Positions 1 to 64,000 of a DNA stretch of 64,000 bases are shown here, piece after piece. A program made the translations under genes and the position numbers. Numbering within the stretch: position 1 is the first letter of the stretch; each line of letters starts with the position of its first letter. The DNA is from Macrostomum lignano (taxonomy: Eukaryota): contig NIVC01002791.1 of assembly GCA_002269645.1 (NCBI GenBank), positions 1-64,000 on the forward strand, given 5' to 3'. The notes beneath the pieces are model-generated. The model saw only the letters and a list, made by a program, of their open reading frames with translations, was not told the DNA's origin and did no database searches.

Positions 1-1530
1 GCGCTGCAACTCGTACTCGCTAGTGTTGGACTGAATCTCTCGCACAAAAATGACACGGGACGGGTCAGCTCCTGGCGAGACGCCGCGCTTAATTCGCTTA
101 ACATCTGTGGACATTGTGTCGCTTTGTGGTCTTTTGCTAACAGCTTTGAAAACAAAAATTGTCTAAATAAACTATTAATAAAGCTTAATTCGTCTGCGCT
201 AAATAGTTACAGGTTGGTGTTGATAACAATGATTGCGAATGACAAGGGAAGCGACGCGAGTGAGAGAAGCAAATTTCAACTTGGAAATATGAATTTTTAC
301 GCAAAAAGGTGCGGATAGGGTGATGTGTGTATCAGTTGCAGATTTCAGCGGTTGAGTTTGATGTCACAGTTCAGCTCTCGGAGTGATTTTGAGCTTCAAG
401 TTCAGTTAGTCAAGGGCGAGAAACTCCACAGTAAATAGTGAGAGAGGATGAAAAGTTCAGTCTGAAATGGTAGTGAACACAGGGATGCCAAGGCAGTAGA
501 ACACGAATTGCAATGAGTTTTATTGTTAAAAACTTTGCCTTGCAAACAAAGTTGAAGAGATCAATGCAATACATAAGGCAATTTGATTGCATTAAGTTAG
601 AAGGAAATATGAAAATGATAAGGACAAGCAACATTTCAAACTATTAGTTTTGTTAAATATTTGTAATATGTCAAATTATACCTTTAATAGAATATAACCT
701 AAAAGCCAAAACCTAGTTATTTAAAGATAACAATAACAATTTAAAAGTAGAATCTATAAAAGAAAGTGTAATTTTATTGACTTTTCATAAATAACTCCAA
801 TAGCACTCCCTGAATTAAGTTGATTAATGCAGGTATTATATTTTAGAGTTAAGACTTAACAAAATAAGTGCTAGAACTTTCTTTAATGCTTTTAGAAAGT
901 TCTAGATTTATTAGGCCTATGGCCTAGCTTTTATCTATCATAATACTTTGGGTATGTTATAGAGTCCCTACAGACTGGACATCTACTTGTGACAGATGTC
1001 TATTCAAATGGCAAGATAATAAGATAATAATTTTTAGTCAATTGGTTATTTTAAAACTTTCTAATAAAAAATTTTATAAATCATATTGCTTTGTTATAAT
1101 AGATAATTTAACGATTTTTATCTTAAGATCAATTTTTTTTAATTTAATAACAAATAAGGATTTGCTAAGAAATAAAATTGCAATGGTAATTTTTGAATAG
1201 ACAAATGAGATAAATAAATCAAATATTAAGCATATATGATATACAAGCATTCTAGTCATTATTTAATTAGTGGTAAGAGTAGAGAGTAGCCTTTATTGGG
1301 CCCCAGAAATTTTTTAGGCTACACTATTTTAAAGGACTTGTAAACAAGACACAAATTATTTAATTTTTAGATTTTGCAAATTTAGGAATTGTATTAGAAA
1401 ATTGTTTTTTTAGGCTTAACACTAAACTTTTTAAGAATAAAACAACTATAAGCATAAATATTTACTAAACAATGTCTATAAAAATTTAACTGTTGCATAG
1501 TTTATTACCTCTAATATCTATTACCTAAAG

Positions 1531-1780
1531 CAAGGGTTAGAAAACTCTAGTTTGCAGGTGACCATGCAGCCTACAAAGCTTCTATCTTGCCCTTGGGTCC
1601 TTTGAAACTCCACAAAAGCAATCTAATCTACTCAAATGTTGTTGTTTTATCTTGGCTTTTTGCTTTCTAATATTTTATATAATCTTTTTTCCTTTATTTT
1701 CTTACCTTGCCTTTCTCTATTCCTTCTCCTTTCTTCCTATCCTATTTGCCCTATGAGATAAAAAAGTTTGCCAACCCCTA
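1531..1780. mobile_element. Heavily transition-mutated hAT-type MITE
   Basis: Ends CAAGGGTTAGAAAACT and AAAAAGTTTGCCAACCCCTA resemble the common hAT MITE termini CAGGGGTCGGCAAAC / GTTTGCCGACCCCTG with G>A and C>T changes. The 8-bp flanks ACCTAAAG (1523-1530) and GCTTAAAG (1781-1788) differ only by two transitions, consistent with a TSD. Confidence 0.6.
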
Positions 1781-3079
1781 GCTTAAAGTAATGAGATTGA
1801 GCAAATCCAATACAAAAACAAAAAGAATATGAACTTAAAAGTCAAAACAGAGCCCATAACATTTGGTATTGATACTGATTTTTCTTCCAATATGCAAAAA
1901 TGATGTTTATCACTTTCTAACTCAAAATGTTAGGTCAATATCTACTTTATCAAGGTAGAAATTGTCTATCTAAAATTTGTGATTCAAATCTCCCTTGATA
2001 CTATTTAAATATAATTAAGAGATTAAGAGAAAATAATTAAGAGATAATATAATTGAGATATAACATAATATCATTATCACTTTTATTTTCTATACAAACA
2101 AATTAAAAGATCATTCATTATGATTTTCTTGTCATTTAAGCATTTGACATTTTAAATAAAAGGATTGGTATAGAAAAATTAGGACTTAATATATTGGGCT
2201 CCATTTTGATACTTGGGCTTTAATATTAGATTTAAAAGGATCTAAGCCTAGGTTAATTACAATAAAGTTACATTTTTAAAAAATGGCTTAGATATTTTGG
2301 CATACTGTATAATTTTTTTGTATATACCATTTTTGTCATAGGCCCCTATCTTTACAAATATTGATATACAAACTATACAAATTTTGGAATTTTGATAGAA
2401 TTTTGATAGAAATAAAATGTATAATATAAATAATTAAAAAAATTCTTATATAAAGTAAAGATTTATTTCTATACTTTAAAAAGTCAATACTATAATTTTT
2501 ATTCTTTACAATTAACAATGAAAACTATTTTTGTCTAGGCTAGGGCCTAGGCTTATTGTTTATGTTTTTTAAGTTTTTTATTTTAAACTTTTTAGTTTAG
2601 ACTAGGTCTATTTGTTTAGGCTTTAGTAGACAAATATATAGAAAAAAATAGTCTAATAAGCTTATCTATTTAGGATTATATTTTTAATGACATGGCATTT
2701 TAAATCTAGTGCATTGTTAAACTTAAATAAAATATAGCCATAGGCTTAATTCATATAGCTTTGGCTAATCAGTTTTTATCAACATTAATTCAATGTTAAA
2801 ATGTATACAAAGGATCTAGCAAAAATGGGGTGGCTACACATTGGACTAGACAAGAAGCAAAATCCTGAATAAGATAGTTGACCAAAGACCAAAAGGTAAA
2901 GGCATAAGATAGGTCTAAATAAACAAATTATTATATAATATCATACTATTTTTTTTAGTTTATTATTTAATATATATTAGTCATATACATTTTACATCAG
3001 TTTAATGTTAAGAAAAACCAATTAGCCAAAGTTATTTGCATCAAAATTAAAAAAATTAATTCATTTTACTAGTAACCAG

Positions 3080-3790
3080 TCATTTTGCCCATAAACCGCT
3101 TCAGCCATGGAAATTCCCCCCCCCCCAGACCATTTTGCCTACAGACTGTTTTAGCCATGGACCATTTCACCTCCAATTTGGACCAGGGTTGAAATGAACA
3201 TGCGCACGATGATACAATTTATTATAAGCAAGGTTTAATAGTAGCCTCCCCCACTCTAGGGCTTAAACACAACAATCTATATATTAATGTATACTAAAAT
3301 CACGATAGAGCAGAGATGTGCAAATTGAGCGTGAGCCGCGGACCATGAGCACATGTATTGCATTATTGGCTAATGTTTATACTTTATCACGGTTTTATGC
3401 TTTGTGCTTTAATTGACTGAGAAATATTTTCTTACTCTCTGATTGTACAAATTGGTTTAAATAATTGATGCACTTTTGAAAAGGAATGACTTTAAAAAAA
3501 CTCGTAATTTGATTCTCAATTCTAATAAACAAAATTGCAATAACACAATTGTTGTGGCAACAATTCAGATCATATTTTATTACAAATTAAAACTAAAAAT
3601 TAGCATTGAAAAAAGAAATAAAGATACATGTATGGCTGTATCTCTAAAATACATAATCACCATTTTGGCCAAAAGGCCTGAAATGCCTGTTGCCAAACTG
3701 GTTTATAGGCTAAACGGTCTATGGGCGAAATGGTCTAGGGGCAAAATGTACATGGCCATAATGGTTTGGGGGCGAAACAATCGGAATTCA
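3080..3790. mobile_element. Degenerate MITE-like element with inverted subterminal motif clusters
   Basis: CATTTTGCCC/GACCATTT motifs at 3080-3180 face reverse-complementary GGGCGAAATGGTC/GGGGCAAAATG motifs at 3660-3780. No clean TSD was found. Confidence 0.35.
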
Positions 3791-4338
3791 TTTTACTTAG
3801 GCCTAATATTAATAGACCCTAGTAGGCCTACAATAGGCCCTAATTAATAGGGCCTACTAGGCCCCTATTAGAATGTGCTTAATTAGAAATTATGTCAAAA
3901 AGTTGCAATTTTATGTTAGCAACTCTAGTAGGCCTAGGCTAATAGCCAGTTTCATGTTAGCTAGCACTAGGCTCTTCTATAAAAATATATAAATCTTTTC
4001 TAAGCCTGGGGCTTAGGCGTAAGCCTTGCTTGTTGCTTTGAATTATACTGCTAAACTAGTAGGTTTTTTAATTAAAATTTTTATGCCATTTGGCATAATG
4101 ATTTTCAATTTGACATGCCATTAGCATAAATGTAAAATAGCACTTTGTGAATTGTGAGCCTATATTAAGCCTTAGTGTTTCCTTTCAGATTCAGATAGGC
4201 CATCTGATGGGATAGGAGTGATAATAGCTTGCCAGTTTGGCAAATTTAGAAGCAAAAATGAAATTTGGAATTGGGGATTTAGCATTGGCAATTCGGCAAT
4301 GGCATAATGGCATCAAAATCATTATGCCATTTTTAATT

Positions 4339-4948
4339 GGCAGTGCTTATTCCCACGGTACCGTAGGAATAATTTCTGTCTTATTCCAATGGTACCGTAG
4401 GGATAATTTTCTGCTTAGGCCTATCCGCATGACACACTGACGAGATAGTTGCCCTATCTTCTACATATGCCGTGGGATGGTGGGAATAATTTAGTACTTA
4501 TGGTTTAAGTGCAGTATAACAACATAACTTTGCTTGGCCATTAGTTTAAGAGAAGTAAAGATTTAATTGCCTTTTTATGCAAAAACACTTTTTTGTATTT
4601 ATGACATATGATTTAAGGTAAACTGCTTTAGTAATTGTTTATAATTTGAATTTTTAGCAAAGTATAATCCGGAGATCATACCGAAAAGTGCATTGATGCT
4701 TCTGTTGTAGACTTCTACTAGACATGTAAATTAGCAATTTGTTTGTATAGATTATTGCATTGCTTCAACAATTCACCCTATCTCGTCAGTGTGCCGTGCG
4801 GATAAGCAGAAAATTATCCCCACGGCATATGTAGAAGATGGGGCAGCTATCTCATCAGTGTGCCGTGCGGATAAGCAGAAAATTATTCCCACGGTACCGT
4901 TGGAATAAGACAAATTATTCCTATGGTACCGTGGGGATAAGCACTGCC
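4339..4948. mobile_element. Mutator-like MITE (~610 bp)
   Basis: Long TIRs of about 135 bp (GGCAGTGCTTATTCCCACGGTACCGT... at 4339 vs ...ACCGTGGGGATAAGCACTGCC ending 4948) and a perfect 9-bp TSD TTTTTAATT (4330-4338, 4949-4957). A 9-bp TSD with long TIRs is typical of MULEs. Confidence 0.85.
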
Positions 4949-6050
4949 TTTTTAATTTTGACATGTCATACATGCCTATGACACAAAAAACCTAGCTGCT
5001 AAAGCATATTACTAGGCCTAAGGCTTTAGGTCTTATAGAACAAAACTAAATCTCAACGAAGGTCTAGTATAATATTATATGCTACGCCCAGGCCTATATG
5101 AAGACACAGTTACAAAGTCAAAATGAACCAACAAACTAACTAGGCTAATCCTCTTGAGATACATACCGCTATAAATTATACGGGCTCACTGGCTTTGGTA
5201 ATCTAAAATAACTAAATCTCTAAGGTTTGTATGCTTGAATGCTTGTCCATCTAAATATAATAAATCTCTAAATCGCTCTAATGTTAGTTAGGCCCTAGTT
5301 TGTTTGTGTTTGTTCATAACGCTCAAGTAAAAATACTAAAATTGATACTTTTTAAAACTGTCACAATAGTTTGGTCAGACTCTGTTACTTCAAGAAAACA
5401 AAGTTGATGCCCTAAATGACTGTCTTTTGATTTCAACTTTAGTTTTAGTAGCTCAAGCGTATTTTAAAACATTTTTTTAGAATTTCAATTTTACTGCTCT
5501 GCTCGTATATAATTACACCTATTAGCTCTTTTGTTTACGCTAGGTCGACGAGAAAATTTAAATAATTAATTCATGGTCTATTGATGAACTCCACTGGTTT
5601 CCAGTTATGCATTATTTCTCATTAGAATAGAAAAAGCACATGTACATACATAAACACGTCGTATTTTAATAAATGTAAGGAAAATGCTATATGCGCTGGT
5701 ACATGAATGGGCACAGGAATTTACTGCATCAGGCCAATTTGAACCATATACTTAGCTTCTAAGAGTGTTCTATATCTATATATGTGATGTACTTTAACGT
5801 ACCACATTTTAAACAACATATTACATGTTGTATGTATAGCCTGCATGTACACCGACAGGTCAATGTCCAAATTTTATGCCAACACATCACATGGGTTGCA
5901 TGAAGTACGTACAGTTATAAAAACATTTTGAAATGATATGAAATTTTCTTGTTCTTCGTGTAACAAGGAAACAACGAAACAAGGGTTTCCAACCACTGGT
6001 ATGCATGTTGTAAAAAAGCCGATCTGAACAATTAGCTCTCACGTTTCATT

Positions 6051-8540
6051 TTACAAGTAATTGTTGCTCAATCGTTCACCTAAGCGTCCCAATCGAGCCA
6101 AATCCACATAGGTGAGAGTATTATGCAGAGTAATGTGCCTATAGGCGTCTGGCAGGCCTACAGTAAGCCGATCGCCCTCCCGAAGCTCTTCTAGCATGCT
6201 GACTGAGCAGCCGGAGCCCCTGCTGCTTGTTGAGTTTATAGCGCAGGCGCGTCGGACTTTGTTATTGACAGACAGCACCAGGTTGGCTGGCGTTGACAGG
6301 CTGTCAACGAGCACAGTCTGTGAGTTGTAGGAATTAAAGTCCGTGACATATCAATCTTGATGTTTGAGCTTTTGAAATCTCGATTTTTGCACTAATTTTT
6401 TACGAGCTCAAGGCTTTCAAGGCTACTTGAATTGTAAGTTCAGAATTGTTTAACAGACCTGAGACCCCAACTACGAGTACATATAGTAAACAACAAATAC
6501 GAGTGTACTAGAATCAAGAAACTATCACCTGAGCCACCACCAGGTAGACACCGTGCTCAGGTATGATGATCTCTTTGCCGTCGCCATGCGCAGGGCAGCG
6601 CCGATCAGGGGCAGCGTCACCGGTGCAGTTCCAGGGACCCAGAGGGCCTGTACGTGGTGAGCGGTTTTTGCATGGTTTACCGATTTCAGAATTCATGCAC
6701 TTTGATAGATTGTTTTATTTTGTCACTGAAATTCTGTACATACAGTAGGTTAATGAAACGTTATTGTGCATCACCGAACTAAATGGCTAAATTGCTGCCA
6801 CTAGTGCAGCGTATAGTACTTTCAAAGTTAAGGAAATCGTAGAAAGTTTTCTATCTTGTGTAACTGTCCTTAGCAAGTAAACTATCCGAGCCTTCAAAAT
6901 CCAAGCTCAAAAAAGTTCCTACAAATTAAGTGTCCCGTCTATATCAAAACTTCTTCGGGTTGCTAATGTTGCCCTGAAAATGGCTGCGTTTTAATTGATG
7001 CTAAATGATTATACCCTAAATACACGATGTACTTTTACAGCAATAAATCAGTAGTGTCTGCATACCGGATGAAGTAACGTAGTCGCCATTCTTCATCAGG
7101 CAGGGCAACTGGCTGATGCCTACTGCAGTTTTGTCAGCTGGACAGGACGGCAGCTTCAGTGATTTGGTGTCGATAGCCAGGTGGGATACCTTGCGGATAA
7201 ATTATTGGATAAGTCAAAATTAATTACCAGGAAATAAAGCAAAAGTAATATTAGGTGCTTTTTCCATAAGTCTCTCTCGCACGTGTACTTACAATATGTC
7301 AGGCTGCTAGGCGCATAAAAATATTTTCTTAGAAACTCAGACTAAGACTCTCAGACCCATAGATGATCTCACAAAGACTTCCCCAATCCAGACCCAACGA
7401 TCTCACAAAGACTTCCCGATCCAGAGCCAGGATCTCACAAAGACTTCCCCGATCCAGAGACACAATCTTCCAAAGACTTCCCCAATCCAGAGTCACGATA
7501 AAGACTTCCCCAATCCAGAGTCACGAAAGACTTCCCCAATCCAGAGTCACGATAAAGACTTCTCCAATCCAGAGTCACGATAAAGACTTCCCCAATCCAG
7601 AGTCACGATAAAGACTTCCCCAATCCAGAGTCACGATAAAGACTTCCCCTATCCAGAGCCACGATATCACAAAGACTTCCCCGATCTAGACCCAACAAGG
7701 TGTCCCTAAGGTGGATCCCTGTTCCCTGGGCACTCGGGCCACCTCTCTAAGGTTGGCCGATCGCCTGGCCACGGCTAGCTCGACCGGGTCTTTTTCCACC
7801 AACTCCATCGTCATTGTCACAACTGCGTGGCTTCAAAGCACAGGGAGAGGTGGGCTAATGCCCCCAACTGCCGGCAATCCCGCGCCTTCCTTCGCCCTCC
7901 ACAGGACCCTACTTGGACTCAACCGCCGGGACATCAGGGCAGGTAACCATGGCCGTCTAAGGTGACGAGGACTGCTTCGCTAGGCACCGCTACCTCTCGA
8001 GGGAATCAGCCTCTCCGGCGTCGAGAATGCGGAGTACTTCATCTGTGACAGCCCCTTGTCTGCTAGCTACCGAGCGAGTGACCAATTTAACATCCTGGAT
8101 TCTACAGAGGAGGACTGCGCAGTGGATACCGGCACCACCGGATCTCCTGGCCCGAGCTGCCCGTGGTCCCCAGAGGTTAGCGAAATAGGCGGTGACACCT
8201 CCCCGCTAAATACGGACGCCCGGAGCCCCCTGACAACACTTGAGCCGTCCTCATGGCTTGATTACCTACGCAGGGTCACATTAATTTATGGCTCTAGTAA
8301 GTATAAAAAACTGGCCAGATCCTTGTCATGCGATTCACTCCCAAAGAAGGCCAAAACCCTCAAGGAACAGAGCACCCAAGCGCTCACAAAGTGGCCCCGC
8401 CGTTGCTCCTCGTACAGGCTGCTTAAGGTGACGGAGAAGAGCGCGGTAAACATCGCCAAGATGATCAAGTTGACGGCGGCTCCTCCCAAGCCAGTCTGAT
8501 CTTCCAATAGTCGCCGCCTCTTCGCTGTCCAGCATAAGAG
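6051..8540 (-). CDS. TNF-superfamily ligand-like type II membrane protein (spliced; 5' exon not located)
   Basis: Phase-consistent GT-AG exons 8388-8540, 7066-7189, 6529-6647 and 6051-6317. They encode KRRR + a hydrophobic segment (AAVNLIILAMFTALFSVTL), then VSHLAID...W...DGKEIIIPEHGVYLVVAQ...LEELREGDRLTV...TYVDLARL. This matches TNF-homology-domain motifs (aHL, W, G-x-L-x-I-P-x-x-G-x-Y-x-V-x-x-Q, L-x-x-GD-x-L-x-V). A possible further exon lies at 10056-10091. Confidence 0.6.
7365..7695. repeat. Intronic minisatellite, ~28-bp unit GACTTCCCCAATCCAGAGTCACGATAAA
   Basis: About 12 tandem copies, with degenerate edges. Confidence 0.9.
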
Positions 8541-10179
8541 CTGGAATGGTCGACGCCGAACTCACTGAACGAATATCGAACTGAATTGTGCATTGTTGCG
8601 GAGAAACATGAAGTTCTCTTTTTTATAAGCTGGGGGCTTTAGATTTCAAGTTTCGATATACATGTATACGCTTATATAAATTCATTTAAACGCCACCAAA
8701 TACAATTACTCTGACCGAATGTCTAAATATAGAAATGAAAAGCGAGCAATTATTAAACTTCGGTCTCAGTCTTGAGTAATTGTGTGCTTGAAAAAGCTCA
8801 CAATATACTGGCTGGTGTACACAAAACCAAACCACCCAGACATGTGCAACAACAAAATCTGTGTTGTACAGTTGCAGTGTCAAACAGACGCAACCTGCTG
8901 TACTGTACATCTTAGGGTAGGTGTTCTATTTCATTTTTATGAAAGGCTCATGATATATGTATCATGTAAATATATATGTGCATATGTAAATATACGCGTA
9001 GGAGGTTTTCATTTTTCAGCACAAAAAATTGTTATTGCTTTTGATAGTATCTAGAAGGGAGACCCAGTGTTCATCTTTTGATGTCTTGCCTTTCCTATAC
9101 TCGTACATTGCAGCTATAGAAAATTAGGATTCTATTCATACGAGTATGCTGATTATTGGGCATAAGAAATGTACATAGGATAATAAAATTAACATAGTAT
9201 CTTAATTTTCTAAACTAAAGTTCTATGAATATCGATAGAGCTATGAGAAAGGCAAGACATGCTAAAAGATCGAGTATCTCTCCGTAATGTATTTTTCTCT
9301 AAAGCCAGCCTCCGAAAATTTTCCGAGAAACGTAGTGTCCTGTCCTTCTACTTAAGTAGTCATTGGTAAAGTTATGTGCTACTGCAGACAAACACTGCAT
9401 GATCGTCTCTTCATAGAATTTCTGAATTTCTCAGGCTTCAGTCAACACACAAAACAGCACATGCTCCCCGAAGTCTTATAACGTTAACAATCTCTATTTT
9501 TAGCAACAGGAATCAGCACCCCATGAAGTAGGCGAAGTACATGTACTGTCCTGTCTCATAGTATGGGGGAATATCGATCAAAAGAATCGATCCGTGATCT
9601 AGTGGCCAACAGGTTTAAAAGATATTCTGTAATCTTTCTATTGCAACGAAGTTTATTACGAGTAAATTGGTAAGAAAATCTCATATATTTACGCATGAAA
9701 TTTGATCAACAATCGCATTTAATGTACAGTCAGATTTTTTGTTAATTCGAAACAGAACTCTATAATAGCGAGTATAACAAAACAGGAAAACGAAAGCTTT
9801 GTACAAGTGTTCATTTGATAATTAATAATTTTAGAAAAATCGCAAAGTAAAAATGAATGCATCAAATTATAACAAATGATGATTTTAGCTCAACGGGTTG
9901 AAAGAGACAAAATTCGATAACCTATATGCTTTTATAGAAACTGGCGGATTTTGAATACGCACACAGGATCAGTAGATTATTTTGCTAACACAACTGACTC
10001 CATGTGTACTTTGATACAAGCCATTACAGTAGCTCAAACACATATCTAGACTTACAGTGCAGGTAACTCTGTCTGAGTCATCACGCGAGGCCTGAAAATC
10101 GGAGTCCAGACCATAGCAGATAAGGTTGTGAGCGTTCTATGTCAGCTGCAGAGCAAGCCTAGGAATGAAAACCTGATTT

Positions 10180-12010
10180 CTACAGTAACAACCTTCTGAT
10201 TACTACAGTAACAACCTTCTGATTGCTACAGTAACAACCTTCTGATTGCTACAGTAACAACCTTCTGATTGCTACAGTAACAAACTTCTGATTACTACAG
10301 TAACAACCTGATTGCTACAGTAACAACCTGATTGCTACAGTAACAACCTGATTGCTACAGTAACAACCTGATTGCTACAGTAACAACCTTCAGATTGCTA
10401 CAGTAACAACCTGATTGCTACAGTAACAGCCTTCAGATTGCTACAGTAACAACCTGATTGCTACAGTAACAACCTGATTGCTACAGTAACAACCTGATTG
10501 CTACAGTAACAACCTGATTGCTACAGTAACAACCTTCTGATTGCTACAGTAACAAACTTCTGATTACTACAGTAACAACCTGATTGCTACAGTAACAACC
10601 TTCAGATTGCTACAGTAACAACCTGATTGCTACAGTAACAGCCTTCAGATTGCTACAGTAACAACCTGATTGCTACAGTAACAACCTTCAGATTGCTACA
10701 GTAACAACCTGATTGCTACAGTAACAACCTTCTGACTGCTGCAGTAACAACCTGATTGCTACAGTAACAACCTGATTGCTACAGTAACAACCTTCAGATT
10801 GCTACAGTAACAACCTGATTGCTACAGTAACAGCCTTCAGATTGCTACAGTAACAACCTGATTGCTACAGTAACAACCTGATTGCTACAGTAACAACCTG
10901 ATTGCTACAGTAACAACCTTCTGATTGCTACAGTAACAAACTTCTGATTACTACAGTAACAACCTGATTGCTACAGTAACAACCTTCAGATTGCTACAGT
11001 AACAACCTGATTGCTACAGTAACAGCCTTCAGATTGCTACAGTAACAACCTGATTGCTACAGTAACAACCTTCAGATTGCTACAGTAACAACCTGATTGC
11101 TACAGTAACAACCTTCTGACTGCTGCAGTAACAACCTGATTGCTACAGTAACAACCTGATTGCTACAGTAACAGCCTTCAGATTGCTACAGTAACAACCT
11201 GATTGCTACAGTAACAACCTGATTGCTACAGTAACAGCCTTCAGATTGCTACAGTAACAACCTGATTGCTACAGTAACAGCCTTCAGATTGCTACAGTAA
11301 CAACCTGATTGCTACAGTAACAACCTGATTGCTACAGTAACAGCCTTCAGATTGCTACAGTAACAACCTGATTGCTACAGTAACAGCCTTCAGATTGCTA
11401 CAGTAACAACCTGATTGCTACAGTAACAACCTGATTGCTACAGTAACAGCCTTCAGATTGCTACAGTAACAACCTGATTGCTACAGTAACAACCTGATTG
11501 CTACAGTAACAGCCTTCAGATTGCTGCAGTAACAACCTGATTGCTACAGTAACAACCTGATTGCTACAGTAACAGCCTTCAGATTGCTACAGTAACAACC
11601 TGATTGCTACAGTAACAACCTGATTGCTACAGTAACAGCCTTCAGATTGCTACAGTAACAACCTGATTGCTACAGTAACAGCCTTCAGATTGCTACAGTA
11701 ACAACCTGATTGCTACAGTAACAACCTGATTGCTACAGTAACAACCTGATTGCTACAGTAACAGCCTTCAGATTGCTGCAGTAACAACCTGATTGCTACA
11801 GTAACAACCTGATTGCTACAGTAACAGCCTTCAGATTGCTACAGTAACAACCTGATTGCTACAGTAACAACCTGATTGCTACAGTAACAGCCTTCAGATT
11901 GCTACAGTAACAACCTGATTGCTACAGTAACAGCCTTCAGATTGCTACAGTAACAACCTGATTGCTACAGTAACAACCTGATTGCTACAGTAACAACCTT
12001 CTGACTGCTG
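10180..12010. repeat. Minisatellite of mixed 20-bp (CTACAGTAACAACCTGATTG) and 23-bp (CTACAGTAACAGCCTTCAGATTG) units
   Basis: About 1.8 kb array. Rare variants recur with a 384-bp period (10551/10935, 10731/11115). Confidence 0.97.
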
Positions 12011-12115
12011 CATGCAGTCCTTCCGAGCAGCAGCATAACCCATGAGGTCTTCAAACGCCCTACCACTGAGCCATTGCACCTCGGGTACAATTTTCACACG
12101 GTATCAACGATGCCG

Positions 12116-12820
12116 CTAGGGCTTCAACAGCAGCGCTTCGACTCCGGGGAACCGCACGCTGGCCTCCAGCACGGCCACCCGAAGCCGGTGCAGCTCTTCG
12201 CGCACATCGGCGAGCTCCTCCTCGGCCTGGCAGCGTCGCAGCTCCCGCCGGCGTTGACTTGCCCGACTGTTTGCCACAGCCGGCTGGTGCGAGCGCAGCC
12301 TCCGCAGCTGCTGCATCAGGCAGGCGTTCTCAGCCCGGAGTTCCTCGCATGCGTGCGCCAGAGCCGAGGCCAGCTCCCGATAGTCCTCGCCGATGCTCAG
12401 GCTGCGTCTCCGTGTCTGCAGGCCGCCGCCGTCGCGGCCGTGACAGCAGGCGGCCGACGATGGCGTCGACTGGTTGGTGCAGTCGCTCTTCGGCCGCTTG
12501 ACCGCCGCTGACTTCCTGCTGGCCATCTCGGCCACCTCCTTCTGCATCTTGTCCAGCGTGTCCACCAGGCAGCGCACCCGGTGCCCATGCTCCGCCTCCG
12601 CCGACCTCAGCCGCTGCCGGAGCCGCTGGTTCTCGGCGTGCAGCTCGCGGACAAGCTCGTCCAAGGCGTCCTCGCAGCCGCGACCGGCGCTGACGCCGCC
12701 GCCGCTGTCGGTGCTGGACTGTCGCTTGGGCAGATGCGGGTTCGGCAGCAGCAGCTGCGGTTGCGGCTCAGCGTACAGCTTCGTGAGCTCCGCTGTCAGC
12801 TCGTCTACATCTGGATCCAT
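12116..12820 (-). CDS. Intronless coiled-coil protein, 234 aa, unknown function
   Basis: ATG-initiated ORF with strong GC3 bias and heptad-rich segments (LDELVRELHAENQRLRQRL, LAHACEELRAENACLMQQLRRL, EEELADVREELHRLRVAVLE). An AG acceptor lies shortly upstream of the ATG. Confidence 0.75.
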   Translation of the reverse strand: MDPDVDELTAELTKLYAEPQPQLLLPNPHLPKRQSSTDSGGGVSAGRGCEDALDELVRELHAENQRLRQRLRSAEAEHGHRVRCLVDTLDKMQKEVAEMASRKSAAVKRPKSDCTNQSTPSSAACCHGRDGGGLQTRRRSLSIGEDYRELASALAHACEELRAENACLMQQLRRLRSHQPAVANSRASQRRRELRRCQAEEELADVREELHRLRVAVLEASVRFPGVEALLLKP

Positions 12821-13351
12821 TGCTGTCCGTCTGTAGCTGCCAAATGTGTATTGCTCTGCTGGTCCACTCGGGAGAGTGGTGAGCTATTTAAATAAAGTGC
12901 TCATTCCTCCCCTCATCCGACCGCAGTTCATGGCTTAGTCAGCGAGAACCGGCCGTCTTGCCGTCTTGGTGTACACCGAGTGGGAGGGGGGCAGGGCGGA
13001 GTGGCCTTATCTGCCCCTGTCTGTCTCTCCACTCTGCCCATTCCGCGGATCGATCTTCCGTCTCTCCCTGTCTCTCCACTCCTTGCTTAAAGTCGGTTGG
13101 CCTGCTGAATTTTCTCTCAAGCCATCCCGCGAGAGAGAGCGATCCCCTGTGTGGGATAAAAGAAGACGTACGCTAATCCCCACTGCTCTGAGTATAGCCT
13201 AGGGAGGAAGGGAAAATAACTCAGCTTTACTTTGGGAAGAAGATGACAGGCGTGACTCACACAGCCCAGCTGAGCTGACCGCCCAGAGCTAATGCAATAA
13301 CAAGTACGCAAAGAAGTTACTCAATGCCTCAGTAATTGCTTCTGATAAGTC

Positions 13352-13692
13352 AGCTGCAGTGAGGGAGGGTAGCGGTGCTCACTGAAGCTGCAGTGAGGGA
13401 GGGTAGCGGTGCTTACTGAAGCTACAGTGAAGGAGGGTAGCGGTGCTCACTGAAGCTGCAGTGAGGGAGGGTAGCGGTGCTTACTGAAGCTACAGTGAAG
13501 GAGGGTAGCGGTGCTTACTGAAGCTGCAGTGAAGGAGGGTAGCGGTGCTTACTGAAGCTGCAGTGAAGGAGGGTAGCGGTGCTTACTGAAGCTACAGTGA
13601 AGGAGGGTAGCGGTGCTTACTGAAGCTGCAGTGAAGGAGGGTAGCGGTGCTTACTGAAGCTGCAGTGAAGGAGGGTAGCGGTGCTCACTGCA
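13352..13692. repeat. Minisatellite, 34-bp unit GAAGCTGCAGTGAAGGAGGGTAGCGGTGCTTACT
   Basis: About 10 tandem copies. Confidence 0.95.
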
Positions 13693-13913
13693 GTGTAGAA
13701 GGGAATGCCAGGGACTCAACAATGTATTCTCAACCAGTGTCAGAGTGCACAGCTGCAGCTCAATGCTTGCTCGTCAAAGTCAGCTGTGACAAGATAAAAC
13801 CTTGCTCGGTTCGCACACTCGGTGTCAAATTTCTAAGTAAAGTACACATTAATAATAAGATTTAGCTGCCAAACAGCAAATTTGCTCTTGAAGACAGGAC
13901 TTATTTTCCGGAA

Positions 13914-13915
<2 letters not shown>

Positions 13916-13983
<68 letters not shown>
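13916..13983. repeat. (TG)n microsatellite
   Basis: About 33 TG units, directly visible. Confidence 0.99.
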
Positions 13984-13984
<1 letters not shown>

Positions 13985-14159
13985 TGGTCCATATTATTAG
14001 TATAGCATGCATACTGAGGGCATTTGTCATTTTTGTCATTGTCGATTCTGGTACAGAACTGGAATGCCTACTCAGTAGCTGAAGTAGTATCGGAACAAAA
14101 TAATATTATCTGAAATGTAATTGGGACAAAATCGCAAAGTTTTAATCTTTGGCCTTCCT

Positions 14160-14490
14160 TTGGAATTTCTGACCTCCCTTTGGGATTTCTGACCTACCAT
14201 TGGGATTTCCAACCTCCCTTTGGGATTTCTGACCTCCCTTTGGGAGTTCTGACCTCCCTTAGGGATTTCTGACCTACCTTTGGGATTTCTGACCTCCCTT
14301 TGGGATTTCTGACCTCCCTTTGGGATTTCTGACCTCCCTTTGGGATTTCTGACCTCCCTTTGGGATTTCTGACCTCCCTTTGGGATTTCTGACCTCCCTT
14401 TGGGATCTCTGACCTCCCTTTGGGATCTCTGACCTCCCTTTGAGTTTCCGACCTCCCTTTGTTATTTCTGACCTACCTTTGGGATCTCTG
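14160..14490. repeat. Minisatellite, 20-bp unit TTTGGGATTTCTGACCTCCC
   Basis: About 16 tandem copies. Confidence 0.95.
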
Positions 14491-15074
14491 ATCTCTGATC
14501 ACATCCCGGGATTCTGAACCTCTCTTGGTACTTTCTGTGAGTTGAATCGAAAAGCAACTCATGTTTAGATACCAGTCCGCAACACTTTTAGAACTGCTTG
14601 CTAATAAGTTACTAACAGTAGCACATGCAGTAGCAATGCTGACAGGATCTGAAAAGAACTGCAATTTTTATCCAGTAGAAAAAATTTTCAGGCGAAAAAG
14701 TTGCACGCTGGAAAATTTATCACCATTGAAAAATTGGTGACTTCATTTTCCTCAAGCTGGACATTCGCAGCTAGGAGGGAATGTCGACATGGGAGGAATG
14801 TGGACCCTGCGGGAGAATTCGTTATCACTTATGCGGCAGCATGAGATGCAGCAGGATTTTTGGAGACTGCATGGCAATTTCGGGTATCCAAGTCCTTTGG
14901 CTCCCGGGCGGGTGGTTCAGTTGAATAAATTTACAAGTAGCGCAAAAGTTGCGACTTTGTCTGACGTTCAAGTTTTAAGTTTTATGGCTTTTGAAACCTA
15001 ACTTGGCGAAATTCCTGCAGGGCAACTTGACTTGTTTTTTTAGTTCATCGCAAGGCATTGGCAGATGTCCCTGA

Positions 15075-15705
15075 TATCCCTGATCCCAATATTGCCTAGA
15101 TATCCCTGATCCCAATATGCCTAGATATCCCTGATCCAAATATGCCTAGATATCCCTGATCCAAATATGCCTATAGATATCCCTGATTGATCCCAATACG
15201 CCTAGATATCCCTGATCCCAATATTCCTATAGATATCCCTGATCCAAATATGCCTATAGATATCCCTGATTGATCCCAATACGCCTAGATATCCCTGATC
15301 CCAATATGCCTATAGATATCCCTGATCTCAATAAGCCTAGATATCCCTGATCCCAATAAGCCTAGATATCCCTGATCCCAATATGCCTAGATATCCCTGA
15401 TGCCAATAAGCCTAGATATCCCTGATCCCAATATGCCTAGATATCCCTGATCCCAATATGCCTAGATATCCCTGATCCCAATATGCCTAGATATCCCTGA
15501 TCCCAATATGCCTAGATATCCCTGATCCCAATATGCCTAGATATCCCTGATCCCAATATGCCTAGATATCCCTGATCCCAATATGCCTAGATATCCCTGA
15601 TCCCAATATGCCTAGATATCCCTGATCCCAATATGCCTAGATATCCCTGATCCCAATATGCCTAGATATCCCTGATCCCAATATGCCTAGATATCCCTGA
15701 TCCCA
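15075..15705. repeat. Minisatellite, 25-bp unit CCTAGATATCCCTGATCCCAATATG
   Basis: About 25 copies, variable at the left end and homogeneous at the right. Confidence 0.95.
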
Positions 15706-15711
15706 GACTTC

Positions 15712-16302
15712 AGAAATCCCTGATCCGAAAACACTTTAGAAATCCCTGATTCCAAAACACTTTAGAAATCCCTGATCCCAAAACACTTTAGAAATCCCTG
15801 ATTCCAAAACACTTTAGAAATCCCTGATCCCAAAACACTTTAGAAATCCCTGATCCGAAAACACTTTAGAAATCCCTGATCCCAAAACACTTTAGAAATC
15901 CTTGATCCCAAAACACTTTAGAAATCCCTGATCCCAAAACACTTTAGAAATCCCTGATCCCAAAACACTTTAGAAATCCCTGATCCCAAAACACTTTAGA
16001 AATCCCTGATCCCAAAACACTTTAGAAATCCCTGATCCCAAAACACTTTAGAAATCCCTGATCCCAAAACACTTTAGAAATCCCTGATCCCAAAACACTT
16101 TAGAAATCCCTGATCCCAAAACACTTTAGAAATCCCTGATCCCAAAACACTTTAGAAATCCCTGATCCCAAAACACTTTAGAAATCCCTGATCCCAAAAC
16201 ACTTTAGAAATCCCTGATCCCAAAACACTTTAGAAATCCCTGATCCCAAAACACTTTAGAAATCCCTGATCCCAAAACACTTTAGAAATCCCTGATCCCA
16301 AA
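15712..16302. repeat. Minisatellite, 26-bp unit CACTTTAGAAATCCCTGATCCCAAAA
   Basis: About 22 copies, directly abutting the 25-bp array and sharing its ATCCCTGATCCCAA core. Confidence 0.95.
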
Positions 16303-16642
16303 ATGCCCAAACCCAAATTTCAATCCTACATACATGTGTACACAAAAAATGAACAGAAAAAATGCGAATCTCATTGAGATTAATGACAGTAAAATCACAG
16401 AACTTGATATTTATGCTTGGCTTCAGCTTGTGGTGCCAGACAGATCGATGACTGTTCGTAGTTGAAAATTTCGACACAAAAGCGCAACAAGCACTGGAAT
16501 GAATGCTGATCTGGGAACTGAGACAACCTGTGACGGTACACATGTGCTTGGGCAGGTGAAAATATGGATTGTTTATTTAGATTTATGAAGCAAGAGTTTT
16601 AGTCAAAGTGCACCAAGGTAGGTATTTGAATATTTGTCTTTT

Positions 16643-16952
16643 AGGTATGGATCTGAATCTATTAGATATGGATCTAAATCTATTAGATATGGATCTGAAT
16701 CTATTAGATATGGATCTAAATCTATTAGATATGGATCTAAATCTATTAAATATGGATCTGAATCTATTAGATATGGATCTGAATCTATTAGATATGGATC
16801 TGAATCTATTAGATATGGATCTATATCTATTAGATATGGATCTGAATCTATTAGATATGGATCTAAATCTATTAGATATGGTTCTGAATCTATTAGATAT
16901 GGATCTAAATCTATTAGATATGGTTCTGAATCTATTAGATATGGATCTATAT
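16643..16952. repeat. Minisatellite, 21-bp unit GATATGGATCTGAATCTATTA
   Basis: About 14 copies; it explains ORFs 16608..16967 and 16634..17005. Confidence 0.95.
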
Positions 16953-16984
16953 CTGGTTATCTGGTAGCTGGGGAAACATTGTTA

Positions 16985-17390
16985 CTAAGGAAATCTCGTT
17001 GCTAGGGTAAAATTCTTAATAGGGAAATCCCGTTGCTAGGGTAACGTTCTTACTAGGGAAATCCCGTTGCTAGGGCAACGTTCTTACTAGGGAAATCTCG
17101 TTGCTAGGGTAACGTTCTTACTAGGGAAATCCCGTTGCTAGGGCAACGTTCTTACTAGGGAAATCCCGTTGCTAGGGTAACATTGTTACTAGGGAAGTCT
17201 GGTTGCTAGGATAGCATTGTTAGTAGGGAAGTATCGTTGTTAGGGAACTATTTTTACTAGGGAAATCCCGTTGCTACGGAAACATTCTTACTATAGAAAA
17301 CTCGTCGCTAGGGAATTATTATTGCCAGGGACAATTTTTATAGGGAAATCTTGCTGCCAAGTAAGTCTCGTTGCTAGGGAAACTCGCACA
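16985..17390. repeat. Degenerate 34-bp minisatellite (TAGGGAAATCCCGTTGCTAGGGTAACGTTCTTAC)
   Basis: Tandem copies decay toward, and touch, the stop codon of the M13-like gene. Confidence 0.85.
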
Positions 17391-18732
17391 GCTCCGTCGT
17401 CGGGATCCGGTCGCAGCCGAAAGCCCCAGCAAACTGCGGCATCTCAGCAACGGCCGCGTTCACCAGCAGCCGCCGTCTGCCGGCTGCGCCGTCGTCGGGA
17501 AGGCGGCACTGAAGCCGCGCCCAGTCCACGAAGAAGCTCGGCCACAATGGCGGATTTCGCAGTCGAGCAACCGCGGCCGCCGCCGCCGCCGACAGGCCGG
17601 TCCGCTTGGCAACCAGGGCGGCCACCTCGCCGGAGGAGCTGCCCGGCGGCAGGCGGCTGGCGAAGCAGCGGAAGGCGGCGGCGAGTCGCTGCTCGCTCTC
17701 GGTGGAGTACAGGCGGAGCCGCTGCCGCGGGCCTACCGTGGCGAAGGCGGCCTCGGCCAGCAGTGCGCCAGCCGTCGCCAGGCCGCTCGAATCGTGCTCG
17801 CTCAGCGGCACAACTCTGCTCGGGGCCAGCAGAACGCTGCGACCGTCGGCGTCGAGACCCCTGCTGCCATTCTGCGTCGGCATCAGCCGGATGTCTGCCG
17901 GAGCCGCCGAGGCCACCAGCCGCAGGCGGATCGAGTCCAGCCGGCTGAGCATCGCCGCCCGCGTGTGGCCGCTCAGCTGGTTGGAGCGCTGCACGGCAGC
18001 CCGCAGCTCCGCTATGACGGAGGCGAACAGGTCGTAGGTGGACAGCGGCGACGGCGCGACAGCTACCAGCGCCAAGCCGCCGGGCGCCAAAGCGGCGTCC
18101 CGACAGGCGAAGTCGTGAAAATCGCGACAGGGGTCCGGCAGAGATGCCGGAGCGCTGGTCGCTCTCAAAAACCTCGAGGACTGTGAAGGTGCCGACGGGC
18201 TCGACAGAGAGCTTGTCGGTCGCGTCGGCAGCGGCAGTCGAGCCTCGGCTTCGACGTGCCCGACAGCGGAACTGGAGGTGCCGGCGGTGCCGTAGAAGTG
18301 CAGGCTAAGCAGCACGCAGCCAATGGCCAGCAGAGTCAAGGAGAGGCTGCAGAGGCCGAAACTCACCACCAGCAGGCGGCAGCGGCGGCGGCGCTGCGGA
18401 TGAGGCTGTCGCTGCTGCTGCTGCTGATGATGATGTTGCTGATGCTGCTGCTGTTGAGGTGGCGGTGGCGGTGGCGGCGGCTGCAGTCGATGCGGACACG
18501 CGGCTGCCCGCTTTGCCTCGGCGCAGTCCTCGGTCGTGCAGCCGTCGTCATCGGCGCCATCGTCGTCGCCGTCAGTCAGAGCGGCAGCGAGACTGTCGGC
18601 GTTGGCGGCTGATTGCAGGCCGCTGCCGCTGCCGCGGTTGCAGATGATCAGAGCCTGCGGCGGGGGAACCGGGAGTTGCTGATTCTTGGAATTTTTGTAG
18701 ATTGTGTTGATGAGATTTGAACTGATCTGCAC
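17374..18732 (-). CDS. Peptidase M13 (neprilysin/ECE/Kell)-like type II membrane protein, shortened and predicted catalytically inactive (terminal exon)
   Basis: TM segment LLVVSFGLCSLSLTLLAIGCVLLSLHF. DPCRDFHDFAC matches M13 DPCxDFyxFAC; SFFVDWARLQC matches LFFxxfAQxWC; LVNAAVAEMPQFAGAFGC...C matches RVxxxlsNxxeFaxaFxC...C. The HExxH position reads LAEAAF. The ORF has no ATG, so it needs upstream exons. Confidence 0.75.
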   Translation of the reverse strand: MQISSNLINTIYKNSKNQQLPVPPPQALIICNRGSGSGLQSAANADSLAAALTDGDDDGADDDGCTTEDCAEAKRAAACPHRLQPPPPPPPPQQQQHQQHHHQQQQQRQPHPQRRRRCRLLVVSFGLCSLSLTLLAIGCVLLSLHFYGTAGTSSSAVGHVEAEARLPLPTRPTSSLSSPSAPSQSSRFLRATSAPASLPDPCRDFHDFACRDAALAPGGLALVAVAPSPLSTYDLFASVIAELRAAVQRSNQLSGHTRAAMLSRLDSIRLRLVASAAPADIRLMPTQNGSRGLDADGRSVLLAPSRVVPLSEHDSSGLATAGALLAEAAFATVGPRQRLRLYSTESEQRLAAAFRCFASRLPPGSSSGEVAALVAKRTGLSAAAAAAVARLRNPPLWPSFFVDWARLQCRLPDDGAAGRRRLLVNAAVAEMPQFAGAFGCDRIPTTELCEFP

Positions 18733-18747
18733 CTTAGTCAGGAGTTT

Positions 18748-19275
18748 GAACCCAAGTTACCTGGAACCCAAGTTACCTGGAACCCAAGTTACCTGGAACC
18801 CAAGTTACCTGGAACCCAAGTTACCTGGAACCCAAGTTACCTGGAACCCAAGTTACCTGGAACCCAAGTTACCTGGAACCCAAGTTACCTGGAACCCAAG
18901 TTACCTGGAACCCAAGTTACCTGGAACCCAAGTTACCTGGAACCCAAGTTACCTGGAACCCAAGTTACCTGGAACCCAAGTTACCTGGAACCCAAGTTAC
19001 TGGAATCCAAGTTACCTGGAACCCAAGTTACCTGGAACCCAAGTTACCTGGAACCCAAGTTACCTGGAACCCAAGTTACCTGGAACCCAAGTTACCTGGA
19101 ACCCAAGTTACCTGGAACCCAAGTTACCTGGAACCCAAGTTACCTGGAACCCAAGTTACCTGGAACCCAAGTTACCTGGAACCCAAGTTACCTGGAACAC
19201 AAACCAATATGGAACCCAAACCAATATGGAACACAAACCAATATAGAACACAAACCAATATGAAAGCCAAACCAA
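18748..19275. repeat. Intronic minisatellite, 16-bp unit ACCCAAGTTACCTGGA
   Basis: About 28 near-perfect copies plus a degenerate tail. Confidence 0.97.
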
Positions 19276-19522
19276 TTGAATTCACAACCTGAGAGACTCA
19301 AATTTAAGCTAGAGATCAAATAAGATATAACTGAAAGTCACTTCCTCAACAGCTCCTTGCTATTTTCATTGCAGAAAATCTGAATAGAATCCTTGATTCT
19401 GACAGTCACTTTGAGCGTGCATTTGTCAGTTGGTATTACGCAACAAGAAACTCTCCATTACCAAAAAAATTAGTTCCAATTGCTTTACAATAAGCAGAGG
19501 ATCGTGGTACCACCGCCTTCAC

Positions 19523-19797
19523 ACCTAGAGCAGATGGGGAAAGGAGGCTGGAAGCTGCTGGTGGCGACGGCGGTGGGGGCGGGGCGGTCAGGACTGACGT
19601 GTCCGCGAAGTGATAGCTGCCGCAGCGGGGCGGCAGGCGGGCGGAGCTACTTGGCGCGGCAGACGAGTGGAGAACAGTTGCCCTGACAGGCCATCGCCCA
19701 GCTGCCACCACCGCAGCCGCCTGGTGCCCAGTCCAGTGTCTGCTTTTCCTTCGGTGCCTCTCGCTTTTTCTGACAACCTTATTTGTGTTTGCCATTT
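19523..19797 (-). CDS. Probable internal exon of the M13-like gene (cytoplasmic tail)
   Basis: Acceptor ttcttag at 19798 and donor GTGAAG after 19523. Phase 1 in and phase 0 out joins 20824-21082 to 17374-18732 in frame (~630 aa model). GC-rich, Pro/Ala/Ser-rich. Confidence 0.45.
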
Positions 19798-20084
19798 CTA
19801 AGAAAGGGAAGAAGACGGGCGGCCCGGCGGTGGCCGGTTGGAAGCTGAAACTGGACACCCGTGCCACGTGTCTGTCTCCGATCGCCAGCTCTTTCTGGGA
19901 TCGTGGAGTTCGGAAATTTTCACGAAAAACTTGGTTAGTAAAAAGTCTTGCATTTCATCTTACGGATTTAGCTTTCTGGTTAGCAAAAATATCTTGAGTT
20001 ACAGAATTGAAATTACGGATTAAAGATTATTTATTTGATTTTACAGATCCAAATTACGTCGTATATATTTGTATTTACGGAATC

Positions 20085-20500
20085 CAGATTACTGAATCCT
20101 GCAGATTACATAATCCTTCAGATTACAGCATCCTTAAGATTACAGAATCCTTCAGATTACATAATCCTTCAGATTACAGCATCCTTAAGATTACAGAATC
20201 CTTCAGATTACAGAATCCTTCAGATTACAGCATCCTTAAGATTACAGAATCCTTCAGATTACAGAATCCTGCAGATTACAGAATCCTTCAGATTACAGAA
20301 TCCTGCAGATTACGGCATCCTTCAGCTTTCAGAATCCCGTAAATTACAGAATCCTGCAGATTACAGAATCCTGCAGATTACAGAATCCTGCAGATTACAT
20401 AATCTTATCTGATTACGGAATCCTCCAGATTACAGAATCCTGCAGATTACATAATCCTGTAGTTTATAGAATCCTATAGTTTATAGAATCCAGACTACAG
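20085..20500. repeat. Intronic minisatellite, 17-bp unit GATTACAGAATCCTTCA
   Basis: About 24 variant copies. Confidence 0.92.
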
Positions 20501-20823
20501 AACCCATATTTTACAATACCTAATACGAGAACAACAAGATTTCCAGACTCAAGGGCTAAAACAGCTAAGTAGACTTTTTTATTGTTTGGATTTCCACTCC
20601 AGACGCAGAGTTTTAAAACTTCTTGGCCGCTACCCAAACCGAACTGACACCGGACTGAAAAACGTGACTAAGCGACCGCTGAAATCCCAGCTGAGGCTGA
20701 CTGAAGTGTTGATAGGGTGGGGGAGCAGCCAGTTTGAGGCCCGAGGCTGGGTTTGGGAGGGCAGGGAAACATGAGGAGCAGCTCAGCCGGGCTTCTCCAG
20801 CAGCTGTACCCCGCAACCGACAC

Positions 20824-21012
20824 CCGGGAAGACCCCAACAGAGTTATCCACGCCGCTTACAACCGCGCCGCCAGAGCTTGAAGCCGGTGCTGGCAAAGTT
20901 TGGCTGGCGACCGCCTGCGCGCGCTCCCGGTCCACCCTGAAGTCTCGGTCGCGACTGGCGTCTCTGCACGACTGCCTTCGCTGCTGGCATCGCCGCAGTT
21001 CAGCCATCGTGG

Positions 21013-21046
<34 letters not shown>

Positions 21047-21082
21047 CCAAACAGACTGATGGTGATGATGCTGATGCTGCAT
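20824..21082 (-). CDS. Probable first coding exon of the M13-like gene (poly-His/poly-Pro)
   Basis: ATG lies 4 nt after a cactttcag acceptor. The phase-1 donor after 20824 is in frame with the next exon. Confidence 0.4.
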
Positions 21083-21159
21083 TGTGCTGAAAGTGCAAAA
21101 TGAACTTTCTTTGAGAAGGTTTTGTCGAAGGTATTTTGGACAAGCTTCTATGCAGGGAA

Positions 21160-21618
21160 GTCCCCGCCCTACTCAGAGCTCGAATGTGAAGGGAGGTCCA
21201 CTGCCCCCGCCCTACTCAGAGCCCAAATGTGAAGGGAGGTCCACTGCCCCCGCCTACTCAGAGACGGAATGTGGAGGGAGGTCCACTGCCCCCGCCTACT
21301 CAGAGACCGAATGTGGAGGGAGGTCCACTGCCCCCGCCTACTCAGAGACGGAATGTGGAGGGAGGTCCACTGCCCCCGCCTACTCAGAGACCGAATGTGG
21401 AGGGAGGTCCACTGCCCCCGCCTACTCAGAGACGGAATGTGGAGGGAGGTCCACTGCCCCGCCTACTCAGAGACCGAATGTGGAGGGAGGTCCACTGCCC
21501 CCGCCTACTCAGAGACCGAATGTGGAGGGAGGTCCACTGCCCCCGCCTACTCAGAGACCGAATGTGGAGGGAGGTCCACTGCCCCCGCCTACTCAGAGAC
21601 CGAATGTGGAGGGAGGTC
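21160..21618. repeat. Minisatellite, 42-bp unit GAGGGAGGTCCACTGCCCCCGCCTACTCAGAGACCGAATGTG
   Basis: About 11 copies, one with a 1-bp deletion. Confidence 0.95.
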
Positions 21619-21634
21619 TAGTGTCCAGCAATTT

Positions 21635-21905
21635 TTTATTTTTTAGAGGCAGGGGCTGTGTGCACCTTGGCGCACTTTAAGCAACATTGTCACACAACCG
21701 GCGAGAGGCATTACTGCCCATTCCGCCGACTCCCCTGAGCAGGCACACAAGCGCGCGGATACGTACGCAGGCACACACTCACACAGGAGTGTACAGCGGC
21801 CCTAACTGTAAATATCGTTAGGCATGTTGTACACTTCACTGTGCCTTGGGGGTTGGGCCTCAAGGGCGTTAATCGCGACTGCACTTGGAATCGAGCCTGG
21901 GCCGC
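21635..21905 (-). mobile_element. SINE-like retroposon, copy A
   Basis: Aligns to 33008-33325. The minus strand ends in CCCCTGCCTCT + an A-rich tail and carries a B-box-like GGCTCGATTCC near its 5' end. Confidence 0.6.
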
Positions 21906-23299
21906 AAGGCTACGGCTCCGGTGCTCCCTCAATTGTTCAATCCGTCAACATCATCTTCCCCTCTTTAACAACTAAGCAACGCAACTTTGCTCCAAAATTT
22001 TGATCCCATCGCTCCGGCATTTCATTGATTCCCTCATCTTCCTTTAGTGCAAAATGACAAAATCGATTTAAAAAAAACATTTCTTAGGTGGCTCAAGCGC
22101 CTAAATCAAGCCAAGATCGCAGCTTCAACCTAATCCTTCATCTAAGCTATGAGGATGCGATGCAGTCTCTACGTGTTGAAGCTCTGCCCTGACTTGGCCA
22201 GCTGATCAATAGTGACAGAGGAGCTGAGGCACCGCTTTGAGCCCCACGTCCACCAAGTTTCAATTCTCCCGGGACTCCCCCTGGCCTTGAATGGGAGGAG
22301 CTCAAACCAAAAAGTGCATTGTATTTTTATTGAAAACTAGTAGCCTAAACATGCGCTCGTAATTGCAAACGTGAAGAGATGAGGGAGAGCAGATGCAGGC
22401 TGATGGAGATCCCTGTACCAGCAGCACTGGGGTGACAGCAATTGATCCCCGCTGCACCTCAGCGTAGATGTCGGTGTCGGTCCGGAACGAAGCGGGTTGT
22501 TCCGCGGTGTTAAATAAATTATCGAGTTATTCTCCCATTCTTGCAGTGCAGTGCACAGGCTGGGACCATTAAAGTACCAGGCAGTTCAGCTGTGCGTGTC
22601 TGCAGGATTCTGGGCATCCGCCTGCATCAGCTCAGCCCGATCGGCCCTGTGCAAGCAAAGTCCAAATAGACTGTATTCGGGACTGTCAACACCCTCCTGC
22701 GAGACTGCTGCTGCCGCTGCTTCCGGTGTTGCAGAAACTGGCCCTCCCCCCCCCTAGAAGAAATCTGAGACAGAGATAACGGCAGCTCAGCGAGAGCAGC
22801 GAGCTCCGGAAAAGGGAGCAGAAAAAGCCGCAGCGACAGAAGCGATCCTTAATCCCCTAGCAGCGCGGCAGGGGTCCAGTCGGTTTGCTTTCTCCTCCCA
22901 GCCTCTCTTTCTATTACTCTCTCTTGGCCTCTTCATCCTGTCGTCAGCAAGAGCCGCCCGGGCACTTCTGAGAGAGGGGGAAGAGGCGGAGAAGACAGGT
23001 TGTGCAGACAGACAGACAGACAGACAGACAGACAGGGTTGACAGATAAGAATTCCAGACCTGCTTGTCAGTCACCGGTCAGTCAGTCAGGCTTGACTGAC
23101 AAGAAAGTTTGTTCGGATTTAGTGCTGAACAATTTCAATAATCAGTTGGTTGTGTCCGACACGCCTGTGTAGAACTTGTTGCGATTTAAAAGTACAACAA
23201 TGAATATTAATTCTCGGTGAAATAACACTATACTTCGACTAATCGACCAGATTGAAGTAGAACTTAGAGAAATCTACCAGATCAAAAGGCGGGCAATTT

Positions 23300-23720
23300 A
23301 CCAGACAGAGATTAACAGGTTAACAGAGATTAACAGGATTAAAAATAGGTAGAGCTTGAGTTAGTCTACCGGATTAACAGGTAGGGCTTGAGTTTGTCTA
23401 GCGGATTATAACAGGTGGACTTTGAGTTAGTTTAGCGGATTTTAACAGGTAGAGTTTGGGTTAGTCTACCGGATTAACAGGTAAAGATTGATTTAGTCTA
23501 ATGGATTAACAAGTATAGAGCTTGAGTGAGTCTACTGGATTAAAGGTAGACTTTGAGTTAGTCTATTGGATTATAAAAAGTAGAGCTTGAGTTAGTCTTA
23601 CCGAATTAACAGGTAGAGCTTGGGTTAGTCTAGCGGATTAACAGGTAGAGCTTGGGTTAGTCTAGCGGATTAACAGGTAGAGCTTGGGTTAGTCTACCAG
23701 ATTAACAGGTAGAGCCCTGA
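23300..23720. repeat. Degenerate 32-bp minisatellite (TTAACAGGTAGAGCTTGGGTTAGTCTAGCGGA)
   Basis: About 12 copies, most homogeneous at the right end. Confidence 0.85.
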
Positions 23721-23789
23721 AGTACATGTAAATAGCAATGCCATTTGCGCAAGCACTTCTAACAGGTAACTGAAGCACGCAGGTCTGAA

Positions 23790-24020
23790 TTGCTGACAGT
23801 CAATAATAGCGAAGCAATTCCAACCAACATACAGCAGCACTCTCAAATACGTCCACCAGTTCCGCCTGACAACTAATGAGTGACAGAAAACAGAGCAGTG
23901 ACAGTGTTTGAGCAACTGTCTGAATTAGGCTTACCTGCAGTTCACGCCACGGCCTCAAGGACTCTGTTTGAGATGGGCATCGATTGCTGTTTGCACCAAT
24001 ACAATTGCAATTTGCATTCT
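23790..24020 (-). CDS. Possible small exon pair of an unidentified gene
   Basis: Strong donor CTGCAG|GTAAG at ~23935 and acceptor ttgtcag at ~23866 would join ...SLRPWRELQ to AELVDVFESAAVCWLELLRYY*. No domain was recognised. Confidence 0.2.
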
Positions 24021-24204
24021 TGCCAAATTAAACAACTTCTGACAATGGGATATCGCAATGCAAAGCTTGGTTGCGCCATTTATGGGAAATTTGGGGACGC
24101 CAACTGCCCACTCCTCTCACTCCCAGCCAATAATGGTTCGTTGGGGCCGATTCGGGACAACTGGCCAATGAGAGTGTAGCTTGGCAACTGGAGTCTCCGG
24201 TTTA

Positions 24205-25560
24205 CCATCATTCCTGACTCACTGTCTACCATCATTCCTGACACACTGTCCACCATCATTCCTGACTCACTGTCTGCCATCATTCCTGACTCACTGTCTG
24301 CCATCATTCCTGACTCACTGTCTGCCATCATTCCTGACTCACTGTCTACCATCATTCCTGACTCAGAGTCTACCATCATTCCTGACTCACTGTCTACCAT
24401 CATTCTTGACTCACTGTCTGCCATCATTCCTGACTCACTGCCTGCCATCATTCCTGACTCACTGCCTGCCATCATTCCTGACTCACTGTCTGCCATCATT
24501 CTTGACTCACTGTCTGCCATCATTCCTGACTCACTGTCTACCATCATTCCTGACTCACTGTCTGCCATCATTCCTGACACACTGTCTGCCATCATTCCTG
24601 ACTCACTGTCTGTCATCATTCCTGACTCACTGTCTACCATCATTCCTGACTCACTGTCTGCCATCATTCCTGACACACTGTCTACCATCATTCCTGACTC
24701 ACTGTCTGCCATCATTCCTGACTCACTGTCTGCCATCATTCCTGACTCACTGTCTACCATCATTCCTGACTCACTGTCTACCATCATTCCTGACTCACTG
24801 TCCACCATCGTTCCTGACTCACTGTCTACCATCATTCCTGACTCACTGTCTGTCATCATTCCTGACTCACTGTCTACCATAATTCCTGACTCACTGTCTG
24901 CCATCATTCCTGACACACTGTCTACCATCATTCCTGACTCACTGTCTGCCATCATTCCTGACTCACTGTCTGCCATCATTCCTGACTCACTGTCTGCCAT
25001 CATTCCTGACTCACTGTCTACCATCATTCCTGACTCACTGTCCACCATCATTCCTGACACACTGTCTACCATCATTCCTGACTCACTGTCTGCCATCATT
25101 CCTGACTCACTGTCTGCCATCATTCCTGACTCACTGTCTACCATCATTCCTGACTCAGAGTCTACCATCATTCCTGACTCACTGTCTACCATCATTCCTG
25201 ACTCACTGTCCACCATCATTCCTGACTCACTGTCTACCATCATTCCTGACTCACTGTCTACCATCATTCCTGACTCACTGTCTGCCATCATTCCTGACTC
25301 ACTGTCTACCATCATTCCTGACTCAGAGTCTACCATCATTCCTGACTCACTGTCTACCATCATTCTTGACTCACTGTCTACCATCATTCCTGACTCACTG
25401 TCTACCATCATTCCTGACTCACTGTCTACCATCATTCCTGACTCACTGTCTGCCATCATTCCTGACACACTGTCTACCATCATTCCTGACTCACTGTCTG
25501 CCATCATTCCTACTGTCTATCATCATTCCTGACTCACTGTCTGCCATCATTCCTGACTCA
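24205..25560. repeat. Minisatellite, 24-bp unit CCATCATTCCTGACTCACTGTCT(A/G)
   Basis: About 56 copies; it explains the long ORFs on both strands. Confidence 0.97.
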
Positions 25561-26269
25561 CCCTTACTCACTGTCTACCGTCATTCCCGACTCGCTCACA
25601 ATTACGCTCGTATTTCATTCAAATTTGCACGTACGAACCAATCAAACCAGTCTCTACGAAGAGTAGTTTTTCTCGTATCTTCACCTCTGGCCAGATCTCC
25701 CTGCTGTACTTGCAATAGTCCACAGTCATTTCGCATATTTTGCATACGAGTATATTGCATGGCTTCAGAAAAATATTTTTAACTAAAATATTTATCGCAT
25801 ATCTAAAAAATTTCGCCCCCCTCCCCTTAATTCCCACTCAGTCCTCGCTCACGCTTCCAGTTACTACACCAGGACTCACTCTCCCTTCACTGTTAGGGGC
25901 AGTTCACTCATCCGTACCCGTCCCGCCACCTGCTCACCAATTGCCGCCCTTACAATGTTTTATTATAGAAGTTCTCGAGAAAGACGAGGGATGCATTTGT
26001 TTGCACAGCGATCCTACCCATTGTCCCGTATAGTTTCTGCTCCTAGAGGGGAATCGCCAAGAGATCCTCAGCTTAGGGAAGGCCATGCACTTCAATTCCG
26101 CTGTGTATTTTTCTGCAACTATAGTTATTCAAATACATTCCAGTGCGACAGAGTGGCTGCTATAAAATTGCACAAAAAAACTGTGAATTGCACTTCTGAA
26201 ATCATTGTAGTGAAGCTGTTAAAATTGTTTGCTGCCTTCAGTCAACAGTGTAATTGTTGCCTCAACTGC

Positions 26270-27535
26270 ATTTAGTAGAGATATAAGAGGTTTATTAGAT
26301 ACATCAGTTTTTACAGATAGCAGACATAGCAGAATATTTAGTAGATATAAGGTCTACCAAATCAATTACTAGATATTGGAGGGTCCCCAGATCATCTAGT
26401 ACGGATATTGTAGGTCCACTAGATCATATGGTAGAGATAAAGAGGTCTACCAGATCATTTGGTAGATATAAGGAGGTCTACCAGATCATTAAGTAGACAC
26501 TGGAGTTCTACCAGATCAATCAGTAGACACTGGAGTTCTACAAGATCAATCAGTAGACATTGAAGTTCTACCAGATCAATCAGTAGACAATGCAGTTCTA
26601 CCAGATCAATCAGTAGACACTGGAGTTCTACAAGATCATCAGTATGTAAAGCCTAGAGTTCTACAAGATCATCAGTATGTAAAGCCTAGAGTTCTACAAG
26701 ATCATCAGTATGTAAAGCCTAGAGTTCTACAAGATCATCAGTAGACACTGGAGTTCTACCAGATCAATCAGTAGAACCTGGAGTTCTACCAGATCAATCA
26801 GTAGAACCTGGAGTTCTGCCAAATCATTCAGTAGACACTGCAGTTCTACCAGATCATTCAGTAGACATTGCAGTTCTACCAATCATTCAGTAGACACTGG
26901 AGTTCTACAAGATCAATCAGTAGACATTGAAGTTCTACCAGATCAATCAGTAGACAATGCAGTTCTACCAGATCAATCAGTAGACACTGGAGTTCTACAA
27001 GATCATCAGTAGACACTGGAGTTCTACCAGATCAATCAGTAGACACTGGAGTTCTACAAGATCATCAGTAGACACTGGAATTCTACAAGATCATCAGTAG
27101 AACCTAGATTTCTACAATTAGATCATCAGTAGACACTGGAGTTCTACCAAATCACTCAGTAGACACTGCAGCTCTACCAGATCACTCAGTAGACACTGCA
27201 GCTCTACCAGATCACTCAGTAGACACTGCAGCTCTACCAGATCACTCAGTAGACACTGCAGCTCTACCAGATCACTCAGTAGACACTGCAGCTCTACCAG
27301 ATCAATCAGTAGACACTGGAGTTCTACAAGATCATCAGTAGACACTGGAATTCTACAAGATCATCAGTAGAACCTAGAGTTCTACAATTAGATCATCAGT
27401 AGACACTGCAGCTCTACCAGAACACTCAGTAGACACTGCAGCTCTACCAGATCACTCAGTAGACACTGCAGCTCTACCAGATCACTCAGTAGACACTGCA
27501 GCTCTACCAGATCACTCAGTAGACACTGCAGTTCG
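26270..27535. repeat. Minisatellite, ~30-bp unit AGATCA(A/C)TCAGTAGACACTG(G/C)AG(T/C)TCTACC
   Basis: About 40 copies, degenerate at the left end and homogeneous at the right. Confidence 0.95.
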
Positions 27536-28224
27536 TCAGAAGTTCCAGACTTCACAGACTGGAATATTATGCTCAATGCCTGTATCGCAGACTTCATAAG
27601 TACATTCAACAGGAACAATTTCAAAAAACCTTGTGAAGCAGTTTAGGATTAATTCCCAGAAGTTGTGTACACTGGAAGAGAAGCGTAAACAAGAAAACGG
27701 CACAAGAAGCTCTCAGCACAGGCAGATGGATGAGTAATCTTTGTTTGCTCGAAAGCTGAACGTCACTAAGTAAAGAACGACGAAATTAAGGGTTCGTCAT
27801 ACGAGCGGTGGTGATAGATGTGCTGCCGCGAGAGATCGCCCGCAACAAGGCCTGCAGACAAGATGATTCTTGACCTAACTTGAGACTTGAGCACCCAGTT
27901 AGCTCAAACCGGTTTGTATCCGATACCAAAGCTAATCGGCCAAATTCAGACAAATCTCCTTGGGTTTGCAGTCACCAACATGCAATCAAGATATTGAATA
28001 GTCGTAGACAAGGCGACTTAGGTTCCTTCTGCCCATTCTTAATTATTCATTTTGTGTGCAACTTGTGCGAACTTTACATTTATTAAAAGCGAATTTGTTT
28101 TCGTAAAATTTACGTCGAAAAAAGAATTGAGCTACTGGCAGTAGTGCAGTTAAATCATGAAACTATGAGTGCACGAGAACTTTTGTAAAAAAAATGAATC
28201 CTCAAGACACAATCTGCGTTTCCC

Positions 28225-29005
28225 AGATTCACCCAGACACCCCAGATTCACCCAGACACCCCAGATTCACCCAGACACCCCAGATTCACTCAGACACCCA
28301 GATTCACTCAGACACCCCAGATTCACTCAGACACCCCAGATTCACTCAGACACCCCAGATTCACTCAGACACCCCAGATTCACTCAGACACCCCAGATTC
28401 ACTCAGACACCCCAGATTCACTCAGACACCCCAGATTCACTCAGACACCCCAGATTCACTCAGACACCCCAGATTCACTCAGACACCCCAGATTCACTCA
28501 GACACCCCAGATTCACTCAGACACCCCAGATTCACTCAGACACCCCAGATTCACTCAGACACCCCAGATTCACTCAGACACCCCAGATTCATTCAGACAC
28601 CCCAGATTCACTCAGACACCCCAGATTCACTCAGACACCCCAGATTCACTCAGACACCCCAGATTCACTCAGACACCCCAGATTCACTCAGACACCCCAG
28701 ATTCACTCAGACACCCAGATTCACTCAGACACCCAGATTCACTCAGGCACCCCAGATTCACTCAGACACCCCAGATTCACTCAGACACCCAGATTCACTC
28801 AGACACCCAGATTCACTCAGACACCCAGATTCACTCAGACACCCAGATTCACACAGACACTCCAGATTCACTCAGACACCCCAGATTCACTCAGACACCC
28901 CAGATTCACTCAGACACCCAGATTCACACAGACACCCAGATTCACACAGACACTCCAGATTCACTCAGACACCCCAGATTCACTCAGACACCCAGATTCA
29001 CACAG
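28225..29005. repeat. Minisatellite, 19/18-bp unit CAGACACCC(C)AGATTCACT
   Basis: About 41 copies. Confidence 0.97.
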
Positions 29006-29321
29006 AAACCATTGATTGAGTTACTTAATTAAATGAGCAAGTTTTGTAAAGATTTATTGAATAAAAAAAACAGTCATTTCTCACGAATCGGTTCTTTTTA
29101 CAGAAAATATAGCAAGATTTATTCATTAACGAATGCCAGAGCAATATATTATTTAACTATGAAATAAGCATTCACATACACATTAAAAACTCACATATCA
29201 GTTACAACTCGAACTACTACAAGCATTGGCACAGCCAGGTGCCACAAAGAAATTTTGTAATACAAAAGTTGAAAAAATGAATTCACACAAACAATGAATG
29301 CATTGATGCACGATACATACT

Positions 29322-31238
29322 CCCGCCGGGCTGAATTTAGCCGTCTTTTATCCGATGCGTTGTCCGGAGTTTAATCCGGCAGGAATAGCAAATTTACATG
29401 CAAAAAAACGGACGAAAACCGGACGAAAAGTTTACAAAACGGATGAAAGTGTTGAAAATATGACGTTTATCCGGTTTGGTATCCGGCTGTGTGTCCGGTT
29501 ATTGCCCGATAAGTAATCCGGAGGAAGCCGGATGGGAGAGCGGAGCCAATTCCGGATGAAAACCGGATGAAATGTATGGATGTTACAGCCGGATAAGAAA
29601 CCGGAGCCATTTCCGGATCAAATGTATGGATACCTGTATACTGTCGTCGGATAATAATGGACATTCTAGATGCTTATTACTCAGCCTTAATTTGTGCTCT
29701 TTACAGCGGCTTCCAAAGGTTTGGCACAAAAATTGCACTATGTGGCGGCTATTATAGCTACGGCTCCTGCTCCTATCTATAGCTGCTGCTCCTGCTATGA
29801 TTCTGCTCGTATCTGTATGAACAAGCGAGGAGCTCTAGAGAAGCTTACTAGTAGAAAGCTTTCGGCAGGGGCGCGTCCAGAGGTTTCAGGATGGGGGGCC
29901 GATCAGGAGAGGGGAGAGAAGAGAGAGGAAGGATGAAAGAAGAGAGAAGAGATGAGATAGGAGAGATGAAAGAGGGGAAAGGAGAGATGAGAGAGCAGAG
30001 ACAAGAAATGTGACAGTAGAGCTAGAACAGAGGAGAGAGGAGAGGGAAGAGAAATATGTGAGAGCAGACATGAGAGACAGTGGGAGACAAGTGGAGTGGA
30101 TGGGAGGAGAAAGGAGAAAAAAGGGGGAGAATCGAGAGGACAAGAAGAGAGGGGAAGGGAGAGAAGAGGGAGGAGAGGAAAGAGAAGAATGGAGAAGGGA
30201 GAGAGTAGAAAGAAGAGGAGATGGGAGAGCAGGAGAGGTGAGAGATGAGAGGGAGGAGAGAGTAGAGACGAAAGAGAAGAGGTGAGGGAAGATGGACGAG
30301 AGAAGAGGGGAGATATAAGCGAAAATAATTCCGGGGATCAGAATTCCACATGTTCAAAATCCGCGGGTTTCAACAGCTAAGGTAAAAAAACTGAAAGTGG
30401 GGGGCCAATGGGGGGCCCATGGCTTTACAGGGGGGGGCCTGGGCCCCCTAGCCCCCCCCCCCCCTTGGACGGGCCACTGGCTTTCGGTAATTAAAACAGA
30501 GGATTATAAAGGCTTTAATCGAAACAGTAAGGCGATCTATATAACTTTTATCCCAACACATACATGGGCGAATGCCGCTGAAAAAAATTGTAGGGCCAGC
30601 GCCAGTTTAATTAGATGCAAATATTTCCAACGGGTATTGTAAACAGTACAATAAATAGACATGGCATGATCAATAAAATTTCCTGTCAACATTGATGCCC
30701 GGTGGCATCTGGTTAATAGATTCGGGTACAGAAGTAAACAACGGGCACATGTCCAATCGGCAGTCTTTTCCGTGGTATTTGAGCCGCAGTCCGCGTTTTG
30801 CTTCTCCCGGTCCATTTTTGAGCCTTGTGCGCTGAAAATTGACATTGACTTCAAGTGAACTCCCTCATCTGGATTTTGTCCGTTTCACTATCCGGAAGTT
30901 TATCACTGTAAGCCGGATTCACAGCCGGATAAAAAACCGGAACAACTCCGGGTAGAAAGTTATGATTCATCCGACTTTCATCCGCTTCTTATTCCGGTTG
31001 GCAGTCCGGTTTTCATCCGCTGATCGACCGGAGCAGGAATCGGACACAATCCGGATAAAATGTGATCAATAAAAACACTTTAATCCGGTTTTGCTCCGGA
31101 GTTTCCTCCGTTTGTTAGTCCGGTAAGAACTGCCGGATCAAAACCGGATAAAAATTCATTTTCGTCCGGAAAAGTCTAAAATTACGGATTAAACCGGATG
31201 AAGGCCGGGTAAATACCGGGTACCGACAGCCAGGCGGG
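29322..31238. mobile_element. Non-autonomous CMC/EnSpm-like DNA transposon (1.9 kb) with a nested hAT MITE
   Basis: TIR CCCGCCGGGCTG (29322) / CAGCCAGGCGGG (31227-31238), a 2-bp TSD CT on both sides, and dense ATCCGG/CCGGAT subterminal repeats at 29330-29620 and 30875-31225. Confidence 0.7.
29866..30479. mobile_element. hAT MITE with a GA-rich polypurine interior
   Basis: TIR CAGGGGCGCGTCCA / TGGACGGGCCACTG and a perfect 8-bp TSD GCTTTCGG (29858-29865, 30480-30487). Homologous to 59715-61665 in the opposite orientation. Confidence 0.92.
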
Positions 31239-31255
31239 CTACTGATTAAAACATA

Positions 31256-32442
31256 TCAATCTGTGGAGCCAAACACCAACCGATCCAGCCGAGAGTCAAT
31301 CAAGGTCAGGTGCTCCTGCAATGCCGAGGCGTCAGTCAGCACAGCGGCTGGCAGCTTGGCCAGTCTGTCCCAGCCTGACTCGAATCGCTTCACCTCCCGC
31401 AACAGGTGAGTCCAGCCCGACTCCCAGTAGAGGCGGGTGTCCCAGCACCTGGTTTGTATAAACCGCTTTTGTGAGTGTCGCATTACCACTTTTGTATCTG
31501 AATAACTCATTAGCTACCTGAATACCTCATTAGCTACCTGAATACCTCCTTAGCTACCTGGATACTTCATTAGCTACCTGAATAACCCATTAGCTTCCAG
31601 AATACCCCATTAGCTACCTTGAATACCTCATTAGCTACCTGAATACCTCATTAGCTACCTGAGTACCTCATTAGCTAACCGAATACCTCATTAGCTACCC
31701 GAATACCTCATTAGCTACTTGAATACCTCATTAGCTACCTGAGCACCTCATTAGCATACTAAACTAATGACAAGCAAGCAAACTCTCACCTAGCAACAGT
31801 ACCGTCAGCACGCAGAAAGTATCTCAACAACAGCAGAAAGCATTGGGGCATCGCTCTGAAGCGCAGGCACATCTGAGCGGTGCCGCTGTCGCCCAGCTCA
31901 TCCTCGTACAGCTGGGTCTCGCAGTAGAACAGAATTCGATCCCGCCTACGCAGCCGCTCCAGATTGATGGCATCGCCGGCAGCCGCTGGCTCCTCCTTCC
32001 AGCCGGAGCCCAGCAGGGTGCCGGAATAATCGCTGGCAAACGTCCAATCGTATGGCTTAGCAGATTCTTGAGCATATTCAAGCCGGGTGCTCAGCCACTG
32101 CTCGGACACAGCCAGTTTCAGGCTGCTAGAATGAGCATCAACTCGGCGCAAAGCATCGAGAGCGTTGAACTCTAATGAGCAGCCGGATTCGATGTGCTCA
32201 AGCCGGAGACAGTTGCGGTCGAACACCATATCAGGCAGGGCTGGCAATTCCAGTTCACTGCGCATTGCGGAGTAGCGGGGACCGTCCGATGGTAGAATAT
32301 GACTGCGCCTGGCATAGATGCGCCACGGGGGGTAGGATGACGTCATCTCCTCCTCGGCGGCATTGTTAGGGTTTGCAGATCCAACTGAAGCTGTGGCAGC
32401 CTGTGATGGGGCTGCAGTAGCTGGGGGCGGTTCAGATGCCAT
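31256..32442 (-). CDS. TIPRL: TIP41-like protein (PP2A-family regulator), 2 exons, 281 aa
   Basis: Exons 31790-32442 and 31256-31448 with a phase-2 GT-AG intron. Motifs LPDMVF, LEFNALDAL, KPYDWTF-SDY-GTL, LYEDEL-D-G and RFRAMPQCFLLLLRYFLR-DG...DTRLY are characteristic of TIP41. Confidence 0.95.
31500..31755. repeat. Intronic minisatellite, 20-bp unit CATTAGCTACCTGAATACCT
   Basis: About 12 copies fill most of the 341-bp TIPRL intron. Confidence 0.93.
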
Positions 32443-33007
32443 GAAAATTGGTGTTTTGATTCTTAGTTAAAATCTTATGGCTATGCAGCTTTTTATTTTT
32501 CCATTGGCACTGATCCAGAATTCAGAATTTCACAGACACAGACGCGAGTTGTGACAGCATTGGAGCCTGCTTAGAATTAGAGCCAGTTCGGTATATTGAA
32601 TACCGAAGTGGTGCTAAGCTAAACACACCAATGCATATGGATTATCAAGACAACCTGCAGAGATTAGAAGATAATCAGGAGACTAAGGCAGAACAGTGCA
32701 CCAAAGCTGAGACAGGTCCAGTTCAGTAATTCCTACTGTTACAGTAAACTGAAGTCAGACCAATATCTCTAGCTACAAGCATCAGAGGTGCCAGACTGAT
32801 CCGATTAGAGAAGTAGAAGACAATGAAGAGTACAAAGACTCAAGAGTATTTCAAAGAAGAGCAAGAAAAGAGCAGCATTAGAGTTCTTGTGAGAATCTCT
32901 GATTGACAGTTCTTTGAGTACAATAAGAAATAGACAGAGTGAGAAGTGGCAAGAAGATGCTAGTCTTATAATCTCACTCCAGTGCCTAACTCACAAATAG
33001 ACTTCCC

Positions 33008-33325
33008 AATTTTTTTATTAGAGACAGGGGGGTTATGTGCACCCTGGCGCACTTTAAGCGACATAGGCACACAACTGGCGAGAGGCATTACTGCCCATTT
33101 CACTGACTCCCCTGAGCAGGCACACAAGCACGCGGATATATATGCAGGCACACTCACACAGGAGTGTACAGCAGCCCTAACTTTATTTTATCATTAGGCA
33201 TGTACACTTCACTGCACCTTGGAGGGTTGGCTCTCAAGGCCGTTAATTGCATGAGCAGAGCCAAGCCGAGATTCCAATTCAGCCCCAAATTAATGTGACT
33301 GCACTTGGAATTGAGCCTGGGTTGC
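33008..33325 (-). mobile_element. SINE-like retroposon, copy B (CpG-decayed, with an internal hairpin insert)
   Basis: Aligns with 21635-21905 and has the same A-rich tail. Many CG sites of copy A read TG/CA here. An extra ~35 bp is inserted at ~33255-33295. Confidence 0.6.
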
Positions 33326-33716
33326 TGGCACACCAGAGCAGCTGCGTTACTGCTGGGCTATGGCCCCCTAATAGACTTCCCAAACAAACCAAATAAAGAA
33401 ATGGAACCTACAAATAGGGGAAAGCAAAAGGAGAACCAGAAAAAGAAGGCAACAGCAACAAAAGAAACCAAAGAAAAAGAAAGAGCTTTAGAACTAATAT
33501 AATACTAGACAATAGTTCAGAGGAAGAAAGAATTCAATGGAAAGCCAGAGAAATTGAGCGAGATAAAGACAAAATTGAACAGAATAAAGGAGAAATAGAG
33601 GATAAATCAATAGACAATGAAAGAACTGAGCCAACTAAGATAGATATAACTGCATTAGAGCCAAATCAAAAAAGGAATAAGAATGAGAGCTTAACAAAGG
33701 CCTTGCTATAACCTAA

Positions 33717-34566
33717 CAGTGTTGGGCAAGTTACTCAAAAAAGTAACTTGCATTACTATAACTTAAGTTACCAATTTTTTTTAAATTTTAAAAACTTATG
33801 TTAGCCTAGTAACTTTAGACAAAAACCCAGTAACTTTTGAGTTACTGTCTGTTACTCACTTCTGTTACCCATGTTATTAAAAAAATTTTCTGCTTTTTTC
33901 ACATTGCACATTTTTCATATTGTTGTTACTGAAATTTGCCATTGGGCATTGGTATTAACCAATTAACAGACAGACAGAAATTGGCAACACAATGTAAGGC
34001 AAGTAGAAGGACCAATGGGCAATGGCAATCAATAATTAAAATTATAAATGATAAAATAAACAAATATCAATAATTCAATAGAATAAAATAAATAGAACTA
34101 TATAAATGGTGTAGTGTACTGCAGTGCCAGTGGAAGGACTTGTGGAGGCTACAGATGAATTTTTTTCTTTGGTTGTTTGTTTGAATCAAACTTGAAAATT
34201 TTTATAGTAACTTGAAAATGAAAGGCAAAAATATTTTACCAAAATTATAACAAAGTAAAACATGTTATTAAGTATTTCTTCATTAATTAAAGTGCAATAC
34301 TATATGATACTATTCACTTGAATTTAGGAATGAAAAATGCAAAAACATGTGACAACCGGCGTAATAAGCTAGCCTAAGCATTTCAGTTTTAAATTTAAAT
34401 ATTGCAATTGTTGCAAAGTAACTATAACTCAGACTTTCGAAATTTGAGTAACTTACCATTACTCTGTTACTAAAATAAAAAAGTAACTTGCGTAAGGAAT
34501 GCTTTACAAAAAAGTAACTTGCGTTACCATTTGCAAGTTACTTGGTAATGGAAGTGCCCAACACTG
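33717..34566. mobile_element. hAT MITE (850 bp) with GTAAC/GTTAC subterminal repeats
   Basis: TIR CAGTGTTGGGCA / TGCCCAACACTG and a perfect 8-bp TSD TAACCTAA (33709-33716, 34567-34574). Confidence 0.92.
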
Positions 34567-35189
34567 TAACCTAAGACCCCAGTGAGAGAGCCTAGGCCCT
34601 AGTCATCATAGGCTTTGTTCCCTGGAGGTGCTATTCTTACTACCAAAATTGATAGGCCTGATGTTAAATGAGTATAAATATATAAATTAACTATACAAAA
34701 AAGCTCAATAAAACTATAATTATAAAAGTAAAAGTTATAAATATATAAAAATACAATAAATATCATAATCATATTCATCTGGAAATAATTAAATTACCTA
34801 TAAACTTATATCTCATATAAGTTTGCATCTATACTTTACTTATGACAGTGAAATTCTAGGAAAACACTGTGCACTACTTATAGTAGAGTGAACCACCCAC
34901 TCATTGAAATACAATACATATAGTACTAGTAGATAAATACATAATTATATACTCTACTAGTACTAGGGCTAGGCCTAGGCCTAGTAGGCCCCCTAATATC
35001 TGCATCAGGGCCTACATGAAATAGATATAGTCAAAATTGTCATATTCAAAATTGTCATAGGCCTATGATGATGACAACTTGACCAATCTATAAGATTTTA
35101 ACCTTTAAATATGATAAATTTGACCAACTTAAGGCAAGGGCATGTTTATTTTATTTCGTGAAATTAATGTCTATAATTGTATTTGCTCT

Positions 35190-35270
35190 TCAGGGACTAG
35201 CGGAATGGGCGCCCGCGCCTTCCCGCTGTGTCCCCTCCGGGACAGCCCTGCAGTTAAGTCAAGTAAGTCA
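35190..35270 (+). mobile_element. Short 3'-end fragment of a LINE family
   Basis: CTAGCGGAATGGGCG...CTGCAGTTAAGTCAAGTAAGTC matches the 3' end of the LINE remnant at 45150-45230 (minus strand). Confidence 0.5.
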
Positions 35271-36699
35271 AAAATTGTATTTGCTCTATATTTGAATTAT
35301 TTCTGCCAATGTACAAATCAGCCAGAGCCGAAAGACTAAAGTTATATTGCATATTTTAAAGAGAACAGAGAGCTGTCATCTTGATGGCATTAGTAAGATT
35401 TCGATAGGCCCCTAGGCCTAAGATATAAACAAGCCCTACATTAACTTTGGTAGGCCTAACATCACTGGGATCTTTTTAAGAGGGAAGTTAACCAATACCA
35501 CAATGTGAGGCCGTGAGGGTTTCCCTAATTATCGGCCCCGATCTCAGCAAAGACTTTCAGACCTAGGTACATTCAAAACGATCGTCTTAACTTTTAAAAA
35601 ATTGACCTGCTTCAACCATCTTTTTAACAAAATATTTACGTAATGATTAGGCGTTGAATGAGCTTTAATTTATCACCCGTGTTGACAGAGAAACCTTCTT
35701 AAGGCTAATTCGTGCATGCACAAAGGAAGCCTAATCGGTTGAAAAGAACATGCACGAATATCTTTGTGCATGTTCTCAAGGCCTAACAAGCCAATAATTT
35801 TTACACGTTTTGATCCACTTACGAGGCCCCATTTGATCTCGACTCTTCTCTCTGACTCTCCTTTGTCCTCTTTGATTTTATGTTAGGCTTTCTGTTAGGT
35901 TGGTATTGAGCCTAGGCCTATACTGAAACAAGTGAGAATTTTTTGTATTGTATTGTATTCTTCTTAGCCTAGTAGGCCTAATTAGAGTTTCTACACTAGC
36001 TAGGCCTACTTAATTTTTTATGACCTGCCTTCTCCATTCTCCACTAGGCAGGGGTCTAGGCTAATCCTATAAATTGAGTAGGTAGGCCCTGTACTGTGAT
36101 ATAGTTTGTTTAATTGTAGCTTAGGTCTATATTTAATAGTTTAAGCGGCTAAGCCTAGCTCCTAACTATAGGCCTATTGTAGAAATTTATGCCTATTTTA
36201 TTTACTATTTATAAATATGGTAAGGGTAGGCCTATCTAGGCTAGCTAATAGTTTTTAGGCTATTGACCTAGGCAAGCCTAAGAAGCTAAGCCTAGGCCTA
36301 GTATTAGCTAGGGCCTAAGTCTATTAATAGACCTAATCTATATAGTATCAAGTATACAACATAATAGGATTAGCCCATTATTATTAGTTTGATAATATGA
36401 GATCCAAGACTATCAAGGACTATGATTGCTATATTTAATTAATTTGTCTAACTAGGAAAAAAAGAATTTTGCATTTTTTGGATTTAATTGCTCTTTATCT
36501 ATTCAAGTCTGGATATTAGGCCTAAATTGATTAGGCGTTAGCCCTAGACTAATCTAAATATACTAAATCTCTAAGGTTTATATGCTTGCTTGCTTTCCAG
36601 ATATATTAAATTTCTAATATTTATTTGTATGCTTGCTTGTAAATACTAAATAGCAAAGGAGATTCAAAGGATGCATATGATTTTGATAGCAAGTTATAG

Positions 36700-37085
36700 T
36701 ATAAGAAGGATATATATATAGGAGTAGGCCTATAGCCTATAGGAATATAGGAGAGATATATATAGGAGTAGGCCTATAGGGCCTAGGAATATAGGAGAGA
36801 TATATATAGGAGTAGGCCTATAGAAATATAGGAGGGATATATATATATATAGGAGTAGGCTTATACGAATATAGGAGATATATATATATAGGAGTAGGCC
36901 TATAGGGCCAGGAATATAGGAGGGATATATATAGGAGTAGGCCTATAAGAATATAGGAGGGATATATATATAGGAGTAGGCCTATGAGAATATAGGAGGG
37001 ATTTATATATAGGAGTAGGCCTATAGGAATATAGGAAGGATATATATATATATATATAGGAGTAGGCCTATAGGAATAAGGAATA
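36700..37085. repeat. Minisatellite, ~36-40-bp unit with a variable (AT)n core (ATATATAGGAGTAGGCCTATAGGAATATAGGAG)
   Basis: About 10 copies, abutting the truncated 3' end of the mariner. Confidence 0.9.
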
Positions 37086-38123
37086 TAGGTCTAGTGAAGG
37101 TCTAGTGAATAGGCAGGGTATAGTTGCTCTCAGAACCCTATAATGCTGATAGCTACTTTTGCTAATATATTAGTATGATCAGGTGCATTGTTATGTAGCA
37201 GCACTACCATAGCTCAGTATTCCTTTCCAATTCTCCTTGATTTCTTCATGTAGATAGGCAATCAAATCAACATAGAAAGTAACTATGACTGTCTACTTAT
37301 GTGGGAAAAAGTCTAATAGCAGTGGGCCTTTGGTATCCCTAAACATGGTGAGCATTATCTTGCCTATACTGTATTTAGTCCATGTCTTTAGTGGCACAAG
37401 TGCATTAACTAGCAGCCACTACTTTGACTCTTCCTTTGATTTGGGATCATGGTGGTAGATCTATGTCTTATCACTACTCTACTCACATAGCAAGATAGAA
37501 AGCTAGCAAGATCTAGATTGTAAGTTTGCAAGACAAGCTTTACATACTGCAACTGGGTAGACTTCTAGTTGCCTATCAAGATTTGCAAGATCTACTAGAC
37601 CAAGACCTTTGATGGATAAAGATGCTGGTATAGAATTTCAATGACCTGTGGATCAAAGAGCCTAGTATCTGCCATAAATTCCTTAACTTTTACTTGCCAT
37701 TCTCTATTAACTAAGGCCTACATATGCTGGATGTTTTTAGCAGTGACAGCAGTCTGGGGCATCCACATTGAGGGTCATCTTTGAGAGAGTCATGGCCATG
37801 CTTGAACTTAGCTGTTCTATATTTGACAATGACATATAAGAAGGCAGCCCTAGCATATACACCAGCTATGCAACTTTGGATTTTAGCAAGTTTTGAGCCC
37901 TCCATGGTTAGGAATTTGATCATTGCCCTATATTCAATCTTCAGTTCTAAAGAATTATACCATAGGTAGCTGGAACCAATAAGGTGCTATGGAACTTAAA
38001 TAATGCATAGGGAGTAGAAAATTTTGTCAAAGACTAGTAACATTATTGTGCTAAAGCATTAATTTTCAGTGCTTTGTGACCATGGGATCTTTGTTAGTCT
38101 CAGAACATTTTTAGTGCCCTTTG
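37085..38123 (-). pseudogene. Hypermutated mariner (DD34D) transposon remnant
   Basis: Translation gives KIEYRAMIKFL..., KFKHGHDSLKDDPQCGCP (cf. EFKRGRxSLEDDPRSGRP), DKT*IYHHDPKSKEESK*W (cf. DETWIYxYDPEsKxQSxQW), GKIMLTMFRDTKGPLLLDF (cf. GKVMxTVFWDxxG), HNNAP (cf. HDNAP) and YSLDL (cf. YSPDL). The 5' end TA|CAAAGGGCAC resembles the mariner TA|CGAGGGGCG terminus. Confidence 0.88.
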
Positions 38124-39652
38124 TAGTATATTTAATTTACTACCTAAATTATTGTCTAGGTAATTTTTTTATTTAATTTCTCTAGGCCTATATTAGTACA
38201 ATAGCCATAGCTATAGACTATTCTTCAAATATACTAATTAATATATACCAATGTCATAATACATGTAGCTTATAGCTTATATGCTTAATATTGATCCTAT
38301 ATTTTTTTACACTTATTGGTCTGGCTAGAAAAGAAAATAATCTATATTTACTGTTAGTTTTGTATTTATAATTAGCATATGCTATTTATTTTTATTAGCT
38401 TATACTTCTTTTCTATAATTATAATTAATTGCACTCCTATTATATAGCCATAAATTAGATTGGTTCTAGGCCCCCTATCATGGACATGTTTTTATTCAAA
38501 AACTCTTTAAAGACTTTAAAGCATAAAGACAGAGAGTATTTAATAAAATCGAAGCTTTATGTTATAATCTTGTTGAACCATTCCTTGTCTCTTTACTTAA
38601 CTAATATTTAACTAGTTTAACTAAATTTCCCTTCTGTCCAAAACTTTGCATAATCTTATAGTTCTAGAATGTTGGTGCCCTTGAAGTTCCTCGTTTTCTA
38701 CCAAGAGCCCCCAAACATGCTATGCTGTTAGCTATATACACTCATGCATTTAAACAGCACCATTGAGGCAGGTATGATTATGTATAATTATTATTACATA
38801 TACAACTTCTTCCCTTTGGTATAGTTCTATGCATAGTTATTTGGAAACTTAATATTCAGAGTATTTGTTCATTACTTTAAATTTATTTTGTATTTGTTAG
38901 TTCTGTTTTTTTGTTTGTTGTATAAAACTTTGTTCTTGGTGGTTTGTATAGATATAAGCTGTTGAAACCCATTACATTTAAGGAGTGATTATTCATGGAT
39001 TGGAATCTCTATATCTCTTCCATGGGGATTTGTACCATAATAGTTATGATTTTATATGTATAGATATCCATAGATGGGAATGTGTCCCAATGTGCAATGT
39101 TTGTATGATCTCATGTAGCATCTTCTGCCCCCTTAAAATCTCTTTCGTCCTCACTCTCTAAAATGTTCTGTCTCAATTCTGTAGAACTTCCTCCCACTCC
39201 CTCATGAAATGTGGCTCAATGTGACTCTGTGTCGATTGTAGCCACCTTTGTAAGTAGCTCTGGCAATGCGAACCTTCACTGTGGCCTCTACTCTCTTGAA
39301 CTGAACAGATGAATTTAATGGAATAGTTGTTATTCGCTAGATAGCAAAATATTGCTCACTGTAAGATCTGCTTTTTTGATCGCTTGACAATAAGTTACTG
39401 CATAACTTTGGGCATTAGATTACAAAAAAGTTTTGCACCCTTTGAATGGATGGGGAACCTTTTACTGGGCGTTGTGCAATAGCTGATAGCACTCCTTGTG
39501 GCTATTGAGAGTTAAGAAATGCTATGAAAAACCTCACAACACTTTTATCATTCCTTGAGTTTTGCTGATATTTTTGGGTCATAAATTCGATGATTTCAAT
39601 TTATACAGGAATTTTAGCCAGTGTCCATACTTTTCTACCTCTAAGTTTTCAG

Positions 39653-41539
39653 CAAGTTACAATGCGCTGGCGCCGTACATCAGCGTGGAATTTGTTTCTT
39701 TCCGAGAATTATCGAACCGAGCATGGGCCTTTTCGAGGTACCATTGTGCATTTTATGTACTGACGTTTTCATACTTTTACTGACAATGCATTTTAAAGTA
39801 ATTATGCAAATCGATTTTAGTTAGAATCCAGCGGCTTCGTAAAAGGTTTCTTCAAATCAAAAGAAACCAACCGTTGTCGTATCTGGACTTGCTGCAACGG
39901 TTAAGCTCTCGAAACGCAGAGTTTCGGAGCGGTGAGGCGAAAATCGATCAGCTGGCTGAACGATTGGTGCGTATCAAAAATCACGTTATGTGATTATAGT
40001 GGGATATTAAGACAGTCTCTCAGTATGTACATATATTGCGACATTTATAGTTAAAGCTTTATTTTTAAAAAATATTTGGTTTCATAGATGCAAACTTGCG
40101 AGGCTAGCGGCGCTTCACTGGCGCTATCGTTGTGTCTGCCTAACAAGAAAATGGTAGTCTATGAGACGTCTGATTCTATTGGACTTGTTAAAAAGTCTGG
40201 ACTGCACAATGTAAGCTAGTTTTATAATTTTTAACTCTTTATATTCCTCACTTTGACTCAAAAAATTCGCTCAAAATTATTTTTGCGCTTTCCTTGATTA
40301 AATTTTTCTGCATCAGAATTTGCGGCTAAAAATAAATAACTACTGTACTAATCTAATGCGATCGTTTTCTTCTTGACCTTTGCATCTAAAATTGTGAATT
40401 GAAAAATCCACTCTTTAATTATAGCTCATGGCGTCCTCAGCACCCAATCAGAGGCATTCCGCAAATTTACTTCGAAAGAAGGTCAGCAACCTTCTAATGC
40501 ACAAATTCCGTAAGTAGCCTCAAACCTTAAGCATTCTTTCGGGTCATTGGTAGAAAGCAGCGAGCAAATCGTCTATTTTTCAGTTTCTGCTGGTGGCTCC
40601 GGCAGACTGGAGTATAAGAAGTATGCCAATAATTGGCTTAATTGGCCTGCCGGAGTCAGGGCTGATCGCGCCCCGAAGCTGCTCAATTCGAGCGAACTGT
40701 CGGTCATCTGGGAGTGTCGCGAGCAGATTCGCTTTTCGACCGAAGAGCTGCTGCTGGTGGGCGGTCAAGCTGAGGCCGAGGTTGAAGTGGACACCGAGGT
40801 TGAAGTGGAGACCGTGGTTGAAGTGGAGACCGAGTCTGCTGGCCGAGGCGTTGTACTCAGCACCGCGGCAGCCCCGGTCTCCACTGGCCGAGGCGTTGTA
40901 CTCAGCACCGCGGCAGCCCCGGTCTCCACTGGCCGAGGCGTTGTACTCAGCACCGCGGCAGCCCCGGTCTCCACTGGCCGAGGCGTTGTACTCAGCACCG
41001 CGGCAGCCCCGGTCTCCACTGGCCGAGGCGTTGTACTCAGCACCGCGGCAGCCCCGGTCTCCACTGGCCGAGGCGTTGTACTCAGCACCGCGGCAGCCCC
41101 GGTCTCCACTGGCCGAGGCGTTGTACTCAGCACCGCGGCAGCCCCGGTCTCCACTGGCCGAGGCGTTGTACTCAGCACCGCGGCAGCCCCGGTCTCCACT
41201 GGCCGAGGCGTTGTACTCAGCACCGCGGCAGCCCCGGTCTCCACTGGCCGAGGCGTTGTACTCAGCACCGCGGCAGCCCCGGTCTCCACTGGCCGAGGCG
41301 TTGTACTCAGCACCGCGGCAGCCCCGGTCTCCACTGGCCGAGGCGTTGTACTCAGCACCGCGGCAGCCCCGGTCTCCACTGGCCGAGGCGTTGTACTCAG
41401 CACCGCGGCAGCCCCGGTCTCCACTGGCCGAGGCGTTGTACTCAGCACCGCGGCAGCCCCGGTCACCACTGGCCGAGGCGTTGTACTCAGCACCCCGGCA
41501 GCTTCAAGATTCTCTGGTGGAGGCGCTAGCTGGCTTTGA
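39653..41539 (+). CDS. Spliced gene of unknown function, 5'-incomplete, ending in a 15-aa repeat tail
   Basis: Exons 39653-39737, 39825-39966, 40088-40210, 40425-40509 and 40584-41539 are joined by four short GT-AG introns, all phase-consistent and stop-free. The product includes LLRKKVSNLLMHKFL...LEYKKYANNWLNWPAGV...LNSSELSVIW, an E/V-rich linker and 15x GRGVVLSTAAAPVST. Confidence 0.6.
40841..41500. repeat. 45-bp near-perfect tandem repeat (15 copies), in frame in the last exon
   Basis: GGCCGAGGCG recurs every 45 bp from 40841 to 41471. Confidence 0.97.
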
Positions 41540-41869
41540 AGTAACTCTGAAATTCCAAAAAATCGCACACAGTTACATACTCAGACACGCTCATACAGGG
41601 GTCTACATCTACTGTAGCTACGCCACTCACCCCCCTCTATATCAAGCAGTCAGTCAAGAAAATTACGTCTATATTTTTTTATTAAAATTTAGTATTTAAC
41701 GAGTGGAACTCCTCCCATCTTCCAGGGGAAGAACTCCCATCGCCAGAAGTTCATTCCCTGAAGTCCATCAGCTGAAATTTCATGACTTGAATCCCATCTT
41801 CCAAATCGTCTCCAAATCCTCTACAAAGCCTTTCAAATACCATATCTTGTTTTTCCTGTTTGCGGAGAC

Positions 41870-42205
41870 TCAGGTTCTCCTGTCTTTTCTCTCCTCTTTG
41901 CTCTCTCATCTCTCTCATTTCTCATTTCTCATCTCTACTTTGTTATCTATAATCTCTCATTTCTTATCTTTCCTCTCTGCGCTCCTGTCTTACACTCTTC
42001 TTCCCCTCACTATCTCCTCTTAGCTCTCTTATGTCTGATCTTTCATCTTTCTTCTCTCTCTTCACTCCCTTCTCCTCTCGCTTCACTCTCCTCTCTCTCC
42101 CTGCTCCCATCTCTACTCCCTTACTTATTTCTTTCTTCTCCCTCGTCTATCGTCTCTACTCTCTCCTGTCTCCTTTCTCCCCTCCCCTCTTCTCTTCTTA
42201 CTTCA
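41870..42205. repeat. CT-rich polypyrimidine low-complexity tract
   Basis: Cryptically simple TCTC/CTC sequence similar in style to 60130-61310. Confidence 0.8.
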
Positions 42206-43779
42206 TTCCAAATTATAGCTTAAATGTGCTTTAACTGATTTTCATTAAAATCTCCTTCATTAAACGACTATCTAATTATATCAACATTATTTCCGTCATT
42301 CAAGACTGTTAAATTTAAGTCTATAAAAAGATGCTTTCTAGTTTCAAAGTAACGAATATGATAGTCTGTGGGAAAAAGCGTGGTAGACAGACATCCACTG
42401 GAGAGGCAGAGGGGCCAAAGAAGGTTATTGGAGGTTAAAAAACAGTTTTCTGCTTTTTTAGGGAAGTTAAAATGTCAAAATTAAAAATTAAAATAGCATA
42501 AAGCCTGATGCTGAAAATTTGCAGTTTTCCCATATAAGTTTTGACGCTGACTTGCCAGTATTGTGGGAGTTCACTTGCAACACAGACAAACTACGCATCA
42601 GTTTTAGTATTAGGAGAGAAGAGAAGAGAGATTGGGATTTGGAAGCCCCAAAAATCCCGGTACAAAATCACATGCCGAACCCGTTAAGAGCATTTATTGG
42701 GACTCTAAATTTCCATAGTTTTAGTTTTAAAAGCTACTTTATCGAAATGGATCTCGTACGATTGTCAATTTTTGGCGGCTAATACGAGTGCAAGCGTATG
42801 TATGTAGCACATGTAGCTCGTGCTATTTTCTTTTCGGTTATTTTCCATGCATTTTTGCTTTTTTCACTTAAGCGTAACAAGGACTGTCTTTTGCGCCATT
42901 TTAGTCTATGCGTAGGGTTCGATTAGTATAGCTACTACTAGCACAATAAGACCCCATCGGGACCTTTAAATTCAAAATTCAAACATTGAAAGCATAAAAA
43001 TCGTTTTTCAAACATTTGACCCACCTCCCATTCGATTTTTTCATTAAAAAGTTATGCATGGTCTCTAAAAAATTAGGACTTTTTAAAAGCTAATTTGAAA
43101 AAAATCGGCTAGGCATGAGTTCTCGAAAAAATCAACGACAGACAGACGAACAGAGCAAAATTAGAATATAAATTGTTTCAAACTAAAAACAAGACCCTGT
43201 TAACTTTTTATATTAATAAGATTCCGTTCACCCTTAGTAAAATACTCGTATGTATTTAGTAAACTATTAGCAAACCTTTAGTTTATCTCTCCAACTTTAC
43301 CTGTCTAAAAGTACATGTGCGCCTTTTTTGATCAGTAGAGCAGCAACATATTTTCTTACTCCCATATTTTAGGCGTGAAACGATTTACTTAACTGCATCC
43401 GGTGCCTACTTTTTTATATTAGCCTGTTTGGGCCACTGTTTATTTCCTTCGAGTATATAATTGTAACTTGCAATAAAGTTATAGTGTAACAGGAAAATTC
43501 AATATGTTTACCACCATTGTTACTTTTTGTGTCATTACACAACTGTTACGAGAATTGGAAAAGCAAACAGAATGTTTTTGCTGTTTTTCAGTTACCTGTC
43601 ATTTTATTTGAGCTCATGCTTATTTCGATTAAAAAACGGTTTTCGATTTTAAATGGCTTTCATTAAGTATAGCTGAAAAGCAGATAGAACCACGAAAGTA
43701 ACCTAACCTAGTGCCCCTTGCTGGAAACTTGGCTCAACCTCCTGGGACCTTGGCTTAGCTTGAGACCTCCCGGAGCGCG

Positions 43780-43948
43780 ACCGTCGTTTCTTGATCTCCG
43801 GATTGCTACCGTCGTTTCTTGATCCCCGGATTGCAACCGTCGTTTCTTGATCCCCGGATTGCAACCGTCGTTTCTTGATCCCCGGATTGCTACCGTCGTT
43901 TCTTGATCCCCGGATTGCAACCGTCGTTTCTTGATCCCCGGATTGCGA
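43780..43948. repeat. Minisatellite, 28-bp unit ACCGTCGTTTCTTGATCCCCGGATTGC(A/T)
   Basis: About 6 copies. Confidence 0.92.
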
Positions 43949-45149
43949 CTTCCCCCGTCACCATCAAGGGCGAATTCCCCCGGTCGTCAGCAGTGAACAT
44001 CAAAGTGAAGAGCATCACCTGCTAGCTATCTGCGAAGATTGTGACATCAGCACCATCCCGGGTCTACAGCTGCGAAGCACTAAGCCGATTCGGTCACTGT
44101 GGATTACCTGGTCTCCGGCTGTTGAGTTTCTGATTGGTTGGGTGAGAGGCTACTTAGACTTGCTTGATTGGGTGATCCCCTATCTGTCCCCTAACTTAGT
44201 AGCTGGATTAGGCGCGCACTTTTGTTCAGCAGTGCTGTTATCGAGGCAGAAATAATTCAATAATACTGTTAGTAGTCTGAAACTTCAATTCAATCTGAAG
44301 TGTGAGGTGAACTAAGAAGAAGGTTAAATCTGACAGTTATCTTTATCGGTTTTATTTCTTTGCTCGCCGCGATGGCTCAGATGAGTAGCTAAGCTAGTAG
44401 GCGCCGGTCGCAGTGGACCAATGGCAAGGCAGTTCTCAGTCGATCAATCTATCAAATCAGTGAGCAAAACTGCTAACAGTGCAAAATCGGCGCTGGAGAT
44501 GTACTTCTGTGCGCTCTATATTCGCCAAGCGTCTCGGGTAATGATTCATGCGGTCTCTGAAGTTCGAGTTAGCCTAGCCTATCATCAGCCCTAGCCTATC
44601 ATCAGCGCTAGGAGAGGCTAGTTTATCGCGTTGAAGGCCAAGAGTACAACTTCTCGTATTTAGCAATGTAATAGTACATGTAGCTTGGTAATTTGGCCAC
44701 GCATCGCGCAGATTTGGAAGTGTCCGAAATCGTCCAAGTATTTTTCACTTTGTTAAATTGTTACACTTATTTGAGAAATTTCGCTCGCGCAACAGAATTG
44801 ATCAGACTGCAAGTCGCAGAGTTTGAATTTTGGATCGCGGCGGCCTGAAAAGTCTCATTCTGCTCAAAATGTTAAACTATCCTTAGCTAATGGCAAACTA
44901 TCCACATAGTCTGGTTAATTTGCTACCTCAATTAAAAGCTAGGTTAAACAATAGCACTAAAATTGAGTTGCATGACAAGCGCGCACTAGCAAAAGCAAGC
45001 ACGGCTAGAATGGGGATTAGCACAAGAGCTCAAGCATTTTGGAACAAGAGCGTATTGACACTGACGCAAGTACATGTATTTCACCTACATGTACCGTACG
45101 AACAATCATGGATTAGTGCCAGTATGCACACGAGTACATGTATGTTTGA

Positions 45150-46075
45150 CTTAGCTGCAGAGAGGGCATCATCCGGCGGATGCAGCGATCAGGAGCTAGG
45201 CGGAGGAGACCGCCCATTCCGCTAGCCTAGCTCTTGCGACCATGAATGACTTCCATCGAAGTGATGTCGCTCAGGGGGGCCGTCAGTCTCGCTTGCAGCG
45301 CGGTTCTCCTCACCGGCGGTGGGGAAAACTCAGCTAGCTGAGGTACCGGGTGCAGAGCATCGATATGCTCTCGGGCCTGCAAGCGTCGGAGGGTTTGGCC
45401 TGGGGTGAGTGAGTTTGAAGACCGGGTAGTGGCAGATAAATTGTTCTGCGTTTTACTACATGTACCTGCTGAGCGGCAGAAGAGCTTGGGGCACCGCGCA
45501 CCGCTCCTCAAGTACCTGGCCCTGAAGGAAGCGGTGGCGAAAGAAGCAGCCATGCATGCCCGGAGAGGGCCCATGTACATGTAAATGCTCTTAAGATCCC
45601 TGCGGTTGAGCCTAAGGAAGGCTCTACGCAGGGGAGACAGCAGCACGGGATTTCCTGCAATTTCGAGTGTCGATCGTGCCACCTGCGGAGATGCTCAGAG
45701 TCAGCCCAGAGCTTGGCGCGGGAGTTAATCACCGAGGCGCAGGGGTGGGAGCCCCCTGGGCCCGGTCCAGAAGCGCGCTGGCGGAGCCAGCCTTGCCGGG
45801 ATGGAAACCATAACATCGTGGGCCGGGATCCTTTTGAATTCCACCTGGTTGCCCAGCGCAAGTCCGTGGAGCCGGGCGTTGCAGTCCAGGACAGATCTGC
45901 AGTTGGTGGTGCTGCAGACGGCCAGAAGGACTGCTTGGCTGTCGGAGTGAAAAATAAATTTCTGACTGCAAGCTAAGCTGCCTTCGACGCAGCTCTGCCA
46001 CAGGAGCTGATGGCAAGCACCTCGCTCTGAAAAACACTGGAATTGAGTCCCAGTGCGCTGCTATTAGGTAGTTAA
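45150..46075 (-). mobile_element. 5'-truncated, frameshifted LINE remnant with RNase H (I/Loa/R1-type)
   Basis: Frameshifted translation gives SVFQSEVLAI and IFHSDSQAVLLAV...CNARLHGLALGNQVEFKRIPAH, which are non-LTR RNase H motifs (vFQAEvxAI, SDSQA, WiPgH). It continues into LSGH/RH...G...C and AEQFIC remnants of the C-terminal cysteine domain and ends CTGCAGCTAAGTCAA. Confidence 0.75.
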
Positions 46076-46366
46076 TAATACCTTTGCATGCTTAATATTT
46101 AACAAAACTTATCTCTACTTCTGCCGCTTACTGATCGCAAGTGGATCCACACGCAGCCGTGGAGTGGATTGAGCTGGACTAGTCAAGCGGACTAAAAAAA
46201 CGTATTTTACGCTGATTTGAAGAGCACTGGAAATTCATTGAAATTGAAGCATCGATATCTCAGCAACAGCTCAATATTTTGACAAGCGGTAAAGTACAGC
46301 TGGTGAAGAATTTCTTTACCTATTATCCAGTAAAATTACATGCGCCAAATTCATCGTTTTGAGGTA

Positions 46367-47011
46367 CAGTATGGCTCGGAAAGAAGTGCATGGAATTTTG
46401 GCGTAACTCCAGTAGTGGAATAAATGAAACTCCAGCATTTGAGCCTTGCAGACTTGCAGCCTTGCAGACTCCAATACTAGATTGATGGTCGATTTTAGCG
46501 TGTAGTTTAGTGCGACACTGCGACAATTTTATTATGCTCCAATGTTGGAGTTTTCTTATGCTCCAATGCTGGATTTATATCAGCCAGTATTAGAGTTTCG
46601 GCTTTGGCACCGGAAAAGTGCAAATAACTCTACTGGACGACCTTCTAACGCCCCGGAACCAGCGCCAATCGACTCAGGGGGCTGAAATTTATCAGAAAAT
46701 GTTGTTCGCATAGGCGCGAAAGCCACTCTGCAGAATGCCAAAAATTTGTATCCCGCCCCCCCCCCCCCTAGCTAGGTGCACTTGTCAAATTTACACCTGC
46801 TGCCGGTAAGATTCTGCAAGTAAACCGGCTGTGCTGCAACTTGCAACTAATCAAAACTACGCAAGCCGCTGAGAGCAGTGTCGCACTAAACTGCACGCTA
46901 AAATCGACCATCAATCTAGTATTGGAGTCTGCATGAGGCTCCAATGCTGGAGTTTCCTTTATATTCCACTACTGGAGTTATGCCAAATGCACTTATTTCC
47001 GAGCCATACTG
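46367..47011. mobile_element. Tc1/mariner-type MITE (645 bp)
   Basis: TA|CAGTATGGCTCGGAA ... TTCCGAGCCATACTG|TA, with imperfect inverted arms of about 150 bp (46367-46523 vs 46876-47011). Confidence 0.85.
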
Positions 47012-47339
47012 TAGTCCAGCTCAATCCACTCCACTCCAGTTGAACATAGAAAAATTTTTCAAGGATCTTTTGAAACGCAAGCACGGAAGTGTTAGCGCAA
47101 CGCTGCCCAGAATCAAGAGAATGGGCATGACAGAAGCAGCTGCAAAGAACTCTCATAGTGGAATTCAGTGGAAGTATGAGCAGGAAAGTTTGTTTCAATG
47201 GTTCGACCGAGCTGACAAATTTTATTTGTGTGAACGTAGGCACTAATGTAGTAAATAGAGGCTTTTTCCTCGGTAGAAATTCGAGCAATGGATAGAATTT
47301 ACACGTAGCTCGTCAAAACTGACAGTCTCTTCAATTCAT

Positions 47340-47476
47340 CGGTGACATCATGCTGACAACATGCGGATGGCGAGTGATCTGGTGGCGAAGCTTGAAGTTG
47401 TAGTCGTGAAGTTGAAGAGGCAACGCCTCCTCGCTGCGTCCGGATGCTCGGAACCCCTGCAGCTAAGTCAAGTAAC
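47340..47476 (+). mobile_element. Possible further LINE 3'-end fragment
   Basis: Ends in CCGGATG...CTGCAGCTAAGTCAAGTA, like 45150 (minus) and 35250. Confidence 0.35.
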
Positions 47477-48944
47477 CCTCTACCATTGTACACAACTCTC
47501 AAATCTGCGCAATAAATACATGTACATGTAGATAGTGCATGTGCACTTGCCGAGCACAGAAGGCACAACTTCTCCCGATATCCCGATATTGTGCTTCTTA
47601 ATTCAAATGCGTATTTAAGAAATTAATAAAATGCAATCCGTGTTTCCTGTTCAATTTATTTTCAGCAGTACAGCATTTTGCACCCCCTCATAATTTGGTG
47701 CCCATCGACTCATGTTGGCCTCTCAAACTTGGACCGCCGGCCCCTCCCAAAATGAAATTCTAGATCCGCCACTGCTCGTACATGATAAGATTGACTGAAT
47801 TTACTATTACGAGTACTAATATACCTATACTAATTATAGATCATTTGTCTCAATCGGATGGAAACAACTTACATATGCAAATGTCCATGTACCAGGGAAG
47901 TCATATGGCTATTTTAAAAGTGACAGGATGTCAGGCTATGGAAGCACGAGACTTTTCCACAGAGGCTTTTCTCACCGAGCTTTCCTCTCATTTTTAACCA
48001 ACAGGTGCTGCCGAGACAGAGGGCGAGAAGGAAAAAGGGAGGCCTGGAGGGGCAGACAAACTATTGAGACTACTGTAATGTAAAATCATATACTTTATAC
48101 CTCTCGCCCTATGGCTTTGCCTCCCACAATTCTTTGTGACCGTCACGTGACCATATTTGTGTCATCATCAAAAGAGAATTAGATAAAACAGGAATTTTTC
48201 AGGACAGGACAGAGTGAATTATCGTAAAAAGCATAGGTAAAAGCAATGAAGTCTGTTTTAGTTTGAGGCACATGTTTACAATATACAGTTAAGTATATAC
48301 TCGATCGTTTCGAGAGAAAATAAGCATCCATTACTAACAATTTAGAAATTCTGGACAAATCTTAGATTCAGTAGTATATTGTGATTGTGATTACTTTAAT
48401 CACATAGCATTAAGACAGTGAGCAGTTCTCGCTTATTGGCTAGGTGTTGAAGAGCAACGATATTGCATCATTTTGATTAGTTTTCTGCCATTTTCTGACA
48501 ACAAATTTCGAGTGTATTATCAAATAAACACGAAACTAGACAGAACACAAAAACCGGTAACTCAAACCAGGACTTTCCAATCATTTATGGACTTTATTAC
48601 AAGCTGATGTCTTGGATGACAGGTAGGATATACTAGTTAGGATATTTTTAGCAATTTATTGCAATTCATGTAAGCATCTTGAAAAAAGCTTTCATGTTAT
48701 TGTTTAAGCTTTTAGCATGAACGAAAAAACACAAACTAACAGAAGGCAAATATCAATTTCCTCAAATAATTTTTTACAACGGAAAGCAAATCAAACAAGG
48801 AAACAAAATTCACTACAAAAGCATTATATTCCACAAGCAAGGCTTCAGATCAGACTAAGAAGTAACCAAAAATACGAGTAAATGCAAATGTTGAGGAAGA
48901 AATTTATCCTTTAAACGTCCTCTAAATTCATGGCCATACTCGCA

Positions 48945-49430
48945 CCAGATAGCAAGACAGGGTACCCGTTGGATTTAGATTTTTTAAAGTAGGCATAAAA
49001 GGTGAAGAGTTTTGCACCTTCTACGCCACTTTCGCCTCTCATGCCTATTTTGTTCCACTCGTGTGCACTGCGTGTTCACCTGAATGCCTCTGCAGGGTCA
49101 AAAGGTAAATTTTGACGTGAGAACTTCCGTGCACCTGCTGTGCCTCACTTGTGAGCCTACTGTTCATATTTTGTGCACCTCCAAGGTCCCTTATGCACCA
49201 TTACTGCCCATACCGCCGCAACCAATCAAAATTGACGATTCCCCTACTGCCTGATGACTTCACCGATTTGTACACCTTTCATGCCTCTTTTCAAAAATAT
49301 TGGTCACATTTCGGCATAAAAGGTGCACTCAGGTGCATTTCTTGAAACACGCACGAAATAGGCCACTAAAGTGCCTCTTTTGTGCACTTCGCTCACCTTT
49401 TATGCGTACGCAGGTGCATAAATTTTAAAC
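48945..49430. other. Putative 3' subterminal region of the KDZ element
   Basis: Dense GTGCAC/TGCCT/AGGCA motifs downstream of the transposase. CCAGATAGCAA at 48945 is only a candidate terminus; no TSD was confirmed. Confidence 0.3.
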
Positions 49431-49570
49431 GTTTAAGAAGCGCTAAGAAGTGCATATAGTGGCATCGGTGAAATACGATTTTTATTTAGAACCGGATACA
49501 AAAAATTACAAGATATTGGAACTTAAGGAGCTAATTGCAGCAGAGTTCGGCCAAAAAGGCGAGATCGAAA

Positions 49571-52500
49571 TCACTCAAAATTATCGACAGCTTCATCATC
49601 CTCCTCGTCATCGTCGGTCGACGAATCATTGTCGTCATTCAGAAGATTGATCTCATTTGGGAGCAAGCTAGTCTCTGAAATGGATTAGGGTTAGGGATGA
49701 AGCTGTTTGCTTATTACGAATATAGTGAGTACTATGACAGAAACTCTAAGGAGCTGATATTTATATTTATATTCCGATTAATGATGTTAAAAAATTATTG
49801 ACTTAAAATATATATTAAATGAAGACCCACCGCCAGAGTAGGTATCTCGATTAGAAAGAAGACTAGACAGAACACTTTCTTCTGAAGGAAATAATGCAAT
49901 ATGCTGTCGAATCAAATGCTCGATCCCGTTAGCTCGTAGCAAGCGCAGACTTGAGAGGGGTCGGTTCGAAAATTGACTGACTTCTGAACGCGTGCGCAGT
50001 AGAGCAGTTGCGAAAAAGTTCGAAGCACGCCGGACTTCCACTCGCACCAGACTAGCCTCTTCTTCAATTCGCAAGTAGAGGTGAAGCAACTTCACAGCCT
50101 GACGCTTCCGTGACCTATCAGTACTGGGGGAGCCAAGACCCCCATCGTTTAGCAAAGATGGCTGGTGAATTACGCGTGTAGGGAACCTTTCATGGAATTT
50201 GCGAACTAGCGCTTCGCCTTTTTTATTCAACTTGCGAAGAGTCTTATTCAATGCTTTGTTCATCTTCTGGCCACTCTCCGTCACAGCGTGCTCGATTAAG
50301 AATCGTCGATCGCAGGAAATCTGCTGTAGTTGAAAAAATGCATCCTCTGCGGGATCTTTCCTCGAATGACTTGCTGCGTCAGCCGCCGAGTACTGTTCAA
50401 GCAGCTCCTTCTCCCAAACGCTGCAGATGGCTAGAAACGCCGAGAGATCGCCTAAATGCATGTACAAAGTTGAGAAATAAAAAATAATGCGCATGAGAAT
50501 CTAAGTACGAGAAAACTTCTGAGATAGTTCTTTATAGTGCCTAGAAAATAATTTTAAATATCTGAATACTTACCATCTATACTTATTTTTGAACGGAATT
50601 CGCTGACCTCAGAGTAGAACCGCTGAAGGCTCTGTTTTGCAACTTTTTCCCGGCTAAAAAGCCAGACAGCTGAAAAATGATGACATTAGATCTTCTTATA
50701 AAATATCAAGGATCGTCATAGTCTTACAAATTTAAATTTATTGTCTTACAAATGTTGTTGATTCGGCCAAAGTTGATCGAATCTGCCCAATAGTTCAAGA
50801 AATCACGCCTATTCGTGTGCGTCATCTCTTTTAGCTGAGGTCCAAAGCGCCGAGCAGTTGACCAGATGCGCTCGCAGCTCTCACCGTCTGTGAGGCCAGC
50901 TCCAGCGACAGAGCGTATTCCGAACTTCAGTTGGCAGCTCTCTTTATGCCCATAGGCGTGAAATGCCGGGATTGCAAATGCGACGTTTGAATCATTGAAG
51001 CGTCCTGACAGTTTACAAGCGATATCGTAGGATACGATGATCTTCTGATCGGGTAAGCTGTCTTCGATTGCTTTGTTTACCATTGCGGAAGAATATACCA
51101 GCCTGGGGTACATTGGGTCGGAGCAGGTATGTCTAGTTTTTTATTATCGGCATTTGACCAAAACAGCAAAAATAATATTTGATTACAACTGCCCCGATTA
51201 AGCCAGATGTACAACCGACAGATGCGGCTGTTTAGTCCAAAGACTGAATTGTTACAAGTGGATCAGAAATCGAACCCCTGACCTTCCAGAGTATGACGCT
51301 CTTACCACACTAGGCTAGAACTCTTTGACATTAGTCCTTTAATATTATTGTAAAAAACGAACCCAAATGCTATGTACTGTAACAATTTTACTCGTAGAAA
51401 ACTTTACAGTACACAGATGCACTTAAAGGGCCAATGGAAAAATATTTATATACCTTTCTCCAGGAGTTACAACATCGGCCAGGTAGGTCACACCGGAGTG
51501 TCGGCAAGAACCACAAAACAAACCGAAAACGTCCAACTTCTGACGATCCGATGCAGAGACAAGACCCTGACCACGACCAGCAGTGAAGTTAGGGCAATGC
51601 GAGACGTTCGGCTCCTGATTTTGGGTGACGTCGACGTCAACGAAGAATCCGGAGGCAGCGGGAATCACCGCTTTTCCAGCCTGCTTTCGGTGCCGAAGAC
51701 CGAAGCAGGCATCCAACATTAAAAAAGTTGGAGCACTTCCGGCACTAGCACTATCGCTATCGCTGCGAGCCTGTAGAGTGTTCAGATATAAAAATAACGT
51801 GATTTTCGTTAGTATAGAATATTAGCTTTTCTCGCTATCACAAAACATAACAGAAAAATTCTTACAACAAAACAGGCCGGACAGGAAGCTTTTTGGCCCC
51901 ATCGAACATCCTGGAGAAGTCTACGGAAAGCTCGGAAACAGCCTGACGTGTTTAGAACGCGGAAAAGGTCAATCTAAAAATTAGGAAAGTGGCGTGAAGA
52001 TGTTACTACAATTACTTCAATAATTATTAAATTATCAAAAAAGTGCGAAATCGACAAACTGATCAAGACAGCACCTGCTGATACTGCCACATAATAATAC
52101 ACACTCAGAAACAAAATAACTATAATTCTCATTACTAACTTTTGACATGTTTACACAAAACAGACTTTCATCGTTTAAAAGGTACTGCTAAATTATTATC
52201 TTGCTCGTTAAGGCCCTTCAACTAAACCATTTATACAGACTTTCAATTTTCTTTCACCGTGATCACACTACTGTATTAAACACAATAACAAGTTAAAGAC
52301 AATAACTAGCTAGTCGGATTGAAAAAGCAAAAAATTGCCTTCTTACTCGTGTGCGTGAACCGAGCCACAATGAACTTCTAGAATTCTGCAGTGCGTTGCA
52401 CAGAGACGATAGAGAAGCAGTGCATCGAGATGAAACGGAGTCAAGCAGAAGAAGCAGTCCGATGTGCACGGCTATGATCTCTCTCACAGAATCAATCAAA

Positions 52501-53558
52501 GGCTGCGTTATCCAAAATCCGTGCGCTAGTAGGGTACTGTGTAAATCAGAACACTCACATACTTCAACTAACAAAACAATATCTTCACCTGAAATTTACA
52601 AAAAGATAACAAATTAGATTATGTAAAATACGAATGCTGAAAAGTTTTTAGAATAATCGGAACAGTAAGTGATATGCGAAAAAGAACTTTAAACAACAAC
52701 TAACCCTCTTCTGTCACTCCTAGAACGCGTCTAGAATGAACTGCAGAGCAGTCGCAAGCGTTTCTTCTGGCAATACGAACAGGAGATGTGACTGTCTCGA
52801 AGCATGATCCCTGCATAGCGTATAAATTTTTTTATAATCAAAATTTTCCTAAATCTTAAATTAGTTACTGTATCTTAAGTCGTTAACTTACATTCCATTT
52901 GCGAACAACGTGAGGTGGATTGTGCGAATGTACATTTGATAGGCACTTCTCACAAACTTGGAGCAGGTTACACTTTTCGCAGCGAAAATTACCCCTAACA
53001 TCATGACATACTGAACAGACACCATCGCTGATAAAGAAGGAAGCAAAGCCATCAGATAGTCGATGAACAAGGCGACTCCATTCTTCCTCCTCCATTTCAC
53101 GTCGAATGTCATATCGACTCGGAGCGTGGTGCAAAATATCATCCTCCACACTTTCCACAGTCTCTTGCCCAGAAGGCTCATCGTCTAAATTAGCTTTAGA
53201 GGAAGCACATCTAAAAAAGAAAAATATGTGCCTAAATTTATAACCTACCTAATAAGGATAAACAACTAAAAGAATAAGTAATATACTAACAATAAATAAA
53301 TAACAAACAGACCTTTTATAAAAAAGTACTATTTAACATGGAAACCACAAAAGTACATCTCCAAAAAATCAAGTTTTGTTAGATTTAATAGACATTAAAT
53401 ATGTAAAATTTGTGGGTATGTATTGTACTTAGGACATGAATATAATATTAATATCAATCTTACCTTCGACTATGAGAACTAGAAGCCAGTGGTTCATGTG
53501 AAGTGCGACGTTTAGGTTGATGAAATTCAACTTCTCTTTGAACAGAGCGTTTAGGCAT
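49571..53558 (-). CDS. CxC-domain + KDZ (Kyakuja-Dileera-Zisupton) transposase, 10 exons, ~786 aa, apparently intact
   Basis: Exons 53464-53558, 52892-53210, 52705-52810, 52347-52588, 51866-51973, 51454-51770, 50750-51102, 50574-50669, 49831-50451 and 49571-49674 are all GT-AG, phase-consistent and stop-free. Motifs: CSVC..CEKC..CEKC..H..P.H...WNG (CxC), VCEC..LLAHGFW, CPAC, LDACFGL, LDVFGLF..SCRH, GER, YDIACK, FAIPAFHAYGH..CQ, GLTDGESCERIWS and an acidic C-terminal tail. Confidence 0.9.
51175..51325 (-). mobile_element. tRNA-derived SINE inside a KDZ transposase intron
   Basis: A box TAGCCTAGTGTGG (51305-51317) and B box GGTTCGATT (51268-51276) at tRNA-like spacing, followed by a non-tRNA body. 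Confidence 0.55.
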
Positions 53559-53669
53559 TTGCTAAAAAAGATAGAAAAAAATACAAATTTCAGCTAAGTT
53601 GCAATAATTAAAAACTCTTCTTTAGGACATACATATTATTAGAACATTAGAAGATACATAGAAGGCTCT

Positions 53670-54790
53670 TGCCTTCTCTGGCAGAGCAGGGCAGAAGAGC
53701 AGGTGGAAAAGTGAGACAAAAGAGCAGAGGGCAGAGTTGGGGGCAGAGCAGGGCGGGCAGAGTCGAGGGCAGAGAAGGGGGCAGAGACGCAGAGCTGAGG
53801 AGCAGGGGAAGATCAGGGGGCAAAGCAGGGAGGTAGAGCAGGGGCAGAAGTGCAGGGAGCAGGGGGCAGGGCAGGGGCAGAGTAAGGGGCAGAAAACCAG
53901 GGCCAAAGCAGGGTACAGCTGAGCAGGGGCAAAGTGGGACATAAGAGCAGAGGGCAGAGTTGAGGCAGAGCAGGGGCAGAAAAGCAGGGCAGCCAGGGCA
54001 GAAGAGCAGGGGGAAGAGCAAGGGGCAGAGCTGCAATGTAGGTGCAGGCCAGAGGCCAGAGCTGCAATGTAGGTGCAAGGCAGAGGGCAGAGCTGCAATG
54101 TAGGTGCAGAGCAGAGGGCAGAGCAGGGGTTAGAGCATGGCAAAGTATAGGGTAGAAGAGCAGGGGTAGAGCAAGGGGCAGGGCTGCAGAGCAGGGCAGA
54201 GCGTGAGCAAGGGGCAAAGCTGCAGAGCAGGGGCAGAGTAGCAGAGCAAAAGAGTAGCAGCAGAGGGCAGAGCAGGGGTTAGAGCATGGTAGAATATGGG
54301 ACAGAAGAGCAGGGGCAGAAAAAGGCCTAGCACTGCAAAGCAATGCTTGCTTTGCTTAGCAGTGCCTAACATTGGCAGAGCAAGGGGCATAGCAGGGGCA
54401 GAAGACCAGCAGGCAAAGTGGGAATAAAAGAGCAAGGGGCAAAGCAGGACAAAAGAGTAGATAGCGGAATAGGGGGCAGAGCAGGGGCAGAACAACTTGA
54501 ACAAGGGCAGAGCAAGGAGGCAGAACAAAGGCAAGGCAAAGGGCAGAATAGGGGGCAGAGCAGGAAGGCAAAGTAAGGAGGCATATTAAAAAGCAGAAAA
54601 GCAAGCGTAGAATAAGGAATACTGCAGGGGACAGAAAAGCAAGGGTCAAAGCAAGGGTTAGAACAAAAGATTAAGGGGTAAAGCAAAAGATAATACTAAA
54701 AGCAAGGGGTAGAACAAAGGGCAAAGTAGGGGGATAAAAACAAATAGAGCAAATAGCCATAAGGCACCATAAGGCAAAATAGAAAGCAAA
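53670..54790. repeat. Purine-rich GGGCAGAGCA-type degenerate repeat upstream of the KDZ start codon
   Basis: Short ~10-bp motifs, three ~33-bp AGCTGCAATGTAGGTGCA units (54027-54115) and a palindrome at 54325-54370. The motif decays G>A toward 54790. Confidence 0.85.
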
Positions 54791-57006
54791 AAACAAGGAA
54801 TTTAATAAGGAAATATATATATTCAAATAAATTTTATTATATTATGAGTATAAAAGGTCTATTCTGGTATTCAGTAAAAATTCTAGGCTTAGCTTAATTT
54901 TCATTTAGTTTTGAAAAGTTAATCCTAGTCTAATACTCTAGTTTGCTATCCTAGTCCTAGAAAATAGAAATATATAGGATAGGGCAAGCTTCAAAGTCTT
55001 TTAGAACCAAATAAAAGTCATTAAAAGGTAAAGTACTAATCTAAAGTCCTTTTGTTTTGGCTTTGGTTTTATTCTATTTCTATTTATTTTAAAAATACCT
55101 TGGTGCTATACCTAGGCTACATGTCTATTTAGCTTTGTTCACAGACAAAGATATATTTTTTAGTATTTTAGAATAGTAATAAATAATGAAACAAAATTTG
55201 GCTTAACCAAGCAAAGTCAGCAATCAATAATTATATTGATATAATGTGGTCAATATAAGCTTTAGGCTAGGCCTAATAACTACATCATATTTCTATTAAT
55301 AGTAGCTGTCAGTTGATTTAGTATATTTGGATTATTGATATAAATAATTTAGAATACTTCATTTAGACTTTTAAAACAAGGTATACCTTTAAACAATGCC
55401 ATATACAACAATTCTAACTAGGCTTAGATTATACAATACAATATCATCATTGTTTTCGTGTTACTGTTACCATATTTTGCCTAACAATATCATATAATAA
55501 CATCACTATAGTATAGGCCTACTATGATATCTAACTAACTAAGCCTTTTTGCTGCACTTTATCTCTATCTCAATATTTGTGATATATTCCAGCAAGGCAT
55601 GCTGCTGTATATTATTGATGCTAGTGGATACAAATTAAAATTCTGCCAAAAATTTCAAGATCGTGTGTCAACTTTTAGGTCAATTTAAAATGCATTGTTG
55701 AGCCTAATTAGGCTGTCCGAGCATGCACACTGAACATAGTGCATGTTCGCAAAAGCCTTATTGGCGGCTATCGTGCATGTACGATTCAGTCTAAGAGTTG
55801 TCAACAGGGCTGAATTTATTTACTAAATTAGTAACTTTTTGAGATACATTGATTTAAAATTGCTTAGCAACACTGATTAGACATCGCTTTATCGTTGACT
55901 GAAATTGTTTCGATCGTAGCAGCCTAAAAGAAGATGCTGGTTTAAAAAATGCTTCGATTTACTTTTTACGCATGTCTCAGCTTTAAAATGACACCTCAGC
56001 CACCACAAAAGACTGCGCTGATGATGCTGATATATTCAACACTAAACATTGATTTTGCGCAAGCTCGATCACATTCGGAAACTTTTAGATTGTTTTGATA
56101 TTCGATATTTGATTTGCTGTGTTTTTGTTTTTCGTCTGAGCGTGAGGTAGGGCTGGCTGGTCTGTCTCGGGACAACATTTGTGCAGTGACCAAGATATGT
56201 TGTCTGTGAGGGTGTTTATGAGAGGGGTGTTGTGAAAGTGTAAGCTATAGTGTCGTTTTACGTCTTTGTTTTTCTGTCGGTGTCGAGCGTACGAATGTGC
56301 GCTGTCGTGATGGGGACGAAGGTGTGAATAGGCTCATGGACGTGGCTGTCGGCGTCAGTTCGTCGGTCGTTGCAGCAGGACATCAATGTGGTGCAGAATG
56401 TATACATGTATAGCGGCCAGCGAAGCCCCCTATGTACTAGCTTATACGAGCTACTGTATATGAGATAACAATCAGATAAGGCACATTGCAAGGAATTGCC
56501 CGTCGGGAAACTTCAGCGGAGGTCCTGGGAAGGGGTCGAGCCAGGGCCTCTGATCCAAGAAGCCGAACCTCCCCTAATTGGTGAGCTGGCCTAGCAGGAA
56601 GTCGAACGTCCGAGTCTGACAAATGCACCGACGATGATAACGAGAAACTGGTCCTTAGTTCCAGGTGGGGGGCTTTGGATTGTAGCAGGCCCAAGCCAAG
56701 ATTCCAATTTAGCCCAAAATTAATGACAGCACTTGAAGTCGAGCATGGCCGAACCGCTGTTAAACTAATTGGAACTAATTAATCGGCTTCGTTCGTCTCA
56801 GACAGAAACGAGCCCTCAGCCGCGACTGCCTAGAAACAGTTGTGAGGTGTGTTACTTATGATGTTGGCTGGCTGGGTATAGCGATACCTTATAGGGTTTA
56901 AATCAGTTCAAATAGAAACAATTGCGCGCGCCTCCTACATCAAAGTAGAAAGCGCTCGTCCGACGTGCTACTGCAGGTGACTAAATAATTGCACAGAGCC
57001 CTTTAA

Positions 57007-59168
57007 CAGTAGAAAGACCATGGGGGTGTATTTCAAATACACACATTTTTCTTTTGTCTAGATCTCCGAAAATATTCAACCAATTGCCATCAAAATCCAG
57101 AACGCGGGCTAAAATTTTCCGCTCTATTCGATGAAGCAACTCCGAGAATCACGAAAATCGGCATCGTCGAGATATTCAACGATTCTCCTCGGGGTGTCCG
57201 GTGGCAAAAACCACCAACATTGGCAAATTTTTTCTGTTCACAAAATCTCATCTTGAAACCACGTCGGCTCAGGAAACTATGCATATCAGTCGTAAAGGCC
57301 TTTCTTCTCAGCATCCCAGGAACCAGGGTCCCCTTCAGCACCGTCTGGAGCATCGGCGGCGACCGTCAGGACCTTCAACAAAAGCACCCGATCGGCATCG
57401 CAGAGACGGCTGCGTTCCCAAAACTGAAATGGAAGAATCCTCTTCTGCATGCAGCATTCAGTCAGTAGACATAATCGGTGAATGAAATGGACGACGGCGA
57501 CCCTCTAGGTTGACCTGTAGACATACAAGCGACCTTCGGGACCTTCAACGGAGTGCCACCACGCGGCCCCGACTAGCTGGCACCCCCAACATCGTGATTT
57601 TTCTGTCAAGGCACCAAACCAGGCATGTCTGCATATTATACTATGCTTTTGCACCGTGTTAAATTGGAGAGTTACAGATTTAACTGGCCCAAAGCGGGCC
57701 GAAACGTGATGTTGCTGTCCACCATGCATCACGACAGACAATTGCTTCCCAATGGCAAGCCTGTAGCAATAGGCTCGTACTACAATTCTACCAAGAGTGG
57801 CACGGACACCTGCAACAGGATGTTCCGCACATCCGACTGCAAGCGAAAGTCCGACTCATGTGAGAAGGCAATCTTCGGCGGCATACTCAACATAGCAGCT
57901 GTGAATGCCGCTGCTATCTGGAGACTGGCGCACCCAGAGCTCTGCGCCTCGCCGAACTATCGCAACGAGTTCCAGCGCAAGGCAGCTGCGCAACTTCTGC
58001 AACCTCTGATCGAGGAGCGCTCGCAATCGGCCGCTCTTCTTCAAAATCTGTCCAATCATCACAGGCTGATGTTCCAGCTCGCAGGTTGTCGAATCAACGA
58101 CGAGAAAATGAAGGAACAGGCACGCGAAGCGGCGGCTGTGGTGTCAGTTGGTGGCAGAAAGCGCTGTGCAACATGCGCGAGACAAAAGTCAAAGGATGAG
58201 AAGCGTGCCTTGAGTGCGACAACAAGGAAGTGTTGCGTGTGTGACGAAGGAATTTGCCGAAGACACACTGCAATAGAAGAGACAGTGAGTCACCATTACT
58301 GCCCCAAATTAAATAGTGACAATTGACTCAGCCTTTGTGTCTATGTGTCAGTGTTTAGATCCTTCTGCTTTGAATTTGCTGTACTATCATTTTTGACATG
58401 CTGTAATATCATTTTTGACCTGCTGTAATATCATTTTTGACAAATTAAATATATTTTATATTATTCAGTCGCCAGTTAAATCTGTAACTCTCCAATTTAA
58501 CACGGTGCAAAAGCATAGTATAATATGCAGACATGCCTGGTATGGTGCCTTGACAGAAAAATCACGATGTTGGGGGTGCCAGCTAGTCGGGGCCGCGTGG
58601 TGGCACTCCGTTGAAGGTCCCGAAGGTCGCTTGTATGTCTACAGGTCAACCTAGAGGGTCGCCGTCGTCCATTTCATTCACCGATTATGTCTACTGACTG
58701 AATGCTGCATGCAGAAGAGGATTCTTCCATTTCAGTTTTGGGAACGCAGCCGTCTCTGCGATGCCGATCGGGTGCTTTTGTTGAAGGTCCTGACGGTCGC
58801 CGCCGATGCTCCAGACGGTGATGAAGGGGACCCTGGTTCCTGGGATGCTGAGAAGAAAGGCCTCTCCGACAGATGGACCCAGATTATTGAGCCAATATAG
58901 ATTCACCATAAAGGTTTATACAGTGTAGTGTTGGTTGTCCTTGCCACCAGTTTCTTCGACAAGAATCGTTGAATATCTCGACGATGCTGACGTCGGATGA
59001 CTTTAAAAGTTAATTCGTTGGAAAGAGGGGGAAATTTTGATCCAAATGGTGGACTTTTACGAAAATCGGTTACTCGGTTTGCGAGCTATGGTGAAATTGG
59101 TTGTGTGTATTTGTAATACACCCCCATGGTCTTTCCCCATGGGGAAAAATAGCGTGATCTTTCTACTG
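57007..59168. mobile_element. Non-autonomous fold-back piggyBac element (2.16 kb)
   Basis: TTAA TSD (57003-57006, 59169-59172), TIR CAGTAGAAAGA / TCTTTCTACTG, a subterminal inverted repeat (57013-57045 vs 59103-59135) and an internal inverted repeat (57296-57688 vs 58471-58863). Confidence 0.9.
57625..58326 (+). pseudogene. C-terminal fragment of a piggyBac transposase, including the Cys-rich domain
   Basis: PKAGRNVMLLSTMH, GKP, YYNSTKSGTD, ILNIAAVNA and RKRCATC...RKCCVCDEGICRRH match piggyBac motifs. The N-terminal two-thirds is missing. Confidence 0.9.
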
Positions 59169-59278
59169 TTAACAAGTAATCATTGTCAGCAAAAATTACA
59201 TGTATTTCGTATCCAATTGTCGGCAACGAGCGTGCTCCAGTGAGGCAACGTTCGACCGTATCTCAATGAAAAGTACAT

Positions 59279-59612
59279 TGTAAGCGCCACCGCCACGTCT
59301 TTATATGTTTATTCGTGGTTGGTTTCGGTAATCGTACTGTGAGCAGGGCGGACTGAGTCAGCTGGGATGTGCAAGGCGACCTCACGGCAGCATGAATTTA
59401 GACTCGGTTCGGCCAGTGCGACAGAAGCCCTCCCGCACGTTGCCCTGATGAAGGGTAGCGAACGAGGAATGATCCCCTTAGGTAGACGTCTCGGACACAG
59501 CAGCATAAATGGATGAATAGATGAGGATGAACTTTTTCAATCTTAATACTGAAGTAATAGAATCGCGGCTGGGTTCTCATCTTCTATCTCACTCTTAGTA
59601 GTCCAGCTTATG
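59279..59612 (-). mobile_element. Possible solo LTR
   Basis: Starts TGTAAGC and ends GCTTATGCA; AATAAA on the minus strand lies about 30 nt from the end. The TSD is imperfect. Confidence 0.25.
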
Positions 59613-59714
59613 CATGGTTTTTTATTTATTTTTAGGGGGTTTAGCTATTCTGAATTAAGGTATACTGTACTTCTTTTTGAATCTGTTTTGTTTGCGTCTG
59701 CGGTCATGCATCTC

Positions 59715-61665
59715 CAGTGGCGCGTCCAAGGGGAGGCCAGGGGGGGGGGGCTGGGCCCCCTGTTTGGCTACGGCCCCCCTGTGGCTCCCCACTTTCAGTT
59801 TTTTACTTTGGATTTTCCAAAAAATATTTTGAAAAACCTTTTTTTATAATTTTAATTTTAGAAACAATGGTTTTTATACAAGCACAAGCTGTTGAAACCC
59901 GCGGATTTTGAACCCGCGGAATTCCAATCCCCGGAATTATTTTTGCACGTATTCTAAAATCTGAAGTCATAATCAAACAAAAACTTGTTAATAATTAGGA
60001 TGGAGGTGAACATAAAATGGAGTAAATTCGTGTAAAATTAAGATTTGAGGAAAGCATTGATCTCGTTGGATGGGGTGCTGCGTAGAATGTCAGGAAATGT
60101 CTTTCGAAAACATGTATTGGCAAACTCTGGCCTCTGCCTCTGCCTCTCTCTACGTCCCTCGCATCCTTTGAAACTTCTATCTTCTCTTCTGTTTCCTCTC
60201 TTCTCTCTCTCTCTCTCTCTCTCTCTCATGCTCTCATGTCTTCTCTTCTTTCCTATCTCCTCTCCCCCCTCTTCTCTCGTCTTTGCTCTCTCATCTCTCC
60301 TTTTTCTTCTTTTATCTCTGATCTCTGATCTCTTCTCCTTTCTTTCTGCTCTCTACTCTCCCCTCTCTCAAAACTTCCCTCTTCTCTCTCTCCTCTCTTC
60401 TTTCTACTTCTCTGCTCTCATTTCTCATCTCTCCTATCATCTCTATTCTCTCTCCTCTCTCGTCTCGATCCTCTCTCCTATCTATTTCTTGTCTCATCTC
60501 CTCTCTCTCTAATCTCTAATCTGTACTCTCCTTTTTAACGTCTCTCCACTCCTTCTCTCAAATCTCTCAACTCTTCTCTCTATTTTCTCTCCTCTACTCT
60601 CTCTTCCCTCTCTTATCTCTCACCTCTTATCTCTCATCTCTCTGCTCTCCCATCTCTCTTCTCCTTTCTACTCTCTCCCTTCTCCATTCTTCTCTTTCCT
60701 TTCCCCTCTCTTCTCTCCCTTCCCCTCTCTCACTGTCCTCTTGATTCTCCCGCCTCTTATCTCCTCTCTCCTCACCACTTTTCTCTCCCATTGTCTCTCC
60801 TCTCTGCTCTCACATATTTCTCTTCCATCTCCTCCTCCTCTTGTCTCTGTAATCTCTTCTCTCTTCTCTCTCCTCTGTTCTAGCTCTACTCTTACATCTC
60901 TCGGCTCTGCTCTCTCATCTCTCCTTTCTCCTCTTTCATCTCTCCCATCTCATCTCTCCTCTCTTCTCTTTGCTCGCTCAACTCCACCCTATAATCTCTT
61001 CTTTATCCCTTATCTCTATACTTTCTCATCTCTACTCTCTTCTATCTCCTCTCTACTTTCTCCTATCTACTCTCTCCTCTCTCATCTCTCCTCTCTTCTA
61101 TCTCTTCTCTAGTTTCTCCTATCTACTCTCTCCTCCCTCATCTCTCCTCTCTTCTATCTCCTCTCTACTTTCTTCTATCTACTCTCTTCTCTCTCATCTC
61201 ATCTCTCTCATCTCTCCCTCTTCTCACCTCTACTCTCTCCTCCCGTTTCTCTCTCCGTACTCTCTTCCCTACTTCTCTCCCCTCTCCTCTCACTTCTCCT
61301 CTCCTCTCACAGTAAAAATATGTATGAATCAACGGAGCTTTTTTGACGAGGATCTGCCAGAAAAAGTAAATATGAAGCTAAATGAATTCGTGTTTAGCTT
61401 TCTATATCAGGTTAAGTTATATAGATTCAAAAGCCTTCCAATTGCAAATCCTAAAAGTAATTTTCTTGGGAAAAAACATTTAGAATGTTAGTTAAATCAA
61501 CTTAGCTATTCCATTCATTCTTTGCGAGGTATTTTTCGATTTCATTTTTACTTTTCGGTAAAAAATTAGCTTTTAAAATAATTAAAAAAACTCAATTCGA
61601 GATGTTGGTGTTGCCCCTTCAGTTTTTACTGAAGTTTTTTAACTTGGCCCCCCATCCTGAAACTT
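59715..61665. mobile_element. Larger, inverted copy of the hAT MITE at 29866-30479; one TIR lost
   Basis: Starts CAGTGGCGCGTCCAAGGGG and shares the CACTTTCAGTTTTTTAC and GCTGTTGAAACCCGCGGATTTTGAAC blocks. It has a 1.2-kb CT-rich interior (60130-61310) and GGCCCCCCATCCTGAAAC at ~61646, after which the terminal 14 bp are missing. Confidence 0.8.
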
Positions 61666-61964
61666 CTTTTAATAATAAAATTATATTTGTAAAAACAATT
61701 AAGCTTATTCACGTATATTTTAGAATCTCTTATTGATATATTTATTAGAATTATCAGTAGATAGATAGAATTAACACTAGATAAAAACGTTCACATCTCA
61801 GAGCAAGTAGGCACAGTTCAGTACATTTTAATTACACGCATAATCATCAAAATAATCATCTAACTAGCAACTTTGTAACAGCTAAAATTTTAAACAAATT
61901 ATTCAACATATAAGTAAAAAGGCATTGAAGAACATCAAAGTACGAGTATACGGTAATATAATAT

Positions 61965-62085
61965 CAGTGCTGGGCAAGTTAACCAATTTTTTAACTCGTT
62001 AAAAGTTAAAAAGTTAATTTAATTGCTCCAAAAAATTAACTGTAACTAATTAAATATTTAATTAACTTTTAAAATTTATAGTTTT
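61965..62085. mobile_element. Single end of a CAGTG(C/T)TGGGCAAG hAT MITE
   Basis: Terminus related to the 33717 element, followed by TTAAC/GTTAA repeats; truncated. Confidence 0.55.
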
Positions 62086-62095
62086 TTAAATTTCA

Positions 62096-62285
62096 GGTCG
62101 GCGTGGCGCGGCTGTAGCCAGGTCGCGGCGCGGCGCGGCGCGCGGCGGCGCGGCGCGCGGCGGCGCAACGCAGCGCAGGAGGTCGTGCGGCGGCGTGGGA
62201 AGTCGCGCGGCGGCGCGACATGGCGCAGTATGGTGCAACGCGACAAGGAAATATCTATGCAGCGCGACGCGGAGCAGCGCAGCAG
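62096..62285. repeat. (CGCGG)n-rich GC microsatellite
   Basis: Directly visible GGCGC/CGCGG runs. Confidence 0.9.
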
Positions 62286-62482
62286 GAAAGGCAGAATCAT
62301 TACATGTGTACACGCTAACTTCTAGTAGTCCTTGGGTAGAATATCAATAGATAATAGTTGAAGATTCCAGAATCTTCGGGAATATTCTATACATTGTAAC
62401 TTGTAACTTGTAACATATAAATGTAATAGTTTGAGACGCGTTGTATAATGCTTAGAGAGGCGAAGTTATTTTATGTATGTGA

Positions 62483-64000
62483 TGTAACCGCCCTTGTCGC
62501 CGGTCCGCTCCTATTGAGAGACGAACGCATGACCAGAGGGGGCAATGACCGTAGGCTGCCTATGACCGGGCAATGACCTGACGGACCTCCAGCACCAGAC
62601 TGTCCCGCCCACATGATTGATAGCTTTGGTAGCGCTTTGTGACCAGAGGGCCAAGGACCCACATGGACCCCACCTGTAGCCAAGGTGCAATAGTTGGTCA
62701 CTCGGTCATAGTATGACCGAGTGGCTGCCACCACTCTATGTGACCTGGCGCACCTGGATCTTTCTACCAGACCTCTCGAGGCTAGAGCCCCGCCTGGGAT
62801 GGTTACCAGGAGATTTAGGCTAACAGGGGAGACGCATGCAGCCGAGTACAGGGACTCTGCTTGGGGCATGATCGGGAACTCTGGGCTCAATCTGGAGGAT
62901 TTCTCAGCAGGGGATCCTTTGTGGCTGTGAGCGAGGCTGACTTGCGACTTTGATTACTAAGAGTAGTATGAGGCGAACATGTACTGTCTCCAGTTTAGAT
63001 TGCTCAGGGCGAAGGGACGCGTTAGCATGGGGTTGCAACCTTCCTACTGCCATTCTGTGCCAAGACTCGCTAACCCCTCTACTACACGAACACGCGGCCC
63101 CGCAGCACGCACTCACAGGCGGGCTTTGCACGGGGAGAGGCCATTAGCTTACCCAAACTCCCTTATGCTTTGCCACCCCCGGAGAAAGGCTTAGCGAGCC
63201 ATGGGTGAAATGATGGTGAAAGAGTGAATAATAATGAGGTTAGTTAATAGTTAATAATTAGGCCCTTAGGCAAATAATCAGGCAATTAGGCGGCTTCACT
63301 ATTAAGTAAAAATACAGCAAAAGGTACGGTATTACAACTGGCTCAGCTCTCTAATCAGACAATGGAAAAATAGGTAAACTCCGGATAAGCAAAGGCAATT
63401 AGAGCACAAATCAGTAATAGGAACTTACCGGCAGCTGCACAGAGAGAGAGAGAGGTGGAGTGACCGAGGGCGGCTGTAGGCTGCAGTCAGGCAGACAGTG
63501 AAGCGGCGATACGCTGAGGCGACGAGGCGCTAGTGTAGATCAGGCGAAGCTGATGATGCTGGGCGGTATCAGACCGCTGGCCAATAGGCGAGCTCACTTG
63601 GGGAGCTGAAGATAACTTGGCGGTAACAGACCGCGGACCGGCAGGGATTCGTCTTATAGACGAATGAGTCAGAACTCAGTCTGACGGCAAGTCTAAAGAA
63701 AGACTAGGAGCCCGAAGGTGGGCAAAAGTTGAGTCTTCTCACGCCGAAAACCGCCTCCTTTTATAGCCTTCCCAGCCGCCGCTCCAAGGTCGTTTCCATG
63801 ACTCCCTCTCTCTGATTGGCTGCCGGCCGAATGACGCCAGAATGAGTCATGATGAGAAGCATGAGACCGGCATAGCAACATGAGAAAAAGGGAAATTGCG
63901 CAATCCGGAGGTGGGGTGGGGGGATAATTGGCGCAGCGGGTGGTCGCGAAAGTGTTGCGCAAGCAAACGTTGAGAACAATGGGGCTGGGGTTGAGAACAA
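62483..64000 (-). mobile_element. Possible long LTR or promoter-bearing repeat running off the window
   Basis: The minus strand ends ...GGTTACA at 62483. CCAAT (~63815) and GGCTATAAAAGG (~63760) boxes occur on the minus strand, with a splice donor GCCG|GTAAG at ~63428. No recognisable ORF. Confidence 0.3.

Follow-up and report, generated by a model that had tools for sequence, protein, structure and literature searches.

Introduction

Fish Zisupton proteins are much longer than the transposase described below and carry SWIM and Ulp1/SUMO-protease domains. Zisupton elements, which occur in fish and also in diplogastrid nematodes and fungi, contain a multi-exon transposase gene with the Pfam KDZ domain (PMC9297572), and they have terminal inverted repeats (TIRs) and 8-bp target-site duplications (TSDs) (PMC12730594). 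In the fungal Kyakuja and Dileera transposases, whose genes are often found with TET/JBP genes, an N-terminal cysteine cluster precedes the KDZ core, and SWIM and protease domains are absent; Kyakuja elements lack TIRs and show just CA..TG ends with 7-bp TSDs (PMC12730594). Multi-exon KDZ/Zisupton genes have already been reported in metazoans (PMC9297572), with many-exon genes described in nematodes, lancelets, sea stars and mussels.

Here we analysed a stretch of 64,000 nucleotides of the flatworm Macrostomum lignano (contig NIVC01002791.1, positions 1 to 64,000; hereafter the window), which contains an intact gene for a cut-and-paste DDE transposase of the KDZ (Kyakuja-Dileera-Zisupton) superfamily. 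The gene itself is ordinary, being another uncharacterised, already deposited animal KDZ transposase; what is new here is that most of its intron positions match those of coral, sea-anemone and lancelet relatives.

Results

Gene model and deposited records

The ten-exon minus-strand model (53558-49571 of NIVC01002791.1) was rebuilt from the sequence. It splices into a stop-free frame of 786 aa (CDS of 2361 nt, 0 internal stops), and all nine introns begin with GT and end with AG. The main claim of the initial annotation, an intact ten-exon KDZ-superfamily transposase of about 786 aa with nine introns, was thus borne out by the rebuilt model together with the Pfam match given below. The features of the locus are as follows, on the minus strand unless stated otherwise.

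53562..53563: AG acceptor directly 5' of the annotated transcript and CDS start (ttttttAG/CAA ATG; sequence)
53464..53558: exon 1, ATG at 53558, aa 1-32, basic N-terminus (spliced model, GenBank record)
52892..53210: exon 2, with a ZZ/B-box-like zinc finger, C97-H132, at 53017-52910 (spliced model, alignment)
52705..52810: exon 3 (spliced model, intron comparison)
52347..52588: exon 4, with the C184-E-C186 'CxC' motif (52559-52551) in a divergent CxC1/CxC2-like cysteine cluster (alignment)
51866..51973: exon 5, with C285-P-A-C288 at 51883-51872 (spliced model, alignment)
51454..51770: exon 6, first half of the KDZ catalytic core, with the first catalytic Asp, D310, at 51713-51711 (Pfam, alignment, AF2)
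51103..51453: intron 6, 351 nt, with a tRNA-promoter-like stretch at about 51330-51260 (sequence)
50750..51102: exon 7, second half of the KDZ core (spliced model, Pfam, alignment, AF2)
Sites in exon 7: D422 at 51026-51024; His/Cys insert H444-C452 at 50960-50934; D468-G-E470 at 50888-50880; E473 at 50873-50871
50574..50669: exon 8 (spliced model, intron comparison)
49831..50451: exon 9, long helical C-terminal region with conserved G606-Q607 and R673/E676/E677 columns (alignment, AF2)
49571..49674: exon 10, acidic tail, TGA stop at 49573-49571 (spliced model, GenBank record)
49481..49486: candidate poly(A) signal AATAAA, about 85 nt past the stop (sequence only)
48992..49406, unstranded: six degenerate copies of the 16-nt motif GGCATAAAAGGTGCAC, in both orientations, directly 3' of the gene (motif count)

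The gene is already catalogued in GenBank, though uncharacterised. The 786-aa model equals PAA55188.1 (BOX15_Mlig032550g1, Mlig_3_7; 787 aa) minus one leading Gln, and this record, which is 5'-partial and named only 'hypothetical protein', maps to 49571-53561 of NIVC01002791.1, the coordinates found in the window. UniProt A0A1I8GP41 is the same gene and is 100% identical to the model across all of their overlap; it differs in lacking exon 1 and in having another exon 9-10 junction, which uses an internal donor of exon 9 and thereby loses 51 aa that are conserved in the paralogues. The long form of exon 9 is supported by the 'LFPSE' segment, conserved in the paralogue Mlig019149 (P0002). The suggestion that the family might be undescribed therefore does not hold at the level of deposited proteins, although a literature search by gene identifier found no paper naming BOX15_Mlig032550g1.

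The M. lignano annotation pipeline is transcriptome-based; it removed transcripts overlapping repeat annotations and cut transcripts at mapped spliced-leader sites (PMC5730564). Since the model comes from transcripts kept after the repeat-overlap filter, the gene was not flagged as a repeat, and it is transcribed and spliced according to this transcript-derived annotation. The GenBank CDS opens at 53561 (CAA) as 5'-partial, although the preceding genomic codon is TAG. Because this partial CDS opens right after an AG and the pipeline cuts at spliced-leader sites, the AG at 53562..53563 is probably a spliced-leader trans-splice site. The M. lignano spliced leader ends in ATG (PMC8629364), and this terminal ATG would be in frame with the CAA-ATG at the start of the window gene.

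Family membership, motifs and fold

The window protein matches the Pfam KDZ profile PF18758 at E=1.6e-36 and 126.5 bits (cut-off 26.6), covering profile positions 3-215 of 217 with aa 305-504. In an alignment of 10 KDZ proteins, all 31 invariant columns are intact in the window protein; they include the key residues of C184-x-C186, C285-P-A-C288, D310 (LDACFGL), D422 (YDIAC), H444/H448/C452 (FHAYGHKESC) and D468-G-E470...E473-R-x-W476 (DGESCERIWS). The columns of D310, D422, E470 and E473 are invariant across 10 and also across 14 KDZ proteins, and those of the core Cys/His cluster (C425, H444, H448 and C452) and of the preceding CPxC are invariant or nearly so. The motifs that the initial annotation had quoted (CPAC, LDACFGL, YDIAC, DGESCERIWS and FH-x-x-GH-x-x-x-C) are accordingly all present, with their key residues in invariant columns.

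A CxC zinc-binding N-terminus had also been proposed. C184-x-C186 is invariant, but no Pfam CxC model reaches its threshold: among CxC1-CxC6 the best score was that of CxC1 (E=0.028, 15 bits, under the cut-off of 26.9). The cysteine-cluster region is collinear with that of CxC1/CxC2-positive homologues, with C159, C184 and C186 conserved, and in two of these homologues (P0007 and P0008) the matching region is significant for both CxC1 and CxC2. The zinc finger of exon 2 gave weak ZZ-type Pfam matches (E about 0.01-0.04). As the initial annotation had held, the SWIM and SUMO-protease domains of fish Zisupton are missing, neither SWIM nor Peptidase_C48 (Ulp1/SUMO-protease) matching the window protein in Pfam at E<=1; the fungal relative P0013 does have Peptidase_C48.

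An AF2 model built on the UniProt form A0A1I8GP41 (without exon 1 and 51 aa of exon 9) has a core of pLDDT 85-93 with the order b1(D)-b2-b3-a1-b4(D)-a2-b5-helix(E), in which D310 lies on strand beta-1, the second Asp after b4 and the Glu at the start of a helix. With the full-length AF2 model, Foldseek against the PDB returned nothing significant, only noise from long helices, and a PDB sequence search with the window protein returned nothing meaningful. A model of a paralogue core gave weak PDB matches (E 0.015-0.5), all to RNase-H-fold transposases or integrases, namely Mos1, ISCth4, Sleeping Beauty, Metnase and retroviral integrases.

The predicted domain order runs from a ZZ/B-box-like zinc finger through a divergent CxC cluster, CPxC and an RNase-H-like core to a long helical C-terminal region that ends in an acidic tail. 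The acidic triad of the core consists of D310, D422 and either E470 or E473, and a His/Cys zinc insert separates D422 from the Glu. By analogy with the family, the zinc modules would bind DNA, and the triad would hold two metal ions to cut and rejoin it.

Relatives and introns in common

The initial annotation regarded KDZ transposases as known mainly from fungi, oomycetes and fish. The superfamily is not confined to these groups: cnidarian, amphioxus, sea-urchin, scallop and fish proteins are the nearest relatives beyond M. lignano, in keeping with the published metazoan multi-exon elements (PMC9297572). Dendronephthya LOC114540544, Actinostola QZH41_017010, Branchiostoma LOC109462576 and Lytechinus LOC121428660 have a CxC2-CxC1-KDZ architecture and 23-30% identity to the window protein, with which these likewise uncharacterised cnidarian and deuterostome proteins align in the same order all the way from the first zinc finger to the C-terminal helices. 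Their cysteine clusters pass the Pfam CxC1/CxC2 thresholds, whereas that of the window protein does not, and their genes have 14-15 introns versus nine in the window gene. No flatworm orthologue outside M. lignano was found in searches of protein libraries.

Within M. lignano, the low-copy paralogues Mlig019149 and Mlig024767 (P0003) are 36-40% identical along their full length and have the same zinc modules and catalytic motifs; they differ in that their first intron lies elsewhere, their ninth is missing and, in Mlig024767, the annotated C-terminus is short. Three paralogues of the window gene (33-40% identity) keep full-length frames, and two of these keep the same introns. At least six divergent KDZ lineages are present in M. 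lignano, and several in one octocoral. Mlig019149 has two copies, which are not discrete insertions but parts of a duplicated block that exceeds 23 kb and is 99.6-99.9% identical; the left breakpoint is sharp, the right side enters an assembly gap, and the two coding sequences are 100% identical, too alike for dN/dS.

Introns 2-8 of the window gene agree in alignment column and phase with those of the paralogues Mlig019149 and Mlig024767. By the same measure, introns 2-7 are common to cnidarian genes (Dendronephthya or Actinostola), and introns 4, 6 and 7 to Branchiostoma, with intron 5 nearly so (an alignment gap shifts it); each of these cnidarian and deuterostome relatives thus has introns 2-7 or a subset of them. 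About 0.05 coincidences would be expected by chance for 9 versus 14 introns over about 2400 column-phase sites, and a fungal control had 0 intron positions in common with the window gene. These findings indicate that the gene belongs to an old animal KDZ lineage, defined by introns common to cnidarians and none fungal, whose exon-intron structure predates the cnidarian-bilaterian split.

Copy number, ends and surroundings

In the annotated proteins of one assembly, the window protein is found on one contig only, and a 90%-identity cluster contains only this gene; no set of several near-identical genome copies was found in this annotated-protein search. The next relative is about 50% identical, no homologue in the protein libraries exceeds 57% identity, and self-BLAST of the 64-kb window gave no second copy. 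A scan of 45000-58500 and the window self-BLAST revealed no inverted repeats bracketing the gene, the best inverted pairs in 45000-58500 being chance-level 14-23-mers or parts of other repeats. No TSD was found at the locus, where 8 bp would be expected of Zisupton or Dileera, and 7 bp with CA..TG of Kyakuja. With one locus, no TIRs and no TSD, the idea of an active family found no backing. The missing TIRs are weak evidence, because Kyakuja has none and TIR-less ends are not recognisable from one copy.

The 16-nt motif has nine matches in the window versus 0.5 expected, six of the nine in 48992..49406. This cluster 3' of the gene could represent subterminal binding sites; it has no counterpart 5' of the gene, and the motif is absent at the paralogue loci. 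Few genes and many repeats surround the locus, among the latter a piggyBac-like remnant 4 kb away; no TET/JBP gene lies nearby, and there is no other annotated gene within 10 kb.

A SINE had been proposed inside an intron. The stretch in intron 6 contains only strings resembling A and B boxes (the B-box-like GGTTCGATTTC at 51266-51276), and its identity as a SINE was left unconfirmed by ARAGORN (no tRNA call), Rfam (no match), BLAST searches of some 150 kb from M. lignano (no further copy) and folding (no cloverleaf).

Discussion

Since introns 2-7 recur in cnidarians and most of them in amphioxus, intron richness appears to be an old trait of the animal KDZ lineage and not evidence about the window locus. 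It therefore cannot tell domestication from mobility here, and the argument from nine introns to vertical maintenance or domestication falls away; many introns in such a KDZ gene are by themselves no sign of domestication. Long-term maintenance or domestication, which the initial annotation had seen suggested by them and by the SINE, is nonetheless what the remaining evidence favours, if anything.

We consider it most likely, at a probability of about one half, that the window holds a resident single-copy transposase gene that has been immobilised or domesticated and kept under selection, and that is not part of a currently amplifying family. The locus behaves like such a gene: its transcript is spliced and probably receives the spliced leader by trans-splicing, it was not flagged as a repeat, and no transposon ends can be recognised; the contrasting one-intron structure of a multicopy KDZ family in the same genome (Mlig001681) and the location of both Mlig019149 copies in a duplicated block also speak for this reading. 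It is opposed by a patchy distribution, in that no flatworm orthologue is found outside M. lignano, and by the number of KDZ lineages in M. lignano and the octocoral, which is more like transposon diversification than one domesticated orthologue. An intact triad and intact zinc ligands would be expected of an autonomous transposase, and together with the transcribed full-length frame and the many divergent KDZ lineages, at least one of them clearly multicopy, they make it a plausible though less probable reading that the gene is the transposase of a still-autonomous, low-copy KDZ DNA transposon. The introns would then travel with the element, since it moves as DNA, and its ends, for example Kyakuja-like CA..TG with a 7-bp TSD, would be unrecognisable from one copy. 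Precedents are the recently active multi-exon KDZ/Zisupton elements of Pristionchus (PMC9297572) and the TIR-less Kyakuja (PMC12730594), and the two-orientation motif cluster adjoining the 3' end and the repeat-rich setting with its piggyBac-like remnant are consistent with such an element. However, the single locus, alone in its 90% cluster, and the survival of its transcript through the filter against annotated repeats argue against autonomy, as do the want of a 5' motif cluster or inverted repeat to match the 3' side, the location of the examined Mlig019149 copies in a duplicated block and the different build of the demonstrably multicopy Mlig001681.

A stronger and more specific form of our preferred explanation, which we think unlikely, is that the co-option of a KDZ transposase predates the cnidarian-bilaterian split and that the gene was then inherited vertically with its introns, taking on a host role, for example in binding or cleaving DNA in germline or stem cells. 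Six of nine intron positions as in cnidarians, four as in amphioxus (one gap-offset) and none as in fungi would follow naturally, and so would homology that is collinear from end to end of the protein, its helical C-terminal region included, together with the low copy number, the host-like splicing and the probable spliced-leader trans-splicing. Yet each species has several paralogues and no one-to-one orthologues, identity to the cnidarian and deuterostome proteins is just 23-30%, and other flatworms yielded no orthologue; moreover, DNA transposons also retain introns, so that common introns do not require domestication, and horizontal transfer among animals would yield the same pattern. It is doubtful that a single vertically inherited KDZ-derived gene older than that split gave rise to the window gene and its paralogues in M. 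lignano as well as to the CxC-KDZ genes of cnidarians and deuterostomes with matching introns; if it did, these genes would not be transposons but an old family, so far unrecognised, of transposases that are domesticated yet still catalytically intact, a case similar in kind to RAG1 or PGBD5. Very improbable, finally, is a transposase fossil whose frame is open by chance, with neither function nor mobility. A single copy, no recognisable ends and no mention in any paper found would suit a relic, but a 2361-nt frame over ten exons with nine canonical introns and 31/31 invariant residues is unexpected under neutral decay, three paralogues (33-40% identity) also retain full-length frames, two of them with the same introns, and the gene is present in a transcript-derived annotation.

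Compared with described elements, the window gene combines features of several. With Zisupton it has in common the Pfam KDZ domain and the multi-exon gene, but not the SWIM and Peptidase_C48 domains or any visible TIRs and 8-bp TSDs. With Kyakuja and Dileera it has in common the N-terminal cysteine cluster followed by the KDZ core, the lack of SWIM and protease domains and, with Kyakuja, an apparent lack of TIRs (PMC12730594), whereas the TET/JBP neighbour is missing, identity to the sampled fungal KDZ proteins, all unlabelled relatives, is 21-24%, and the intron positions of the fungal relative examined differ. The nearest contrast lies in the same genome. The Mlig001681 family (P0023/P0171) has the KDZ domain and, by source names, a B-box/CxC-type N-terminus, and is 26% identical to the window protein; it is multicopy (an identical protein on five contigs; gene identifiers up to g20), with a single intron placed differently from those of the window gene. 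A sharp repeat boundary, ...|CAGTTTATGGCC, adjoins different flanks at three loci, and to the right the unit extends past the 10-kb flank; Mlig001681 has the look of an element amplified in recent times, which the window gene has not. M. lignano thus has two kinds of KDZ gene, low-copy and intron-rich as in the window, and multicopy and nearly intronless as in Mlig001681. Other Macrostomum genomes exist (PMC10468722). Transgenesis and RNAi work in M. lignano, so that this flatworm is a practical system in which to ask whether some animal KDZ genes became host genes.

Gene model and existing annotation

When the minus strand of positions 49000-54200 was translated in three frames and the ten exons implied by the initial annotation were spliced, we recovered a coding sequence of 2361 nt that starts at ATG 53558 and encodes 786 aa with no internal stops, exactly as had been described. 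All nine introns are of the GT...AG type and measure 80-373 nt.

Exons of the KDZ gene, spliced from the sequence
53558-53464, minus strand, exon 1
53210-52892, minus strand, exon 2
52810-52705, minus strand, exon 3
52588-52347, minus strand, exon 4
51973-51866, minus strand, exon 5
51770-51454, minus strand, exon 6
51102-50750, minus strand, exon 7
50669-50574, minus strand, exon 8
50451-49831, minus strand, exon 9
49674-49571, minus strand, exon 10

The top database match of the protein is M. lignano A0A1I8GP41 (UniProt), which is 100% identical throughout the overlap; this form lacks exon 1 and splices exon 9 from an internal donor, with the loss of 51 aa. Because the dropped segment ('...LFPSE...') is conserved in the paralogue Mlig019149, the long exon 9 is the better model. 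The same 90% cluster contains GenBank PAA55188.1 (BOX15_Mlig032550g1, 787 aa), which consists of one leading Gln followed by the exact 786-aa model and is placed at 49571-53561 of NIVC01002791.1 (GCA_002269645.1), the coordinates of the window gene; the window thus corresponds to the initial 64 kb of this contig. The model is correct and of a known kind; its novelty is low, and the suggestion of an undescribed family falls, since the identical protein is already deposited. The GenBank annotation was built from a genome-guided transcriptome: spliced-leader and poly(A) reads defined the transcript ends, and any transcript that overlapped an annotated repeat was discarded before the annotation was submitted (PMC5730564). 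Because of this origin and filtering, the junctions are presumably backed by RNA evidence, and the locus was presumably not classed as a repeat by the annotators.

The genomic codon preceding the annotated first codon, CAA, is TAG, whose AG provides a good acceptor (ttttttAG/CAAATG). The GenBank coding sequence is flagged as 5'-partial and begins exactly at CAA after this acceptor; the transcript model therefore starts at 53561, which is what the annotation pipeline yields at a spliced-leader site. In M. lignano the leader is CGGTCTCTTACTGCGAAGACTCAATTTATTGCATG, which terminates in ATG (PMC8629364); this ATG would be in frame with the CAA-ATG of the window gene, whose transcript is probably trans-spliced. 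At the other end, AATAAA is read at 49486-49481 (minus strand), approximately 85 nt past the stop codon.

Domains, fold and predicted mechanism

Pfam KDZ (PF18758) matches aa 305-504 over nearly the whole profile (E=1.6e-36, 126.5 bits), which establishes the proposed family membership, and the 786-aa model has no Pfam match to SWIM or Peptidase_C48, in agreement with the reported lack of SWIM and SUMO-protease domains. The alignment set comprised the window protein, two paralogues from M. lignano, two fungal proteins, and five proteins from cnidarians, amphioxus and sea urchin. The ten KDZ proteins are collinear from the first zinc finger through the C-terminal helices, and the window protein is intact at 31 of the 31 invariant columns; the catalytic acids and the CPAC and FH-x-x-GH-x-x-x-C motifs noted initially are all present, and C452 comes close to invariance (at least 90% of the aligned sequences).

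Invariant residues of the window protein
C109; C184-x-C186 ('CxC'); C285-P-x-C288
D310; C349, C379; G394-E395; Y421-D422, C425; H444, H448
L466-T-D-G-E470; E473-R-x-W476

The claim of a CxC N-terminus holds in part: C184-x-C186 is invariant, but the cysteine cluster itself scores below threshold against CxC1 (E=0.028, 15 bits). Because the corresponding stretch in cnidarian and amphioxus proteins significantly matches both CxC1 and CxC2, the domain appears to be present but divergent. An additional finger at aa 97-132 (CxxC-x8-CxxC-x5-CxxC-x4-H-x5-H) weakly resembles ZZ/B-box fingers.

The AlphaFold2 model of the UniProt form (A0A1I8GP41) has a mean pLDDT of 71.7, with 85-93 in the core, where the order is b1 (D) - b2 - b3 - a1 - b4 (D just after) - a2 - b5 - His/Cys insert - helix from Glu; this predicted order is that expected of RNase-H-like DDE enzymes. 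Foldseek found no PDB match for the full-length model. For a paralogue-core model the top matches were weak (E 0.015-0.5), and all of them were RNase-H-fold transposases or integrases (Mos1, ISCth4, Metnase, Sleeping Beauty and retroviral integrases); no close solved structure was found by PDB sequence search or with either model. On the basis of family membership, intact motifs and predicted topology, we infer that the zinc modules would bind DNA and that the DDE triad would catalyze two-metal DNA cleavage and strand transfer.

Intron positions shared across phyla

To obtain exact exon structures for the relatives, their spliced translations were constrained to match the annotated proteins; the introns were then mapped onto the alignment. 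Introns 2-8 of the window gene share column and phase with Mlig019149 and/or Mlig024767, paralogues only 36-40% identical to the window protein. Introns 2, 3, 4, 5, 6 and 7 coincide in column and phase with those of Dendronephthya and/or Actinostola (with an offset of up to one column at introns 3 and 4 in some of the sequences), and introns 4, 6 and 7 coincide with those of Branchiostoma, where, allowing for an alignment gap, an intron after the same 'CPxC-P-K' residue corresponds to intron 5. These three relatives have 14-15 introns in total; for 9 and 14 introns on about 2400 column-phase sites, approximately 0.05 coincidences are expected by chance. None of the 10 introns of a Mycena KDZ gene, used as a control, lies at a window-gene position. 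Because these positions recur in cnidarians and, in part, in amphioxus but not in Mycena, intron richness is an ancient character of a lineage of animal KDZ genes. DNA transposons carry their own introns along. The nine introns had been read as a sign of vertical maintenance or domestication; the shared positions support long-term maintenance of the gene structure but are uninformative on domestication at this locus.

Intron 6 and repeats of the window

The SINE reported within an intron was not borne out: intron 6 contains no more than A-box-like and B-box-like strings (GGTTCGATTTC at 51266-51276), with no tRNA call, Rfam match, cloverleaf fold or second copy in about 150 kb of M. lignano DNA. 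Other features are as follows.

16.6-17.0, 18.7-19.2, 20.0-20.4, 21.1-21.7, 24.1-25.8, 28.2-29.0 and 40.5-41.7 kb: long minisatellite arrays whose two strands both give repetitive pseudo-ORFs, the longest 475 aa, consistent with the published 15% simple/tandem-repeat share of the genome
31786-32442, minus strand: exon of an ordinary host gene for a TIP41-like protein (Pfam TIP41, E=3.7e-43), ~17 kb away from the KDZ gene
33010-33367 and 21633-21876: interspersed repeat of ~360 nt, ~90% identical, also in the sixth intron of both Mlig019149 loci (L001 17173-17531, L002 16828-17190)
46159-47034: nested inverted repeat (arms 46365-46521 and 46875-47013, 82% complementary overall, a 59-nt stretch at 98%; outer perfect 23-nt arms 46159-46181 and 47012-47034) that looks like a MITE or foldback element
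48992-49406: six degenerate copies, in both orientations, of the 16-nt motif GGCATAAAAGGTGCAC, just beyond the KDZ poly(A) signal
53680-54700: degenerate purine-rich minisatellite (CT-rich on the gene strand; units 12-36 nt), beginning ~120 nt upstream of the KDZ start and yielding long spurious ORFs
57598-58323, plus strand: probable piggyBac-like element in degraded form, 4 kb upstream of the KDZ gene

The 16-nt motif has nine matches in the window against 0.5 expected, and none at the paralogue loci or on the 5' side of the KDZ gene; the cluster could have arisen by chance, or represent binding sites or a small repeat that has decayed. The piggyBac-like stretch has 242 stop-free codons, with a 233-aa ORF from ATG 57625, and is similar to piggyBac-type transposases at their C-terminal end; it reaches only 16 bits against Pfam DDE_Tnp_1_7 (cut-off, 22.4). 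One arm of a perfect 30-nt inverted repeat (57659-57688 / 58471-58500) lies inside it and the other 3' of it.

Mobile element or resident gene

Among annotated proteins, the window protein is carried by only one contig; the 64-kb window has no second copy of the gene, and neither protein library searched contained relatives in the range from about 57% to 100% identity. The 10 kb on either side hold no further annotated gene. A search for terminal inverted repeats revealed none bracketing the gene in the window. Kyakuja elements themselves have no such repeats, only CA..TG ends and 7-bp target-site duplications, and Zisupton and Dileera have 8-bp duplications (PMC12730594); the absence of terminal inverted repeats here is therefore weak evidence, and ends are not definable from one copy. 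We favor, with a probability of about one half, the view that this is a resident gene that has been immobilised or domesticated; a low-copy element that is still autonomous is a real though lesser possibility. A neutral relic is unlikely in view of the intact frame, splice sites and motifs in both the window gene and its paralogues.

Comparison with other KDZ genes

An exhaustive search returned 1952 clusters at E<=0.001, and the named close relatives come from scallop, cavefish, amphioxus, sea urchin and cnidarians, so that the description of KDZ transposases as mainly fungal, oomycete and fish proteins is out of date. In Mycena galericulata (JARKIA010000105.1), two adjoining KDZ genes converge on opposite strands, one with Peptidase_C48 and the other with CxC2, as is typical of fungal KDZ clusters.

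M. lignano has at least six KDZ lineages beyond the window gene (Mlig019149, Mlig024767, Mlig007768, A0A1I8HMS9, A0A1I8GH28 and Mlig001681), and a further expressed relative of 748 aa lies on an intron-less Logan contig. The two Mlig019149 copies (L001 on NIVC01000126 and L002 on NIVC01000227) have 100% identical coding sequences and lie within a common block of >23 kb at 99.6-99.9% identity rather than as discrete insertions; the block has a sharp left breakpoint near position 5002 (.../CATCAGTGTCACAATC), and its right side stops in an assembly gap.

Unlike the window gene, Mlig001681 encodes an identical 809-aa protein on five contigs, with gene ids up to g20, and has a single intron elsewhere in the gene. 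Its sharp left junction (.../CAGTTTATGGCCGCC) is found against three different flanks. Four of its loci are on NIVC01001431, NIVC01000103, NIVC01003704 and NIVC01000306, and it sits inside a repeated unit of >20 kb, part of which is a 5-kb tandem array. This family looks recently amplified, unlike the window gene and its intron-rich paralogues, and is a candidate for a large KDZ element with recent activity. Only two points merit following up, namely the cross-phylum intron positions and the contrast with this multicopy family in the same genome. Multi-exon Zisupton/KDZ elements (18-31 exons) have been described in Pristionchus, with relatives in lancelets, sea stars and mussels (PMC9297572).
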